Shown here piece by piece: positions 1 to 64,000 of a stretch of DNA of 64,000 nt. The DNA comes from an uncultured Bacteroidia bacterium (GTDB lineage: Bacteria; Bacteroidota; Bacteroidia; Bacteroidales; F082). Below the pieces are notes generated by a model. The model worked only from the letters and a program-made list of their open reading frames with translations. It was not told the origin of the DNA and ran no database searches. The DNA lies in the NCBI GenBank assembly GCA_902769875.1, contig CACXQV010000006.1, forward strand, positions 11,759 through 75,758, written 5' to 3'. The stretch's first letter is position 1, and every line of letters begins with the position of its first letter. Both the position numbers and the translations under genes were made by a program.

Positions 1-49
1 AAAAATACGCAAAATTGTTGGTTTTTTGGAGGTGACTTTTCAAGAAAAA

Positions 50-244
50 TCAACCAATATGGGCTTGTTCTTCTTTGCCAATAGGATAATGTATATCCTC
101 GTATTCTGCAATCAAATCAGAAATAATGTCAAGTTCCAGCATACGCGGGTCATCCATAGAATCATTATCTCTTGTCATATTTAAAAGTTCATCAATTCGT
201 TTTAGCAACGCTTGATACATTTGTTCTGATTTGATTTGTGCCAT
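50..244 (-). CDS. small hypothetical protein (64 aa from first ATG) with an antitoxin-like N-terminal motif
   Basis: The ORF track gives 50..289, but codon 287-289 is TTG. The first ATG is at 244 (MAQIKSEQMYQALLKRIDELL...LIAEYEDIHYPI). The pattern resembles the segment that precedes the HTH in HigA/COG5499-type antitoxins, but no HTH follows. The region is AT-rich. Confidence 0.4.
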   Translation of the reverse strand: MAQIKSEQMYQALLKRIDELLNMTRDNDSMDDPRMLELDIISDLIAEYEDIHYPIGKEEQAHIG

Positions 245-293
245 AAAGTTGAGTTTTACATTGTAGCGTATAAAATGCGAATCTGACAAAAAA

Positions 294-875
294 TCAAATA
301 ATAGTGAATCTCAAATCTTCCAACAATGATGAATACCGTTTTCTAAAAGGGTTGTTCTTGTTTTTCAATACCGAAACATTCTTGTATTCCATAAGAGCGT
401 TGAAATATGCTGCATCTGCTATCGCAGAATCCATAGGATCTACTGTTATTTCATAACCACTCACAAGTTTGGCACCAGTCATTGTTTTAAAACAATCTGC
501 TTCAGATGGATTCGCCATTGTACTATAAGAACTGAAATGAACGATTTTATCTGAAAACAGACCGTCTGCAATTTCAGCAAGTTCCGACAATTCAAGGAAG
601 GTCTTTTCTCCTAATTCAAATGCGATTTTATGTGTTTTTCCGTGAATCGAAAAATAGAAAATATCATATTTTTGAAACTCCCTTTTGTGAAAATATGTCA
701 AGTAATGCTGTAAATCTTCAAATGACAAAATCTGTCTATGGATAACTTCGCAATGATGATACTCTTTCAGCCATCTCAATAATGGTTCGCTGTTGAGGTC
801 AAATTTATATTGTTCGAAATTATACCTCCATTCGGTCTCGAAACAAATTATATTGTGTTTTGGTTTTGCTGCCAT
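294..875 (-). CDS. hypothetical protein (193 aa), family not recognised
   Basis: In ORF 294..998, the part upstream of Met42 overlaps the lepB 3' end and looks non-coding. ATG at 873-875 (MAAKPKHNIICFETEW...). AT-rich compared with lepB. Confidence 0.55.
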   Translation of the reverse strand: MAAKPKHNIICFETEWRYNFEQYKFDLNSEPLLRWLKEYHHCEVIHRQILSFEDLQHYLTYFHKREFQKYDIFYFSIHGKTHKIAFELGEKTFLELSELAEIADGLFSDKIVHFSSYSTMANPSEADCFKTMTGAKLVSGYEITVDPMDSAIADAAYFNALMEYKNVSVLKNKNNPFRKRYSSLLEDLRFTII

Positions 876-891
876 AACAAACTCATTATTA

Positions 892-2406
892 TTACTTCGG
901 CACCCTGAACATCCGCTTCCAGCGTATCCCGCCGTTCTCCTTGTCCAGCGAGAGCCAAACGAGTACAGGCTTGCCAACGATGTGGTTTTCAGGCACAAAG
1001 CCCCAATAGCGCGAGTCGGCGGAGTTGTGGCGGTTGTCGCCCATCATCCAGTAGTAGTCCATCTCAAAGGTGTAGCTGTCGGCGGGCTGGCCGTCGATGT
1101 AGATTTGGTTGCCCTGCACTTTCAGGTCGTGCAGTTCGTATGCGTGGATGATGCGCTCGTAAAGTGGCAAGGTGTTGACATTCAGTGGAACCGTAACACC
1201 TTTCTTCGGGATGTAAAGCGGTCCAAAGTTGTCCACATTCCAAGGATAAAGGTCGGGGCGGTTGGGGAAAAGGCTGGTCGAAGTGCCCTCGCCCGGGGCT
1301 TGGATGTTGCGCATCACGGAGGTGACGAAAGGCAGTTTGATGAGTTCGTCGGCCACCTTTGCGCTGATGTTGAGGACGAAAATGTTCGGGTCGGCGGTGC
1401 GGTAGCCCTCGGTGATGCTGTACTTGTCCAACGTCTGCTTGTTGATGCCGCCCGAAGTGGTTACCACAGTGTAGTTATGTTGCATGTTTTCAGGCTCGTA
1501 GGCCTTCTCCCCGTTGATAAACACCACGCCGTCAACGATTTTCAAGGTGTCGCCCGGCATACCGATGAGGCGTTTCACATAGTTTTCGCGCTTATCCACG
1601 GGGTGACTGATGACATTGCCGAAATTCGCGTGGTCGTTCCAAACCTTCTTGCGGCCATATTCACGCACGAGGTCATAATAGTTGACGCTGCTTTGGAAGA
1701 TGTCGCAAACCGTGTCGCCGGCGGGATAGTTGAACACGATGGGGTCGTAACGCTTCATCGTCGAAACGCCCGGATAGCGGTGATACGGCAACTTAATCCA
1801 ATCCAAGTAGGATTTCGCGGTCTTGCTTCCTGGCAAGGTGTTGTGCACAAATGGGAACGAAAGCGGCGTGTTGGGACGCTTTGGGCCATAGTGTATCTTG
1901 CTGACAATCAGATAATCGCCAACGCAAAGCGACTTCTCCATACTCGAAGTGGGGATGGTGAAGGCCTCGAAGACGTAAGTCCTTATTATTAATGCGGCGA
2001 CTACGGCAAAAACGATGGCGTCGAACCACTCGCGGGCGGTAGATTTCTTGGGTCGCGTGGCCGTGGCGGGGTCTTGGTAAGCATCGTTTTTGGCGACGAC
2101 GGGGAAGAAAATGAAGGGCAGAATGGCCGCCATGCCTTCCTCCCAAACCTTGAATCGCCCAAAGCATTTGCCCAACTCGACGAGCATCAGCAGCAGCATA
2201 AAGACATTGATGTAAGGGAAGACGATAAAGAACCACCACCAGAATTTCTTCTCTTTGCCGATGATTTTCAGCATAATATAGATGTTGAAATAGGGGATGA
2301 GGCTGTAGTAGCCTTTTTGTCCGGCCTTCTCGAACTGTTTCCAGCAGAACGCAATCGGGATGGTGAACAATGCCGGAACGATGAAAATGAATGATAACAG
2401 TGACAT
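892..2406 (-). CDS. lepB: signal peptidase I (long Bacteroidota form with N-terminal membrane extension)
   Basis: 504 aa. Contains TIPTSSMEKSL (catalytic Ser box) and GDNRHNSADSRYWGFVPENHIVGKP (box E). Confidence 0.92.
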   Translation of the reverse strand: MSLLSFIFIVPALFTIPIAFCWKQFEKAGQKGYYSLIPYFNIYIMLKIIGKEKKFWWWFFIVFPYINVFMLLLMLVELGKCFGRFKVWEEGMAAILPFIFFPVVAKNDAYQDPATATRPKKSTAREWFDAIVFAVVAALIIRTYVFEAFTIPTSSMEKSLCVGDYLIVSKIHYGPKRPNTPLSFPFVHNTLPGSKTAKSYLDWIKLPYHRYPGVSTMKRYDPIVFNYPAGDTVCDIFQSSVNYYDLVREYGRKKVWNDHANFGNVISHPVDKRENYVKRLIGMPGDTLKIVDGVVFINGEKAYEPENMQHNYTVVTTSGGINKQTLDKYSITEGYRTADPNIFVLNISAKVADELIKLPFVTSVMRNIQAPGEGTSTSLFPNRPDLYPWNVDNFGPLYIPKKGVTVPLNVNTLPLYERIIHAYELHDLKVQGNQIYIDGQPADSYTFEMDYYWMMGDNRHNSADSRYWGFVPENHIVGKPVLVWLSLDKENGGIRWKRMFRVPK

Positions 2407-2468
2407 GTCTTTTGTTGGTTTTATTTGCTAACGAAAAAATGAAAACTATAGTATTTCGGGAACCAAAA

Positions 2469-3179
2469 TCATTCCCCGAACAAATCCTCCATCGAATAGC
2501 AACCAGTCTTCCCAAGCAAGAATTCTGCCGCAGCGATGGCGCCCAAAGCGAAGCCTTGGCGGTTGTAGGCCTCATGGGTGAGGGTGAGACGGTCGGCATC
2601 AGAGTCGGCCACAACGCTGTGGATGCCGTTCACCTCACCGATGCGGGTCACGTTTATATATAAGGTGTGGCCGGTGGGTGTGTCGATGCTCCAGTGGTCG
2701 TAGTCGTGGTTGACGCTGAGGATGTCGTTGGCCAGTTTCACGGCGGTGCCGCTGGGCTTGTCCAACTTGTGGATGTGGTGCGTTTCGGCCAACGAGAGTT
2801 GGTAGCCGTATTTCTCGGCAAGGCGGGCGAGCTGCTTGTTGAGCTTGAACATGATGTTCATCCCGATGCTGAAGTTGGGCGCGTGGAAGAGGCTTTGGCT
2901 CTCGTTGAGGCAGCGCATCTTGATTTCCTCGAAATGGTCGTGCCATGCGGTTGTGCCCACCACGACAGGGATGCGCAAGTCGAAACAGCGATGGATGTTG
3001 CCGACCACTTGGTCGGGTTGGCTGAAGTCGATGGCGACATCGGCCTGCTTCAATGGGTCGAGGCGTTCTTCCCATTCCATTGGGTTGTCGATGGTTACAA
3101 CGATTTCGTGTTGTCGGGCAAGGGCGGCTTTTTCCACCTCGTGGCCCATTTTTCCGTATCCGATTAAAGCGATTTTCAT
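2469..3179 (-). CDS. dapB: 4-hydroxy-tetrahydrodipicolinate reductase
   Basis: 236 aa. MKIALIGYGKMG Rossmann N-terminus and ETHHIHKLDKPSGTA motif typical of DapB. Confidence 0.95.
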   Translation of the reverse strand: MKIALIGYGKMGHEVEKAALARQHEIVVTIDNPMEWEERLDPLKQADVAIDFSQPDQVVGNIHRCFDLRIPVVVGTTAWHDHFEEIKMRCLNESQSLFHAPNFSIGMNIMFKLNKQLARLAEKYGYQLSLAETHHIHKLDKPSGTAVKLANDILSVNHDYDHWSIDTPTGHTLYINVTRIGEVNGIHSVVADSDADRLTLTHEAYNRQGFALGAIAAAEFLLGKTGCYSMEDLFGE

Positions 3180-3339
3180 GGTAGTTTTTTTGTCACAAAA
3201 CTTTCAAAACTCACAAAACCTCTTTTCGGTTTTTGGGAGACCTGCCAACCGGCGGTTTCCCTGCGGCTGTACGGTTGTGTCAGCCGCAACACCTTGTGTA
3301 AATGTTTGTTTTGCATTGTTTTGTGGGTTTTGTGATAAA

Positions 3340-3993
3340 TTAGAAATTCAGTTGGAAAGACAGCCCGACTTGGGCGTATTGTGGTAACGGCAAAAGCGGT
3401 TCGGTGGGCCGCAGATATGGGTCGATGCTGAGGCTCAAATCGTCGCTGATGTCGTAATTGTAGAAATGCCCGTCGACGCAGGCATCGAGGATGTTCAGCC
3501 CGTACCAAGCTATGGTGAGCATTGTATAGAACTCAAAATCACGACGATACGATTCCTTGTAGGTTTGCAGTTGGCTGTCGGAATATCTGTTGGCCAACGC
3601 AGTCTCGTAGTCGTTTAACGTTGTGCCCTCCGGCAAATCGCCGGTCTTGAATTCGTAGGCGTGGAGATAGGAGCGATACTCGGAATAATTGTTGTAAGCC
3701 AAATAACCCAAGCCGCCCAAGCCCGCATAAACGATGGGCACTTTCCACCATTTGCGGTTGTAAACCTGTCCAAGTCCGGGCAAAGCTGCCGACATGATGG
3801 CGGCTGTCGTAGGGCTATGGGGCTTTTTCTCTTTCGCCGGTCTCGTTTTCGCCTCTGGCTTCACGATTGTGTCGGCGGTGATGATTGTGTTGCCAACCGT
3901 GTCGAACACAATGTTTTGCGCTTCCGTTTCCTGAGAGGCGAGCAGCAAGATGAAGCCTATGAGAAACAAAAAACGGCGCGCCATGGCAATCAT
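3340..3993 (-). CDS. DUF5683-like protein
   Basis: Signal peptide, then SAALPGLGQVYNRKWWKVPIVYAGLG motif. The start ATG overlaps the parB stop (ATGA at 3990-3993). Confidence 0.75.
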   Translation of the reverse strand: MIAMARRFLFLIGFILLLASQETEAQNIVFDTVGNTIITADTIVKPEAKTRPAKEKKPHSPTTAAIMSAALPGLGQVYNRKWWKVPIVYAGLGGLGYLAYNNYSEYRSYLHAYEFKTGDLPEGTTLNDYETALANRYSDSQLQTYKESYRRDFEFYTMLTIAWYGLNILDACVDGHFYNYDISDDLSLSIDPYLRPTEPLLPLPQYAQVGLSFQLNF

Positions 3994-4880
3994 TTGTTAT
4001 TGAAAAGTTCCATAATGCGGTCAAACTCGGCCTCGTCCTTGAAATCGATGACCACGCTGCCTTGTCCTTTCACGTTGCGGGTCACTTTCACCTTCGTGTT
4101 CAAGGTTTGCGACAGTGTCTTGATCTTGCTCTTGAAATGCTCAGGGATGAAGTTGGTCTGCTTTTTCTCCTTGCCGCCGGGGTTCTTGGCCTTCTCGGCC
4201 AATTCCTCCGCCTGCCTGACGTTCATTTCCCCATCGATGATTTGTTGGAGCAGCTTCAGTTGCTGTTCCTTGTCGCTGACGTTGATGAGTGCGCGTGCGT
4301 GCCCCATGGTGATGTGGCCGTCGCGGATGGCGATTTGCACCTCAGCCGGCAACTTCAGCAGCCTCAAGAAGTTGGCGACCGCGCTGCGGCTCTTTCCCAC
4401 TTTCTCGCTCACTTCCTCTTGCGTCAGGCTGCACTCGTCGATGAGCCGTTGGTACGAGATGGCCACCTCGATGGCGTTGAGGTTTTCGCGATGGATGTTC
4501 TCGATGAGGGCGAGTTCCAGCATTTGCTCGTCGTTGGCCACTCTGATAAACACGGGGACCTTGGCAAGTCCGGCCAGTTTCGAGGCTCTCAATCGGCGCT
4601 CGCCTGAAATGAGCTGGTATTTGTTGTAGCCCAGTTTCCTGACCGTGAGAGGCTGGATGATACCTTGCTCCTTGATGGATTGCGCCAATTCGCGCAAGGC
4701 GGTTTCGTCAAATTCGGTTCTGGGCTGGAATGGGTTGGTCTCTATGAGGTTGATGTCGATTCCGGCGATGGCTCCGGCAACGAAATCGCCTGAGATGTCT
4801 CTGCTGGTGATGTCGGTTTCGGGGCTTTGAAGGATGGCGTCAAGGCCGCGGCCAAGGGCTCTTTTGTTTTTCTCTGCCAT
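3990..4880 (-). CDS. parB: ParB/Spo0J chromosome partitioning protein
   Basis: 296 aa. Contains GRGLDAIL, QPRTEFDE and LISGERRLRASKLAG ParB boxes. Confidence 0.93.
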   Translation of the reverse strand: MAEKNKRALGRGLDAILQSPETDITSRDISGDFVAGAIAGIDINLIETNPFQPRTEFDETALRELAQSIKEQGIIQPLTVRKLGYNKYQLISGERRLRASKLAGLAKVPVFIRVANDEQMLELALIENIHRENLNAIEVAISYQRLIDECSLTQEEVSEKVGKSRSAVANFLRLLKLPAEVQIAIRDGHITMGHARALINVSDKEQQLKLLQQIIDGEMNVRQAEELAEKAKNPGGKEKKQTNFIPEHFKSKIKTLSQTLNTKVKVTRNVKGQGSVVIDFKDEAEFDRIMELFNNK

Positions 4881-4886
4881 GGTGAA

Positions 4887-5669
4887 TTATGCGTTAGGGG
4901 TGGATAAATGATTCTTCTCGATGATTTCGCGCGCCAAGTTCAGATAGTTGATGGCACCTACGCTGGCGGCATCGTGCATAATGATCGACTTGCCGAAACT
5001 TGGGGCTTCGCCCAAACGTGTGTTGCGGTTGATGATGGTGTTGAAAACCAAGTCCTGGAAGTGCATCTTGACCTCTTCGACCACCTGCTTCGACAGCCGC
5101 AGGCGGGTGTCGAACATCGTAAGCAGGATGCCTTCGATTTCAAGGTCGGGATTGAGGCGCGTTTGCACGATTTTGATGGTGTTGAGCAGCTTCCCCAAGC
5201 CTTCGAGGGCGAAATATTCGCATTGGACGGGGATGATGACCGAATCGGCAGCCGTGAGCGAGTTCACTGTGACCAAGCCTAACGAGGGTGAGCAATCGAT
5301 GATGATGAAGTCGAAGTCTTCCTTGACGGGGGCGAGTGCGTGTTTCATCATCAGTTCACGGTCGGGCAGGTTGATCATCTCAATCTCGGCGCCCACCAAG
5401 TCGATGTGGGCCGGAATCAGGAACAGGTTGGGTGTCTCTGTTTCGGTGATGACTTTTTGTGGGGCGACATTGTCGATGATGCATTCGTAGATGCTGGTTT
5501 CGATGCTTTTGGGGTCGATGCCCACGCCCGAGGTCGCGTTGGCCTGGGGGTCGGCGTCGATGAGGAGCGTCTTATATTCGAGGACGGCCAAGCTGGCCGC
5601 CAGATTGATGGCGGTCGTGGTTTTGCCCACGCCACCTTTCTGATTTGCAATCGCTATGATCTTACCCAT
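4887..5669 (-). CDS. parA: ParA/Soj partition ATPase
   Basis: 260 aa. Deviant Walker A: IAIANQKGGVGKTTTAINLA. Confidence 0.95.
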   Translation of the reverse strand: MGKIIAIANQKGGVGKTTTAINLAASLAVLEYKTLLIDADPQANATSGVGIDPKSIETSIYECIIDNVAPQKVITETETPNLFLIPAHIDLVGAEIEMINLPDRELMMKHALAPVKEDFDFIIIDCSPSLGLVTVNSLTAADSVIIPVQCEYFALEGLGKLLNTIKIVQTRLNPDLEIEGILLTMFDTRLRLSKQVVEEVKMHFQDLVFNTIINRNTRLGEAPSFGKSIIMHDAASVGAINYLNLAREIIEKNHLSTPNA

Positions 5670-5690
5670 ATATCGTTTTGTTTTACGCTA

Positions 5691-5698
5691 CAAAATTA
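5691..5698 (-). promoter_or_regulatory. Bacteroidota -7 box (TAATTTTG) upstream of parA
   Basis: Matches the TAnnTTTG consensus of Bacteroidota primary-sigma promoters. 22 nt upstream of the parA ATG. Confidence 0.5.
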
Positions 5699-5781
5699 CG
5701 AGTTTTGGCTGGTTTTATTATGACAGATTCCGGAAAGTTATCAACAAAGGGGGAAAATGTTGAAAAGTTTCGCACGAAAGC

Positions 5782-5809
5782 AAAAAAGGCCGCGACTTGT
5801 CGCAGCCTT
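5782..5809 (-). terminator. rho-independent terminator after the DUF3276 gene
   Basis: The minus strand reads AAGGCTGCGACAAGTCGCGGCCTTTTTT (GC stem plus T run). Confidence 0.6.
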
Positions 5810-5834
5810 GTGTTTCGTCTTGATTCGGAAAGGA

Positions 5835-6209
5835 TTATTTGTCCAGATTGTCGAACCAGCGGTCGATGGCGCTGTCGATTTCGGTGCGGGGCTCTTCCTC
5901 ACGCTCGAAGTTGCGCGGGGCCGGTTCGTCGTAATAGTCGGCCGGAAGCTCTCCCGTCTCCACATATTTGATGGCATCGGTCAAGCCTTTCGCCACCTTC
6001 TCGAAGTCTTCCTTGTAGAGGAAAATCTTGTGTTTCTCGTAGAGGAAGCGTTGCAAGCCTTCGTCGAAGCGACGCTTGCTTTCGGTTATGGTGATGTACT
6101 TCTCATCATTCTTGGTTGCCTTCACATCGAAAAAGTAGGTTCTCTTTCCTGCTTTCACTGCCTTCGAGAACAATTCGTCCTTCTCTTTCATTTCGTTTTC
6201 TTCCATCAT
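5835..6209 (-). CDS. PUR-alpha-like nucleic-acid-binding protein (DUF3276)
   Basis: Contains FSKAVKAGKRTYFFDVKATKNDEKYITITESKR. The track start at 6218 is TTG. The first ATG is at 6209. Confidence 0.75.
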   Translation of the reverse strand: MMEENEMKEKDELFSKAVKAGKRTYFFDVKATKNDEKYITITESKRRFDEGLQRFLYEKHKIFLYKEDFEKVAKGLTDAIKYVETGELPADYYDEPAPRNFEREEEPRTEIDSAIDRWFDNLDK

Positions 6210-6332
6210 GTCTTTCAATAATTTAATGCTTTCTAATATGTCTTTTAATGTTTGAAAAGTCGGGCAAAAGTAAGAAAAAAATGAATATTGCGTGTTTTAA
6301 GTATTATTTTTGCACTCAAATTTGATTGTTTT

Positions 6333-7151
6333 ATGGAACTGAATCTGAAACGACCCATAGCATTTTTCGACCTTGAAACGACAGGGCTGAACACTTCGCA
6401 CGACCGCATCGTTGAGATGAGCGTGCTGAAAATCAACGTGAACGGCGACGAAGAGCAACGTGTCTGGCTGTTCAATCCGGAGATCCCGATCTCCGCCGAA
6501 TCGTCTTCGGTGCACGGCTACACCAACGAGATGGTGGCCGACAAGCCCACCTTCCGTGAAAAAGCCAAGGAAATCGCCACTTTCATCGGCAATGCCGACT
6601 TGGCGGGCTACAACATCCTGAAATTCGACCTTCCGATGCTCGTGGAAGAATTCCTTCGCGTGGAATACGACTTCGACCTGAAAAGCCGCAATTTCATCGA
6701 CGTGATGAACATTTACATGAAGATGGAGCCACGAACCCTGAAAGGCGCTTACCGCTATTTCTGCCACGGCGAGTTGGAGGGAGCCCATGGCGCAATGGCC
6801 GACACCAAGGCCACTTACGATGTGCTCCGTGCCATGCTCGACCGCTACCAAGGCGTTGAATATGAGGACGCGAAGGGCAACCGCTCGCAAGGGCCTACCA
6901 ACGATATGAAACAGTTGGCCGAGTTTTCGGCGCACCACAAAAACGCCGACCTTTCGGGCCAAATCATCTTCGACGAAGAAGGCAAGGAAGTCTTTATGTT
7001 CGGCAAGCACAAGGGTGAGCGTGTCGAGGACGTGTTCCGCAAGGAGTGGGCCTATTACGACTGGATCATGAAAAACGATTTCCCGCGCTATACGAAAAAG
7101 GTGGTCACGGCCATCAAGCTGCGTATGGGCGGAAAGAATGTGAAACGCTAA
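6333..7151 (+). CDS. 3'-5' exonuclease, DnaQ/DEDDh family
   Basis: ATG at 6333 (MELNLKRPIAFFDLETTGL = Exo I motif). HGAMADT = Exo III-like motif. Confidence 0.85.
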   Translation: MELNLKRPIAFFDLETTGLNTSHDRIVEMSVLKINVNGDEEQRVWLFNPEIPISAESSSVHGYTNEMVADKPTFREKAKEIATFIGNADLAGYNILKFDLPMLVEEFLRVEYDFDLKSRNFIDVMNIYMKMEPRTLKGAYRYFCHGELEGAHGAMADTKATYDVLRAMLDRYQGVEYEDAKGNRSQGPTNDMKQLAEFSAHHKNADLSGQIIFDEEGKEVFMFGKHKGERVEDVFRKEWAYYDWIMKNDFPRYTKKVVTAIKLRMGGKNVKR

Positions 7152-7155
7152 AGCT

Positions 7156-7767
7156 ATGAAAATCATTTGCGTAGGGCGCAATTATTTGGCCCATATCAAG
7201 GAATTGGACAACGACCTTCCCGCTGAGCCTCTGTTCTTCATGAAGCCCGACACGGCTTTGCTGCCCGAAGGCGAGGCGTTCCCTTATCCCGGTTTCAGCA
7301 ACGAAATCCATTACGAGACTGAACTGGTGTTGCGCATCTGCAAATCGGGTCACAATATCGAGGAAGCAGAGGCCGCAGGTCATTATGACGCCATCACCGT
7401 CGGCATCGACTTCACCGCCCGCGACCTGCAAAACCAGTGCAAGGCCAAGGGGCATCCTTGGGAAAAGGCCAAGGCTTTCGATGGCTCGGCTGTGGTCGGT
7501 AAATTCAAGGAAATCAGTGCTTTGCAGAATGCCACCAATATTGCTTTTGGGATGAAACTCAACGGCGAATGGGCGCAGCAAGGCCACAGCCGCGACATGA
7601 TTTTCAGTTTCAATCGGATTATCGCCCACATTTCGCGTTTTGTCACCTTGAAGGAAGGCGACTTCATCTTTACTGGCACGCCGCAAGGTGTTGGCGCAGT
7701 GCGTCCCGGTGATGTGTTGGAGCTGTTTTTGGAAGGGGAAAGAGTGTTGAGGTTTGGCGTGAAGTGA
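7156..7767 (+). CDS. fumarylacetoacetate hydrolase (FAH) family protein
   Basis: 203 aa. Contains MKIICVGRNYLAHIKEL, HYETELV and GDFIFTGTPQGVG. Confidence 0.9.
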   Translation: MKIICVGRNYLAHIKELDNDLPAEPLFFMKPDTALLPEGEAFPYPGFSNEIHYETELVLRICKSGHNIEEAEAAGHYDAITVGIDFTARDLQNQCKAKGHPWEKAKAFDGSAVVGKFKEISALQNATNIAFGMKLNGEWAQQGHSRDMIFSFNRIIAHISRFVTLKEGDFIFTGTPQGVGAVRPGDVLELFLEGERVLRFGVK

Positions 7768-7850
7768 AAAATAGATTGAATGTTGAAACAAATTGGAGAT
7801 AATCCAAATTTAATGTCTATATTTGCACGAAAAGTGAAAAGTATTTGTTT

Positions 7851-8255
7851 ATGAATTATCTGTTATTACTTACAATTGTTTCTGCAATTTGCAGTATATT
7901 AGGCTTTTTTTCAGCAAAGTTCATCAATGAACGTCGGTGGCTATGGCTCATTGTCGTTTTTATCTTGACTTTTGCTAGTGGATATGCTGTCTACAGTAAT
8001 AGTGAATTAAATAGGATAAAGAATATCCAACGACAAGCAAATGCAATATATGAGGATTATTATCATTGTTCTTACGAAGAATTTATTCAAGAAGCGTTGA
8101 CGTTTTTAGAAGAGAATAAAGATGAATATTCCGATTCATACTATAGGGCAAAGCAGATAGATTCTGTAGTGAATAGTTCTGCGGTTAAGTTTTATTCAGA
8201 AGAGGCGATTAAATTGCGTGGGATAATAAAAGGTATTGCTACATTAAATAAATAA
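7851..8255 (+). CDS. hypothetical membrane protein (two N-terminal TM helices)
   Basis: ATG at 7851 (the track start at 7845 is TTG). Hydrophobic N-terminus. AT-rich islet. No family recognised. Confidence 0.5.
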   Translation: MNYLLLLTIVSAICSILGFFSAKFINERRWLWLIVVFILTFASGYAVYSNSELNRIKNIQRQANAIYEDYYHCSYEEFIQEALTFLEENKDEYSDSYYRAKQIDSVVNSSAVKFYSEEAIKLRGIIKGIATLNK

Positions 8256-8284
8256 AAAACAGAGATTATCTGCCTGAAAGTGAG

Positions 8285-8965
8285 ATGGAAGGAAACCTAT
8301 TGACCCAATATATGGCGACGATGAACTTCATTAGCCGAAATTTGCAGATCAAGCAGACGGAAAACGAATTCAACAGCAACGATCAATTGGAAATTCCTTT
8401 GTCAGTGTTTGTTGAGCTTGTTGTTAATGCGCTGATTCATAGGGATTATTATCAATCTTCGCCTGTCCGTTTGTTCATTTTCGACAATCGTGTTGAATTG
8501 CATAGCCCTGGAGTTTTGCCTGCCGACTTGACCGTGGAGGACATCAAGAAGGGCGTTTCAAAGCCACGAAACCAATTGCTTTTTGAGTTTGCTCGTTATT
8601 TTCTGCCCTATACTGGTGTAGGTAGTGGTATCCTCCGTGTGTCGCAAGCCTTTGATAATGTTGAGTATTGCAATGATTTGGATTTGGAAGAATTCAAGAT
8701 TGTGATTCCAAGAACCAACAACGTCATTCCATCGGAGAATGTCCCTCACAATGTCCTTCACGATGTCCCTCACGATGGTTCTGTGAAATCAAGGCAAGAA
8801 CGTATCATTGAATTGGTCAGGATAAACCCTGGAATGACCAGAGAATTGATGGCGAAACTATTGGGTTTGAACCCCAAAACCATTGGCAGGGAGTTGGCCA
8901 AAATGAAGGATAGAGTTGTTTACAGAGGGTCGGGGAACCACGGCCATTGGGAGCTGTTGGATTGA
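8285..8965 (+). CDS. ATP-binding/HTH regulator fragment (HATPase_c_4-like core plus C-terminal winged HTH), lacking the usual N-terminal AlbA_2/Schlafen-type domain
   Basis: Contains VELVVNALIHRDY...SPGVLP...KPRNQLLFEF...GSGI, typical of the C-terminal half of about 480-aa putative DNA-binding regulators. Only 226 aa here, so it may be a 5'-truncated remnant. Confidence 0.55.
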   Translation: MEGNLLTQYMATMNFISRNLQIKQTENEFNSNDQLEIPLSVFVELVVNALIHRDYYQSSPVRLFIFDNRVELHSPGVLPADLTVEDIKKGVSKPRNQLLFEFARYFLPYTGVGSGILRVSQAFDNVEYCNDLDLEEFKIVIPRTNNVIPSENVPHNVLHDVPHDGSVKSRQERIIELVRINPGMTRELMAKLLGLNPKTIGRELAKMKDRVVYRGSGNHGHWELLD

Positions 8966-9003
8966 TTTGTTTCTGCTTTTTTGTTTTCAATTGAGTAAAA
9001 TCT

Positions 9004-9011
9004 TACTTTTG
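9004..9011 (+). promoter_or_regulatory. -7 box TACTTTTG upstream of the tricorn-like peptidase
   Basis: TAnnTTTG match 26 nt before ATG 9037. Confidence 0.5.
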
Positions 9012-9036
9012 CAAATCATTAATAAATCTTGATACG

Positions 9037-12000
9037 ATGAAAAAACTATTCCTTTTTGCCTTTCTTGTGGCAACATTTCAACTCTCTGCACAACCCTTGT
9101 GGCTGCGCGACAACGTGATTTCGCCCAATGGCGACAAGATTGCCTTTTGCTACAAAGGCGATGTGTATGTGGTGAACGCCAATGGCGGCAAAGCCCAACA
9201 ACTGACCACCACTTCTGCTTACGAAACCTCGCCTATCTGGTCTCCTGATGGCAAGCAAATCGCCTTTGCCTCCGACCGCAACGGCAACTTCGATGTGTAT
9301 TTGGTTTCTTCTGAAGGCGGTGTGCCTCAACGCATTACGACCAACTCGGCCTCTGAGATGCCTTTGGCTTTCTCGCCTGACGGGAAAGAGGTTTACTTCT
9401 CGGCCCAAATCCAGAAAGCGGCTGATAACGTTCAGTTTGCGGCTGCTTGGATTACTGAATTGTATAAGGTAAGCTGCGATGGTGGCCGCCCAAAGCAAGT
9501 GGTGGCGGTGCCGGTGTGCAGCATGTCGTTCGACAAGGACGGCAAATCGTTCCTCTATTACGACCGCAAGGGCAGCGAGAACATTTGGCGCAAGCACCAC
9601 GTCTCGTCAGTGGCCCGCGATGTGGTGTATTACAACGCCAAGAAAAAGACCCACACCATCCTTACGACCAACGTCGGCGAAGACCGCGACCCGCGCTATC
9701 TGCCTGGCTATCAAGAAGTCGTTTTCCTGAGTGAGCGCAACAACGGTAACTTCAATGTTTACAAGGCACCAGCCAACGATATGGAAAAGGTGGAGCAGGT
9801 GTCGCATTTCACGACGCATCCCGTGCGCTTTTTGAGCGTGGCCGAAAATGGCTTGCTGTGTTATGGCTATATGGGCGAAATCTACACGCAACGCATTGGC
9901 AGTGAGCCTCAAAAGGTACACATTGAAATCGTCAACGACCAAGAGCAAGAGCAATTGGTGAATCAGGATTTCAGGGGTGTCGGCGACTTCGACCTAAGTC
10001 ATGACGGCAAGTTGATTGCTTTCTGTTCGAGAGGCGAGGTTTTCGTGACGGGCGTGGACGAATACGCCACAACGAAACAGATTACGCACACGCCTCAGCC
10101 TGAGCGCAATCCTTCGTTCTCGAAAGATGGCCGCACCATCGTTTATGCCTCGGAGCGCGACGGCTACTGGAACCTTTATCAGGCCACCATCGAGCGCAAG
10201 GAGGACTACAATTTCGCTTACGCCACCTTGATTGACGAGAAGCCTTTGTTCGGCAATGATGGCGTGGAACGCATTACGCCAGCCTTCTCGCCCGACGGCA
10301 AGGAAATCGCTTTCATTGAGAATCGTAGTGTTCTGAAAGTCTATAATTTGGCATCGAAATTAGAGCGTCAAATCACGGATGGACGTCAGCATTATGATAC
10401 GGATGATTACGGCTTTTCATACCAATGGTCGCCCGACGGCCAATGGTTCGCTTTGACCCTTGTCACCAATATGCGCGACCCCTATAGTGATATTGGCATC
10501 GTGAAAGCCGATGGGTCGATGAAGATTTACAACATCACCGAGAGTGCCTATATCGACGGCAGTCCGCAATGGGCGATGGATGGCAATGCAATCATTTATC
10601 GTTCAAACCGTTACGGTATGCGTTCCCATGCCTCATGGGGCAGCCAAAACGACGCTTTCATCGCTTTCCTCAACCAAGAAGCCTACGACAAGTTCCGCCT
10701 CAGCAAAGAGGAATATGCCTTGCTGAAGGAAACCGAAAAGGGCAAGAAGGACGATAAGAAGGACGAGGCGAAGGAAGAGAAGAAGAATGACAAGAAAGGC
10801 AAAAAGGACGATAAGAAAAACGGCACTGCGATAAGCTCTGAGACCTCAAAAGATGACAAGACAAAGGAAACCAAGAAGATAGAGGTGGATTTGGAACATT
10901 TGCAAGACCGCATCATCCGCCTCACGCCTATGTCGTCGAGCTTGAGCGGGATGGCGCTTTCCGCCGATGGCGAAAAGTTCTATTTCATGACTTCGTTTGA
11001 GAAGGGCTACGACCTTTGGGAACTCGACGTGCGCGAAAAGTCGATGAAGATTTTGAAGAAGATGGGGCAGGGCGGCGCACAACTGCGAATGAAAGGCGAC
11101 AACATCTTTGTGCTTTCGGGTGGCAACCTGCAAAAGGTGGACAAGGGCGGCAAGTCGACGTCGATTAAATATGACGCCACAATGCAACTCGACCTTGCGG
11201 AGGAACGCGAATATATGTTCAATCACGTTTTCCTGCAAACCGAGAAACGTTTCTTCATGAAGGACAAAAACGGCGTGGATTTGGCAATGATGAAGACAGC
11301 CTACCAGCCTTTCCTCCAGCACATTAACAACAATTACGACTTTTCCGAGATGCTGAGTGAGATTTTGGGCGAATTGAATGTGTCGCACACGGGTTCGGGC
11401 TATCGTCCTTCGGGTCGTGGTGGCGATGCTACGGCTGAGTTTGGCGTGATTCTCGACCTCGATTATAAGGGCGACGGCCTCAAAATCGCTGAGGTGGTGG
11501 AAGGCAGTCCCTTTGACAAGAAAAACTCCAAAGTGAAAGCCGGTTGCATTATCGAAAAGATTGACGGCGTGGAGATTACGAAGGATATGGACTATTATCC
11601 GCTGCTCAACAACAAGCGCGACAAAACCGTTTTGGTGACCATCAAGGACGGCGGCAAGACTTGGGACGAGACCGTGAAACCCATCAGCCACGGCGCGATG
11701 AACGAACTGCTCTACAACCGTTGGGTGAAGCACAACGAGGAAACCGTGAAGAAGCTCTCCAAAGGTCGCCTCGGCTACGTCCACATCCGCAGTATGGGCG
11801 ATGCCAGTTACCGCGACGTGTATTCCCAAATCCTCGGCAAGTACAACCTTTGCGACGGCATTGTCATCGACACGCGCTTCAATGGCGGCGGTCGCCTGCA
11901 CGAAGACATAGAGATTCTGTTCAGTGGAGAGAAATACTTAGAACAGGTCATCAACGACAGCGTGGCCTGCGTGATGCCTTCCCGACGCTACAACAAGCCC

Positions 12001-12339
12001 TCAGTGATGATTATCGGCGAGGCCAATTACAGCAACGCGCACGGCACGCCTTGGGTCTACAAGTACAAGAAAATGGGCACTCTCGTTGGTATGCCCGTTC
12101 CTGGTACTATGTCGAGCGTGACTTGGGAAACCTTGCAAGACCCATCATTGTATTTTGGTCTGCCCGTCATCGGCTACCGCACCGAGCAAGGCAATTGGTT
12201 GGAAAACACGCAATTGGAGCCTGACGTAAAAGTACGCAACACCCCTGAAAAGATGGCTGCCGGCGTGGATGAGCAGTTGGAAGCCGCCGTGAAGGAACTG
12301 ATGAAAGAGGTGAAGGATTTCCATTATTGGGGGAAGTGA
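9037..12339 (+). CDS. tricorn-protease-like S41 peptidase (PD40-type propeller repeats, PDZ, S41 domain)
   Basis: 1100 aa. Signal peptide, repeated SP(D/N)GK..AF PD40 motifs, and C-terminal RFNGGG plus NYSNAHG S41-like region. Confidence 0.88.
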   Translation: MKKLFLFAFLVATFQLSAQPLWLRDNVISPNGDKIAFCYKGDVYVVNANGGKAQQLTTTSAYETSPIWSPDGKQIAFASDRNGNFDVYLVSSEGGVPQRITTNSASEMPLAFSPDGKEVYFSAQIQKAADNVQFAAAWITELYKVSCDGGRPKQVVAVPVCSMSFDKDGKSFLYYDRKGSENIWRKHHVSSVARDVVYYNAKKKTHTILTTNVGEDRDPRYLPGYQEVVFLSERNNGNFNVYKAPANDMEKVEQVSHFTTHPVRFLSVAENGLLCYGYMGEIYTQRIGSEPQKVHIEIVNDQEQEQLVNQDFRGVGDFDLSHDGKLIAFCSRGEVFVTGVDEYATTKQITHTPQPERNPSFSKDGRTIVYASERDGYWNLYQATIERKEDYNFAYATLIDEKPLFGNDGVERITPAFSPDGKEIAFIENRSVLKVYNLASKLERQITDGRQHYDTDDYGFSYQWSPDGQWFALTLVTNMRDPYSDIGIVKADGSMKIYNITESAYIDGSPQWAMDGNAIIYRSNRYGMRSHASWGSQNDAFIAFLNQEAYDKFRLSKEEYALLKETEKGKKDDKKDEAKEEKKNDKKGKKDDKKNGTAISSETSKDDKTKETKKIEVDLEHLQDRIIRLTPMSSSLSGMALSADGEKFYFMTSFEKGYDLWELDVREKSMKILKKMGQGGAQLRMKGDNIFVLSGGNLQKVDKGGKSTSIKYDATMQLDLAEEREYMFNHVFLQTEKRFFMKDKNGVDLAMMKTAYQPFLQHINNNYDFSEMLSEILGELNVSHTGSGYRPSGRGGDATAEFGVILDLDYKGDGLKIAEVVEGSPFDKKNSKVKAGCIIEKIDGVEITKDMDYYPLLNNKRDKTVLVTIKDGGKTWDETVKPISHGAMNELLYNRWVKHNEETVKKLSKGRLGYVHIRSMGDASYRDVYSQILGKYNLCDGIVIDTRFNGGGRLHEDIEILFSGEKYLEQVINDSVACVMPSRRYNKPSVMIIGEANYSNAHGTPWVYKYKKMGTLVGMPVPGTMSSVTWETLQDPSLYFGLPVIGYRTEQGNWLENTQLEPDVKVRNTPEKMAAGVDEQLEAAVKELMKEVKDFHYWGK

Positions 12340-12340
12340 G

Positions 12341-12375
12341 GTAGGAAGTAGGAGGTAGGAGGTAGAAAGTAGGAA
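12341..12375. repeat. heptamer microsatellite (GTAGGAR)x5
   Basis: GTAGGAA GTAGGAG GTAGGAG GTAGAAA GTAGGAA, starting 2 nt after the tricorn-like stop codon. Confidence 0.9.
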
Positions 12376-12387
12376 TTGTTTGTTTAG

Positions 12388-12415
12388 TAGGGCTGTCGTA
12401 TCACGGCAGCCCTAT
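12388..12415. terminator. GC-rich hairpin between the convergent tricorn-like gene and the ATPase gene
   Basis: TAGGGCTGTCG-tatca-CGGCAGCCCTA, one mismatch. Confidence 0.5.
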
Positions 12416-12471
12416 ATTGCATATTCAAATTTCCTAATGGAATCGCTTGAGAGTATAAAAAACGTTAAAAA

Positions 12472-14058
12472 TCAGTCTTTTACAATAATCCAATCCGAAA
12501 CCGTCTTGGTCTCCTGTGAGAAAGCAATGCCGATTTTCACTACGGGTTTTCCTTCGGTTTGGTAAGGAATCGCGTAGTTTTTCGAGTTGATTTGCGCCAA
12601 GGCTTCTTGCGCCGTGCCGCGCATCTTCAATTCCATCACATAGACGGCATCGCGCATAAACACGACGACATCAGTCTTCCCGCGAGCCACCTTCACCTGC
12701 GTAAATGTCCGACAATTGAAAATGGAGAAAACAACGTATGTAAGCACCTCGTAATAAGCCTCATATTTGGCAATATCGTCCAATTCCTTCTCGCCAAATT
12801 CCAAATAAGGGATTGATGCAAAAAAGGCTTGCATAGATTTCATAGCCGAATCGGGGTCGTGGTCGTATAGGTGCGCATAGAAGTCGCCGGCGAACCCTCT
12901 CGTGTTGGTGCTGCAGAGGTTCATCATTCGGATGAGGAAGTTGTCCATAAAGCCGACTTTCACCTCGGCGTTGGGGAAGTCGAGCGTGTAAACATCACGA
13001 ATGAAGTTGTAGTCCTTGATGGTGAGGTAGCCGCTTTGGTAGAGCAATGGCAAAGCCGAAGTCATTCCCTCGGTGGGCACGTCGAACTGGGTGGACGGCA
13101 CCTGCAATTGTTCCAATTCCAACAGATTCGTGTTGAATCGCTTCATCTCCTCAAAGAGGAAAGTCGGTGTCCCGCTACCGAACCAATAGTAATCAAGTCG
13201 TTGAGAAACAAATACATTCATCAAACTGTAAGGATTGAAGATGTCGGGCGAGCCGTCGCAGAAATGATAGCCGTCGTAATCGAGTTTCAGGCGGTCGATC
13301 ATCCACTCTTTTGTTTGCTTGTAGCGGTCGGCAACCATTTGTATGTCTTCGTCAAAAACAGTCAGCAGTTCTTCTTTTGTGATGCCACAAAGGGCAGCAT
13401 AAGTCGGCTCCATCGAGATATTGCGCAGATTGTTCAAGGTGGAGAAGATGCTCAGTTGGCTGAATTTGGTGATGCCTGTGATGAAGACAAACTGCTCGTC
13501 CTTGTCGCAAATTTTGACTGTCTGGTAAAACTCCTGCATAATGTGGCGCACCTCTTCAAGTTGGTCGGGTTTGTGCAAGTAATCCAACAAAGGCGCATCG
13601 TATTCGTCCAAGATGACAACGGTTTTCAGGCCGGTCTGCTCGTGGGCGCGTTCGATAAGCCCTCTGAGGCGTTTCCCCGGGGTGGTTTCCGTCTCGTCTC
13701 TTCCATAAAGGCGTTCATAATCTTTCAGTTCCCATTCCAAAGTCCTGACAATCTCTTGAAGGTTGGGTTGGTTTTTGCAGGCACTCAAATCGAAATGCAG
13801 CACAGGATGCTTGTTCCAGTCTTTTTCCAATTCCGTAATGGCGAGGCCTTCGAAAAGGTCTTTCCGGCCTTGGAAATAGTATTTTAATGTACTGCAAAGC
13901 AACGACTTGCCAAACCTGCGCGGACGACAGAGGAATACGAATTTCGATTCGTGCGACAATTTGTAAACAAGGTCAGTCTTGTCAACATAGACACGTCCAG
14001 CCTGTCTGATGCTTTCAAAATCGGCGATGCCGGCGGTGTAGAGTCTCATAGGTTGCAT
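12472..14058 (-). CDS. AAA-ATPase-like protein with C-terminal PD-(D/E)XK nuclease-like domain
   Basis: 528 aa. Contains YVDKTDLVYKL...RPRRFGKSL and VILDEYD, with a C-terminal GKTDVVVF...VMELK motif. Paralog of 45755..47341. Confidence 0.85.
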   Translation of the reverse strand: MQPMRLYTAGIADFESIRQAGRVYVDKTDLVYKLSHESKFVFLCRPRRFGKSLLCSTLKYYFQGRKDLFEGLAITELEKDWNKHPVLHFDLSACKNQPNLQEIVRTLEWELKDYERLYGRDETETTPGKRLRGLIERAHEQTGLKTVVILDEYDAPLLDYLHKPDQLEEVRHIMQEFYQTVKICDKDEQFVFITGITKFSQLSIFSTLNNLRNISMEPTYAALCGITKEELLTVFDEDIQMVADRYKQTKEWMIDRLKLDYDGYHFCDGSPDIFNPYSLMNVFVSQRLDYYWFGSGTPTFLFEEMKRFNTNLLELEQLQVPSTQFDVPTEGMTSALPLLYQSGYLTIKDYNFIRDVYTLDFPNAEVKVGFMDNFLIRMMNLCSTNTRGFAGDFYAHLYDHDPDSAMKSMQAFFASIPYLEFGEKELDDIAKYEAYYEVLTYVVFSIFNCRTFTQVKVARGKTDVVVFMRDAVYVMELKMRGTAQEALAQINSKNYAIPYQTEGKPVVKIGIAFSQETKTVSDWIIVKD

Positions 14059-14099
14059 AGCGCAAACGGGTTTTTCGCTGCAAAATTAGCGTTTTTCCT

Positions 14100-16715
14100 C
14101 TATTCCACCACGATTTCATCCATAAAAATCCAAGAATCAAACCCCGCTCCGGGAAGACCATCGGGAAGTTTTCCGGGGTTCTTCACAACGATGCGAAGCA
14201 GACGGGTGGAAATCGGTATCTCAAAACGCTCGCGGAAGGTGAAATTGCCCTCGCGGGTCACTTCGGTGGTAAGGGGGAAAGTGCCGCGTAGGGTGTAATC
14301 CTTTCCGTTGTAGGAACCGTAAACTTGTATCGTGTCGGGGCGCAGGATCCAGTCGTGGGCATTGACCAAGAAGCCGATATTCAATGCGTTGACCTTCGTC
14401 CAAGTGCCCAAGTCGATTTCAATGTCGGCATCGGTGCCGTAGAAACCCTGCCAGCGGCCATCCTTGTAGTCGTCGCCGCCGAGCGTACCATCCACAAGGG
14501 CATTGTCGCCGCCGCCGGAATATTCGGGACGGTAGTTGCCTGCTGGACTGTTCAGTCGCTTCAGTCGACCCATGCCTTTGTGGTAGCAGAAATAACGCTC
14601 GGCGCAAGTCGGTTCGCCCACCTCATTGAAGCAAGCCGCCTTCACGAGGCAAGGCCGCTCCAAAACGATGGGGCTTTGATAGACGGAATCGTTTGGCGTA
14701 ACTTCTTTTCCGTCAACTGTATAGCGGATTTCCTTATCGCCAAAAATGGTTTTCAAAGCAATGGCAGTGTGCCCTTTTTCATCGGTTATGGCTTCGATAA
14801 ATGGCAGGTATTCAAGTTGTTGTAATTCTCGGGCAATGTCATCGTATTTCTTCATATTGACATCCAACCAATATGGGCGACTTTCGATGTTCCATACTTT
14901 GACATATTCTTTCTTTAATTGATGAAGGTGCCACAACAATCCATTTATCATGTGCTGACTGAAATCAACGTTTTCCTCTGTTGGATCATTGTATGTTTTG
15001 TATAATTGACAACGCGCAATATTGCGGAGGGTACACCATTTCATTCGCATAATCGAATAGATGGCATTGTCTATCATGCCCCTGTTTTTTTTGATTTTTC
15101 CGACCGTAGCCCATTCAATTAGTTCTAAACGATCCAGTTTTTCAAAAAGTAATTGGTTAGCCTTTTTAGTGGAATCAGTGATTTGAGATGGGTAAAAAGG
15201 GGTGATATGTTCAGTCAATGCGCTCAACTTACCGATATCGTCAATTTTGGAGATTTCGGAGATGCTGTCAAGATAGTTGATAAATGTGTCAGAGGTGCTT
15301 CCAAAGAAATGGTTGGCAAAGTTGGTTTCGGTATTGCGTTCATCGGTGGAAACCGCATTCCAGCTCATCTCAGCACCCAGAGCCAATCCATATAACGCAC
15401 TGTTAATCAACGACTCGCCAAAGTCATCCCAGCAGGTGTTGATAACGCCCAAAGCACCGTTTTTGTAACCGTCGCGGCAAAGGTTGCTGATGTTCTTTCT
15501 GAACTCGTAATGCTTGGGCCAAACCCGTTCCGAAAGGCTCACGCCAGGCGCGACGAAAAAACTCCGCCCCGATTCTTTGTAAGGTTTCAGGAAGTCGTCG
15601 AAATCGTTTTTGTCCACATAACTCCACGCGATGAGGAAAATGTCGTCATCCAAATTGTCAAGGATTTCGGGGTGCTGGTCGGCAATGTCGCCCCACATCA
15701 TCACACGCTTGCGGTAGGGGCGAAGCATCCGATTGACGCGGTTAATGTGTTGGTAATAAACCTTTTCCGCTCCGATGGAATCGACGTATGCTTTGGCGTA
15801 GCCTTGTCCAAGGCTTTCGGTTTCGTCGCAATTGATGTTGAAATACGGCGATTTGTAGGCTCTTGCTACCTCGCGGAGATGGTCTTCAAGGAACTTATAG
15901 GTTTCCTCCTTGGCGGGGTTGAGGTTCCATTTCGTGTCGGCCAAATGGCTGTAGAACGGGTTGCAGAGAATCTCCTCAAAATGTCCAAAACATTGCTGAT
16001 TGCCAATGATTTGGATGTGATACGGCCTGCAAAACTCCTCCAATTCCTTGATTTCCTCGGCGGTGAAGGCATCGGTGGGGGCAATGTCGGGGTGGCATTG
16101 TGTCTTGAAGGTGTGTTCGGTGTAGAGCGAGAACGCATTGAGCTTGCACTCAGCCATTTGCGGGATGAGGCGTTTCAAATAGTCCATACTGACGATGGGG
16201 CCTCGGCTGATGTCGTCTTGCCAAGCGCGAATCTTGAAATTGGGCCAGTCGGTGATGGTCGCGCAGGGGAGGGCGATTTCATTTCCCTTGCTTTGCAGGA
16301 AGGCGTAGCGGAAGAGTTGCTTCAGGCTTTGCGTGGCGTAGAAAAGTCCCGTGTTGGTTGTGGCTTCCATCCTCACAAAGTTGCGGTTGATGGTCAGGCG
16401 GTAGGCTTGGTCCTCGTTTTCGCTGATGCCGAGGTGGTCGGTCTTGATGAGTTCGATGAAATGTTTGCCCTTGATGACCCCGCGCGAAAACTGCACTTTC
16501 TTGCCGCTGATTCGGTCCAAATCCTGCCGAAACATCGTGACAATTTGGTTGATTTCGGCATCGGAGGCGTCGTAGGTGAGGACGACATTCTCGTCCCAAA
16601 CAAACTGGCCTTCAGCGGTTTTCACTTGCTGTGGTGTGGGCAGGATGTGGATGTTTTGTGCGAAGGCGTTAAGCGCGAAAAGGCAAAGGATGGTAATAAG
16701 GAGTTTGGCTTTCAT
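14100..16715 (-). CDS. GH20-like beta-N-acetylhexosaminidase with C-terminal discoidin (F5/8 type C)-like domain
   Basis: Start taken at Met17 (MKAKLLITILCLFALNAFAQ signal peptide). DWPNFKIRAWQDDISRG fits the GH20 DxPRFxxRGxxxDxxR pattern. Confidence 0.8.
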   Translation of the reverse strand: MKAKLLITILCLFALNAFAQNIHILPTPQQVKTAEGQFVWDENVVLTYDASDAEINQIVTMFRQDLDRISGKKVQFSRGVIKGKHFIELIKTDHLGISENEDQAYRLTINRNFVRMEATTNTGLFYATQSLKQLFRYAFLQSKGNEIALPCATITDWPNFKIRAWQDDISRGPIVSMDYLKRLIPQMAECKLNAFSLYTEHTFKTQCHPDIAPTDAFTAEEIKELEEFCRPYHIQIIGNQQCFGHFEEILCNPFYSHLADTKWNLNPAKEETYKFLEDHLREVARAYKSPYFNINCDETESLGQGYAKAYVDSIGAEKVYYQHINRVNRMLRPYRKRVMMWGDIADQHPEILDNLDDDIFLIAWSYVDKNDFDDFLKPYKESGRSFFVAPGVSLSERVWPKHYEFRKNISNLCRDGYKNGALGVINTCWDDFGESLINSALYGLALGAEMSWNAVSTDERNTETNFANHFFGSTSDTFINYLDSISEISKIDDIGKLSALTEHITPFYPSQITDSTKKANQLLFEKLDRLELIEWATVGKIKKNRGMIDNAIYSIMRMKWCTLRNIARCQLYKTYNDPTEENVDFSQHMINGLLWHLHQLKKEYVKVWNIESRPYWLDVNMKKYDDIARELQQLEYLPFIEAITDEKGHTAIALKTIFGDKEIRYTVDGKEVTPNDSVYQSPIVLERPCLVKAACFNEVGEPTCAERYFCYHKGMGRLKRLNSPAGNYRPEYSGGGDNALVDGTLGGDDYKDGRWQGFYGTDADIEIDLGTWTKVNALNIGFLVNAHDWILRPDTIQVYGSYNGKDYTLRGTFPLTTEVTREGNFTFRERFEIPISTRLLRIVVKNPGKLPDGLPGAGFDSWIFMDEIVVE

Positions 16716-16728
16716 AGGTTTGTAATTG

Positions 16729-17607
16729 TCAGTCTTCTTGTTCATAATAATACGAATAATCAATGCCCTTCATAAAGATTTCTCGGTCGTTGATGCGGTC
16801 GGTCAGGGCTTGTTTCAGCAGGGTTTTGATGGTTTTGGCGTCCGTTATGCTGCGTCGCATAGCCTCCAAATAGTGTTTCTTGTCAATTTGGCTCCAATCG
16901 ACGCATTTTTTCAATGAGTGCTTGAACATCAAGTCGAGCCAAATGCGCGTCGAGCGGCCGTTGCCCTCCATAAAGGGGTGCGCCACGTTCATCTCCACAT
17001 ATTTGTCCACAATCTCGTTAAAGGTGCTTTCTGGCATCTGTTCGATGACAATTAGGTTCTGCATAAGGTATTCGGCCCTGCAAAAGATGGTGCCACCTTT
17101 CGAAATCGTCTTGGTCCTGATTTTGCCCGCAAAGTCGTAAAGCCCGCCAAAGAGGAAGGCGTGAATCTGCCGCAGACATTCCACCGTGCCGGGTTTCATA
17201 CTGTCGAGGATGCCGCTCTCAAACAGGGTGTAGGCTTTCTTCTTGCTTTGCCCGTCGAGGGTGTTGTCGCTGTAGGTGAACCAGTCCAAGAAAGCGCTGG
17301 CGCGGTTGTTGGGATAGTGTTTGGCCAAGGTCTGCACGCACACGGCGTCGAGCGCGTCGGCGGCGCGTTGCTTGCCGTCGGGGGCCTCGAATTTGAAGTG
17401 GTTAGTGACACTAACCAGTTCGATGCCGTCCTTGGCCATCTTGCCTTTCAGGTATTTCCAATAGTTGCGCCCTTTCGTGTAGTCCTCCTCGTTGTTGATG
17501 GCACGGACGATGTCGGTGGCCGAAAACCACCACTTGCTTTGCGCCTCGTCCCAAACGGCCCTCACCATTCGGTCGTTGAAGAATCGTATGGATTTCTTTG
17601 TCGTCAT
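16729..17607 (-). CDS. Fic family protein with Bro-N-like N-terminal domain
   Basis: ATG at 17605-17607. Canonical Fic motif HPFMEGNGRSTR. The N-terminus IRFFNDRMVRAVWDEAQSKWWFSATDIVRAI resembles a Bro-N domain. Confidence 0.88.
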   Translation of the reverse strand: MTTKKSIRFFNDRMVRAVWDEAQSKWWFSATDIVRAINNEEDYTKGRNYWKYLKGKMAKDGIELVSVTNHFKFEAPDGKQRAADALDAVCVQTLAKHYPNNRASAFLDWFTYSDNTLDGQSKKKAYTLFESGILDSMKPGTVECLRQIHAFLFGGLYDFAGKIRTKTISKGGTIFCRAEYLMQNLIVIEQMPESTFNEIVDKYVEMNVAHPFMEGNGRSTRIWLDLMFKHSLKKCVDWSQIDKKHYLEAMRRSITDAKTIKTLLKQALTDRINDREIFMKGIDYSYYYEQED

Positions 17608-17667
17608 TTTCTTCCTGTAATCCAATGCAAAGATAACGATTTTTCTGCAATCCAGAGCCTTTGTCGT

Positions 17668-17758
17668 CAACAATTCAACAATTAAACACACAACAATTCA
17701 ACAATTCAACCCCCAACAATTCAACAATTCAACAATTAAACACTCAACACTTCAACAA
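17668..17758. repeat. octamer-based simple repeat (CAACAATT)n, degenerate
   Basis: caacaattcaacaattaaacacacaacaattcaacaattcaacccccaacaattcaacaattcaacaattaaacactcaacacttcaac, in the divergent fic/cutC intergenic region. Confidence 0.9.
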
Positions 17759-17764
17759 AATCAA

Positions 17765-17772
17765 TATCTTTG
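17765..17772 (+). promoter_or_regulatory. -7 box TATCTTTG upstream of cutC
   Basis: TAnnTTTG match 18 nt before ATG 17790, directly after the octamer repeat tract. Confidence 0.5.
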
Positions 17773-17789
17773 CCCAAAATTTTGAAACT

Positions 17790-18521
17790 ATGATTAGACT
17801 GGAAATCTGTGCCAACGGCATCAAGTCGTTGCAGAACGCGATGGACGGCTGCGCCCAATGCGTTGAGTTGTGCGAATGCCTCGAAGTGGGCGGCGTGACG
17901 CCGTCGTTTGGAACTTTGGCTAAGGCCATCGACATTTCTTTTATCCCGATGCGCGTGCTCATCCGTCCGCGACCGGGCAACTACATCTACGACGAGGACG
18001 AAATCGAGATGATGAAAACCGACATTATGCTCTGCAAGAAACTCGGCTTCGAGGGCGTGGTCATTGGCGCCTTGAACGACAAGGGAGAACTTGACGTTGA
18101 GACGATTAAGGCCTTGATGGAGGCTGGAGAAGGGCTGAAGTTCACCTTTCACCGCGCCATCGATGCCTGCGTGAAACCTTTCGAGGCCGTCGAGAAACTG
18201 ATTGAACTCGGCTTCGACAAAATCCTGACCTCGGGCGGCAAACCCACGGCTCTTGAAGGTGTCCCGATGATTGCGGAGATGCAGTTGCGCTACGGCGACC
18301 GAATCGCCATTATGCCCGGCGGCGGCATCAATCTCGGCAACGTGAAGGACATCCTGAATATGACAGGCACGGTGCATTGCCACGCCTCGCTGGCGCATTG
18401 GGTGCCGCGCTTCAACGAGAAACTTTATCCCGACCAAAAGGACGCGACAGGCGCGACGATGGTCTGGACCGAGTCGAACAAGGACTTGATTTACGAAATG
18501 GAGAAATTGTTGAATCCGTAA
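17790..18521 (+). CDS. cutC: copper homeostasis protein CutC
   Basis: MIRLEICANG...VLIRPRPGNYIYDEDE...FHRAID. ATG at 17790, 18 nt after a TATCTTTG box. Confidence 0.9.
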   Translation: MIRLEICANGIKSLQNAMDGCAQCVELCECLEVGGVTPSFGTLAKAIDISFIPMRVLIRPRPGNYIYDEDEIEMMKTDIMLCKKLGFEGVVIGALNDKGELDVETIKALMEAGEGLKFTFHRAIDACVKPFEAVEKLIELGFDKILTSGGKPTALEGVPMIAEMQLRYGDRIAIMPGGGINLGNVKDILNMTGTVHCHASLAHWVPRFNEKLYPDQKDATGATMVWTESNKDLIYEMEKLLNP

Positions 18522-18737
18522 TTGTCTCACGCAGAATTAATTGTCTCACGCAGAATACGCAGAATTATATGAACCTACCGGCTGCAAAATATGCGTCGCT
18601 TTGCGTCATTGCGAGGAACGAAGCAATCCACAAAAAGATTTGTTGTCTGGATTGCTTCGTCGTTCCTCCTCGCAATGACGCGAAGCGTGTTGGCGCAAAG
18701 CGGCAACAATTCCCATAATTCTGCGATTTCTGCGTGC
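18520..18737. repeat. nested palindromic MITE/REP-like element
   Basis: Outer arms CACGCAGAATACGCAGAATTAT (18547-18568) and ATAATTCTGCGATTTCTGCGTG (18715-18736). Inner arms GCGTCATTGCGAGGAACGAAGCAATCCA and TGGATTGCTTCGTCGTTCCTCCTCGCAATGACGC. Direct duplication of AATTGTCTCACGCAGAAT at the left end. Confidence 0.8.
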
Positions 18738-18753
18738 CAAAAAATAACTCAAA

Positions 18754-21048
18754 ATGAAAAAACTACTTCCTTTGTTTCTATTGACATTCGCCTTTTCAGC
18801 GTGCCAACAAATTGAAAAGCAAAACGTCGTCGTACAACTCCTCAACCAAGGCTGGACGCTCACTGGCGACACCTTAAATATTAATATGCAGGTCGATGTG
18901 CCCTCGGTGGTGCAGCAGAGCCTTTACGAAAACGGCGTGATTCCCCATCCTTATCTCGGCACGGTGGAAAACCAATTGCTCTGGATCTCCGACCATCCTT
19001 GGGACTACACCTTGCGTTTCGATGCAGATAAAGAACTGCTTGATAAAGAGAAAGTTGAACTTGTTTTTGATGGCATTGACACCTACGCAGAAGTGAAATT
19101 GAACGGCGAAAAACTCTTCTTTGCCGACAACCAATTCCGCGTTTGGAAATACGAGGTGAAAGACTTGCTGAAAAAGAAAGACAACCTTTTGGAAGTGCAT
19201 TTCATTCGTTACGACAGCACGCAATTGGCTTTGTATGAGCAACATCAGCCTCGATTGCCTGAAAAATACGCCGTCACGCGCAAGGCCCCCTATCAGCACG
19301 GCTGGGACTGGGCACCGAAATACAAGAACGTGGGCATTTGGAAACGGGTGGAATTGATTGGTTGGTCGAATGCGAAATTGCAAGATGCATATATTCTCAC
19401 AGAAAACATTGATAACGAGAAGGCTACGATGCGTTTGTGCCTTGATGTGGAAAGTAAGGCTGAAGGAAATTACGTGGCGGAAATCTATGTCAATGGTGAG
19501 AAAAACAGCCAGAAAAACATACACCTTAATGGCGGTACCCAAAATGAGATCCTGAACTTTGAAATTGAAAATCCAGAATTATGGTGGCCAAACGAGATGG
19601 GCGAACAACCGCTTTATGTCTTTGATGTTCTCCTAAAAGACGGTGATAAGGTTTTGGATTTCAAGAAAATATGGTCTGGTATTAAAACCTTCGAGATGGT
19701 GGATGAGCCTGACAGCATCGGTCGTGCGTTCTATTTCAAGGTGAACGGTGTGCCGTTCTATGCCAAAGGTGCCAACTACGTTCCCGAGGAGATGATTGAG
19801 ACCTGGAATGACGTTGACCATACGAGTCGTCTTTTGGAGCAAGCCAAAGACGCTCATTTCAATATGTTGCGCGTGTGGGGAGGTGGCATTTATCCTTCCG
19901 ACGACTTTTTCACGCTTTGTGACAAACTCGGCATCTTGGTCTGGGAAGACTTTATGTATGCCGGCACGATGTATCCCTACGACGAGGCTTTCTTAGAAAA
20001 CGCCCGAATCGAGGCGGAGGAGCAGGTGAAACGCTTGGCTTCGCATCCGTCGTTGGCCTTGTGGTGTGGTGGCAACGAGATTTCGGAAGGCTACTATAAC
20101 TGGGGCTGGCAAAAGTCGCTGAATTGGAGCGAGGAAGACGATAAGGCCATCAAAGCAGGCTATGACCGATTGTTTGAAAATATTCTGCCTCAAGCCGTTG
20201 CGCAATATGACGGCACACGACCCTATTGGCCGAGTTCGCCTTCGAAAGGCTGGGGCCGACCTGAAAGTTTGACCGAAGGCGACGTGCATTATTGGGGCGT
20301 TTGGTGGGGCGAGTTGCCTTACGAGGTCTATCGCGAAAAAGTGGGTCGGTTCAATAGCGAGTACGGCTACCAGAGTTATCCCGATTACCAAACCTTGTTG
20401 AAAATCGCGCAAGGAGAGGAATTGAGTATGGATGCCGAGGTCATCGCGGCACACCAAAAACACGCCCGTGGCACGCGCCAAATTGATGACTTCATCAAAC
20501 GTTATTACCCTGACATTCAGCCGAAAGACTTTGAGGAATATGTCTATTTAAGCCAACTTTCGCAAGCCTACGGAATGGAAATCGCGATTGAGGCGCACCG
20601 CACGGCGAAGCCTTACAATATGGGTACGCTCTATTGGCAACTCAACGACGCTTGGCCAGTGACTTCGTGGTCGTCCATCGACTATTACGGCCATCCCAAA
20701 GTGCTGCAAGAGCGACTGAAAACGCTTTTTGCGCCCGTGCTTTTAAGCATTGACCAAAAGGATTACGGCGTTTTCGTCACTTCCGACTTGCTGCGCAACA
20801 TCGATGGCACGTTGTCCGTCACGGTGTGCGACCTTGAAAATCATCCGTTGTTTGAGAAAAAAATGAAGGTGAAGTTGGAGGCCAACGAAAATCGTAAATT
20901 CGTCGTGGAAGGCTTGAGCGAATGTTTGCGCAAAGCCGACTTGAAGAAGGTGTATGTGAAGTTGGAACTGACCGAAGGCGACACCCTCACCGCCGAGCGC
21001 AAATGCTATTTTTCCGCTTTCTATGAACCACGCCAGAATGGACTTTGA
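18754..21048 (+). CDS. GH2 family glycosidase, beta-mannosidase-like lipoprotein
   Basis: 764 aa. Lipoprotein signal (LTFAFSAC). Contains VPSVVQQSLYENGVIPHPYLG...WDYTLRF, VWGGGIY and CGGNE motifs. Confidence 0.85.
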   Translation: MKKLLPLFLLTFAFSACQQIEKQNVVVQLLNQGWTLTGDTLNINMQVDVPSVVQQSLYENGVIPHPYLGTVENQLLWISDHPWDYTLRFDADKELLDKEKVELVFDGIDTYAEVKLNGEKLFFADNQFRVWKYEVKDLLKKKDNLLEVHFIRYDSTQLALYEQHQPRLPEKYAVTRKAPYQHGWDWAPKYKNVGIWKRVELIGWSNAKLQDAYILTENIDNEKATMRLCLDVESKAEGNYVAEIYVNGEKNSQKNIHLNGGTQNEILNFEIENPELWWPNEMGEQPLYVFDVLLKDGDKVLDFKKIWSGIKTFEMVDEPDSIGRAFYFKVNGVPFYAKGANYVPEEMIETWNDVDHTSRLLEQAKDAHFNMLRVWGGGIYPSDDFFTLCDKLGILVWEDFMYAGTMYPYDEAFLENARIEAEEQVKRLASHPSLALWCGGNEISEGYYNWGWQKSLNWSEEDDKAIKAGYDRLFENILPQAVAQYDGTRPYWPSSPSKGWGRPESLTEGDVHYWGVWWGELPYEVYREKVGRFNSEYGYQSYPDYQTLLKIAQGEELSMDAEVIAAHQKHARGTRQIDDFIKRYYPDIQPKDFEEYVYLSQLSQAYGMEIAIEAHRTAKPYNMGTLYWQLNDAWPVTSWSSIDYYGHPKVLQERLKTLFAPVLLSIDQKDYGVFVTSDLLRNIDGTLSVTVCDLENHPLFEKKMKVKLEANENRKFVVEGLSECLRKADLKKVYVKLELTEGDTLTAERKCYFSAFYEPRQNGL

Positions 21049-21057
21049 GGACACATA

Positions 21058-21145
21058 ACTTGCAAAAAGTTACCGTGGAGAACCGATTTTACCTGCAAAA
21101 AGTTACCGTGAAAAGCTGAAATTACCTGCAAAAAGTTACTTTTTG
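21058..21145. repeat. 3 x 33-bp tandem repeat with core TGCAAAAAGTTAC
   Basis: Cores start at 21061, 21094 and 21127. Confidence 0.9.
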
Positions 21146-21241
21146 AGTGTGGTATGAAATTGTAATTACATAATATAGTGTTTGTTATGTGTTGTTTTAT
21201 GGATTTGTCGGATTTTTATGAAAAAAAGTCTGTTTTAGCCT

Positions 21242-21270
21242 GTAACTTTTTCCACCTTTCTCCGTATTAC
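21242..21270 (+). promoter_or_regulatory. ECF-sigma-type promoter GTAACTTTTT-N11-CGTATTAC
   Basis: GTAAC at 21242-21246, a 16-nt spacer, then CGTA at 21263-21266. Near-identical to the element upstream of the ECF sigma gene. Confidence 0.65.
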
Positions 21271-21311
21271 GTTTGTTGACAGAGGACAACGGACAGAAGA
21301 CAAAGGACAAA

Positions 21312-21356
21312 GTCTTAAGTCCTAAGTCTTAAGTCCTAAGTTCTAAGTCCTAAGTC
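21312..21356. repeat. heptamer microsatellite (GTCYTAA)x6
   Basis: gtcttaa gtcctaa gtcttaa gtcctaa gttctaa gtcctaa gtc, in the 5' leader of gene 21397. Confidence 0.9.
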
Positions 21357-21396
21357 AATAATTTGTAATACGAATAACAACTTAAACTTCAACAAA

Positions 21397-22980
21397 ATGA
21401 AAACAAGAATGATTTTTGCAGCGATGCTGCTGCTGGCCTTCGGAAGCGCGAAGGCGCAAGAAACATTGATTCCTACTCCAGATGGGGACGGGAGCAAGAT
21501 TAATACGATTGTGCTTAGGGGGTCGGGGCCTTTGAAACTTCGGCAAGGCGACAAACTGACGATGAACGCCGTAGGATCCAACGCACAGTATCGTGTTGAA
21601 GACAGCGTTTTGTACCTGATGGGACCGGGCTCGCGTGAGGTGACGATTCCTAACCTGAGTTACTTGGAAGTTTGGGGAGGTGTATCGAGTGTGCAAATGC
21701 AATCTGGCGCATTGCGTGGCAAGAACCTCTCCATCAAGAAGACTGGAAGTTCGGGGATGGTGGATCTGTTGGTCGATTATGACAACGTCTATGTGCGTTC
21801 TGCTGGTGGCAATGTGACACTGTCGGGCAAATGCAATGTGTTTTGCAGCGAGATATTGGGCAAGGGCAGAGTGGATGCCTCGAAATTAGACTACAAGGCA
21901 AAAGTCGAGAAAAGCGGCGACCATTGGAATATGGCCTTTAACCTTGACGATTCGTCAGACAAGGAATCGTTGCAGAATATGGTGAAGGAAGCCGAGCCTT
22001 TCTTTGAGGCGGTAACCTGTCGTTCCGGTTCGTGGAATCGCACGACAAGTGTAGAATCGAGTTATGAGCCTCTTGATACGCTTCAACTTAAAGAACTAAT
22101 GCGCGAACTTGGGGTAAACCTCCAACAACTTTCCGACTCAGTGGACTGGGAAAAGTTTGAGCAAGACATGGAGAAATGGGGCGCCGACATGGAAGAATGG
22201 GGACGAAAAATGGAGAAGTGGGCTGATAGGTACGAAAGAAAGATGGAAAAATGGGAGGATAAACACGGCTGGAATTATGACTATCATTTCGAATACAACA
22301 ACAATCGCCCCGAGGAAAAGAATGATGGCTCCAAGGACAAGCGCCCTGAGAAAAAGAACCTGCTTCTCGATGCCCATTGGAATGGCTTTGAAGCGGGCTT
22401 GAATATGCTGTTCAACACGCCGATGGATGTCACGAATGTGAATAATGGCGCACAAGGTATGGAAATCAGGCCGTTGCGCAGCTGGTATTTTGGATTCAAC
22501 ATTGCCGATGTGGGCGTCGCTTTCAGCAAAAGACATATTGTTGGCCTGTTTACGGGCGTGGGCATAGGCTGGAACAACTTCAGTTGGAACAACGATGTCA
22601 CCATCGAATACGATCCTGACAATGTGTTCTACACGCTTGTGCCTATCGCAACTGACAAGGTCGTGAAAAACAGCAAATACGGTGCGTTGTTCCTGCAAGT
22701 GCCGCTGATGTTGGAAATCCGTCCGACACGCACCATGTTTATTGACGCCGGGGTGACAGGTGGCTTGCGTTTTGCCCAATGGAACAGGGTGAAACTTGCC
22801 GACGGGTCGCAAATCAAGCGTTATTCCGCAGCCACCATCAACCAGTTCAAATTGGATGCCTCCTTCCGTATTGGCTATGACTCATTGGGCTTTTTCGCCA
22901 ACTATGCCTTGTTGCCCATCTTTGATTTTCCGCACTCAAAGGTTCATCCGCTGACTTTCGGGTTCAGCATCAATTTCTGA
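21397..22980 (+). CDS. secreted/outer-membrane protein: N-terminal beta-rich domain, Trp-rich MEKW repeat linker, C-terminal beta-barrel-like region ending in Phe
   Basis: Signal peptide MKTRMIFAAMLLLAFGSAKAQ. C-terminus HPLTFGFSINF. Preceded by an ECF-type promoter. Confidence 0.65.
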   Translation: MKTRMIFAAMLLLAFGSAKAQETLIPTPDGDGSKINTIVLRGSGPLKLRQGDKLTMNAVGSNAQYRVEDSVLYLMGPGSREVTIPNLSYLEVWGGVSSVQMQSGALRGKNLSIKKTGSSGMVDLLVDYDNVYVRSAGGNVTLSGKCNVFCSEILGKGRVDASKLDYKAKVEKSGDHWNMAFNLDDSSDKESLQNMVKEAEPFFEAVTCRSGSWNRTTSVESSYEPLDTLQLKELMRELGVNLQQLSDSVDWEKFEQDMEKWGADMEEWGRKMEKWADRYERKMEKWEDKHGWNYDYHFEYNNNRPEEKNDGSKDKRPEKKNLLLDAHWNGFEAGLNMLFNTPMDVTNVNNGAQGMEIRPLRSWYFGFNIADVGVAFSKRHIVGLFTGVGIGWNNFSWNNDVTIEYDPDNVFYTLVPIATDKVVKNSKYGALFLQVPLMLEIRPTRTMFIDAGVTGGLRFAQWNRVKLADGSQIKRYSAATINQFKLDASFRIGYDSLGFFANYALLPIFDFPHSKVHPLTFGFSINF

Positions 22981-23004
22981 TTTTCTCTTGTTGGGAATCT
23001 TTTT

Positions 23005-23268
23005 CACGCAGAATCCGCAGAATTATGGGAATCGCGATGCGACGCAAAACGAGCGTCCGTCAGGTTTCTTTAGATTCTGCGGATTCTGCGTGAGAAAAAA
23101 AACATTTACGGGAATCGCGATGCGACGCAAAACGAGCGTCCGTCAGGTTTCCATAGATTCTGCGGATTCTGCGTGAGAAAAAAAACATTTACGGGAATCG
23201 CGATGCGACGCAAGACAAGCGTCCGTCAGGCTTCCTTTGATTCTGCGGATTCTGCGTGAGAAAAAAAT
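23005..23268. repeat. 3 x 83-bp tandem array of a palindrome-bearing unit (same family as 18520..18737)
   Basis: Units start at 23027, 23110 and 23193. Each ends with ATTCTGCGGATTCTGCGTGAG. A single left arm CACGCAGAATCCGCAGAAT lies at 23005-23023. Confidence 0.9.
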
Positions 23269-24206
23269 CATTCCTCCTGTTTGTATTCCCAACGTTCCTT
23301 GGCTTCCTCGAATTGTTCGCTGACGTTGTAGTAGGCGGCCAAGGCCATGTCGGTGGCAGCTTCGGTGAGGTCTTGTTTTGCCTTCTTCACCCCAGCGCCT
23401 ATGAGGCTTGCGAAGCTGTCGTGGCGGCCATTGGTCAGCCAAAGCAGGCCTTTCCCGATGAGCGAAAGTTCACGGTCGTCGTCCTCGTCGTATGAAAAAC
23501 CGTCGAAACGGTTCGCTTCGATTTGCGCCAAGGCCAAGTTGGTGTTCATGCGATAGGCCAGCAGGTCGAAATCGGGTTCGTCGATAATTGGCGAGATCGG
23601 CAAGGTTTGCGCTTTTTGAGGCTCCAATTGGGCCACGAGCAGCATTTCGACCCTTTCGGAAACGGTTCCTGAAATAATCTCGGAAGCGGTTCCGGCAATT
23701 TCATCATTTTCTTTCTTAACGATTTGCGGCTGAACGAAATGTGTGGTTCTTGGAGGCAAGGTCGGGGTGTGGCTTGCGGTGACGAGCCTTCCCGGAAGGA
23801 TGGGTCTCCTCTCGGCAATCGGTTCCAGCTTGGGCATCGACTTTTCGGGCCATAGGCTCATGGTGAGCAGCAGCCCAGCGGCAGCGGCAGCCGAGGCAAT
23901 CTTGACATAGAGCGGCACGATAGTCTGTCTAGTCCGGCCTTTCGCCCACTTCGCACCCTGAGCCTTCGGCCACTGAGCTTGTCGAAGGGCCCGATGGCTC
24001 ATAGGGCTTTGTTTCAGCTTTTCCTTGCCTTCGTAGGCCACTTGGGGTGCTTCGAGATAGGGCAGGGGAGCGGTCAGCTCGTCCCAGTCCAAGCCTTGGG
24101 CCGCGACGAAAGCCTTCAACTGCTTCGTTTCGTCGGGGCTGAGGTTGCCTTCCATGTAGTCAAGGAGATAAGCCTCGTAGTTGTCGATGGTGATGTTCGT
24201 TTTCAT
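23268..24206 (-). CDS. putative anti-sigma factor (single-pass membrane protein)
   Basis: ATGA overlap with the sigma gene (24203-24206). One TM segment (IASAAAAAGLLLTMSLW). No recognisable ZAS motif. Confidence 0.55.
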   Translation of the reverse strand: MKTNITIDNYEAYLLDYMEGNLSPDETKQLKAFVAAQGLDWDELTAPLPYLEAPQVAYEGKEKLKQSPMSHRALRQAQWPKAQGAKWAKGRTRQTIVPLYVKIASAAAAAGLLLTMSLWPEKSMPKLEPIAERRPILPGRLVTASHTPTLPPRTTHFVQPQIVKKENDEIAGTASEIISGTVSERVEMLLVAQLEPQKAQTLPISPIIDEPDFDLLAYRMNTNLALAQIEANRFDGFSYDEDDDRELSLIGKGLLWLTNGRHDSFASLIGAGVKKAKQDLTEAATDMALAAYYNVSEQFEEAKERWEYKQEE

Positions 24207-24703
24207 GGCGCTGTGTCGATTAGGTTGTCGATGCTTTTCAGTTTGTTTTTCAGTGCGGTGCGGGCGCGGAAGATATTCACTTTCACCTGCGCCTCGCTCA
24301 TCCCCGTGATGTTGCCGATTTCTTGGTACGAGTAGCCCTCGTAGTCGCGCAAGAGGAGGGCGTTGCGTTGCTGTTCGGGCAGGGTGGCCAAGGCCTTGTG
24401 CAGGACTTCGTTCACGTCGGGGTATTGTCTCGGCGTGATGTTTGCCTCGGCGGGCAAAGGCTCTTCGACGCTCGCAAACCTTTGTCGGTGACGCACTTCG
24501 TCAATCATGGCGTGGTGGGCGGTGGTGAAGAGGTAGTATTTCGCTTTCTCAAACTCCACATTTTCAACCTTCTCCCAAATACGGGCAAAGCTCTCCTGCA
24601 CCACGTCCTCGGCCTGCTCGCGGTTGCGGAGGCTCGAGAACGCGAAGCGGAAAAGCCTGTCGGCATATTGCTCCACGCATCGGTTGTATTGGGTTCTGTC
24701 CAT
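24203..24703 (-). CDS. ECF-type RNA polymerase sigma-70 factor
   Basis: Region 2 (DVVQESFARIWEK) and region 4 (YEGYSYQEIGNITGMSEAQVKVNIFRAR). The track start at 24712 is TTG. ATG at 24703. Confidence 0.9.
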   Translation of the reverse strand: MDRTQYNRCVEQYADRLFRFAFSSLRNREQAEDVVQESFARIWEKVENVEFEKAKYYLFTTAHHAMIDEVRHRQRFASVEEPLPAEANITPRQYPDVNEVLHKALATLPEQQRNALLLRDYEGYSYQEIGNITGMSEAQVKVNIFRARTALKNKLKSIDNLIDTAP

Positions 24704-24714
24704 CGTTTGCAAAG

Positions 24715-24743
24715 GTAATACGAAGTTTCGGGCAAAAAGTTAC
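24715..24743 (-). promoter_or_regulatory. ECF-sigma-type (autoregulatory) promoter GTAACTTTTT-N11-CGTATTAC
   Basis: The minus strand reads GTAACTTTTTGCCCGAAACTTCGTATTAC. The -10 element ends 15 nt before the sigma ATG (24703). Confidence 0.65.
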
Positions 24744-24887
24744 ACCAATATGGATTTTTTTCCTTTTTTTGCCTAAAAAACTTGCGTTTGAAGAAAAAGA
24801 TGTATATTTGCAGCACAATTATCCCCCGTAGGTGGAAAATACTACGGCCCGCCACCTCCACAAAAGGTGGCTTATTTTTTGATTGGT

Positions 24888-25523
24888 ATGGAAAAACAAA
24901 GAGTTATTGTATATGTAGACGGTTTTAATTTCTACTATGGCTTGCGTTCTGAAGCGAGATGGAAGAAGTATTATTGGCTTGATATGGTGAAGTTCTTTGA
25001 TTTGTTTATGAAGGAAAAACAGGAATTGGTTGCTGTAAAGTATTTTTCCGCACGTCCGTATGATATTGAGAAGAAAAGAAACCAAAACGCTTTCTTTCAG
25101 GCAAATAAGGAAAATCCAAGGTTTCAATTGATTTTAGGTAAGTATTTGAAAAAAGAGATTGTTTGTCGGAAGTGTGGGTATCAGATTCGTACTTATGAAG
25201 AGAAGGAATCGGTTGTCCGTATCGCTACTCAAATTGTTGCTGATGCTTATAAGAAAAAGTGTGATGTGGCGGTTGTCGTTTCTGCTGATAGTGATATGAT
25301 TCCTGCGGTAGAGTTGGCAAAGGAAGCAAAGCAGCAGGTCTTTGTGTATTTTCCCCCCAACCATTATTCCACGGATTTGAACTCGATTTGTAATAGCACT
25401 GTTTTCTTGAATCGATATGAGAGCCGTTTTAAACAGTGCCTGTTGCCAGATGTCGTACATTTGGAAGTGGCTGACTACGACTTGCATATCCCTGAAAAAT
25501 GGAAGCAATTTCAACTGATTTGA
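24888..25523 (+). CDS. NYN (LabA-like) domain protein
   Basis: Contains VIVYVDGFNFYYG and VVSADSDMIPAV, with a CRKCG zinc-ribbon-like insert. ATG at 24888 (the track start is GTG). Confidence 0.8.
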   Translation: MEKQRVIVYVDGFNFYYGLRSEARWKKYYWLDMVKFFDLFMKEKQELVAVKYFSARPYDIEKKRNQNAFFQANKENPRFQLILGKYLKKEIVCRKCGYQIRTYEEKESVVRIATQIVADAYKKKCDVAVVVSADSDMIPAVELAKEAKQQVFVYFPPNHYSTDLNSICNSTVFLNRYESRFKQCLLPDVVHLEVADYDLHIPEKWKQFQLI

Positions 25524-25551
25524 TTTTTTTGTTTGATAAATTCTTGACATT

Positions 25552-26460
25552 ATGATTTTAAACTACATCACTTGGAACGTCGACCCCGTTTTGGTCCAGT
25601 TGGGGTCGTTGCAGATTCGCTGGTATGGCCTGCTGTGGGCAGTGGGCTTTTTCATTGGCTATTTAGTCATGAAGCGGATTTACAAGAAAGAGAGAATGAC
25701 CGATGACTCGTTGGATAAGTTGCTGATTTATATGCTCGTTTTCACTGTCGTTGGGGCGCGTTTGGGGCATTGCTTGTTTTACGAGCCGAAGGTGTACTTG
25801 GCCAATCCCATCTCGATGTTGTATATTTGGGAAGGCGGCCTTGCCAGCCACGGCGGCGCCATCGGCATTTTGATAGGCCTTTGGCTGTATGTGCGCAACT
25901 ACAACAAGTCGAAGAAAGAGAAAGACAATTTGCAGAAAATCAGTTATATCTGGATTCTCGACCGTGTTGTGGTGGCGGTGTGCTTGGTAGGGGCTTTGAT
26001 TCGCGTGGGCAATGTGATGAACCACGAGATTTACGGCACGCCCACTTCGCTGCCTTGGGGCTTCGTCTTTTTGCGCGGCGCGGAGCAGTTTTGCGGCACT
26101 TTCGACAACTACACACCTTGTAACGCATGGGATGCGCCTTGCCCGCCGAGCGAGTGGCTTCCCTGCCACCCGACGGGACTTTACGAGGCCTTTTTCTGCC
26201 TCGTGGCGATGGGCATCCTCCTGTGGATGTACTACAAGCGCGACCTCGGCCACAAGCAGCCCGGCCTGATGTTCGGCACCTTCCTCATCATCATCTTCGG
26301 CTCGCGCATCTGCATCGAGTTCCTGAAGAACGTGCAGGTGGACTTTGAGCGCAACATGGTCTTCGATATGGGTCAATGGCTCAGCATCCCCTTCGTCCTT
26401 GTGGGCATTGGGCTGATTGTTTGGAGTTTTTCCCAAAGGAAAAAAGTGACAAAAGGATAA
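25552..26460 (+). CDS. lgt: prolipoprotein diacylglyceryl transferase
   Basis: 302 aa. Contains IRWYGLLWAVGF, GARLGHCLFYEP and GGLASHGGAIG. Confidence 0.93.
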   Translation: MILNYITWNVDPVLVQLGSLQIRWYGLLWAVGFFIGYLVMKRIYKKERMTDDSLDKLLIYMLVFTVVGARLGHCLFYEPKVYLANPISMLYIWEGGLASHGGAIGILIGLWLYVRNYNKSKKEKDNLQKISYIWILDRVVVAVCLVGALIRVGNVMNHEIYGTPTSLPWGFVFLRGAEQFCGTFDNYTPCNAWDAPCPPSEWLPCHPTGLYEAFFCLVAMGILLWMYYKRDLGHKQPGLMFGTFLIIIFGSRICIEFLKNVQVDFERNMVFDMGQWLSIPFVLVGIGLIVWSFSQRKKVTKG

Positions 26461-26505
26461 AATAAGAGTTTTTCCGTTTTTTTGGCTCCGTTTTTCTGGA
26501 ATTTC

Positions 26506-26513
26506 TATCTTTG
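26506..26513 (+). promoter_or_regulatory. -7 box TATCTTTG upstream of the small peptide/lipoprotein pair
   Basis: TAnnTTTG match about 70 nt before ATG 26586. Confidence 0.45.
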
Positions 26514-26585
26514 CAGTGCCAAGATAAAGATTCGAGGCGAAAACCATTTCCTTAAACTCATTTTATTAACTAATCTTTTTTGCGT

Positions 26586-26762
26586 ATGAAAAAAGCAGTC
26601 AACAGCCCGAAAGGGCAATCCTACGAGGCTCCTATGGCGGAGGTCGTAACAATCGAAAACCAAAGCGTGCTGTGCGCCTCCGGCGGCACTGAGCCAACAC
26701 AAAATGCTACTGGGTCTACTGGTGGTGTTCATTTCGGAATCGATAATGGTAGTTGGGGGTAA
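26586..26762 (+). CDS. small hypothetical peptide (58 aa)
   Basis: MKKAVNSPKGQSYEAPMAEVVTIENQSVLCASGG.... ATG at 26586 (the track start at 26580 is TTG). TATCTTTG promoter box about 70 nt upstream. Confidence 0.4.
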   Translation: MKKAVNSPKGQSYEAPMAEVVTIENQSVLCASGGTEPTQNATGSTGGVHFGIDNGSWG

Positions 26763-26793
26763 TAATGTATAATCCGTTCAAAATCAGAGCAAA

Positions 26794-27648
26794 ATGAAGA
26801 AAATTGTAAGAACGTTGGGGCTGTGTGCCCTTGTGATGTTTGCCGTTGTGTCGTGCAAGAAGAAAGAGGAAAGTGCGGTTATGACTTTCCGCGCCTCCAT
26901 TACCCAACCCACATCCGATGCGAAGACCTATCTCGGTTCCGACCATTACTTGTATTGGAATAGTGGCGATGCCATCAAGGTGTATGCTATTGATGAAAAC
27001 GACACAACATCAGCCGTATTCACCACCCAAGACAATGCTTTGAAAGTGGCCAACTTTAGTGGCAATATCGCCCAGTCTGATAACTATTATGCCTTGTATC
27101 CGGCAGGTATGTTCAGCGACTTTATTGATGATGAAACCCGAATTACTGCAACCGTATCTCCTACCCAGCAGTTTGTTCCAAACGGTATCGCCACCAATGC
27201 TTATCTGATGGCTGCCAAAAATGTTGAACGTTCTTTGGAATTTAAGTTTCAAGGCCTATTCGGTTTGTTGGCCATTCCGATGAAGGGTAATGTCACCATT
27301 GGCAGCATTGAACTGACAGATGCTTGGTTTGATTTGTGGGGCGATGTTCCTTTTAAATTAAATCAATTAAGCTGGGATGACCTAAAGGGAGGCTCGGATT
27401 CCCGTTCCGATCTGAAGACAATAACACTTGAATGTGGGGATGAGGGCTTTACGCTCAGCGAAGAACCTGATACGGCGTACTTTGTCCTTCGGCCTTTGGC
27501 TTGCGCTAATGGTTTCACCATTACTGTAAAAGACTTGGCTGGCGACACACTGCTGACCAAGAGTGCCCCTCAGAATTTTAGCAATGCAATCAAACCCCAG
27601 CGCATTCTTTTGATGCCGGAAATTGAAATCACTGCCAACGAGCCTTGA
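26794..27648 (+). CDS. lipoprotein with fimbrillin/Mfa-like N-terminal pattern
   Basis: Lipobox FAVVSC. Contains TFRASI...YLYWNSGDAIKVY...ANFSG...YYALYP, a pattern common in Bacteroidales fimbrillin-family lipoproteins. Confidence 0.55.
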   Translation: MKKIVRTLGLCALVMFAVVSCKKKEESAVMTFRASITQPTSDAKTYLGSDHYLYWNSGDAIKVYAIDENDTTSAVFTTQDNALKVANFSGNIAQSDNYYALYPAGMFSDFIDDETRITATVSPTQQFVPNGIATNAYLMAAKNVERSLEFKFQGLFGLLAIPMKGNVTIGSIELTDAWFDLWGDVPFKLNQLSWDDLKGGSDSRSDLKTITLECGDEGFTLSEEPDTAYFVLRPLACANGFTITVKDLAGDTLLTKSAPQNFSNAIKPQRILLMPEIEITANEP

Positions 27649-27693
27649 GTTAGAGGGCAATATTATCTTGCGGGTATCTGATTCGCAAGCAAA

Positions 27694-27730
27694 AAAAATC
27701 CGCCGCCAAAGTCGAATTGGCGGCGGATTT
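27694..27730. terminator. bidirectional terminator hairpin
   Basis: AAAATCCGCCGCCAA-agtcga-aTTGGCGGCGGATTTT, between convergent genes. Confidence 0.7.
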
Positions 27731-27751
27731 TCCATTCAGGTGCTATGGGGG

Positions 27752-30700
27752 TCATTCCCCAAAGTAAACAGTGAGATACTCCGTCAAGCGGTCCGAAATC
27801 AGTTGCGCAATCTCTTCGCGCTCGTACTTCTTGGCCACTTCGCCGAAGTGCCTGAGCAGGCTGGCGGCTTCGCCAACCTCTTCCTCGTAGTAGTCCCTGA
27901 ACTTTGGCTTCATGTTGCCGTAATACACCAACTGCTCGCTGTAGTTGTTGACCAACTTCATTATGTAGTCGTCGCCCTTTTCGGTGTCGCCGCAGATGTA
28001 ATACATCTCAGGGAACTGGTAGGTGCGGATTTCGGCGGGGAACTTCTCGTTGGGGAAGAACTCTTGGAATTTGTCCATCACTATCACAGCCGAGTCGAAC
28101 TCGCTATGGTTGACCAAGGCCTGCGCCAAGCGCGAATAGGCCAACTGCGCATATTGGATGTTGCGCACGCTTTCGCGGTCGGGCACCACGCCTTCTTGGT
28201 TCAGGCTGCCCCAGTTGGTGATGCCTTCGTTGGCCTTCGTGACCAACAGGTCGTAGCTGCCTTCGCGATACACGCCGCCATAGCGCTTGAGGTAGTCATC
28301 GGCCACAACGGGGATGAAACGATAGGCCAAGCCTTCCATGTGCAGGTATTTGTCGATGCCCAAGGTGCTCGACATGTCGTTGAACGAGGTGAAATACACC
28401 GGGCGTTCCCAGTTGTTGGTCGCCATGAAGTCCAACAGCATGAGGCCGTTCTTGTAGATGGCACGGCTGTCCTTGATGTCCCATTCGATGACGTCCACGA
28501 TGCGGTCGGCCATGCTTTCAGGCACGATGCCGTTGCGGATGCAGGCTTCCTTGTCGACGGTGAGCTTCACGCTGCGGCAGGGAATGTAATTGTAAGAGCC
28601 TCCGGGATAGCGTTTCACGGCCTTGGGGTTGTGGACAAAGTCGATGACCTGTTTCAGCTCCACGCGCTTGTCCTTGAAATAGTCTTCTTCCTCGATCAAG
28701 ACGGACTCGTTGACGCCGTTGTCATATTCCTTTTGCGACAGGGTGAGCGGCAGTTTCGCCGACTCATACACCTTGCGTCCCATCTGGTGGACGTACCAAT
28801 AGCCTCCCGAAAGCATGTAGTTGCACACGCGCACGTCGGTGCGGAAGCCTTCCACTTCCTGAACGTACCACAAGGGGAAGGTGTCGTTGTCGCCACGGGT
28901 GAAGATGACCGCGTTGGGAGGCAGCTGCGCAAGGTAGTTGCGGGCCCAGTCGCGGGCCGAGGTCTTGCCTGAGCGGTTGTGCTCTTCCCAGCCGTTGGAG
29001 GCCAAGACGCAAGGCACGGCCAAGAAGCAGGCCAAGCCGACGGCAACAGTGGTCACCATGCTGTTTTTCTTGGTCAGTTTGGCTATCCAGTCAATGAGGG
29101 CAATCACGCCGAAGCCAATCCAGATGGCGAAAGCGTAGAACGAGCCTGCATAGCTGTAGTCGCGCTCGCGGGGCTGCTGCGGGGTTTGGTTCAAGTAGAC
29201 GACGATGGCCAATCCCGTAAGGAAGAAGAGCAGGAAGATGATCCAGCTTTGCTTCAAGTCGTGCTTCAGCAGCCAGAACAGGCCGATGAGGCCAAGGATG
29301 AGCGGCAGGAAATAATAGGTGGTGCGGCCCGGATTCTGCAAGCTGGGCGGGATGTTGTCTTGGTCGCCGAGGCGGGCGTTGTCGATGAAGCTGATGCCGC
29401 TGAGCCAGTTGCCGTGGTTGAGTTCGCCTTGGCTCTCGATGTCGTTTTGACGGCCCACGAAGTTCCACATGAAATAGCGCCAATACATCCAATTGCATTG
29501 GTAATCGATGAAGAACTTCAGGTTTTGCCCAAAGGTGGGCTTGTTCACCACTACCGTCTCGCCAAGGTAATTCCTGACGCGCACGTTTTCGCCCACGACA
29601 TTCCCATTGGGGCCTTTGCGATAATTCTCATACGTCGTTGAGTGTGAACCTCTTTGTGTGCTCCACATTCGTGGGAACAAGGTTTTCATCTCGGCGGGAT
29701 ATTCGGGCTTGCTGCGCTTGCCTTCGTCGGTGACCACATATCGGCCAGCCTCTTTGTCCTTGACGTAAACGGGGCCGGCATCAACCCAGTCGGAAACGGG
29801 GGCGTTGTAGTAGGGCCCGTACATCAAAGGCCACTTGCCGTACTGGTCGCGGTTGATGTAAGCCAGCATCGAAAGGGCTTCCTTGGGCTCGTTCTCGTTG
29901 ATGGGCGTGTTGGTGTTGGCCCTGATGATCAGCATGAAGAACGATGAATAGCCGATGAGGATGAACATGAGCGAGAGGATGGCGGTGTTCCAAATCACCT
30001 TGCCGCGTTTGGCTGTGTACCAAAGCCCCCATACGATGAGGCCGATGATGATCGCGAAATACACGATGGAACCCATATTGAAAGGCGCGCCCAAGGTGTT
30101 CACGAAGAACAATTCCATCTTGCCCGCAAGGTTGATGATTTGGGGCACGAGGAACATGTTGAGGAACCACAGCAAGACGAGCGAAATCACGCCAGCGAGG
30201 ACGAAGCCCCAGAATGAGGTCTTTTTCCATTTCTTGAAATAGACCACATACACGATGGCGGGCACGCACAGCAGGTTGAGCAGGTGAACGCCGATGGAAA
30301 GGCCGACGAGGAAAGCGATGAACACGAACCAGCGCAAGCTCCTTGGGTCGTCGGCCACTTGCTCCCATTTCAGGATGGCCCAGAAGGTGACGGCGGTGAA
30401 GAACGACGACATGGCGTAGACCTCGCCCTCAACGGCGTTGAACCAGAACGACTCGGTGAAAGTGTAGGCCACTGCGCCGACGAAACCGGCCAGCAACACA
30501 CCTATTTTATTGACCCACGGCGCGTCTTCGCCTTCTTTCATCCACACTTTGCGGGCAAGCATGGTGATGGTCCAGAAAAGGAATACGATGGTGAGGCCGC
30601 TGCAAACCGCCGACATCACGTTGACCATCATGGCCACCTTGGTGACGTCGCCACCGGCAAAGAGCGAGAAGAACCGCCCAATCATCTGAAACAGCGGCGC

Positions 30701-30856
30701 CCCGGGCGGGTGACCCACTTGCAGTTTGTAAGCCGTTGAAATGTACTCGCCGCAGTCCCACCAGCTCACGGTGGGCTCAAGGGTGAGGAAATACACGATG
30801 GTGGCAATCAAGCCTGCCAACCATCCCGTAATGTTGTTTAACCTTTTGAATGTCAT
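27752..30856 (-). CDS. DUF2723/TMEM260-like polytopic glycosyltransferase-like protein
   Basis: ATG at 30854-30856 (MTFKRLNNITGWLAGLIATIVYFLTLEPTVSWWDCGEY...GHPPGAPLF). The 122 codons upstream in the track are Arg/Pro-rich junk overlapping the next gene. Confidence 0.85.
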   Translation of the reverse strand: MTFKRLNNITGWLAGLIATIVYFLTLEPTVSWWDCGEYISTAYKLQVGHPPGAPLFQMIGRFFSLFAGGDVTKVAMMVNVMSAVCSGLTIVFLFWTITMLARKVWMKEGEDAPWVNKIGVLLAGFVGAVAYTFTESFWFNAVEGEVYAMSSFFTAVTFWAILKWEQVADDPRSLRWFVFIAFLVGLSIGVHLLNLLCVPAIVYVVYFKKWKKTSFWGFVLAGVISLVLLWFLNMFLVPQIINLAGKMELFFVNTLGAPFNMGSIVYFAIIIGLIVWGLWYTAKRGKVIWNTAILSLMFILIGYSSFFMLIIRANTNTPINENEPKEALSMLAYINRDQYGKWPLMYGPYYNAPVSDWVDAGPVYVKDKEAGRYVVTDEGKRSKPEYPAEMKTLFPRMWSTQRGSHSTTYENYRKGPNGNVVGENVRVRNYLGETVVVNKPTFGQNLKFFIDYQCNWMYWRYFMWNFVGRQNDIESQGELNHGNWLSGISFIDNARLGDQDNIPPSLQNPGRTTYYFLPLILGLIGLFWLLKHDLKQSWIIFLLFFLTGLAIVVYLNQTPQQPRERDYSYAGSFYAFAIWIGFGVIALIDWIAKLTKKNSMVTTVAVGLACFLAVPCVLASNGWEEHNRSGKTSARDWARNYLAQLPPNAVIFTRGDNDTFPLWYVQEVEGFRTDVRVCNYMLSGGYWYVHQMGRKVYESAKLPLTLSQKEYDNGVNESVLIEEEDYFKDKRVELKQVIDFVHNPKAVKRYPGGSYNYIPCRSVKLTVDKEACIRNGIVPESMADRIVDVIEWDIKDSRAIYKNGLMLLDFMATNNWERPVYFTSFNDMSSTLGIDKYLHMEGLAYRFIPVVADDYLKRYGGVYREGSYDLLVTKANEGITNWGSLNQEGVVPDRESVRNIQYAQLAYSRLAQALVNHSEFDSAVIVMDKFQEFFPNEKFPAEIRTYQFPEMYYICGDTEKGDDYIMKLVNNYSEQLVYYGNMKPKFRDYYEEEVGEAASLLRHFGEVAKKYEREEIAQLISDRLTEYLTVYFGE

Positions 30857-30894
30857 AATGATGTTTGGATTTCTTGTTGTTATTGTCTGAGGCT

Positions 30895-31578
30895 TTATCT
30901 CTTGACGGTCGTTTGGATGTCTTTTTCGCGGGCGGGTGTCTCTTGGTCTTGCATGTACTCTGCCCTGTATTTGCCTTGAGGGATGTCTTCGAAAATGAAC
31001 TGGTTGCACATTCGGGCGGCCACGATGTGGTCGGTCAGGGCCGTGTTGATGGCCGAGACGGCAATGTTGGCCAACGCTCCGGCAATGCCTCCACCGTAAT
31101 AGTTGTCGTCCGACAGGTTGAGGTAGAGGTCGCAGGTGCGGTCGAACAGCACCTCGTTGGAGCGCGTCGACTTCACGATGTAGGTTATCTTGGTTTCGAT
31201 GCCGAAGCCTTTCTTTTTCCATTCGTCAATCACGGAGAAGATGACCGCATCGGCGCCAAACACCTTGCCGAACATGCCCACATTGCCTTCGATGAAGTTC
31301 TCGGCATCGTAGGCGCTCTCGGCCTTGAAGATTTCCATGGCCAAGTGGGGCGAAATCACGTAATAGCCCGCTTCGGCCAACGGCTTGCTGATGGAAGTGT
31401 AAAGCAAATCCTTGGCTTCCACGTTGTTGGAGTTATTGATGGGTGGCATGACCAACAGGGCTACGGGCTTCGCTTCATACATTTTGGGATACAACTCGCC
31501 GCGTGTGTGCGACATGGTGTTGCATGAGGCAAACAATAGTGCGCAAGCTGCAATCAGGATGATGTTGGACTTTTTCAT
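30895..31578 (-). CDS. DUF799 (GNA1162-like) lipoprotein
   Basis: Lipobox LFASC. Contains KPVALLVMPPINNSNNVEAKD...GYYVISP. Confidence 0.8.
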   Translation of the reverse strand: MKKSNIILIAACALLFASCNTMSHTRGELYPKMYEAKPVALLVMPPINNSNNVEAKDLLYTSISKPLAEAGYYVISPHLAMEIFKAESAYDAENFIEGNVGMFGKVFGADAVIFSVIDEWKKKGFGIETKITYIVKSTRSNEVLFDRTCDLYLNLSDDNYYGGGIAGALANIAVSAINTALTDHIVAARMCNQFIFEDIPQGKYRAEYMQDQETPAREKDIQTTVKR

Positions 31579-31581
31579 GGC

Positions 31582-32043
31582 TTATTGTTGGCTGAGTTTT
31601 TTGACAAGGGGTTCGATGAAAACGGTGGATTCGGGGTACAATTCCATTTCCTTTTGGAACATTTGCAGCCCTTTTTCCCTGAACAGGGCGCCATAGTCGC
31701 CTGCCGTGCCGAAAGTTTCCTTTTGGCTTCGGGTGGCGTGGTTGAGGAAGGTGTTCGGGGTTTCGGGGCTGAGGAGCAGGTAGCCATACTCGGCGCAAAT
31801 GCCGGGAGGCACCACTTTGCGCAACCCGCCCGGGTGGGTCACCATGTATTCGTATTGGCAAATCAGGGCGCAAACGCTTTCGGGGCTTTGCGTGTGATAG
31901 TTGTCGTAGAGCAAGGCCTCATATTCCGAGGCGTTTTTGCTGCTGCTGTTTTTGCCCCAGTTGTACAGCATATAGCGTGGCTCGCCGCATGAGCAGAAAA
32001 CCAACGCTATGCCTATCAGGACAAGCAGTCTCTTCGTTTTCAT
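31582..32043 (-). CDS. DUF4810-like lipoprotein
   Basis: Lipobox VFCSC. Contains YNWG...YEALLY. ATGA overlap with the upstream gene (32040-32043). Confidence 0.7.
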   Translation of the reverse strand: MKTKRLLVLIGIALVFCSCGEPRYMLYNWGKNSSSKNASEYEALLYDNYHTQSPESVCALICQYEYMVTHPGGLRKVVPPGICAEYGYLLLSPETPNTFLNHATRSQKETFGTAGDYGALFREKGLQMFQKEMELYPESTVFIEPLVKKLSQQ

Positions 32044-32387
32044 AACTCGATGATTTTGATGTCGCCGGTCGAGAGCATCACTTCCTTTGAATACACCTTT
32101 TCGCCGTTGCGGGTCACTTCCACCTTGTGGCGGCCCGGCGTGGTCTTGATGGCACGGTTGGCCGTGCGCTTGATGTCGCGGCGTGTCTTGTGGGCGATGT
32201 CTTTGACGGTGGTCGTGGTGTATTGTTGCCCGTCGATGGTGACATCAATGTCGTAGGCTGATGAGGCCGAGAAGCAGATGGCGGCCTTGTCCTCAACGCC
32301 CGAAGTGACGGTGTAGTTGCCTACGCCACAGGAGTTGAACAGTGTGGCGACAAAAAGGCAAAGGGTGGCAATAATGATTTTCTTCAT
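32040..32387 (-). CDS. small lipoprotein, unknown function
   Basis: Lipobox LFNSC. 115 aa, beta-rich. Confidence 0.6.
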   Translation of the reverse strand: MKKIIIATLCLFVATLFNSCGVGNYTVTSGVEDKAAICFSASSAYDIDVTIDGQQYTTTTVKDIAHKTRRDIKRTANRAIKTTPGRHKVEVTRNGEKVYSKEVMLSTGDIKIIEL

Positions 32388-32390
32388 GGC

Positions 32391-33269
32391 TTATTCCTCC
32401 AATAAATAGTAAAGTTCAAGATGGTCTTCGTCAAGTTTTTCGCCTTCGTAGGTGGCAAACGAGATTTCGGTTTCGGGCGTGTCGCCGTAGTTTGAAACCA
32501 CTGTGATTTCGCCCATTCTCTTGCCGGGCAGTTCCACGTTGGCGCCGGTTTGCGGGTTGCTCACCATTTTGCCTTTTTTGTAAAGGCCGAACTTGCTGCC
32601 GGGAGTGATGCCTTGGGTTGCGCCGCCCGAAATGACGTAGCTGTCGTCGTCGACGGTCAGCACATAGCCGCGCCAAGGCTTGTCCATGCACTTGTTGATG
32701 ATGTTTTCGACCAATTGGGTGAGGGCAGCCGAAATGGCCTTGTCGCTCAGCGTGGCGTCGAAGCCGGCGGTGCCGCCAAGGCCCAAGGTTGTCTTCGACG
32801 AGGTTTCGGCTTGGCCTTTGGCTTCGTCGGAATAGATGATGAGGCCCGTGGACGCATCAACGAGGCGCACGTTCACGGCTGCCTCGACGGTTTGGGTCTT
32901 CGTGGTGCTGAAAATCCTCTCGTCGCCTTCGGTCTTGCGCCCGAATTGGGTGATGGAGCCAAGGATGATGTAGTCGGCGCCGATTTTCTTCATGTCGGCA
33001 CCCGATTCCTGCATGAGGACGTCAAGGTCGTCGCGCTCGAGCAGGATGAACTTGCCGCTGGCGGCCAGTTTCGACGAAAGGATGTCCATCGCCTGCTTGC
33101 GCATAGGGTCGTTCTCACGGTCGTAGAAGATGCCTTTCCCGTATTGGGTTTCGTTGGTGAAGCGGCCGATGGCCACCTTTCTTTTCAGGGTCTTGCCTTC
33201 TTGGGCGCTCGCGGTGGTGCCGAAAACGGCCAACAGCACGAGGATTGCAATTAATCTGATGTTTTTCAT
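32391..33269 (-). CDS. CsgG/HfaB family outer-membrane channel lipoprotein
   Basis: Contains KVAIGRFTNETQYGKG...AMDILSSKLAASGKFILLERDDLDVLMQE. Confidence 0.85.
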   Translation of the reverse strand: MKNIRLIAILVLLAVFGTTASAQEGKTLKRKVAIGRFTNETQYGKGIFYDRENDPMRKQAMDILSSKLAASGKFILLERDDLDVLMQESGADMKKIGADYIILGSITQFGRKTEGDERIFSTTKTQTVEAAVNVRLVDASTGLIIYSDEAKGQAETSSKTTLGLGGTAGFDATLSDKAISAALTQLVENIINKCMDKPWRGYVLTVDDDSYVISGGATQGITPGSKFGLYKKGKMVSNPQTGANVELPGKRMGEITVVSNYGDTPETEISFATYEGEKLDEDHLELYYLLEE

Positions 33270-33321
33270 CTGTTTATGAATTAATGATTATGAAATTTGT
33301 CTGATGGTTTGTTCAAATCGG

Positions 33322-33329
33322 CAAAGATA
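33322..33329 (-). promoter_or_regulatory. -7 box TATCTTTG upstream of the csgG-like operon
   Basis: The minus strand reads GGCTATCTTTGCCG. About 50 nt before ATG 33269. Confidence 0.5.
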
Positions 33330-33454
33330 GCCATTTTTGTGTTACGCAGCCCTCAAAAAAGCGCAAAACCTTCCGAAAAATCCATTTGGAACAGGAAAAT
33401 GGAATTTTTTTGAAAAAAATCGAAAAAAATGCTTGCGCGTAACGAAATTAGTTG

Positions 33455-33462
33455 TACTTTTG
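33455..33462 (+). promoter_or_regulatory. -7 box TACTTTTG upstream of tRNA-Gln
   Basis: TAnnTTTG match 24 nt before the tRNA 5' end. Confidence 0.5.
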
Positions 33463-33485
33463 CAGCCGCATTCGGAAACGAATGA

Positions 33486-33556
33486 TGTCGAGTGGTGTAA
33501 TGGCAGCACTGCAGATTTTGGTTCTGCCTGTCAAGGTTCGAATCCTTGCTCGACAA
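33486..33556 (+). tRNA. tRNA-Gln (anticodon TTG)
   Basis: Hand-folded cloverleaf. Acceptor TGTCGAG/CTCGACA, D stem GTGT/GCAC, anticodon stem GCAGA/TCTGC with loop TTTTGGT, T arm CAAGG-TTCGAAT-CCTTG. 71 nt, no encoded CCA. Confidence 0.9.
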
Positions 33557-33571
33557 CTTGAGGTGGAAGAA

Positions 33572-33606
33572 AAGACCTGCTACTTTGAGTAACAGGTCTT
33601 TTTGTT
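33572..33606 (+). terminator. terminator after tRNA-Gln
   Basis: AAGACCTGCTAC-tttga-GTAACAGGTCTT followed by TTTGTTT. Confidence 0.65.
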
Positions 33607-33654
33607 TGAAGTTTGGAATCTTATAATATTGAATTTTAAATCATTGACTGTCAA

Positions 33655-34110
33655 ATGATTACAAAAGAACAAGTTGCAATCCTCTGTGAAGAGGCCCTCC
33701 AAGGCTCCGACCGCTTCCTCGTGGAAGTGAAGGTGAAGCCCAACAACGTGATTGAAGTCTATGTCGACTCCGACACGGCTGTCAACATTGACCACTGCGC
33801 CGAATTGAGCCGTTTCATCAACGAAAAGCTCGACCGCGATGTGGAGGATTATGAGCTGAGCGTGCTTTCGTGGGGGCTTTCGGGTGCCTTGAAGATGGAC
33901 CGGCAGTTGCAGAAATATGTGGGCAAGGACGTGGAAGTGAAAACGAAGGAGTTGGGCAAAGTGCAAGGAAAGTTGGTGAGCTTCGATGCCGAGAAGGTGG
34001 AATTTGCCCCCGTGCCCAAGAAATCATCAAGGAAGAAACCCGCCGAGGAACCCGTCAACCTGTTCTTCGAGCGCAAAAAGGCCGAAATCAAACCCGCAAT
34101 AATCTTTTAG
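33655..34110 (+). CDS. rimP: ribosome maturation factor RimP
   Basis: 151 aa. Position upstream of nusA-infB, and LVEVKVKPNNVIEVYVDSD pattern. Confidence 0.88.
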   Translation: MITKEQVAILCEEALQGSDRFLVEVKVKPNNVIEVYVDSDTAVNIDHCAELSRFINEKLDRDVEDYELSVLSWGLSGALKMDRQLQKYVGKDVEVKTKELGKVQGKLVSFDAEKVEFAPVPKKSSRKKPAEEPVNLFFERKKAEIKPAIIF

Positions 34111-34220
34111 GACGGCCCTTCGGCAGGCTCTGGGCTCTGCAAAAAATGCTGTGCCCGAAGTATCGAAGGCCTCCCGAACCAACAATTCAACGATTAAACA
34201 ATAAACAATCAACATAAAAA

Positions 34221-35480
34221 ATGGACAACTACAAATTAGTAGAGACTTTTTCGGAATTCAAGGAGTTCAAGAACATTGACCGCGAAGCCATGATGCGCAT
34301 CATCGAGGATGTGTTCCGTGGCATGTTGAACAAGAAATTCGACACCGACACCAATGACTTCATCGACATCATCGTGAACGTCGACAAGGGTGACTTCGAA
34401 ATCTACCACAACCGCACCGTGGTTGAGGACGACAAACTGACCGACCCGTTGCGCGAAATCAAGCTTTCGGACGCCATCAAGATTGAGCCCGACTTCGAAG
34501 TGGGCGAAGAGGTGAACGAGGAACTGCGCATCGAGAACTTCGGTCGCCGCGACATTTTGGCCTTGCGCCAGAACCTGCAAATCAAGGTGGCCGAATACGA
34601 AAAGGAAAACATTTTCCAGAAGTACAAGGAAAAGGTGGGCGAAATCATCACCGCCGAGGTGCAGCATGTGTGGAAACGCGAGATCGTGGTCGTCGACGAT
34701 GAGGGCATCGAGCTCATCCTACCCAAGATCGAGCAGATACCGAGCGACATATATAAGAAAGGTGACACCCTCCGCGCCATCGTCAAGAGCGTTGAGAGCG
34801 TCAACGGCTCGCCTGTGGTGACGCTTTCGAGGGCTTCCGAGATCTTCTTGCAGCGTTTGCTCGAGGCCGAGGTTCCTGAGATTTACGACGGGTTGATCAC
34901 CATCAAGAAAATCGTCCGCGAGCCCGGCCAGCGCGCCAAGGTGGCCGTGGAGTCGTATGACGACCGCATCGACCCGGTCGGAGCCTGCGTCGGCATGAAG
35001 GGAACACGTATCCACGGCATCGTGCGCGAGCTTCGCAACGAGAACATCGACATCATCAACTGGACCACCAACCCGGTACTGTTCATCACCCGCGCCTTGA
35101 GTCCTGCCAAGATTACCAACATCGTGCTCAGCAGCGACAACACGATGGCCAACGTGTATATGGAGAACGACCAAATCAGCCTCGCCATCGGCAAGGGCGG
35201 CTATAACATCAAGCTGGCTGGCAAGTTGACGGGCTACGAAATCGACGTTTATCGCAACAGCGAAGCCAACAATGCCGAAGAGGACGTCGACCTGCAAGAG
35301 TTTTCTGACGAAATCGACCAATGGGTCATCGACTCGCTCGTCCACATGGGCTGCGACACGGCCAAGGCTGTGTTGTCGTATACGCCTGAAGAGGTGGCCA
35401 ACCGTGCCGACCTCGAAATTGAGACCGTCAAGGATGTGTTCCGCATCCTGAAGGCCGAATTTGAACAAGATGCCGAATGA
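34221..35480 (+). CDS. nusA: transcription termination/antitermination factor NusA
   Basis: 419 aa. S1 and KH regions (GACVGMKGTRIHGIVRELRNENIDII; AIGKGGYNIKLA). Confidence 0.95.
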   Translation: MDNYKLVETFSEFKEFKNIDREAMMRIIEDVFRGMLNKKFDTDTNDFIDIIVNVDKGDFEIYHNRTVVEDDKLTDPLREIKLSDAIKIEPDFEVGEEVNEELRIENFGRRDILALRQNLQIKVAEYEKENIFQKYKEKVGEIITAEVQHVWKREIVVVDDEGIELILPKIEQIPSDIYKKGDTLRAIVKSVESVNGSPVVTLSRASEIFLQRLLEAEVPEIYDGLITIKKIVREPGQRAKVAVESYDDRIDPVGACVGMKGTRIHGIVRELRNENIDIINWTTNPVLFITRALSPAKITNIVLSSDNTMANVYMENDQISLAIGKGGYNIKLAGKLTGYEIDVYRNSEANNAEEDVDLQEFSDEIDQWVIDSLVHMGCDTAKAVLSYTPEEVANRADLEIETVKDVFRILKAEFEQDAE

Positions 35481-35524
35481 TGCCAAGGCAATAAACCATA
35501 AACGAGAAACAAAGGAGAGCAACT

Positions 35525-38443
35525 ATGTCCGAAGAAACTAATTTTACAATTCGATTGTCGAAGGCGGCAAAAGAATTTAATGTGGGTAAGGATACCATCG
35601 TGGAGTTCCTCGCGAAGAAGGGATTTCAGGTGGACCCGTCACCCAACACGAAGCTCACGTCGCCGATGTATGAGCTGCTCGTGAAGGAATATCAGGGCGA
35701 AAAGGAAGTGAAGAACGAGGCCATGAAATTGGGTAACCTCTCGTATAAAGGTGGTAGTGTTTCCGTTGATTCGGCATTGCAATCGCCAAAAGCCGCTGAG
35801 GACGAAGATCACGACGAGGTGATCATACGTTCCACAACGATATCATCGCCGGTGAAAAAGGTCGCCAAACCCGTCGAGGAGGAAAAGAAGGTCGAGGAAA
35901 AGCCTGAAGAACCCGTAAAGGAGGAGGCCGCGCCAGCCCAGCCTGAAACGACCGAGCCCAAACAAGAGGCCGAAAAGCCTCAAGAGGAGGAGAAACCGGG
36001 CATTTCGCTGAAAATCTTGGGCCAAATCGACTTGGAGCCGAAGCCGCGTCAGGACAAGAAGAAGGCCAAGAAGGAACAGCCCAAGCAAAAGGAACAAAAG
36101 CCCCAAAAGCCTCAAGAAAAGAAGCCGCAGGAGCAAAAGCCGGCCCCGAAAAAGGAGGAGCCCAAGCCCCGTCCTGTAGCCAAACCCGAACCCGAGAAAC
36201 CCGCCGAGCCGAGAATCATCAAATTGGAGGCTCCCAAACTGCAAGGCCCCAAGGTTTTGGGCATGGTGGAGCTGCCCGACGAGAAAAAGCAAGGCAAGTC
36301 AGGCGACTCGAAGAAGAAAAAGAAACGCAAACGCATCATGGGCGGCAAGCCCGAAGGGTCGTCGGAGAATCCCACTGGCGCAAACGTGAATGCAGGCGGC
36401 AACGGCAAGAAACAAGATAACGGCAAGTCGGGCAAAGGCCAGAAGCCTGCCGACAATGCCGGAAAGAAGGGCCAGAAAGACAGCCCGAAACCCAGCAAGA
36501 AAGACAAGAAGAACAAACGCGAGGAAAAACCTGAACTGACCGAAGAGGAAATCTCGAAGCAGATCAAGGACACCTTGGCACGCCTCGCCCCGATGGGCAA
36601 GTCGAAGACCTCGAAACACCGCCGCGAAAAACGTCAGGCAGTGGCTGGCACGATGATGGAGGAGATGATGCGCCAAGAAGAGAACAAGAAGGTGCTGAAA
36701 GTGACCGAGTTCGTGACTGCCAACGAGTTGGCCACGATGATGAACGTTCCCGTGGTGAAGGTCATCGGCACCTGCATGAGCCTCGGCATGCCGGTTTCCA
36801 TCAACCAACGCCTCGACGCTGAAGCCTTGACAGTGGTGGCTGAAGAATTTGGCTTCCAAGTCGACTTTGTCAGCGCCGATGTGCAAGAGGCCATCGCCGA
36901 GACCGAAGAGGTCGATAGGGAAGAAGATCTCGTGCCTCGTGCGCCTGTCGTAACCGTCATGGGTCACGTCGACCACGGCAAGACCAAGTTGCTCGACTAT
37001 ATCCGTAACACCAATGTGGTGGCCGGTGAGGCGGGTGGCATCACCCAACACATCGGCGCCTACGAGGTGACGACCGAAAGCGGAAAGAAAATCACCTTCT
37101 TGGATACGCCCGGTCACGAAGCCTTTACGGCCATGCGTGCCCGTGGCGCCAAGATTACTGACGTGGCCATCATCGTCATTGCCACTGATGACAGCGTGAT
37201 GCCGCAAACCGTTGAGGCCATCAACCATGCGCAAGCCGCTGGCGTGCCTATCGTATTCGCTTTGAACAAGATAGACAAACCTACAGCCAATCCCGACAAG
37301 ATTCGTGAGCAGTTGGCCAACATGAACATCCTTGTCGAAAGCTGGGGCGGCAAGTACCAAGATCAGGAAATCGCCGCCAAAATCGGTCTGAATGTCGATG
37401 CCTTGCTTGAAAAGGTGTTGCTCGAAGCCGAATTCCTCGACCTGAAGGCCAACCCGAACCGTTTGGCCAAAGGAACGGTCATTGAATCTGCCCTCGACAA
37501 GGGTCGCGGCTATGTGGCCAAGATTTTGGTGCAAAACGGCACCTTGCGCATTGGCGACATGGTGTTGGCTGGCACGACTTACGGTAAGGTGAAGGCCATG
37601 TTTGATGACCACAACCGTCCCGTAAAGGAAGCAGGCCCTTCCACGCCGGTGCTTTTGCTCGGCTTGAACGGCGCTCCCATGCCCGGCGATGCTTTCAACG
37701 TGATGATCGATGAGCGCGAAGTGAAAGCCATTGCCAACCGTCGTGAGCAGTTGCAGCGCGAACAGACACGTCGCACCAGCCCGCACATCACTCTGGATGA
37801 AATTGGCCGTCGTATCGCCATCGGCGACTTCAAGGAGTTGAACATCATCGTCAAGGCCGACGTGGACGGTTCTGTTGAGGCCTTGGCCGATAGCTTGCTG
37901 AAGCTCTCCACCGAGCAGGTGCAGGTCAATGTCATCCACAAGTCGGTGGGTGCCATCAGCGAGTCGGATGTTATGCTGGCTTCGGCTTCCAATGCCGTCA
38001 TCGTGGGCTTCAATGTGCGTCCTACCGCGCAAGCGCGTAAGATGGCTGAGAATGAGAAGATTGACATTCGTCTGTATTCCATCATCTACACCGCCATCGA
38101 GGAAATCAAGGCCGCTATCGAAGGTATGTTGGCTCCCGAAATCGAGGAAGTGGTCACCTGCAACCTCGAAATCCGCGAGACCTTCAAGATCAGCAAGGTC
38201 GGTACCATCGCCGGTTGTATGGTCTTGGACGGCAAGATTACGCGCAACACGAAGATTCGCGTCATCCGCGACGGCATCGTGATTTACACTGGCGTGCTCG
38301 GCTCCCTGAAGCGTTACAAGGACGACGTGAAAGAAGTCAGTGCCGGCATGGACTGCGGCTTGAACATCGAGAACTTCAACGACATCAAGGTCGGCGACAT
38401 CATCGAGGGCTACACCGAAAAGGAGATTGCCCGCAAACTGTAA
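35525..38443 (+). CDS. infB: translation initiation factor IF-2
   Basis: 972 aa. K/E/P-rich N-terminus. G domain [29 protein letters not shown]. Confidence 0.97.
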
Positions 38444-38465
38444 GGCAGTTGCTTTACTATGATTT

Positions 38466-38505
38466 GAAAAAAGCCTCGGCAACGGTGTGTTGTCGAGGCT
38501 TTTTT
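38466..38505 (+). terminator. terminator after infB
   Basis: AAAAAAGCCTCGGCAAC-ggtgt-GTTGTCGAGGCTTTTTT. Confidence 0.75.
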
Positions 38506-38511
38506 ATGCAC

Positions 38512-38601
38512 TTTTGAGAATTTTGTAGAGGGGATTTGAGAATTTTGTAAGCAACTTTTGAGAATTTTGTAAAGTAGATTTGAGAATTTTGTGTATCTTT
38601 G
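38512..38601. repeat. 4 x 22-bp tandem repeat with core TTGAGAATTTTGT
   Basis: Cores start at 38514, 38536, 38558 and 38580. Confidence 0.9.
38594..38601 (+). promoter_or_regulatory. -7 box TATCTTTG upstream of ATPase 38623
   Basis: TAnnTTTG match. Abuts the fourth copy of the 22-bp repeat. Confidence 0.5.
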
Positions 38602-38622
38602 CAGCCGAAAAACCAATGTATT

Positions 38623-39807
38623 ATGTATAGAAGACCGCAATTTGACGAATTAATGTCGCGTATGAAAGAGCCTCGGCGTTTCATACAAGTGTTATCTGGT
38701 CCGCGACAGGTGGGGAAATCGACCTTGGTAAAACAAGTGTTGCAGGAAATAGACATTCCTTATCTGTTTGTCACGGCGGATAGCATTCCTCCCGAGAACA
38801 CGGCTTGGATTGGCGAAACTTGGTCGACGGCGCGTGCAAGACTGCAAATAGCCCAGGCATCGGAGTATCTTCTTGTCATTGACGAAGTCCACAAGATTGA
38901 CAATTGGAGCGAAGCCGTGAAGAAGGAATGGGATATGGACACTTTCAATGACATTCCGATAAAGGTGGTGTTGCTTGGTTCTTCGCGGCTGTTGCTGAAA
39001 GACGGATTGACCGAGTCGCTTGCAGGAAGGTTCGAAATCATTCGTATGTCGCATTGGAGCTATCTGGAGATGCGCGAGGCTTTCGGCTTCGACATCAACC
39101 AATATGTGTATTATGGCGGCTATCCCGGCGGGGCACTTTTGACAAAGGATTTCCGCCGTTGGCAGCGGTATGTCAAGGAAAGCATTGTGGCTCCGGCCAT
39201 TGAGCGGGATGTCCTGTCGACGAAAATCGTATATAAACCTGAATTGATGCGCCAATTGTTTGATTTGGGCTGTGTGTATTCGGGCAAGGAACTGTCTTTG
39301 AACAAGATGCTCGGCCAACTGCTGGATGTGGGCAATGTGACCACGCTCGCCAATTACCTGACCACATTGGACGAGTCGAGGCTGCTTTGCGGGTTGCACA
39401 AATATGCCAATGATGCGGCACGCAAGTATAATTCGGTGCCGAAACTTATGGTTTACAACACCGCCTTGCTTTCGGCGCAGTCGAGTGTCGCTTTCGAGAA
39501 GGCGTTCACGACACCAACCGAGTGGGGGCGATGGGTGGAGTCGGCTGTCGGGGCGTTCTTGCTCAATCAGGCTGACGAAGTCGGATACAAGATGTTCTAT
39601 TGGCGCGAGCGCAATGATGAGGTGGATTTCATCATTGAGTACAACAGGAAGTGTGTCGCCATAGAGGTAAAAAGTGGCCGCCGAACTGAAAACGAGGGAC
39701 TTAAAAAGTTCAGGGAGCAATTCAACCCTGCCCATTCGTTTATAGTGGGCAGTGGTGGAATACCCGTTGAAGAGTTTCTCACGTTCAATTTGGAGCGGCT
39801 TTTTTGA
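38623..39807 (+). CDS. orphan P-loop ATPase (AAA_14 plus DUF4143-type)
   Basis: ATG at 38623. Contains VLSGPRQVGKSTLV and LVIDEVHK, with C-terminal EVDFIIE...IEVKSG. Confidence 0.85.
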   Translation: MYRRPQFDELMSRMKEPRRFIQVLSGPRQVGKSTLVKQVLQEIDIPYLFVTADSIPPENTAWIGETWSTARARLQIAQASEYLLVIDEVHKIDNWSEAVKKEWDMDTFNDIPIKVVLLGSSRLLLKDGLTESLAGRFEIIRMSHWSYLEMREAFGFDINQYVYYGGYPGGALLTKDFRRWQRYVKESIVAPAIERDVLSTKIVYKPELMRQLFDLGCVYSGKELSLNKMLGQLLDVGNVTTLANYLTTLDESRLLCGLHKYANDAARKYNSVPKLMVYNTALLSAQSSVAFEKAFTTPTEWGRWVESAVGAFLLNQADEVGYKMFYWRERNDEVDFIIEYNRKCVAIEVKSGRRTENEGLKKFREQFNPAHSFIVGSGGIPVEEFLTFNLERLF

Positions 39808-39935
39808 AAATAAACCGCCAAATGCTCTGCCGTGAGTGCAACCGGCGGAAGAGCGGGAAATGATAATCGGCTAACAATGAACCTCGAAGCAGGGATGGAG
39901 CCTTCTTTTCTGGCTTGGGTTGTTTTTGCCCAACA

Positions 39936-40020
39936 TTTTGAGGGTTTTGCAGAATCAGGCAAAATAAATTTTGAGGATTTTGTTGTTTTTGGCAGAAAAC
40001 ATTTTGAGGAAAGAAATAAA
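39936..40020. repeat. 3 x 33-bp degenerate repeat with core TTTTGAGG
   Basis: Cores at 39936, 39969 and 40002. Confidence 0.75.
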
Positions 40021-40024
40021 ACAC

Positions 40025-40032
40025 TATCTTTG
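40025..40032 (+). promoter_or_regulatory. -7 box TATCTTTG upstream of ATPase 40053
   Basis: TAnnTTTG match 21 nt before the ATG. Confidence 0.5.
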
Positions 40033-40052
40033 CACAGTCAAATCAGCAAGTT

Positions 40053-41396
40053 ATGGAACCAAAGAGAATCTTTAAGCGAAAAATATATGACCGCCTGCTC
40101 AAATGGAAGCAAGAAAGCAACGGGAATAGTGCCCTCCTCATAGAAGGTGCCCGTCGCATAGGCAAGTCAACCATTGTAAAAACCTTCGCGCGAAACGAGT
40201 ATAAATCGTTCATCCTCATCGATTTCACCACTTGCTCTCAGGAAGTCAAGAATCTCTTTAATGATGTCTCCAACCTCAACTACATATTTTTGAGGCTTCA
40301 ATTGGCATACGATGTACAATTGGTTGAGCGCAAGTCGCTCATCGTTTTTGACGAGGTTCAGTTTCAACCTCTTGCCCGTCAAGCGATTAAGGCATTCGTG
40401 GAAGACCATCGTTACGATTATATCGAAACAGGATCCCTGATTTCCATCCGCAAGAATACGGAGAACATACTCATCCCCAGCGAGGAGGAACGTGTCAGCA
40501 TGTATCCGATGGATTACGAAGAGTTCCGTTGGGCTATGGGTGACACAGCGACCATTCCATTGCTCCGTAGTGTCTGGAAATACCCTCAGCCACTGAAGGA
40601 AGTCCATCGCAAACTTATGCGCGACTTTCGTCTTTATATGCTTGTCGGCGGTATGCCCCAGGCCGTGGATGCCTATTTGGAGTCCAACAATTTCGAGGTG
40701 GTGGACCGTGCCAAAAGGCTTATACTTGATTTGTATGATGAGGATTTCCGGAAAATCGACCCATCGGGAAAAGCCGCACGGATTTTCGCCGCCATTCCGG
40801 CGCAACTCAACAGCAACGCTTCCCGCTATCATATTTCCAGTGTAATTCCAAAGGCAAGAAATGAAGACTATATAGAGTTGATTTCAGAAATGGAGAAGTC
40901 AAAAACGGTGAATATCTCCCACCACTGCGACGACCCGAATGTCGGCCTCGGAAGCACGGAGGATTTGGAACAGTACAAAATGTTTGTCGGCGACACTGGC
41001 CTTTTTGTCACACTGGCGTTTCGCGACAAGGCGTTTACGGAAAATGTCATTTATGAGCGGCTCCTTAGTGACAAACTCGCCACCAACCTTGGCTATTTAT
41101 ATGAGAATATCGTGGCCCAGATGCTCACGGCTTCAGGCAATAAACTCTTCTATCATTCTTGGCCTACGGAAAGCGAAAAACACAATTATGAGGTTGATTT
41201 CCTTTTGTCTCGCGGAACGAAGATTCTGCCGATTGAGGTGAAGTCATCTTCCTACAAGACACATGTTTCATTGGATGCTTTTTGCAAGAAGTTTTCGTCG
41301 CGCATCACCAACGAGCGTTACCTCATCTATACGAAAGACTATGCCCACGAGGAATCGGTGAAATATCTGCCTGCTTATTTGGCGTTTTTTCTGTAG
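40053..41396 (+). CDS. orphan P-loop ATPase (AAA plus DUF4143-type)
   Basis: Contains LIEGARRIGKSTIV and IVFDEVQ, with C-terminal YEVDFLL...IEVKSS. Confidence 0.85.
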   Translation: MEPKRIFKRKIYDRLLKWKQESNGNSALLIEGARRIGKSTIVKTFARNEYKSFILIDFTTCSQEVKNLFNDVSNLNYIFLRLQLAYDVQLVERKSLIVFDEVQFQPLARQAIKAFVEDHRYDYIETGSLISIRKNTENILIPSEEERVSMYPMDYEEFRWAMGDTATIPLLRSVWKYPQPLKEVHRKLMRDFRLYMLVGGMPQAVDAYLESNNFEVVDRAKRLILDLYDEDFRKIDPSGKAARIFAAIPAQLNSNASRYHISSVIPKARNEDYIELISEMEKSKTVNISHHCDDPNVGLGSTEDLEQYKMFVGDTGLFVTLAFRDKAFTENVIYERLLSDKLATNLGYLYENIVAQMLTASGNKLFYHSWPTESEKHNYEVDFLLSRGTKILPIEVKSSSYKTHVSLDAFCKKFSSRITNERYLIYTKDYAHEESVKYLPAYLAFFL

Positions 41397-41442
41397 CGTT
41401 ACATCGGCTATAACGACATAAAAATCATTCGAATGGTTGTTT

Positions 41443-41545
41443 TCGTCCAAAAGTAGGTCAAAAAACCAAGATTTGGACAGAATTTGTAATGTTTTTGTCC
41501 AAAAGTGGGTAAAAAAGTATAGATTTGGACAAAAATGTGTTTTCC
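41443..41545. repeat. about 105-bp element (left copy) with two GTCCAAA...TTTGGAC inverted repeats
   Basis: Aligns by eye at roughly 85 percent with 43067..43170. Confidence 0.85.
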
Positions 41546-41561
41546 AATCGAAAAGAAGTCG

Positions 41562-41569
41562 TATTTTTG
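41562..41569 (+). promoter_or_regulatory. -7 box TATTTTTG upstream of ATPase 41578
   Basis: TAnnTTTG match only 9 nt before the ATG, implying a near-leaderless mRNA. Confidence 0.45.
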
Positions 41570-41577
41570 CGGCAAAA

Positions 41578-43041
41578 ATGAAACCGATGGAAAACACGGA
41601 CAAACTCATTGGCCGCGAGCGCGAATGTGAAGAACTGCGATGGGCGATGGACTCCAACCGTTCTGAACTGGTCATCTTATATGGCAGAAGGCGCATCGGG
41701 AAAACTTTCCTTGTGCGCAAGTTCTTCGACGACACTTATAGTTTCCATTTTGTTGGTGCGCACAAGCAGAAGAAAGACATTCAGTTGCAGAACTTTAGAG
41801 ATGCGTTAGTCCGGTATTCGGGCAATTCGGAACTGCCGAGGTTGGAGGATTGGCATCAGGCTTTCGGGTGCTTGGAAACCTATCTTGAAAGCTGCAAGGA
41901 AAGCCGAAAAGTCGTGTTTTTCGATGAAATGCCTTGGATTGACACGCAAGGCAGCGAGTTCGTTGACGCGCTGGAATATTTCTGGTCGAGTTGGGTGCAA
42001 AACCGTGACGACATTGTCTTTATCGCTTGCGGTAGCGCAACCAGTTGGATGAAAGACCGGATAGAAGACAACCAAGGCGGGCTGCACAACCGCATCACCC
42101 ACCGCATCTATCTGCGCCCGTTCTATCTGCGCGAATGTAGGGCCTACCTTAAGGAACACGGCTTCGACTGGGACGATTACCAGATTTTGCAGTGCTATAT
42201 GATTTTTGGCGGCGTTCCGTATTACTTGAGCCTGCTGCGTCCCTATCTGAGCCTTCCGCAAAATGTTGATTCTTTGGTGTTTCGGCGTGGCGGCGACTTG
42301 AGCGACGAGTTCGACGAATTGTATAACGCACTGTTCAACAAGGCCGACCGTTATCTTGCCATCGTGAAACTCTTGTCCACCAAAAGGGAGGGCTTTGTCC
42401 GCAGCGAAATCGAAAAGGGGACAGGCTACGGCGGTGGCGGATTGTCGAAAATGCTTGACAACCTTGAACGTTGCGATTTCATCGTCTCGTATGCCCAATT
42501 CGGCAACAAAAGCAAACAGACACTTTATCGCCTGTCCGATTTCTTCACGCTTTTCTATTTCCGTTATGTGGAGGACAACCGCTCGCGCGATGAGCAGTAT
42601 TGGCAGCACCATTTCACCGACAGCAGCGTGGAGACTTGGGAGGGATTCACGTTTGAGGAGGTCTGTCTGCGCCATTTGCCGCATATCAAACGTGGCTTGG
42701 GTATTTCGGGAATAGCAACCGAGGCTTCGTCGTGGCGTTTTGTGCCTCAAAAGGGCGACGAGCGCAAAAAAGCCCAAATCGACCTTGTCATCAAGCGGGC
42801 CGACAAGATTGTGCATTTGGTGGAAATGAAGTTTTCGGAAACGCCGTTTGCCATCACCAAGGCATACGAAAACCACCTTCAGGAACGGAAAAACCTGTTT
42901 ATGGAGGTTACGGGTATTCCTCGCGGCGTGGTGCACACTTTTATTTCCCCGAAGGGCTTGTCGAAAGGGATGCACTCGTCCATCGTTCATAGCCAACTTA
43001 CCGCCGAGGATTTGTTTGCCGAAGTCAGAAAGTTTGAGTGA
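41578..43041 (+). CDS. orphan ATPase (archaeal-ATPase-like plus DUF234-type)
   Basis: ATG at 41578, 9 nt after a TATTTTTG box. Contains LIGRERECEEL...LYGRRRIGKTFLV and VFFDEMPW. Confidence 0.85.
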   Translation: MKPMENTDKLIGRERECEELRWAMDSNRSELVILYGRRRIGKTFLVRKFFDDTYSFHFVGAHKQKKDIQLQNFRDALVRYSGNSELPRLEDWHQAFGCLETYLESCKESRKVVFFDEMPWIDTQGSEFVDALEYFWSSWVQNRDDIVFIACGSATSWMKDRIEDNQGGLHNRITHRIYLRPFYLRECRAYLKEHGFDWDDYQILQCYMIFGGVPYYLSLLRPYLSLPQNVDSLVFRRGGDLSDEFDELYNALFNKADRYLAIVKLLSTKREGFVRSEIEKGTGYGGGGLSKMLDNLERCDFIVSYAQFGNKSKQTLYRLSDFFTLFYFRYVEDNRSRDEQYWQHHFTDSSVETWEGFTFEEVCLRHLPHIKRGLGISGIATEASSWRFVPQKGDERKKAQIDLVIKRADKIVHLVEMKFSETPFAITKAYENHLQERKNLFMEVTGIPRGVVHTFISPKGLSKGMHSSIVHSQLTAEDLFAEVRKFE

Positions 43042-43066
43042 CAATTAGGTCGAAAACATCGATTTC

Positions 43067-43170
43067 CGTCCAAAAGCAGGTCAAAAAACACACATTTGGA
43101 CAAAACTTGTTCGATTTTTGTCCAAATGTGGGTAAAAAAGTATGGATTTGGACAAAACTTGCTTTTCAAT
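43067..43170. repeat. about 105-bp element (right copy), a direct repeat of 41443..41545
   Basis: ccgtccaaaagcaggtcaaaaaacacacatttggacaaaacttgttcgatttttgtccaaatgtgggtaaaaaagtatggatttggacaaaacttgcttttcaatc. Confidence 0.85.
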
Positions 43171-43174
43171 CACT

Positions 43175-45742
43175 TCATTGTTGCAGTTTCGCCATCACTT
43201 TCAGCATCTGCTCACCCAAACCAATTGTGTAGCCTTGCTTCACGAAAACCACTTCGCTGTTGGCGTTGGCGATGATGAAGATGGGACGGCTGTCGTTGCT
43301 CAGATGCAGGCTTTCAACGAGGTCGTCGCGAATGGTGCCGTCGTCAAGGCCATAGGTAATTCCGTCGGGCAACTCGCTGAAACTCTTCAACTTGAACTTG
43401 TCGTAGTCGGCTTTGTCGCTGAAGATGAAGAGGAACGGCAAGTTGCTGGCTTCAAATTCCTTGCGGAAGGCAGCGATGTCTTGCATGGCGTGGGTGGTCG
43501 GCTCGCTGCCTTGGTCAAGGAGGCCGAGGATGTAGTAACTGTCCTTGATGAGTTGTTTCGGGTTGTATTCCTCGCCCGTTTTGGGGTCGGTGAAACGGTT
43601 GTTGGAGTAGAAACTCCCGATGACGCTCACATCGGCATTTGGCTCGCGCAAAATGAGGTTCACGGAGGTGGTCTTGCCCGCCTTGATGGTGAAGAACTCG
43701 CTGTGGGTCAGAGCGGTACCGTCGTCCAAACGGGTGCCTGCCGTGAGGATGTAATAGCCTTCGTCCAAAGGCGTGGGACGCTCAAAGGTGGAGAGCGTCA
43801 TGCCGTCGTCGATGCCGGGGTCTTTGGCGTCGTAGGCCAAGAGGCGGAAACTCTTGCCGTCAAACTTCTTGATGCTGAAGTGAGTATAATATTTCGGGTC
43901 GGCGACGGATGCGATGGGGCGGTATTGGATGTCCAAATAACCGATAGCTGTTTTGGCGGGTTCGGCGGCCTCGAAATCGACATTATTCCATTGTTTGTCA
44001 AAGTATTGCACGTTGCCGTTCACGGGGTTGATTTGCGCCGCGATGCCCAAGCTCCGTGCCATGCTGACAAAGAAGATGTTGCGCGAATGGCGGTCGACCT
44101 TGCGAGCTTTCAGCACGCCCAAGGGCGAGATGGGATAACGTTGCGGATTCAGGTTGTCGCCGGTTTGGATGTTTTTTCTCACCCAATCGACCAACAGCGC
44201 GGGGGTGTCGTGAAATTGTTGTCTTTCTGTTTCGGGGAAAAACTCGGTGAGGGTTTTGCGGTAAGGTACGAGCATTTCGTTGCTCACACGCGGACTGAGG
44301 ATGTATTTCGCGTAAAGGTCGGGCGGCATAGAGATAATCGAAGAAGTGAGGTCAGGTGTGTGGTCGAAATGGTCTTTCAAGACTTCAAGGCTGATGTCGC
44401 GCAAGTCCTTGTCGGAGATGTTTTTAAGCAATTCCACCGCCTTGATTTCCTGATTCTTGCCTTGGGCGTATTTCACGAAGTCGGCGATGGTTTGGTAGTT
44501 GCCCCAAGTCTTTTCGTAGATGCGGCACAGGGTTTTGTTGCCCGTGTTCATAATCAGTTCTTGCTGGGCTTTCTTGCAGTCGGCGATGTAGGCGTTGCGC
44601 AGCGAGTCCTCGTATGCGAAACGGCGGTCGTTCTCGGCACGCATTTCAGCCGTCACTTCGGGCAAAACACTGGTAGGTGGTGGAGGAACCATATCGAACT
44701 CAAAGGCATCTTCAGTGCCTTCCTTATGATTGAGAATGATGGTAACATTCTCGTCCTCACCTGATTTGAAGACTTGGTAGCCAAATTTGCCGTCTTTGGC
44801 AGCGTAGGCCATCATACAGCCCAAACCCGATGTGAGCCAAGTCTGGCCGTTTTTGTCGGTCGTCTTGGTGACCACCGTGCAGAACTCGGCATAGTTGTAA
44901 ATCTTGAACTCCACGGGCAGGTTGGCTTGCGGCGTTCCGTTCTCGTCCACGACTGTGAAAGTGGTTTTGGCGGTCTTGCCATAATTATCCACCACGTTGA
45001 TTTCCGTGTAGTTATCGCCGCGACTGATGACTTCCTCCGGACCGTCGTAATCGCCGAAAACGCGGGTATGTAATAATAAGGTGCGCGAAGCCGGTTCGTT
45101 GAACCAACCCAAGTCGAGCACCGGCTCAGGCTCGCAGGCACCAAGGAAATGCCATTGGCAATCGACGTAAGCCTCCACCCAAGCGTGGTTGTCGTCGCAG
45201 TGCGCCCAACGTGGGGTATAGACTTGTCTTGCCGGAATGCCTACGGTGCGCAAGGCTGTCACCAACAGCGTCGATTCCTCGCCGCAACGTCCCCACGAGG
45301 TCTTGATGGTGGCCATCGGGGCACTGGTGCGGCTGTCGGAGCCTTTGTAGTTCACGTGTTCGTGGCACCAATGGTTCACTTCGAGAACAGCATCATACAG
45401 CGAAAGGTCTTTCACGCGGCCTTTCAGTTCTTCGTAATAGGTGGTGCGGAAGCGGTCGAGGTTCTCGTTATTGACGCGCACGGGCACCACGAAATGCTTG
45501 AACTCGCGTTCGGGGATGCTTGCACCCCAAGGCATTTCCGCTTTGGCGCGGAAGGCATAGTTTATGCACTCGCGGTAATAGTCTTCCGAATAGTCCACGC
45601 TGTCGCCGAGGGGCATATAGTCATAAAGGAATTGCAAGGCCTCCGCTTCGTTGAAGGCCTGTTGTTTTGCTTCTCCAGTTCCCTCGCAGGCTGAAAACAG
45701 CAGGGCGGAGAAAGCGATGATAATCAATAAGCTGTTGCGCAT
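43175..45742 (-). CDS. transglutaminase-like domain lipoprotein with C-terminal thioredoxin-like region
   Basis: Lipobox LFSAC. Contains GRCGEEST...HAWVEAY...D (Cys-His-Asp transglutaminase core). Confidence 0.85.
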   Translation of the reverse strand: MRNSLLIIIAFSALLFSACEGTGEAKQQAFNEAEALQFLYDYMPLGDSVDYSEDYYRECINYAFRAKAEMPWGASIPEREFKHFVVPVRVNNENLDRFRTTYYEELKGRVKDLSLYDAVLEVNHWCHEHVNYKGSDSRTSAPMATIKTSWGRCGEESTLLVTALRTVGIPARQVYTPRWAHCDDNHAWVEAYVDCQWHFLGACEPEPVLDLGWFNEPASRTLLLHTRVFGDYDGPEEVISRGDNYTEINVVDNYGKTAKTTFTVVDENGTPQANLPVEFKIYNYAEFCTVVTKTTDKNGQTWLTSGLGCMMAYAAKDGKFGYQVFKSGEDENVTIILNHKEGTEDAFEFDMVPPPPTSVLPEVTAEMRAENDRRFAYEDSLRNAYIADCKKAQQELIMNTGNKTLCRIYEKTWGNYQTIADFVKYAQGKNQEIKAVELLKNISDKDLRDISLEVLKDHFDHTPDLTSSIISMPPDLYAKYILSPRVSNEMLVPYRKTLTEFFPETERQQFHDTPALLVDWVRKNIQTGDNLNPQRYPISPLGVLKARKVDRHSRNIFFVSMARSLGIAAQINPVNGNVQYFDKQWNNVDFEAAEPAKTAIGYLDIQYRPIASVADPKYYTHFSIKKFDGKSFRLLAYDAKDPGIDDGMTLSTFERPTPLDEGYYILTAGTRLDDGTALTHSEFFTIKAGKTTSVNLILREPNADVSVIGSFYSNNRFTDPKTGEEYNPKQLIKDSYYILGLLDQGSEPTTHAMQDIAAFRKEFEASNLPFLFIFSDKADYDKFKLKSFSELPDGITYGLDDGTIRDDLVESLHLSNDSRPIFIIANANSEVVFVKQGYTIGLGEQMLKVMAKLQQ

Positions 45743-45754
45743 AATGCTTGGTTT

Positions 45755-47341
45755 TTATTCTTTGACAATGATCCAATCCGAAACGGTTTTGGTCTCTTGC
45801 GAGAAAGCGATGCCTATCTTGACTATAGGCTTTCCATCTGTTTGGTAGGGAATGGCGTAGCTTTTCGATTCGATTTGCTCGATAGCCTCTTGCGCCGTTC
45901 CACGCATTTTCAGTTCCATTACATAGATGGCGTCATTCATGAACACAACGACATCGGTTTTGCCTCGTGCCACTTTCACCTGAGTGAAGGTGCGGCAGTT
46001 GAAAATGGAAAAGACAATGTAGGTCAGCACTTCGTAGTAGGCTTCGTATTTGGCGATGTCGTCCAATTCCTTCTCGCCGAATTCCAAATAGGGGATGGAA
46101 GCGAAGAAGGCCTGCATGGCTTTCATGGCTCCTTCTATGTCGTGGTGAATCAGGCAGGCGTAGAAACTGCCTGCAAAACCTTGTGCGTTGGCATTGTTGA
46201 TGCCCATCATCGATGAGAGGAAATTGTCCAAGAAGCCCACTTTCACCTCTGAGTTGGGGAAGTCGAGCGTATAGTTTCTGCTGTAGAAGTCGTAGCCCTT
46301 GATGGTAAGGTAGCCGCTTTGGTAGAGCAGGGGCAGGGCAGAGGTCATGGCCTCAGTAGGCACGTCGAACTGGGAGGAAGGCACTTGCAGTTTCTCCAAT
46401 TCCAAAAGGTTGGTGTTGAAGTGCTTCATCGACTCGAACAGGAAAGAGGGCGTGCCGCTGCCAAACCAGAAATAATCCAACAACTTCGAGCGGAACACGT
46501 TCATCAGGCTGAAAGGATTGAAGACATCGGGCGACTTGTTGCTGAAATGATAGCCGTCATAATTCAGTTTCAGCCTGTCAATCATGGCTTCTTTTGAACA
46601 CCCGCATTCATCAGCCAAAATCTGGATGTCCTCGTCGAAAATGGTCAGCAATTCGTCCTTGGTGATGCCGCAAAGTGACGCATACATTGGCTCCATCGAT
46701 ATGTTGCTCAAGTTGTTCAAGGTGGAGAAGATGCTCAATTGGCTGAACTTGGTGATGCCAGTGATGAAGACAAATTGCTCGTCGGCATCGCAAGCCTTGA
46801 CGACTTGGTAAAACTCTTGCATAATGCGGCGCACATCCCCAAGAATGTCAGGCTTGTGCAGATGGTCCAGCAATGGTGCGTCGTATTCGTCGAGAATGAC
46901 TACGGTTTTCGTTCCGGTTTGCCGATGGGCGCGTTGAATCAGTCCCGCAAAGCGCATTCCGGGTGTTCTTTCTTCCTCGACACGGCCGTATATTTCTTCG
47001 TATCGGCGCAATTGAAACTCCAAGGCACTGATGATTCCTGCCGCGTCCGTTTGGTTTTTGCATAGGCTGATGTCGAAATGCAACACGGGATGTTGTTTCC
47101 AGTCCTTTTCCAACTCGGCGATGGCGAGGCCTTCAAACAGGTCTTTGCGGCCTTGGAAGTAATACTTCAAGGTGCTGCAAAGCAGGCTCTTGCCGAACCT
47201 TCGAGGGCGGCTGAGGAAAACGAATTGCGATTCTTTCGTCATTCTGTAGATAAGGTCTGTCTTATCCACATAAATGCGCCCGTCTTGGCGGATGCGTTCA
47301 AAATCGGCGATGCCGGCGGTGTAGAGTCTCATGGGTAGCAT
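45755..47341 (-). CDS. AAA-ATPase-like protein with C-terminal PD-(D/E)XK nuclease-like domain (paralog of 12472..14058)
   Basis: Start taken at MLPMRLYTAG (47339-47341), giving 528 aa exactly like the paralog. TAAATTTG box upstream on the minus strand at 47366-47373. Confidence 0.85.
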   Translation of the reverse strand: MLPMRLYTAGIADFERIRQDGRIYVDKTDLIYRMTKESQFVFLSRPRRFGKSLLCSTLKYYFQGRKDLFEGLAIAELEKDWKQHPVLHFDISLCKNQTDAAGIISALEFQLRRYEEIYGRVEEERTPGMRFAGLIQRAHRQTGTKTVVILDEYDAPLLDHLHKPDILGDVRRIMQEFYQVVKACDADEQFVFITGITKFSQLSIFSTLNNLSNISMEPMYASLCGITKDELLTIFDEDIQILADECGCSKEAMIDRLKLNYDGYHFSNKSPDVFNPFSLMNVFRSKLLDYFWFGSGTPSFLFESMKHFNTNLLELEKLQVPSSQFDVPTEAMTSALPLLYQSGYLTIKGYDFYSRNYTLDFPNSEVKVGFLDNFLSSMMGINNANAQGFAGSFYACLIHHDIEGAMKAMQAFFASIPYLEFGEKELDDIAKYEAYYEVLTYIVFSIFNCRTFTQVKVARGKTDVVVFMNDAIYVMELKMRGTAQEAIEQIESKSYAIPYQTDGKPIVKIGIAFSQETKTVSDWIIVKE

Positions 47342-47419
47342 GACATGAATGTGTTTTTGCGCTTGCAAATTTAGAAATTTTCTGACATCCAACTTCCTTT
47401 TTTTTTTTCTCTCAATGTA

Positions 47420-47468
47420 AAAATGTTGGCTAAAGATAGTAGGCCTACCACCTTTTAGCCAACATTTT
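47420..47468. terminator. 15-bp perfect inverted repeat hairpin downstream of the ATP-grasp gene
   Basis: AAAATGTTGGCTAAA ... TTTAGCCAACATTTT, with the inner palindrome GTAGGCCTAC. Confidence 0.55.
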
Positions 47469-47510
47469 GTCTGGATTGCTTCGTCGTACCTCATCGCAAT
47501 GACGCGAATC
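47469..47510. repeat. solo half-copy of the REP-like arm seen at 18646..18686
   Basis: GTCTGGATTGCTTCGTCGTACCTCATCGCAATGACGCGAATC compared with GTCTGGATTGCTTCGTCGTTCCTCCTCGCAATGACGCGAAGC. Confidence 0.8.
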
Positions 47511-47530
47511 GACAACAAGTCCCGCATCAA

Positions 47531-48682
47531 TCAAGCCATAAACTCCTCCAAAGTGGAATGCAGAATCTCCTGCAACTCCTCTTTGTGCTCTGGCGTGGTC
47601 TGCGTGAACAGGAATCCCCAAATGCTCATGGCGGGGTTCATGATGTCGCGGGTTTCGAGTACGCCGTGGAAGTGCCGCTTGATGCGCTCGAAGTCGAGGG
47701 CACGGTTGGTGTCGTAAGGCTTGTCCAAGACGATGAAACTGAACACGTCGTTTTCGATGCCGTTCCACATGGTGGCGTAGTCGGGATGTGTGCCTTCGAA
47801 GTAGGCCTGCACGGGCAGCAGGTGGCAGGTGTGGCGCGTCAGGTCGTTGAGGCACATGCCGGCGAAACGCAACGGGTTCACCTCAATCGGGATGGCGCGG
47901 CCCGTGTGCTTGTCGACGCGGAACTCAACGTGCATCGGGAAATTCTTCAATCCGAGCACACCGTTCAGGTCGATGCAGAACTGGTTGAAAGCCGGATAGT
48001 TGGCCTCAAAAATTTGCTTGCTCATGCAATAGAGGCGGTCGCTCACGTCGGTCTCGCTCTTGAAGATGTGGTGGAAGATGTTGATGATGTTGGGCTTGCC
48101 CTCGGCATCGTAATAGGCATCCACGGCATATTCCTCGCCTTCGATAAACTGCTCAAGCACAAACATTTCGCTGCGCACGACGGTGTCGGGGAAGACGGCA
48201 CACTGCTTGGCGAAGTTGCGGTCGATGTCGTCCAAGGCGGCCTGCCATTCTTCCTTGCTGCGGACGATATAAACGCCCACGCTGAGGAAGCCCACGGCGG
48301 GTTTCAGCACAAGCGGCAAAGGCAACTCGTCAGGATTGAGGCTGCGCAATGCCTTCATCTCCACCTCTTTATAATAGAAATCGGGATAAATCTGCTGGCA
48401 AATGCGGCGGAACTCAGCCTTGTCTTTCAAAATCTTGACTTTCTTCACCAACTCGGATTCGGGCAGTTGGGCATAAAGCCAAACCAAGGCGTTTTCCGAA
48501 ACGGCATAGAGTTGATGGGTTTGGTTGTATTTCTCCACAAACTGCTTGTCGTCCAACAAATTAAGGCGATGCCCTTCGTCGGTGAGTTGTGCCGCCATGT
48601 CGTTATGCAAAACTGGAATCTGTTTTTCTTCCAAATACGCCACCAAAGGGGCGGAAACATAAGGTTTTTCTAAAATGATCAT
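47531..48682 (-). CDS. ATP-grasp domain protein
   Basis: ATG at 48680-48682 (MIILEKPYV...). Contains LVLKPAVGFLSVGVYIV, EQFIEGEEYAVDAYY and PIEVNPLRFAG. Confidence 0.75.
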   Translation of the reverse strand: MIILEKPYVSAPLVAYLEEKQIPVLHNDMAAQLTDEGHRLNLLDDKQFVEKYNQTHQLYAVSENALVWLYAQLPESELVKKVKILKDKAEFRRICQQIYPDFYYKEVEMKALRSLNPDELPLPLVLKPAVGFLSVGVYIVRSKEEWQAALDDIDRNFAKQCAVFPDTVVRSEMFVLEQFIEGEEYAVDAYYDAEGKPNIINIFHHIFKSETDVSDRLYCMSKQIFEANYPAFNQFCIDLNGVLGLKNFPMHVEFRVDKHTGRAIPIEVNPLRFAGMCLNDLTRHTCHLLPVQAYFEGTHPDYATMWNGIENDVFSFIVLDKPYDTNRALDFERIKRHFHGVLETRDIMNPAMSIWGFLFTQTTPEHKEELQEILHSTLEEFMA

Positions 48683-48701
48683 CTTTTTTCGGTTTAATTG
48701 T

Positions 48702-49202
48702 TTACAGCCACTCGATTTCGTCTCGACTGAGGCCTGTGATTTTGCAAATCTCATCTAAGCCATAACCTCGTCTCTTCATTCGCGTGGCGGTCTGTATGAG
48801 GGCTTTGTGAGTGGCGGATTCGGTAATCACCACCTCGTTTTTCTCCCATTCTTCCCAATTGGTTTCTGCCAAGTAGCGAGAAACTTGTTCGCGGAGGGGA
48901 CGAAGGTCTTTTTGAATGACTTTATGAACTTCTTTTGTGTCTATTTGATAGTAGTCGTGAACCAATATATGCCGCATTTTGGCAATAAACTCCCACGGTG
49001 TATCGGGATGTTGAAGTCGGAAAGCACGAGTCAACATATAACTCGCTTCCCCAATAATCTCAATATTCTTGACAATACCATAGTATCTTAGATTGTCTGC
49101 CCTAAGTTGCTCAATTGTTTTACCGTCAGCAAAACCTAAAATCCTATCAATCGCCTCGATGATATGTTCAAGACGGTCACGATCTCTAACTGGTTCTCTC
49201 AT
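48702..49202 (-). CDS. hepT: HepT-like (DUF86) ribonuclease toxin with about 45-aa C-terminal extension
   Basis: Contains IIGEAS...MRHILVHDYYQID (Rx4HxY motif). 166 aa. Confidence 0.85.
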   Translation of the reverse strand: MREPVRDRDRLEHIIEAIDRILGFADGKTIEQLRADNLRYYGIVKNIEIIGEASYMLTRAFRLQHPDTPWEFIAKMRHILVHDYYQIDTKEVHKVIQKDLRPLREQVSRYLAETNWEEWEKNEVVITESATHKALIQTATRMKRRGYGLDEICKITGLSRDEIEWL

Positions 49203-49479
49203 AAATCAATTTTTTATCACGGTTGGCACTTTCAACAGCGAATGGCAATAACATTCCGTCTTCCACAATATCTACAGGACGATCGAGAAGTTTTTCCAAT
49301 TCACAAATCATGGCGCAATGTTTTAGAAGGCTGATGCCGTCTCCATCGTATTGCACAAGCAAATCCACATCGCTTATGGGAGTTTCGTCGCCTCGGGCGA
49401 AAGAGCCGAAAATCCACGCCCGCACGATGGGCTGAGTCTTGAAATAGTCGGCTATGGTTTGTTGCATTTCGGCAGTCAT
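49186..49479 (-). CDS. mntA: MntA-like minimal nucleotidyltransferase antitoxin
   Basis: ATG at 49477-49479. Contains IFGSFARGDETPISDVDLLV (GSxxRG...DxD). 17-nt overlap with hepT. Confidence 0.85.
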   Translation of the reverse strand: MTAEMQQTIADYFKTQPIVRAWIFGSFARGDETPISDVDLLVQYDGDGISLLKHCAMICELEKLLDRPVDIVEDGMLLPFAVESANRDKKLIYERTS

Positions 49480-49541
49480 AATCGAATCAATTGTTGATTG
49501 CGGGGCAAAGTTACGAAATATTTTCCAAACGCAAAAATCGT

Positions 49542-50927
<1,386 letters not shown>

Positions 50928-51032
50928 CGGCTGCCACGGTGTGACAGCCCTACAACTTCACTCCATCAACTTTTTTCCTTTCAACAATAACCTAACCACA
51001 TCTCCCAACTCTAAACTCTCAACTCTAAACCC

Positions 51033-51479
51033 TCAACTTTTCTTATGTCCGTAAAAAATCAATGAATGATGTGTGATTTCGACGCCCAACTGCTCCTCGA
51101 TGGACCGCTGGATTTCAAGCAGTCGAGGGTCGCAAAACTCCATCACGGTCTCGGTCTCCAAGTCGATGAAATGGTCGTGTTGGCGGAATTTGTAGGAGCG
51201 TTCATATTGCGCACAGTTGTGCCCAAACTGGTGCTTGATGACCAAACCGCAATCCAACATCAGCTCGATGGTGTTATACAAGGTGGCACGACTGACGCGG
51301 TACTTGTTGTCTTTCATCTGGTTATAGAGCGTGTCGATGTCGAAGTGCCCGTTGGTCGAGTAAATCTCTTTCAGGATGGCGAACCGTTCCGGGGTCTTGC
51401 GCAACTTCTTCCGTTGGAGATAGTCAACGAATAACTTCTTGACAGACAGATAGGTGTTGTCGAACTGAGAGTCTTTCAT
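51033..51479 (-). CDS. Fur family transcriptional regulator
   Basis: 148 aa. Contains KLRKTPERFAILKEI...RVSRATLYNTIELM (winged HTH) and HHDHFIDLET. Confidence 0.82.
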   Translation of the reverse strand: MKDSQFDNTYLSVKKLFVDYLQRKKLRKTPERFAILKEIYSTNGHFDIDTLYNQMKDNKYRVSRATLYNTIELMLDCGLVIKHQFGHNCAQYERSYKFRQHDHFIDLETETVMEFCDPRLLEIQRSIEEQLGVEITHHSLIFYGHKKS

Positions 51480-51542
51480 TTTCTTGATGGATGTTGCCGC
51501 AAAAGTAGGAATATTTTTCAGAATAATTCTAAATAATGGATT

Positions 51543-53747
51543 TTATTTTGTTTCTGAAGTGTTTTTCCTGACCACCTTTTGGATTTCTTTCAACTGGTTC
51601 AGCTTGGCCATCAGGTTGTCCAACTCATTGGTGTTGTGGACGTAGATGGAGATGCTGGCTTCCACAAGGTCCTGCTTCGACTCCATGTGGAGCGAGTGCA
51701 TGTTGAGTTGCATTTCGTTGGAGAACAGGTTGGTCATGCGGTTGAGCAGTCCCTTGGTGTCCAAAGCGGTGATTTTCAGCTCGGCGAGGAAGGCGATTTC
51801 GCTCTTGGGCTGCCATTTGGCTTTCACGATGTTGTTGCCGTAGCGTGACGACAGCTGGATGGCTCTGGGGCAGTTGCTGCGGTGGATTTGGAGCGGCTCG
51901 CCGGGGAAGCTGAACGCGATGACGTCGTCACCGGGGATGGGATTGCAGCAGGTCGAAACATTGAAGTCGAACTCGCCTGACGAGGTGATTGACGGTGTTT
52001 CCTCCTTTTCTTTGCTGCTGTTGCCCCAAAGGCCAAAAGTGATGTAGCGGACAAAGCTGCTTCCGCCCGACTGGGGCTTCATCACGTCGCGGATGGTGCG
52101 CTCGTCGATCTTGCCAGTGGCTATCAGGTAGAAGAAGTCGATGGAACTGGTGAGGTTTTCCGTGGCCATCACCTTGTTGCGGTTGGCTTTCGAGGCCTCC
52201 AGTCCCAACTTTTTCATGGTTTCTTCAAACTTGGCCTCGCCCTCTTCGCGGAAGCTGCGCCGGTATTCCTTGATGCCGTTCTTGAGCCTCGACTTTGCCG
52301 TTGCCGTGGCCAGAAACTCAAACCATTTCTCTTGCGGGTGCTGGGCTTCTGAGGTGATGACTTCCACTTGGTCGCCATTGTGCAAAACATGGTCGAGTTG
52401 CGTGAGCTGGCTGTTGACGTTAGCCGCAATGCTGTGGTCGCCGATTTCAGAGTGGATGTTGTAGGCGAAGTCGAGCACGGTGGAGCCTTTCGGGAGCAAA
52501 ATCATCTTGCCCTGCGGGGTGAACACGTGAATCTCGTCGGAAAAGAGGTCGAGCTTGAAATTGTCGACGAATTCGATGGCGTTTTCGTTTTGGTTGCTGA
52601 TGAGGTCTTGGGCTTTCTTCAGCCAGATGTCGAAGCCGCTTTCGATGTGGTCGTCTGATTTGTATTTCCAGTAGGCCGTGAAGCCCTTTTCGGCTATTTC
52701 CTCCATGCGTTGGCTGCGGATTTGCACTTCCACCCAATTGCCCGTCTGGCCCATCACCACGGCGTGAAGGCTCTCGTAGCCATTGGTCTTTGGGAACGAA
52801 ATCCAGTCTTTTAGTTTCGAGGTGTTCGGACGATAGAAGCCCGTGAGGATGGCGTAGATTTTCCAGCATTCCAAGCGCTCTTGGTCTATGGGGCAGTCGG
52901 TGATGAAACGCACCACAAACGAGCCATAAAGCTCCTCAAACGAGAGCTCTTTGTCGAGCATCCGTTTCCAGATGGAGTTGACGGAGCGTTCCTTGAGTTC
53001 GGCACGCGCCTTGATGCCCGTCTTTTCCAACGCTTCAATGACGGGTTCGATGAAGTCGCGCATTTCGCCCATACGGCGTTCGCGCACCTCGTCCAAGCGT
53101 TTGCGGATGTTGTAGTAGATGGTCGGGTTGGTGTATTTCAGGGCAAGGTCTTCCAGCTCAATCCTGATGGCGTGGAGGCCAAGTCGGTAGGCGAGGGGGG
53201 CATAGAGGTACGACGTTTCGGATGCGATTTTCAGCTGTTTGTGCTTGGGCATCGAGTCGAGGGTGCGCATGTTGTGGAGGCGGTCGCTGAGCTTGATGAG
53301 CACCACACGCACGTCGTATGACAGCGAAGTGATGATTTTCTTGAAGTTCTCGGCCTGCATGCTTTCGGCCCCTTCCAACTTGTCGAACTTGGTGAGGCCG
53401 TCAACCACACGCGACACCTTTTCGCCGAACCTCTCGCTGATGTCGTCCAAGGTGTATTGTGTGTCTTCCACCACGTCGTGCAGCAGGGCGCAGATGATGG
53501 AAGTGCGGCCCAATCCGATGTCGTGGGCGGCGATGGTGGCCACCTCGATGGGATGGTAGATGTAGGGCTCGCCAGAGCGGCGGCGTTGGTCCTTGTGCGC
53601 GCTAACGGCGAAGTAGAAAGCCTCGTCGACGGCTTCGAGGTCTTGCGCTTCCTTGCGGGTTTGCCAAACGTCGATGAGATGCTGGTGCCGTCGCTCGATT
53701 TCTTCTTTTTCTTCCTTGGAATAGGTGTCGGGTAAAGCAGGTGTCAT
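51543..53747 (-). CDS. bifunctional (p)ppGpp synthetase/hydrolase, RelA/SpoT family
   Basis: 734 aa. HD domain (HDVVEDT), synthetase region (YESLHAVV), and TGS (VFTPQGKMILLPKGSTVLDFAY). Confidence 0.93.
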   Translation of the reverse strand: MTPALPDTYSKEEKEEIERRHQHLIDVWQTRKEAQDLEAVDEAFYFAVSAHKDQRRRSGEPYIYHPIEVATIAAHDIGLGRTSIICALLHDVVEDTQYTLDDISERFGEKVSRVVDGLTKFDKLEGAESMQAENFKKIITSLSYDVRVVLIKLSDRLHNMRTLDSMPKHKQLKIASETSYLYAPLAYRLGLHAIRIELEDLALKYTNPTIYYNIRKRLDEVRERRMGEMRDFIEPVIEALEKTGIKARAELKERSVNSIWKRMLDKELSFEELYGSFVVRFITDCPIDQERLECWKIYAILTGFYRPNTSKLKDWISFPKTNGYESLHAVVMGQTGNWVEVQIRSQRMEEIAEKGFTAYWKYKSDDHIESGFDIWLKKAQDLISNQNENAIEFVDNFKLDLFSDEIHVFTPQGKMILLPKGSTVLDFAYNIHSEIGDHSIAANVNSQLTQLDHVLHNGDQVEVITSEAQHPQEKWFEFLATATAKSRLKNGIKEYRRSFREEGEAKFEETMKKLGLEASKANRNKVMATENLTSSIDFFYLIATGKIDERTIRDVMKPQSGGSSFVRYITFGLWGNSSKEKEETPSITSSGEFDFNVSTCCNPIPGDDVIAFSFPGEPLQIHRSNCPRAIQLSSRYGNNIVKAKWQPKSEIAFLAELKITALDTKGLLNRMTNLFSNEMQLNMHSLHMESKQDLVEASISIYVHNTNELDNLMAKLNQLKEIQKVVRKNTSETK

Positions 53748-53822
53748 AGGCTTGAACTTTTTCAGACTGCAAAATTAGGGATAATCCTTGACTGATTCCG
53801 CTTTTGCAAGCAAATTTTTTCC

Positions 53823-53830
53823 TATTTTTG
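53823..53830 (+). promoter_or_regulatory. -7 box TATTTTTG upstream of the HipA-like kinase
   Basis: TAnnTTTG match 43 nt before ATG 53873. Confidence 0.5.
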
Positions 53831-53872
53831 CGCCCACAATGAAAAACACCGGAATTTTTGCATCATAGTCCC

Positions 53873-54661
53873 ATGTCAATCCAGTTGTTAGACAGCGTAA
53901 AATCCATTGAGAGGCAATATCTTACAGGAGAGGAACCAGTTTTGGTGTTGTGCTCCGATATGAACGCTTATATATGTAAATATATGCGTTCTTCTTTTGC
54001 TGCCTACAAGTTGGCTTGTGAACTGGTTGGGGCGCAAATGGCTATGGCTTGGCATCTTGACACGCCCGAAATCGCTTTTGTGAGAATAAGGCCTTCCCAC
54101 TGGCCAAAAGGTGGACAAGCCACCTTGTCGATAGGGAGCCGGATGTTGGATGGTGTTGTCGACATTACGCCGTCAACCTATAGGGAAGTGGAATCTTCGG
54201 CCAAGACATTGACGCAGCTTTTGAGGATTGCCTTGTTTGACTTTTGGACGGCCAACGAAGACCGAAACGCCAACAATGCAAACCTTCTTTATGATGTAGA
54301 GAAAGAAGACTTGGTCTCCATTGATTATGGATGCATTTTCAACACCGCCACTTTTGAGTTTCAGTTGTCGCAATTGACCTCAACGGATACCATTCTTTAT
54401 TCCGGCTTGTTCCAATACTTGGTTCAAGACAAGTCGCGTGCCACGTTGGAAGCGATGGTCAAGCCCTTGAGATCCTATTATTTGGGCTGCCTCAACAGAT
54501 GTCGGCGACATAGTTCAGAAATGGCAAAAGCCATGCCAACAGATTGGAATGTCCCTTCTGCCTATGTCGAGAAAAAGATGGGTCAACTTTTTGAATCTGA
54601 GTGGGTTGATGGCGTTTGGAGCAATTTTATGGAATGTTTTACGGAAAATATCGGAAAATGA
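53873..54661 (+). CDS. HipA-like (PI3/4-kinase fold) small kinase
   Basis: ATG at 53873 (the track start at 53858 is TTG). FDFWTANEDRNANNANLLYD fits the D-x4-N catalytic loop. LVSIDYGCIF fits the DxG metal site. 262 aa, without HipA N-terminal domains. Confidence 0.7.
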   Translation: MSIQLLDSVKSIERQYLTGEEPVLVLCSDMNAYICKYMRSSFAAYKLACELVGAQMAMAWHLDTPEIAFVRIRPSHWPKGGQATLSIGSRMLDGVVDITPSTYREVESSAKTLTQLLRIALFDFWTANEDRNANNANLLYDVEKEDLVSIDYGCIFNTATFEFQLSQLTSTDTILYSGLFQYLVQDKSRATLEAMVKPLRSYYLGCLNRCRRHSSEMAKAMPTDWNVPSAYVEKKMGQLFESEWVDGVWSNFMECFTENIGK

Positions 54662-55029
54662 ACAGTTTAAGATATAGCATTATTTACGCGGTCATTCGTC
54701 CGGAAATCTCAGAGCAACTGAGTGTTGGGCTTATTATCGTTGACAATCAGGGCATCGAGGTGCGTCATTCTCAAAAGAAATTGAGCCTGTTGCAGGGTGT
54801 CTTTTCCGAGAAGGAATTCAAGTTCGTCTCGAAAGTAATTAATTCGTTGCATAAAAACCAAAGTGTGAATTCGGTTGAAGCTGTCAATTACCTTACGCGA
54901 TATTCCAACAATCTGATTGCGGTTTCGCCTCTGCAAACGATTGACATTGAGGCTTCTGAACAAAGCAAGAATTGGCTGTTTCGTAATTATGTTTATGATA
55001 GGACACAAAAAGTTGGCAAGCGAGCCTAA
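54658..55029 (+). CDS. DUF3037-like small protein
   Basis: ATG 54658-54660 overlaps the kinase stop TGA 54659-54661. The N-terminus LRYSIIYAVIRPEISEQLSVGLIIV resembles DUF3037 family N-termini. 123 aa. Confidence 0.6.
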   Translation: MNSLRYSIIYAVIRPEISEQLSVGLIIVDNQGIEVRHSQKKLSLLQGVFSEKEFKFVSKVINSLHKNQSVNSVEAVNYLTRYSNNLIAVSPLQTIDIEASEQSKNWLFRNYVYDRTQKVGKRA

Positions 55030-55041
55030 AGGAAGGTTAAT

Positions 55042-56829
55042 ATGAAAAACATCAGGAATTTTTGCATCATAGCGCATATCGACCACGGCAAATCGACCCT
55101 GGCCGACAGACTTTTGGAACTGACCCACACCCTGAATGACAAGGAACTCGTCGATCAGGTATTGGACGATATGGACCTCGAACGCGAGAGAGGCATCACC
55201 ATCAAGAGCCACGCCATCCAGATGAAATACAACTACAAAGGCGAGACTTATACGTTGAACCTCATCGACACTCCTGGCCATGTCGACTTCTCATACGAGG
55301 TGTCGCGAAGCATCGCGGCTTGTGAAGGCGCCCTGCTTGTGGTGGATGCCACGCAAGGCATTCAGGCACAAACGATTGCCAACCTCTATTCCGCTCTCGA
55401 ACACGACCTCGAAATCATCCCTGTGATGAACAAAATCGACATGGACAGCGCGATGGTCGACGTGGTTGAAGACCAGATGGTCGACCTTTTGGGCTGCGAC
55501 CCGAGCGAGATCCTGAAGGTGAGCGCCCGCACGGGTGAAGGCGTGCCAGCCGTTTTGGATGCCATTGTGGAGCGCATCCCTTGCCCCAAAGGCGACCCCG
55601 AAGCTCCGCTCCAAGCCCTCATTTTCGACTCGGTGTTCAATTCGTTCCGTGGCATCATTGCCTATTTCCGCGTGATGAACGGCACGATGCGAACCAACGA
55701 CTTGGTGAAGTTTTTTGCCACAGGCAAGGAGTACCACGCCGACGAAATAGGGGTGTTGCAACTGAAGCAAGTGCCTAAACAAGAGCTTTCGGCGGGCGAT
55801 GTGGGTTATATCATCTCTGGCATCAAGACCTCGAAGGAGGTCAAGGTGGGCGACACCATCACGCACGTCGAAAGGCCTTGCGCCGAGCCTGTGGAAGGCT
55901 TCGAAAACGTGAAACCGATGCTGTTTGCGGGTATCTATCCCGTGGATGCTGATGATTACGAGGAACTTAGGGCTTCGTTGGAAAAACTTCAGCTCAACGA
56001 TGCTTCCCTCGTTTGGGAGCCTGAGTCGTCGGCGGCCTTGGGCTTCGGCTTCCGTTGCGGTTTCTTGGGCTTGTTGCACATGGAAATCGTGCAGGAACGC
56101 CTCGACCGCGAGTTTGACATGGATGTCATCACTACGGTGCCTAACGTTTCGTTCAAGTGCTACAAGACCGATGGCGAGATGATTGAGGTACACAACCCCA
56201 GCGGCTTGCCCGAAGTGACCAAAATCGACCATATCGAGGAGCCTTACATCATCGCGCAAATCATTTCGAAAAACGACTTCACGGGTCCGATCATGACGCT
56301 CTGCATCGAGCGGCGCGGCGTGCTGAAAAACCAAGTCTATCTCTCCACCGACCGTGTGGAACTGACTTTCCAGATGCCGCTCTCGGAAATCGTTTTCGAC
56401 TTCTACGACAAGCTGAAATCCATCTCGAAGGGCTATGCCTCGTTTGATTACCATATTGCTGGTTATCAGGACGCTGACTTGGTGAAATTGGACATTATGC
56501 TCAACGGCGAGTCGGTGGACGCCCTCTCGACTTTGATACACCGCGCCCATGCCTACGACTTCGGTCGGCGCATGTGCGAGAAACTGAAGGAATTGATACC
56601 TCGTCACCAGTTCGACATCGCCATACAAGCCGCCATCGGCGCGAAAATCATTGCCCGCGAGACGGTGCGCCAAGTGCGCAAGGACGTGACGGCGAAGTGC
56701 TACGGCGGCGACGTGTCGCGTAAGCGCAAACTTCTTGAAAAACAGAAGGCTGGCAAGAAACGTATGCGTCAGGTCGGCAATGTCGAAGTGCCGCAGTCGG
56801 CGTTCTTGGCTGTACTGAAACTTGACTAA
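55042..56829 (+). CDS. lepA: elongation factor 4
   Basis: 595 aa. Contains [28 protein letters not shown] and NKID, with the C-terminal LepA region. Confidence 0.97.
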
Positions 56830-56835
56830 GGGTTC

Positions 56836-56935
56836 GAGCGGATTTGCAATCCGCTCATGCTGAATTGGGGATTTCAAATCCCCGTCTCGCAGCCATCGGA
56901 TTTCAAATCCGACGGAACTAAAGCCCTGAAAGGGC
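56836..56935 (+). repeat. train of four short hairpins after lepA
   Basis: GAGCGGATTtgcAATCCGCTC, GGGGATTTcAAATCCCC, TCGGATTTcAAATCCGA, GCCCtgaaaGGGC. Confidence 0.8.
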
Positions 56936-56984
56936 GAACAGAAATCAAGCAGGCGATTTTAATCCCTGCAAAACAAACAAAAAA

Positions 56985-58082
56985 ATGACCGACCTCCAAT
57001 ATCAAATAGCATTGACCCTGTTGCCCGGCATCGGCGACATCAGCGGGAAGAAATTCGTGCATTATTGCGGCAGTGCGGAGGCCATTTTCAAGGAAACTCG
57101 AAAGTCGTTGGAGAAGATTTCGGGGATGCGCGAGGCTTCCATCGAGGCTATTTGCAACCCCAAACTATATCTGAAACGCGCCGAGGAGGAAATTGCTTTC
57201 ATTGAGAAAAACGCCATCCAACCCATTTTCTTCCTCGATTCCAATTATCCGCGCCGCCTATTGCAATGCGACGACGGCCCGATGATGCTATATTATAAAG
57301 GTGCGGCCAACCTCAACGCCAACCGCGTGGTGGCCATCGTCGGGACGCGCAACATCACCGACTACGGGAAAGAAAACTGCAACCAATTGGTGGATGATTT
57401 GAAGTCTGACGATGTGTTGATTATCAGTGGTTTGGCATACGGCGTGGATACCTGTGCCCACAAAGCCTCATTGAGAAACAACATCCCGACCGTCGGGGTG
57501 ATGGGCTGCGGAATGCAACAGGTTTACCCAGCACCCAACAGGAAAGTGGCCAATGAAATGATTGAGCAGGGCGGCGGCATCCTCACCGAATGCCTCAGCG
57601 GCACCCAGCCCGACCGAGAGAATTTCCCGCGCCGCAACCGCATCATTGCGGGAATGGCGGATGCTGTGGTGGTCATTGAGTCGGCACTGAAAGGCGGCTC
57701 GCTGATCACTGCCGACATCGCCAATTCCTACAACCGCGACGTGTTTGCCTATCCCGGTCGTGTGATGGACATTTACAGCCAAGGCTGCAACTACCTCATC
57801 CGCACCAACCGCGCCCACTTGATGGAGAGTGTTTTGAACCTGCGTTATGTAATGCGTTGGGATTCAGAGTCGAAGGTTGAGAAACAAACTTCGTTGTTCC
57901 GTGAGTTCACCGAGGAAGAAAACCTCATTATGGACTGCTTCGGCGCGAGTGCTGTGGCCAATTTGGACGACATCATCGTGAAAACAGGGTTGCCGACCAC
58001 AAAAATAGCTGCATTATTACTCAATTTGGAATTTGACGGCGTGCTGATGGCAATGCCCGGAAAACGTTACCAGAAATGTTAG
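56985..58082 (+). CDS. dprA: DNA processing protein DprA/Smf
   Basis: 365 aa. Contains IVGTRNITDYG, ISGLAYGVD and GGSLITA. Confidence 0.9.
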   Translation: MTDLQYQIALTLLPGIGDISGKKFVHYCGSAEAIFKETRKSLEKISGMREASIEAICNPKLYLKRAEEEIAFIEKNAIQPIFFLDSNYPRRLLQCDDGPMMLYYKGAANLNANRVVAIVGTRNITDYGKENCNQLVDDLKSDDVLIISGLAYGVDTCAHKASLRNNIPTVGVMGCGMQQVYPAPNRKVANEMIEQGGGILTECLSGTQPDRENFPRRNRIIAGMADAVVVIESALKGGSLITADIANSYNRDVFAYPGRVMDIYSQGCNYLIRTNRAHLMESVLNLRYVMRWDSESKVEKQTSLFREFTEEENLIMDCFGASAVANLDDIIVKTGLPTTKIAALLLNLEFDGVLMAMPGKRYQKC

Positions 58083-59011
58083 GAAAAGTCATTAAATCGA
58101 CGGGCAGTTGGTACATCGTCTTGGACGGTGAAGGCCGGCAATGGGAGTGCCGACTGCGCGGAAAAATCCGTTTGGACGGCTTGCGCTCGACCAATCCCGT
58201 GGCCGTGGGCGACAACGTCGAGTTTGAGCAGGAACCCGGCAAGGATACGGGTGTAATCAAAAAGATTGAGCCACGCAATAACGTGATTGTCAGGCAGTCG
58301 GTGAATTTGAGCAAAGCCTCACACATCATCGCCGCCAACGTGGATTTGGCCATCGTGGTGGCCACCATCGCGCAACCGCGCACCTCAACGGGCTTCATCG
58401 ACCGTTTTTTGGTCACTGCCGAGGCCTACCACATTCCTGCCGCCGTCGTTTTTAACAAGTGTGACCTTTACACCGACGAGCAGATAGGTGAGATGTGCGT
58501 TCTGATGGAATATTACCAAGGCTTGGGCTACACCTCGTTTGGCGTTTCGGCCAAGACGGGCTTCCAAATGGAGGAGCTTAAAACATTGATGCAAGGGAAG
58601 ATATGCCTGTTTTCGGGCCATTCAGGCGTGGGCAAGTCAGCCTTGGTGAAAGCCCTCGACCCATCGTTGGATGTGCGCATAGGCGCGATTTCGGACTACC
58701 ACGAAAAAGGCAAGCATACCACGACTTTTGCCGAGATGCACCATCTCAGCTTCGGCGCGTGGATTGTCGACACGCCGGGCATCAAGGAGTTTGTGCTGTA
58801 TGATATGGAGAAAGACACCTTGGCCCAGCGTTTTCCTGAGATGCGCGAGCTGATGAGCGAGTGCCGTTTCGCCAATTGCACCCACACCCACGAACCCGGT
58901 TGCGCCGTGAAGGCCGCCGTCGAAAATGGCGATATCGCCGACTGGCGTTACATCAATTACCTTCGCATGATGACCGACGAGAGCCACGAATCGGTGAAGG
59001 AAGAAGGATAG
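58076..59011 (+). CDS. rsgA: ribosome small subunit-dependent GTPase A
   Basis: 311 aa. Contains VFNKCDL, GHSGVGKSAL, DTPG and the zinc motif CRFANCTHTHEPGC. 7-nt overlap with dprA. Confidence 0.92.
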   Translation: MLGKVIKSTGSWYIVLDGEGRQWECRLRGKIRLDGLRSTNPVAVGDNVEFEQEPGKDTGVIKKIEPRNNVIVRQSVNLSKASHIIAANVDLAIVVATIAQPRTSTGFIDRFLVTAEAYHIPAAVVFNKCDLYTDEQIGEMCVLMEYYQGLGYTSFGVSAKTGFQMEELKTLMQGKICLFSGHSGVGKSALVKALDPSLDVRIGAISDYHEKGKHTTTFAEMHHLSFGAWIVDTPGIKEFVLYDMEKDTLAQRFPEMRELMSECRFANCTHTHEPGCAVKAAVENGDIADWRYINYLRMMTDESHESVKEEG

Positions 59012-59012
59012 A

Positions 59013-59077
59013 ACAGTGGGGTATGCCCCACTGTCATGGATAGAAAGAAAAAGGACAACGGGGCATGCCCCGTTGTC
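59013..59077 (+). repeat. two palindromes sharing the core GGGG(C/T)ATGCCCC after rsgA
   Basis: ACAGTGGGGTATGCCCCACTGT (59013-59034) and GACAACGGGGCATGCCCCGTTGTC (59054-59077, a perfect 24-mer palindrome). Confidence 0.85.
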
Positions 59078-59102
59078 TTTACCAGACGAAAAAATAAAAA
59101 CT

Positions 59103-59975
59103 ATGACCATCGCCCTATTTGGAAAAAACATCGCCCCTGAAAATGGGGAATATATGCGCCAACTGTTTGCCGAATTGGCTGGCAATCAGGTGGAAATCGT
59201 TGTTTACCAGCCTTTTGCCGATATTGTCGCGGCATTTGTCCCCGAAGGCATAAAATACAGCGTATTCACTTCCTATGCCGACTTGGAAGCCGAAATGCTG
59301 TTTTCCATCGGCGGCGACGGCACGATTTTGGACACGGTTCCATTCGTCCGCGATTCGGGAATGCCTGTGTTGGGCATCAACATGGGGCGCTTGGGCTTTC
59401 TTTCCAGCATCTCGAAAAACGAGATTGGTGTGGCGGTGAAAAGCGTGCTGGCGGGTGATTATGCCGTCGAGCAGCGCACCCTTTTGGAATTGGTTGCGCC
59501 TGAAAACGTTTTTGGCGATGTGCGCTATGCCCTCAATGAACTGAACGTCATCCGTAACCCTGAACACAGTTTGTTGGCTATCAAGGTCTTCGTCGATGAT
59601 GTTTATCTCAACACCTATTGGGGCGACGGCATCCTTTTGGCCACTCCCACTGGCTCTACGGCCTATTCGCTGAGCGCGGGCGGCCCCATCATTGCGCCGA
59701 ATGCGAAGAATTTCGTCATCACGCCCATCGCCACTCACAATCTGACCGTCCGTCCCGTTGTCATTCCTGACGACAGCGCGATTCGCATCCAAGTGGAAGG
59801 GCGCGAGCGGAAATTCGTGTTCAGTATGGACTCAAGGAATTGCACCTTAGACACTTCCGTGCAGCTCGAAGTGCGCAAGGCCACTTTCTGTCTCAACTTG
59901 GCGAGGATGCGTGGCGAGGACTTTTTCGGCACCATTCGCAACAAATTGATGTGGGGAAAAGACAATAGAAATTGA
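59103..59975 (+). CDS. nadK: NAD kinase
   Basis: ATG at 59103 (MTIALFGK...). Contains SIGGDGTIL, NMGRLGFL and TPTGSTAYSLSAGGPI. Confidence 0.9.
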   Translation: MTIALFGKNIAPENGEYMRQLFAELAGNQVEIVVYQPFADIVAAFVPEGIKYSVFTSYADLEAEMLFSIGGDGTILDTVPFVRDSGMPVLGINMGRLGFLSSISKNEIGVAVKSVLAGDYAVEQRTLLELVAPENVFGDVRYALNELNVIRNPEHSLLAIKVFVDDVYLNTYWGDGILLATPTGSTAYSLSAGGPIIAPNAKNFVITPIATHNLTVRPVVIPDDSAIRIQVEGRERKFVFSMDSRNCTLDTSVQLEVRKATFCLNLARMRGEDFFGTIRNKLMWGKDNRN

Positions 59976-60003
59976 TTTCTGTCGTTTTCATTGGAAAAAT
60001 TCC

Positions 60004-60011
60004 TAAATTTG
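60004..60011 (+). promoter_or_regulatory. -7 box TAAATTTG upstream of the DUF6089-like gene
   Basis: TAnnTTTG match 13 nt before ATG 60024. Confidence 0.45.
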
Positions 60012-60023
60012 CACCCTTGAATT

Positions 60024-60866
60024 ATGGATAGAAGATTTCGTTATTTGTTGATACTGAGTTTTTTGGCCATCTTTGCGACTGCCAAAGCCCAGTTTGACGA
60101 CCCCAAGACCCTTGAAATAGGGCCTCATGGCGGCGTAAGTTATTATATGGGCGACCTCAATCCGATGTTGCCTTTCGCCATGGCAAAGCCCCAATATGGC
60201 GGCTTGGTGCGCTTCAACTACAACAATCGTTGGACATTCCGCTTCGACTATAGCCGCGCCAAGGTGGCCGCTTCCGACGAGGTCATCAAATGGCGTCCTG
60301 AACGCGGGTTGAACTTCACCTCCATCATTAACGACTTCAGCCTCGTGGCAGAGTTCAATTTCCTCGAATATTACACGGGCAACCCGAAAAAGAACGTGTC
60401 GCCTTACATTTTTGGCGGCATTTCGGTGTTCCAATACACGGTTTTTGCCGATGTGGCCGGCACTTTGGTAGACTTGAGCAACCACGCCACCGAAGGCCCT
60501 GAACCGTCAAACGCCAAATGGTACGACAAGATGTTTGGCAAGACCAGCCCGATTGGTTTGTCACTCCCGTTTGGCATGGGCGTGAAGTTCTCGCTTTCGC
60601 GTCACATGGCTGCCACCATCGAATGGAGGATGCAGAAGACCTTCACCGACTATTTGGATGACGTTGCGACGATTTATCCCGAACAACATGCCTCTGTGGA
60701 AGTCGAAGGCACGATATACGATTTGAGCGACCCGACTGGGAACTATGTCGCCGGACAACAACGCGGCAACTCGGCCTTCAACGACTGGTTCGGTATGGCT
60801 CGCGCTTCGTTGACATGGAAATTCAATTTGCCCGACGGAAGGGGCTGTAACCTTAGCAAATTCTGA
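60024..60866 (+). CDS. DUF6089-like outer-membrane beta-barrel protein
   Basis: Signal peptide. Contains GGVSYYMGDLN. Conserved position between nadK and uppS in Bacteroidota. Confidence 0.72.
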   Translation: MDRRFRYLLILSFLAIFATAKAQFDDPKTLEIGPHGGVSYYMGDLNPMLPFAMAKPQYGGLVRFNYNNRWTFRFDYSRAKVAASDEVIKWRPERGLNFTSIINDFSLVAEFNFLEYYTGNPKKNVSPYIFGGISVFQYTVFADVAGTLVDLSNHATEGPEPSNAKWYDKMFGKTSPIGLSLPFGMGVKFSLSRHMAATIEWRMQKTFTDYLDDVATIYPEQHASVEVEGTIYDLSDPTGNYVAGQQRGNSAFNDWFGMARASLTWKFNLPDGRGCNLSKF

Positions 60867-60869
60867 ACT

Positions 60870-61628
60870 ATGGAACTGAAAGACCAACTGATGCAACAAA
60901 TCGACCGCGAGCGCTTGCCTAAGCACATCGCCATCATCATGGACGGTAACGGGCGTTGGGCCAAGGAACGCGGCAAACCACGTTTGTTTGGCCACCAAAG
61001 TGCCATCCAGTCGGTGCGCGAAGTGTCGGAAGGCTGCGCCGAAATCGGGGTGGAATACCTGACGCTTTATGCTTTCTCGACCGAAAACTGGAACCGCCCG
61101 TTGGCCGAGGTCAGCGGACTGATGTCGCTGTTGGCCCAAACCATCAGGAACGAGGTGAGCACGATGAACAAAAACAGCATCAAGCTCAACGCCATCGGCG
61201 ATTTGAAGGGCTTGCCCAAGGCCAACTACGAGCAGCTGATGCAGGCCATCGCCGACACGAGCCACAACACGCGAATGACGCTCACCTTGGCTTTGAGCTA
61301 TTCGGGTCGTTGGGACCTGACGCAGGCCACGCGCCGTATGGCCGAGGACGTGAAGGCCGGCAAACTGGCCCCGGAGGCCATCGTCGACAAAACCATCTCG
61401 TCGTACCTTTCCACGGCAGGTATGCCCGACCCCGAACTGCTTGTCCGCACAAGCGGCGAGGAGCGCATCAGCAACTTCCTCCTTTGGGAATTGGCCTATT
61501 CAGAGCTGTATTTCACGCCGGAATATTGGCCCGATTTCCGCAAGGCAGACCTTTATGAAGCCATTCTGAACTACCAGCATCGTGAACGCCGTTTCGGCAA
61601 GACGAGTGAACAAGTGACTACTAAATGA
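60870..61628 (+). CDS. uppS: undecaprenyl-diphosphate synthase (isoprenyl transferase)
   Basis: Contains HIAIIMDGNGRWA, LYAFSTENWNRP and RTSGEERISNFLLWELAYSELYF. Confidence 0.95.
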   Translation: MELKDQLMQQIDRERLPKHIAIIMDGNGRWAKERGKPRLFGHQSAIQSVREVSEGCAEIGVEYLTLYAFSTENWNRPLAEVSGLMSLLAQTIRNEVSTMNKNSIKLNAIGDLKGLPKANYEQLMQAIADTSHNTRMTLTLALSYSGRWDLTQATRRMAEDVKAGKLAPEAIVDKTISSYLSTAGMPDPELLVRTSGEERISNFLLWELAYSELYFTPEYWPDFRKADLYEAILNYQHRERRFGKTSEQVTTK

Positions 61629-61643
61629 TTGATATATAGAATT

Positions 61644-64000
61644 ATGTGTTGGAAACATTTGCCTATTTTGCTGCTGCTTACGGCTTTTTTGGGCTTCGGC
61701 AACGGCGCTTTCGCCCAAATTCAAATCGGTGACGACCTTTCGGAAATCGACTATGCGCGTCCGCAAGAGTACGAAATCGGAGGTATCACCGTCGAAGGCG
61801 CCAAATACGTCGATGCCACGATGCTCAGCTTGATTGCCAATTTGAGGGTCGGCGACAGGGTTGCCATCCCCGGCGACGCCATCGCATCGGGCATCCGCAA
61901 GATTTGGGACCAAGGCTTGTTTGAGGATGTGTCCATCAATGTCATTGATTTCGTGGGCGATAAGGTGTTTCTCCAAATCGTCATCAAGGAGCGTCCGCGT
62001 GTGTCGAAGTTCTCTTTCAGCGGCATCAAGAAATCAGAAGCCGACGAAATCCGCAACAAAATCAACCTTTCGCGAGGCGACATCGCCACCGACCACCTGT
62101 TGACCAAAACCACGCGCATCATCGAGAACTATTACTTTGACAAGGGCTATCTCAACGTGGATATTGACATCAAGCAAGTGGCCGACACCGCCCGCGAGAA
62201 CTACATTGACATGGTCATAGACATTGATAAGGGCGACAAGGTGAAAATCGGTAAAATCAACGTCATCGGCAATAAGGAACTTACTGATGGCCAGGTGCTT
62301 TTGGCGATGAAGGAAACCAAGGAGCGCGGCCATTTCGACCCGCTGAATCCGCTGGGTCCCTTGGTGGTGAACACCGTTGCCGAGGTGCTTACCTTGCATC
62401 CGCTTCGCGCCATCAACGGCATCGAGGAGTATTTTTATGACAACTACCGTCCGCGCATCTTCAAGGCTTCACGTTTCCAAGAGAAGAATTTCGAGGACGA
62501 CAAGAAACTCATCATCGACAAGTACAATTCCAAAGGCTTCCGCGACGCCCGCATCGTCCGCGACTCGGTCTACAAGATTGACAACCACAACTTGGGCATC
62601 GATTTGGTCGTTGACGAGGGGCACAAATACCATTACCGCAGCATCAACTGGACGGGCAACACCAAATACAGCAGCGAGACCTTGGGCAACATCCTTGGCA
62701 TCAAGCCGGGCGACATATATAATAAGGAGTTGCTCGACAAGAACCTGACCTACAGCGAGACCACCTTGGACATCAGTTCGTTGTATATGGATGACGGCTA
62801 CCTTTTCTTCCATGCCGACCCCGTTGAGGTGCAGGTGGAAAACGACTCCATCGACCTCGAAATCCGTCTCACCGAAGGCAAGCAGGCCCGCATCAGCAAC
62901 GTCACTTTGTCGGGCAACACCAAGACCTACGACCACGTTGTGCTTCGCGAGCTTTATTCGCGTCCGGGCCAGCTGTACAGCCGCAGCGATGTGATGCGCT
63001 CCGTCCGCGAGTTGGCCACGTTGGGTTTCTTCAACCAAGAGAACATCACGCCCGACGTGCAACCCAACTTCGCCGACAACACCGTCGACATCGGCTACAG
63101 CGTCGAGGAAGCCGCTGCCGACCAAATCCGTTTCTCGGCTGGCTATGGCGCCAAGATGTTGATGCTTGAGGCAGGATTGCAATTCTCCAACTTCTCGATG
63201 CGGAACATCTTCAACAAGAAGGCTTGGAGACCCTTGCCGATGGGCGATGGACAGAAACTCGGCCTCAATGTGACCACTTTTGGCCGCCGCTACATCGGGT
63301 ATAGCATTTCGTTCACCGAACCTTGGTTGGGCGGACGCAAGCCCAACTCCTTGACGGCATCCTTCTACCAAACGTTCTATTCTAATGGGTATGAAAGGAC
63401 TAATTCCCAATATGGTTGGATCAACATGACGGGTGGTACCATCGGTTTGGGTCGCCGATTGACTTGGCCCGATGACTATTTTTCGCTGTTTCAAGCTGTT
63501 AACGTGAAACGTTATAGCCTCAACAATTATGAATCAGCCCATCTGAATGTCGGCGACGGCAACGGCAAGTTTAATCTTATCAGCTACAGCATCGTCTTGT
63601 CGCGCAACTCGGTGAGCCAGCCTATCTATCCGCGCAACGGCTCCGAGTTCCAAATAGGCTTGGAAATCACGCCGCCTTATTCCTTGTTTGCGAATAAGGA
63701 CTATTCCACGCTCTCCGAAAACGAGAAATACAAATGGATTGAGATGCACCGCTGGACCTTCAAGGCGGCTTGGTTCACCGAACTGTATGATAAACTCGTG
63801 ATGATGACCCGCGTGCGCTTCGGGTACTTGGGCTTCTATAACGACCAGATTGGCCCCACGCCTTTCCACCGTTACTTCCTCGGCGGCGACGGCTTGAGCA
63901 ACGTTTCTTTCGACAGCCGCGAGTTGGTGGGTATGCGTGGATATGGCAACAGCGCACTCACACCGGGCTTCTATAACAGCTCCAACTCGGGAGGCAATGG
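61644..64000 (+). CDS. bamA: outer membrane protein assembly factor BamA (3' end runs off the window)
   Basis: Not in the ORF track because there is no stop codon in the window. My translation from ATG 61644 gives MCWKHLPILLLLTAFLGFGNGAFAQ..., followed by POTRA-like repeats (GITVEGAKYVD; FSFSGIKKSEADEI). The frame stays open to 64000. Confidence 0.85.
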   Translation, partial: MCWKHLPILLLLTAFLGFGNGAFAQIQIGDDLSEIDYARPQEYEIGGITVEGAKYVDATMLSLIANLRVGDRVAIPGDAIASGIRKIWDQGLFEDVSINVIDFVGDKVFLQIVIKERPRVSKFSFSGIKKSEADEIRNKINLSRGDIATDHLLTKTTRIIENYYFDKGYLNVDIDIKQVADTARENYIDMVIDIDKGDKVKIGKINVIGNKELTDGQVLLAMKETKERGHFDPLNPLGPLVVNTVAEVLTLHPLRAINGIEEYFYDNYRPRIFKASRFQEKNFEDDKKLIIDKYNSKGFRDARIVRDSVYKIDNHNLGIDLVVDEGHKYHYRSINWTGNTKYSSETLGNILGIKPGDIYNKELLDKNLTYSETTLDISSLYMDDGYLFFHADPVEVQVENDSIDLEIRLTEGKQARISNVTLSGNTKTYDHVVLRELYSRPGQLYSRSDVMRSVRELATLGFFNQENITPDVQPNFADNTVDIGYSVEEAAADQIRFSAGYGAKMLMLEAGLQFSNFSMRNIFNKKAWRPLPMGDGQKLGLNVTTFGRRYIGYSISFTEPWLGGRKPNSLTASFYQTFYSNGYERTNSQYGWINMTGGTIGLGRRLTWPDDYFSLFQAVNVKRYSLNNYESAHLNVGDGNGKFNLISYSIVLSRNSVSQPIYPRNGSEFQIGLEITPPYSLFANKDYSTLSENEKYKWIEMHRWTFKAAWFTELYDKLVMMTRVRFGYLGFYNDQIGPTPFHRYFLGGDGLSNVSFDSRELVGMRGYGNSALTPGFYNSSNSGGN

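Follow-up and report, generated by a model that had tools for sequence, protein, structure and literature searches.

A compact HipA-like kinase and a divergent DUF3037-like partner between relA/spoT and lepA in Bacteroidales: a likely minimal toxin-antitoxin-style defence pair

Pairs of a HipA-like kinase and a DUF3037 protein have already been described, between 2023 and 2026. One such pair, the PADLOC candidate PDC-M66, is the active stand-alone defence module of the Retron-Sda1 operon, in which deletion of the HipA-like kinase abolishes defence and deletion of the DUF3037 gene is toxic (PMC12548924). A second, DS-6 of E. coli, was validated as anti-phage defence and renamed HipAD (DefensePredictor, PMC13092281). 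The D139A mutant of its kinase DS-6A loses phage defence, and AlphaFold3 predicts a complex of DS-6 A and B (PMC13092281). DS-6A (WP_000389051.1) and DS-6B (WP_000210934.1) serve as reference proteins throughout. HipAD is reportedly also the subject of a further paper, by Brenes and Laub (2025). The pair examined here, originally predicted to be undescribed, belongs with these reported systems, and the prediction was wrong on this point. As far as we found, what is new is a short partner variant that consists of the DUF3037 domain only, together with its distribution in Bacteroidales. The locus leaves the overall picture of HipA-like kinase and DUF3037 systems unchanged and extends these recently validated systems to rumen/gut Bacteroidales that are missed by PADLOC models.

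The locus lies in a 64-kb window, meaning the whole stretch of DNA that was analysed, and comprises the following features (positions are those of the window).

51543-53747, minus strand: relA/spoT, the divergent neighbour upstream of gene 1.
53823-53830, plus strand: TATTTTTG, a putative Bacteroidetes-type -7 promoter element (TAnnTTTG, exact match), 43 nt 5' of the kinase ATG.
53840-53868, plus strand: ATGAAAAACACCGGAATTTTTGCATCATAG, an out-of-frame 'ghost' copy of the lepA 5' end and a direct repeat of 55042-55072.
53873 (ATG)-54661 (TGA), plus strand: gene 1, a predicted 262-aa Ser/Thr-type protein kinase of the Pfam HipA_2 family and the presumed toxin/effector.
54658-54661, plus strand: ATGA overlap of the kinase stop codon with the gene 2 start codon, seen in the sequence (putative translational coupling).
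54658 (ATG)-55029 (TAA), plus strand: gene 2, a 123-aa divergent DUF3037-domain-only protein and the presumed kinase neutraliser/antitoxin.
55042-56829, plus strand: lepA (EF4), assigned from its ORF and Pfam context, starting 12 nt past the gene 2 stop.

The ATG starts of both genes agree with the N-termini of aligned homologues, and a 125-nt intergenic region separates gene 1 from the divergent relA/spoT. The two genes form an AT-richer islet between core genes, as had been claimed, with a GC content of 0.40-0.48 against 0.52-0.58 in the flanks. Their GC3 is likewise low (0.51 for gene 1 and 0.47 for gene 2, compared with 0.66-0.77 for relA, lepA, dprA, rsgA, purA and fur), which gives the pair a foreign-looking composition. 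The islet was also said to possess its own TAnnTTTG promoter. All 15 relatives inspected have an equivalent element 35-43 nt 5' of the kinase start codon, whatever lies further upstream, and the element therefore travels with the cassette.

The ghost copy and the start of lepA form a 27-nt repeat of 85% identity (repeat family D1) that includes the exact 18-mer GGAATTTTTGCATCATAG. With the ghost of the lepA start located just 3' of it, the TAnnTTTG at 53823-53830 was considered as an ancestral lepA promoter. This was rejected, since the upstream ghost copy is missing in relatives L008-L021, L058 and L060-L065 and the element is kept with the kinase gene in such ghost-less relatives. On the plus strand between 53830 and 55042 there is no terminator-like site and no further TAnnTTTG; gene 1, gene 2 and lepA are probably co-transcribed, judging from the sequence. 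No defence island surrounds the cassette within the window.

Gene 1 matches Pfam PF20613 (HipA_2) with 60.5 bits and E 2e-16, residues 20-229 covering positions 13-210 of the 240-position model, and passes the curated gathering threshold of 27 bits. The same domain is present in all of the 120 gene 1 homologues listed. HipA_2 is the sole significant Pfam match of the protein, and neither the HipA N-terminal domains (Couple_hipA/HipA_N) nor HipA_C were detected with Pfam or NCBIfam; no NCBIfam model matches gene 1 or gene 2. The original prediction of a HipA-like kinase devoid of HipA N-terminal domains is thus borne out. It had also named a D-x4-N catalytic loop and a DxG metal-binding motif in FDFWTANEDRNANNANLLYD and LVSIDYGCIF. 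Both stretches occur in the sequence and both motifs were named correctly. K36, E50, D130, N135 and D151 are unchanged across 24 homologues down to 56% identity, so that the ATP-binding Lys, the catalytic-loop D-x4-N and the metal-binding DxG are all conserved, and they lie within the predicted kinase fold. The AF2 model (pLDDT 84.5, pTM 0.87) adopts a PI3/4-kinase/HipA fold, and Foldseek retrieves PI3K, PI4K, HipA, CotH and CtkA at E 2e-4 to 1e-3 and a TM-score of ~0.5. By sequence and model, gene 1 is predicted to be a compact HipA_2-family protein kinase with intact catalytic residues.

PHROG searches with the locus proteins returned phrog_3162 and phrog_5137, the former matching gene 1 at E 1.7e-24. 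No relatives were found by tblastn of the kinase against 50,697 phage genomes or by a pattern scan of IMG/VR contigs, and the PHROG matches therefore reflect more distant phage relatives. Sequence searches of PDB chains with the gene 1 protein and with the profiles of genes 1 and 2 returned chance-level matches only.

Gene 1 shares with the kinases of hipBA and HipBST/HipT the PI3/4-kinase-like Ser/Thr kinase fold, in its case as predicted, and the catalytic loop lines up, with D130/N135 corresponding to D309/N314 of E. coli HipA. A kinase toxin that is checked by a small co-encoded protein is the logic of hipBA and would also be that of the pair proposed here. The differences are substantial. 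HipA has 440 aa with N-terminal domains, whereas gene 1 has 262 aa and lacks a HipA_C or Couple_hipA match. In hipBA the HTH antitoxin HipB is encoded upstream of the kinase, whereas here, as had been noted, the kinase comes first, no HTH protein is present and the non-HTH partner is encoded downstream. The hhalign comparison of the kinase family with E. coli HipA covers 27 columns, the catalytic loop only, at a non-significant E of 0.23, and was used solely for naming equivalent residues. Foldseek does not place gene 1 nearer to HipA than to PI3K/PI4K. HipA and HipT target GltX/TrpS. Since the fold searches are not HipA-specific and the HipA alignment is not significant, a HipA-like target of gene 1 is an analogy only.

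DS-6A is the closer counterpart. At 249 aa it is, like gene 1, a short HipA-like kinase that lacks the N-terminal domains of HipA, and the gene 1 family profile aligns with it over 204 columns (hhalign probability 96.8%, E 3e-10). Gene 1 itself is 26% identical to DS-6A (BLASTP, E 6e-10), and D130 is aligned with D139, the residue whose mutation abolishes defence. The gene arrangement is also the same: in DS-6 the kinase comes first and overlaps its DUF3037 partner by 4 nt (DS-6A at 2415-3164 and DS-6B at 1591-2418, both on the minus strand), and here gene 2 begins inside the kinase stop codon, as originally described. The match of gene 1 to the PADLOC model PDC-M66A (E 6.6e-8, 30.1 bits) is partial, residues 20-152 corresponding to positions 27-169 of 270.

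Gene 2 had been likened to DUF3037 proteins, a view that holds transitively but not by the protein's own Pfam score. Its match to PF11236 (DUF3037) covers the model from end to end (1-118 of 118), but with 16.1 bits (E 0.013) it remains below the gathering threshold of 22.6 bits. Among 52 members of the short family, 23 match DUF3037 at E <= 0.05, the best at 4.4e-6, and no other family is matched by more than two of them. The gene 2 family profile furthermore retrieves proteins of 270-290 aa that share its N-terminal domain; 12 of 56 of these long relatives match DUF3037 (best E 8e-6) and one matches PDC-M66B (E 9e-4). The profile also aligns with residues 4-129 of DS-6B over 116 columns at E 1.2e-4, with an hhalign probability of only 54.6%, which agrees with the indirect Pfam matches. 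The likeness to DS-6B is at profile level only, compared with 26% identity between the kinases. On balance we place gene 2 as a divergent sister of the DUF3037 family or as one of its outliers. The protein itself gives no match to PDC-M66B at E <= 10, and none of the 52 short-family members matches that model at E <= 0.05. PADLOC would not call the locus because this family is too divergent for PDC-M66B.

The partner differs from those of the validated systems mainly in what it lacks. DS-6B comprises 275 aa, with DUF3037 at residues 7-125 and, in its C-terminal half (163-260), a DUF1829-like region for which DNA contacts are predicted. Gene 2 stops where the DUF3037 domain stops, the alignment ending at residue 129 of the 275 of DS-6B, and its close family (510 members) is ~120 aa long throughout. 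The Retron-Sda1 partner likewise extends into a C-terminal region resembling a DNA-binding protein of retrons, and gene 2 has no such region. The logic of the Retron-Sda1 module, in which defence depends on the kinase and toxicity follows when DUF3037 is lost, is the one we propose here, although no retron reverse transcriptase or ncRNA occurs near this locus. The hosts differ as well, DS-6 being from E. coli and this pair from rumen/gut Bacteroidales. Neutralisation, regulation or sensing could differ here because the C-terminal domain present in the validated partner is missing from gene 2.

The AF2 model of gene 2 has a pLDDT of 86.8. Its best structural match in BFVD is a 125-aa phage protein (TM 0.76), and Foldseek against the PDB yields no meaningful match (best E 0.19, TM below 0.3); HORMA and MHC folds, which appeared in the latter search, were dismissed as noise. 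No HTH family in Pfam and no solved structure in the PDB matches gene 2. Weak matches to the model of ZorE, the HNH protein of Zorya, occur in 9 of 52 gene 2 family members (best 7e-5).

The original prediction made its case dependent on conservation of the pairing, and the co-occurrence check shows that the two genes are obligately linked from the kinase side. In all 78 kinase-anchored metagenome loci that extend far enough past the kinase, gene 2 directly follows it, and an intact kinase without gene 2 was not encountered in this set (0/78). The spacing from kinase stop to gene 2 ATG is always between -20 and +9 nt (102 distinct, non-identical pairs). The picture from gene 2 is different. 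The kinase is intact in 29 of the 42 informative species genomes anchored on gene 2; in seven it is reduced to remnants that bear internal deletions or frameshifts, and in six no kinase is detected by HMM, although at least four of these keep short scraps of its N- or C-terminus. Of the 13 kinase-less loci, 12 have an intact gene 2, the exception being L059, where the match is limited to residues 33-115. Kinase loss differs between the gene-2-anchored and kinase-anchored sets with p = 3e-7 (Fisher's exact test), and one identical gene 2 protein was found both with and without a kinase.

Type II toxin-antitoxin modules are documented to erode toxin first (PMC13617665). The kinase-first decay in 13 of 42 genomes is the toxin-first decay typical of such modules. 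These comparative data, with their deletion scars and the 0/78 count, support a toxin-antitoxin logic of the family independently of the published assays, and the toxin-antitoxin/defence reading originally offered fits both this decay asymmetry and the experiments on homologues. Since an intact kinase was never found without gene 2 and both are kept in 29 of 42 genomes, the pair is the ancestral functional unit.

We consider it likely that the locus encodes a two-gene, toxin-antitoxin-style HipA-like kinase and DUF3037 module of the same kind as PDC-M66/DS-6/HipAD, providing abortive defence by growth arrest. Kinase-dependent defence and toxicity upon deletion of the DUF3037 gene were demonstrated by others, in homologues only. 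By extension, the gene 1 kinase would be the growth-arresting effector. Gene 2, presumably produced by coupling at the ATGA overlap, would bind the kinase directly and keep it inactive. A trigger, most probably phage infection, would displace or deplete the partner or act on it in another way. The freed kinase may then phosphorylate an essential host target, which by analogy with HipA could be a translation component such as an aminoacyl-tRNA synthetase, and the resulting stop in growth would abort the infection. This copy would represent a minimal variant, with the DUF3037 domain alone as partner and the cassette inserted between core genes.

Other readings of the same data were weighed against this defence module. 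A purely selfish addiction module, i.e. a kinase/neutraliser toxin-antitoxin pair without an anti-phage role in these Bacteroidales, would persist because loss of gene 2 first is lethal and would decay by loss of the kinase. The kinase-first decay with retention of the partner in 13 of 42 species genomes is what it predicts, and chromosomal toxin-antitoxin islets of such type have been described as largely selfish (PMC13617665). The setting of the islet between core genes without a defence island in the window fits as well, as does the failure to find phage-borne relatives in the 50,697 phage genomes and IMG/VR contigs. We nevertheless regard this reading as unlikely, since two independent homologous systems confer kinase-dependent phage protection (PMC12548924, PMC13092281). 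Moreover, at least seven species-level genomes keep the intact pair at one and the same place between relA and lepA, with invariant catalytic residues, which suggests selection for function. Against the defence reading, inheritance at this place looks more stable than that of many defence genes. The selfish and defence readings are not mutually exclusive. In favour of the defence module, the relA-lepA gap of close relatives also contains NTP_transf_2 and HEPN genes, which are of toxin-antitoxin/defence type.

The conserved position could also point to a housekeeping signalling module, in which the kinase and its partner tune translation or the stringent response together with lepA (EF4) and relA/spoT rather than forming a toxin system. 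The order relA-kinase-gene 2-lepA is kept in one clade of species, gene 2 ends 12 nt from lepA with neither a terminator-like site nor a separate TAnnTTTG in between, and a partner that outlasts the kinase could have a role of its own. Outside the relA-lepA clade, however, the pair adjoins UbiA, ClpB, TPR or LRR genes, and lepA is nearby in no more than 7 of the 43 genome loci. Most other genomes carry the pair in unrelated surroundings, and for this reason a functional link to relA/lepA was rejected as the leading explanation. The GC3 far below that of the core neighbours and the homology to validated defence toxins also speak against a housekeeping role, and repeated deletion of the kinase would be unexpected for a housekeeping regulator, all of which makes this reading very improbable. 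Alternatively, gene 2 may be the main functional gene, for example as anti-kinase immunity against incoming phage or mobile-element HipA_2 kinases, with the kinase a dispensable accessory. Orphan copies of gene 2 are full length and score as well as paired copies, and they are often still preceded by the promoter of the cassette and the opening codons of the kinase. Identities within the relA-lepA clade are higher for gene 2 (86-94%) than for the kinase (71-81%), and the gene 2 fold is seen, as predicted in BFVD, in a stand-alone phage protein. Yet orphans can equally well be passive leftovers of toxin-first decay (PMC13617665), no intact kinase was found without gene 2 (0/78), and both are kept in 29 of 42 genomes; we therefore give this explanation hardly any weight.

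Within the preferred defence reading, gene 2 is a natural minimal partner and a convenient one for locating the part that neutralises the kinase. We speculate, with considerable doubt, that the DUF3037 domain alone is a complete kinase-neutralising and possibly phage-sensing unit, and that orphan gene 2 copies, kept and still expressed, provide stand-alone immunity against phage or mobile-element HipA_2 kinases. If the domain alone is sufficient, the C-terminal half of DS-6B, with its predicted DNA binding, would be dispensable. Ser38 of gene 2 is invariant and lies inside one of two R-Y-S motifs, where it might serve as a pseudo-substrate site.

The two genes between relA/spoT and lepA constitute a short-partner Bacteroidales variant of a HipA-like/DUF3037 anti-phage toxin-antitoxin-type system, known as the PADLOC candidate PDC-M66 and as the E. 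coli pair DS-6, or HipAD. The original prediction of a kinase-partner toxin-antitoxin or defence pair was real and correct in outline, but the pair is not undescribed (PMC12548924, PMC13092281). The locus is arranged as follows:

51543-53747, minus strand: relA/spoT, flanking the pair on one side
53873-54661, plus strand: gene 1, ATG to TGA, 262 aa
54658-54661, plus strand: overlap of genes 1 and 2, the tetranucleotide ATGA common to both
54658-55029, plus strand: gene 2, ATG to TAA, 123 aa
55042-56829, plus strand: lepA, the opposite flank, starting 12 nt past the end of gene 2

Each gene occurs once in the window. The islet has a GC content of 0.40-0.48 versus 0.52-0.58 around it, and the contrast is sharper in codon usage, with a GC3 of 0.51 in gene 1 and 0.47 in gene 2 compared with 0.66-0.77 in six flanking core genes. 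A Bacteroidetes-type -7 element, TATTTTTG, lies at 53823-53830, and an equivalent TAnnTTTG is found 35-43 nt 5' of the kinase ATG in 15 of the 15 relatives inspected. Since the element is kept regardless of what stands further upstream, the promoter is part of the cassette. The ATGA-overlapping ORFs and their coordinates, the AT-richer islet and a promoter of its own had thus all been recognized correctly. No terminator-like site was found in the short stretch between gene 2 and lepA (55029-55042), and the plus strand lacks an exact TAnnTTTG throughout 53830-60004, which suggests that the cassette promoter drives lepA and possibly also dprA and rsgA. The 12-nt spacing to lepA is identical in relatives L008-L021.

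Gene 1 encodes a HipA-like kinase whose active site is intact. Its matches are Pfam HipA_2 (PF20613) at 60.5 bits (threshold 27), the PADLOC kinase model PDC-M66A (E 6.6e-8) and phrog_3162 (E 1.7e-24), with a weak PI3_PI4_kinase match over the catalytic loop. Pfam returned no match to HipA_C, the profile proposed as a check, or to the HipA N-terminal families, whose absence had been foreseen. K36, E50, D130, N135 and D151 are invariant across 24 homologues with identities down to 56%. AlphaFold2 modelled the protein with confidence (pLDDT 84.5, pTM 0.87), and the folds closest to the model are those of PI3K/PI4K, Shewanella and E. coli HipA, CotH and CtkA (E ~2e-4 to 5e-3, TM ~0.5); sequence searches of solved structures found nothing. 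Only the catalytic loop aligns with E. coli HipA, not significantly, pairing D130 with D309 and N135 with N314. These results place gene 1 in the broad HipA/PI3-4-kinase fold group and in HipA_2, not among canonical HipA proteins.

Judging from profile matches, gene 2 encodes a putative divergent protein comprising a DUF3037 domain and nothing more. Its own score of 16.1 bits is under the DUF3037 threshold of 22.6, yet the whole model is spanned, and the predicted DUF3037 likeness holds through the short family (~120-aa homologues), 23/52 members of which match (best E 4.4e-6). Every other Pfam family is matched by at most two of the 52, and the PADLOC partner model PDC-M66B by none. The 510 close homologues, all ~120 aa and from rumen and gut Bacteroidales metagenomes, carry no precomputed Pfam domains. 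Searching 1.84 billion representative proteins with the family profile gave 306 matches, many of them 270-290-aa proteins with the gene 2 domain at the N-terminus; of 56 such long proteins, 12 hit DUF3037 (best E 8e-6) and one hits PDC-M66B. Gene 2 was also modelled confidently by AlphaFold2 (pLDDT 86.8), but no solved structure resembles the model (best E 0.19). In a viral predicted-structure library it resembles BFVD A0A6J5NRF1, a stand-alone 125-aa protein of an uncultured Caudovirales phage (TM 0.76, E 1e-7), and more weakly phage proteins of 261-287 aa, so short and long DUF3037-like forms both exist elsewhere, encoded by phages.

Gene 2 contains two R-[YH]-S motifs at residues 36-38 and 81-83 (VRHSQKKL, TRYSNNL). 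Ser38 is the sole residue invariant in 52 family members with identities down to 26%, and stands opposite a Thr of DS-6B, the DS-6 partner, in an hhalign alignment. We speculate that Ser38 could serve the kinase as a phospho-acceptor or as a pseudo-substrate. In 9/52 family members, residues 33-106 show weak similarity to positions 130-203 of the PADLOC model for ZorE, the Zorya type II HNH endonuclease (best E 7e-5; window protein E 0.0067); this may stem from a non-catalytic domain common to both or have arisen by chance.

The Retron-Sda1 study found a strong association of DUF3037 with HipA-like proteins, a pairing that goes by the PADLOC label PDC-M66 (PMC12548924). DefensePredictor validated DS-6, renamed HipAD (PMC13092281), which Brenes & Laub 2025 found independently (as given in PMC13092281). 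Using the supplementary DS-6 sequences of PMC13092281, the DS-6A kinase aligned with our kinase family profile over 204 columns (probability 96.8%, E 3e-10) and with gene 1 at 26% identity (BLASTP, E 6e-10); its mutated residue D139 aligns with D130. The DUF3037 domain of DS-6B (residues 4-129) aligned with the gene 2 profile at E 1.2e-4 but a probability of 54.6%. Gene order and the 4-nt overlap are the same in DS-6, and a 274-aa long-form relative of gene 2 likewise follows a HipA_2 kinase with a 4-nt overlap. Unlike DS-6B, which has a DUF1829-like, predicted DNA-contacting C-terminal half (residues 163-260), and the Retron-Sda1 partner, with its retron-type DNA-binding-like C-terminus, gene 2 ends where the DUF3037 domain ends; HipB-style autoregulation should therefore not be assumed. 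Because the PADLOC partner model fails to recognize gene 2, the locus would escape detection by this standard tool.

The pairing is conserved, as proposed. A gene 2 profile scan of species-representative genomes yielded 43 loci, all Bacteroidales; with one at a contig end (L032) left out, 42 were searched with HMMs of both families. An intact kinase lies immediately upstream at 29/42, and seven carry remnants, reduced by internal deletion to residues 1-35, 1-62 + 227-265, 1-55 + 232-265, 226-265 or 2-21, lacking the catalytic region in one case and multiply frameshifted in another. The HMM detected no kinase at the other six, at least four of which by eye keep its first ~24 or last ~14 codons, usually with the TAnnTTTG promoter. 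Gene 2 is full length at all but one of these 13 loci, and one identical 120-aa protein occurs with and without the kinase. A reverse scan of metagenome contigs, anchored on the kinase, returned 80 loci. At 78 the contig extends far enough downstream, and every one of these has gene 2 directly there, leaving none with the kinase alone. For this asymmetry Fisher's exact test returned p = 3e-7, with the caveat that the two sets of loci stem from different collections, species genomes and metagenome contigs. Kinase stop and gene 2 start are always -20 to +9 nt apart (102 non-identical pairs). The partner often outlasts the kinase and never the reverse, which is how chromosomal type II toxin-antitoxin systems are reported to erode, toxin first (PMC13617665).

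Independent kinase deletion scars precede intact gene 2 at L022, L023, L029, L038, L050, L054 and L057, and also at L024, L042, L055 and L056. They typically retain the promoter and the first 20-60 kinase codons and/or the last 14-40 entering the gene 2 start; L054 lost the catalytic region alone (profile positions 115-179).

Most likely, the kinase is an effector that would arrest growth and that gene 2, produced by translational coupling, would bind and silence. Phage infection or other partner removal would free the kinase to phosphorylate an essential host protein, aborting infection. The analysis shows gene 1 to be an intact kinase with a homologue validated in defence; the genetic logic of the pair, linkage and toxin-first decay, comes from comparative genomics. 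In homologues, defence depends on the kinase (PMC12548924, PMC13092281) and partner loss is toxic (PMC12548924): deleting the kinase of the Retron-Sda1 operon abolished defence against phage Bas51, deleting its DUF3037 gene was toxic and the retron components were dispensable (PMC12548924), while a DS-6 catalytic mutant lost defence and AlphaFold3 predicted a DS-6A:DS-6B complex with weaker DS-6B-DNA contact (PMC13092281). For the window pair, toxicity, neutralisation, trigger and target are inferred; by analogy with HipA, the target might be an aminoacyl-tRNA synthetase.

A purely selfish addiction module with no defence role is compatible with all data of our analysis. Gene 2 may be the primary gene and independently useful at the loci where it is orphaned. 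Housekeeping signalling linked to lepA/relA is unlikely given the variable contexts, foreign codon usage and repeated kinase loss. The relA-lepA position, outside any defence island, is common to at least seven species-level genomes that form one clade (protein identity to the window: kinase 71-81%, gene 2 86-94%, LepA 97-99%, RelA 84-87%), and in most other Bacteroidales the pair occupies unrelated contexts. In several clade relatives the same gap also accommodates NTP_transf_2 and HEPN genes together with a Por_Secre_tail fragment, which marks it as a small variable islet of toxin-antitoxin/defence type, of which the window retains the kinase pair alone.

In close relatives (L008-L016; e.g. 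L008:2953-4946, L009:4117-4945) the relA-kinase gap is ~1.2 kb longer and holds an NTP_transf_2 (MNT-like) gene, or a HEPN gene and Por_Secre_tail fragment. Two loci encoding the 279-aa long-form DUF3037-like relative P0299 (L141, L142) have no called HipA_2 gene upstream; their toxin-antitoxin/defence-rich neighbourhoods include HigB-like toxin + HTH_3 and DUF4411 + Peptidase_M78 pairs.

The 5' ~30 nt of lepA, including the start codon, are repeated just 5' of the kinase ATG (53840-53868 versus 55042-55072), so that a direct repeat brackets the cassette. The copies (upstream ATGAAAAACACCGGAATTTTTGCATCATAG, lepA ATGAAAAACATCAGGAATTTTTGCATCATAG) have an exact 18-mer in common, and a 1-nt indel puts the upstream one, which is absent from close relatives, out of frame. 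Recombination between them would remove the pair precisely, leaving lepA behind the cassette promoter. Further upstream, the purA-fur intergenic region (50827-50926) holds 13.6 copies of the heptamer ATTTCAG, which can also be divided into 22- and 29-nt units, and beside the fur stop is another short repeat, (AACTCTA)n (51002-51038).
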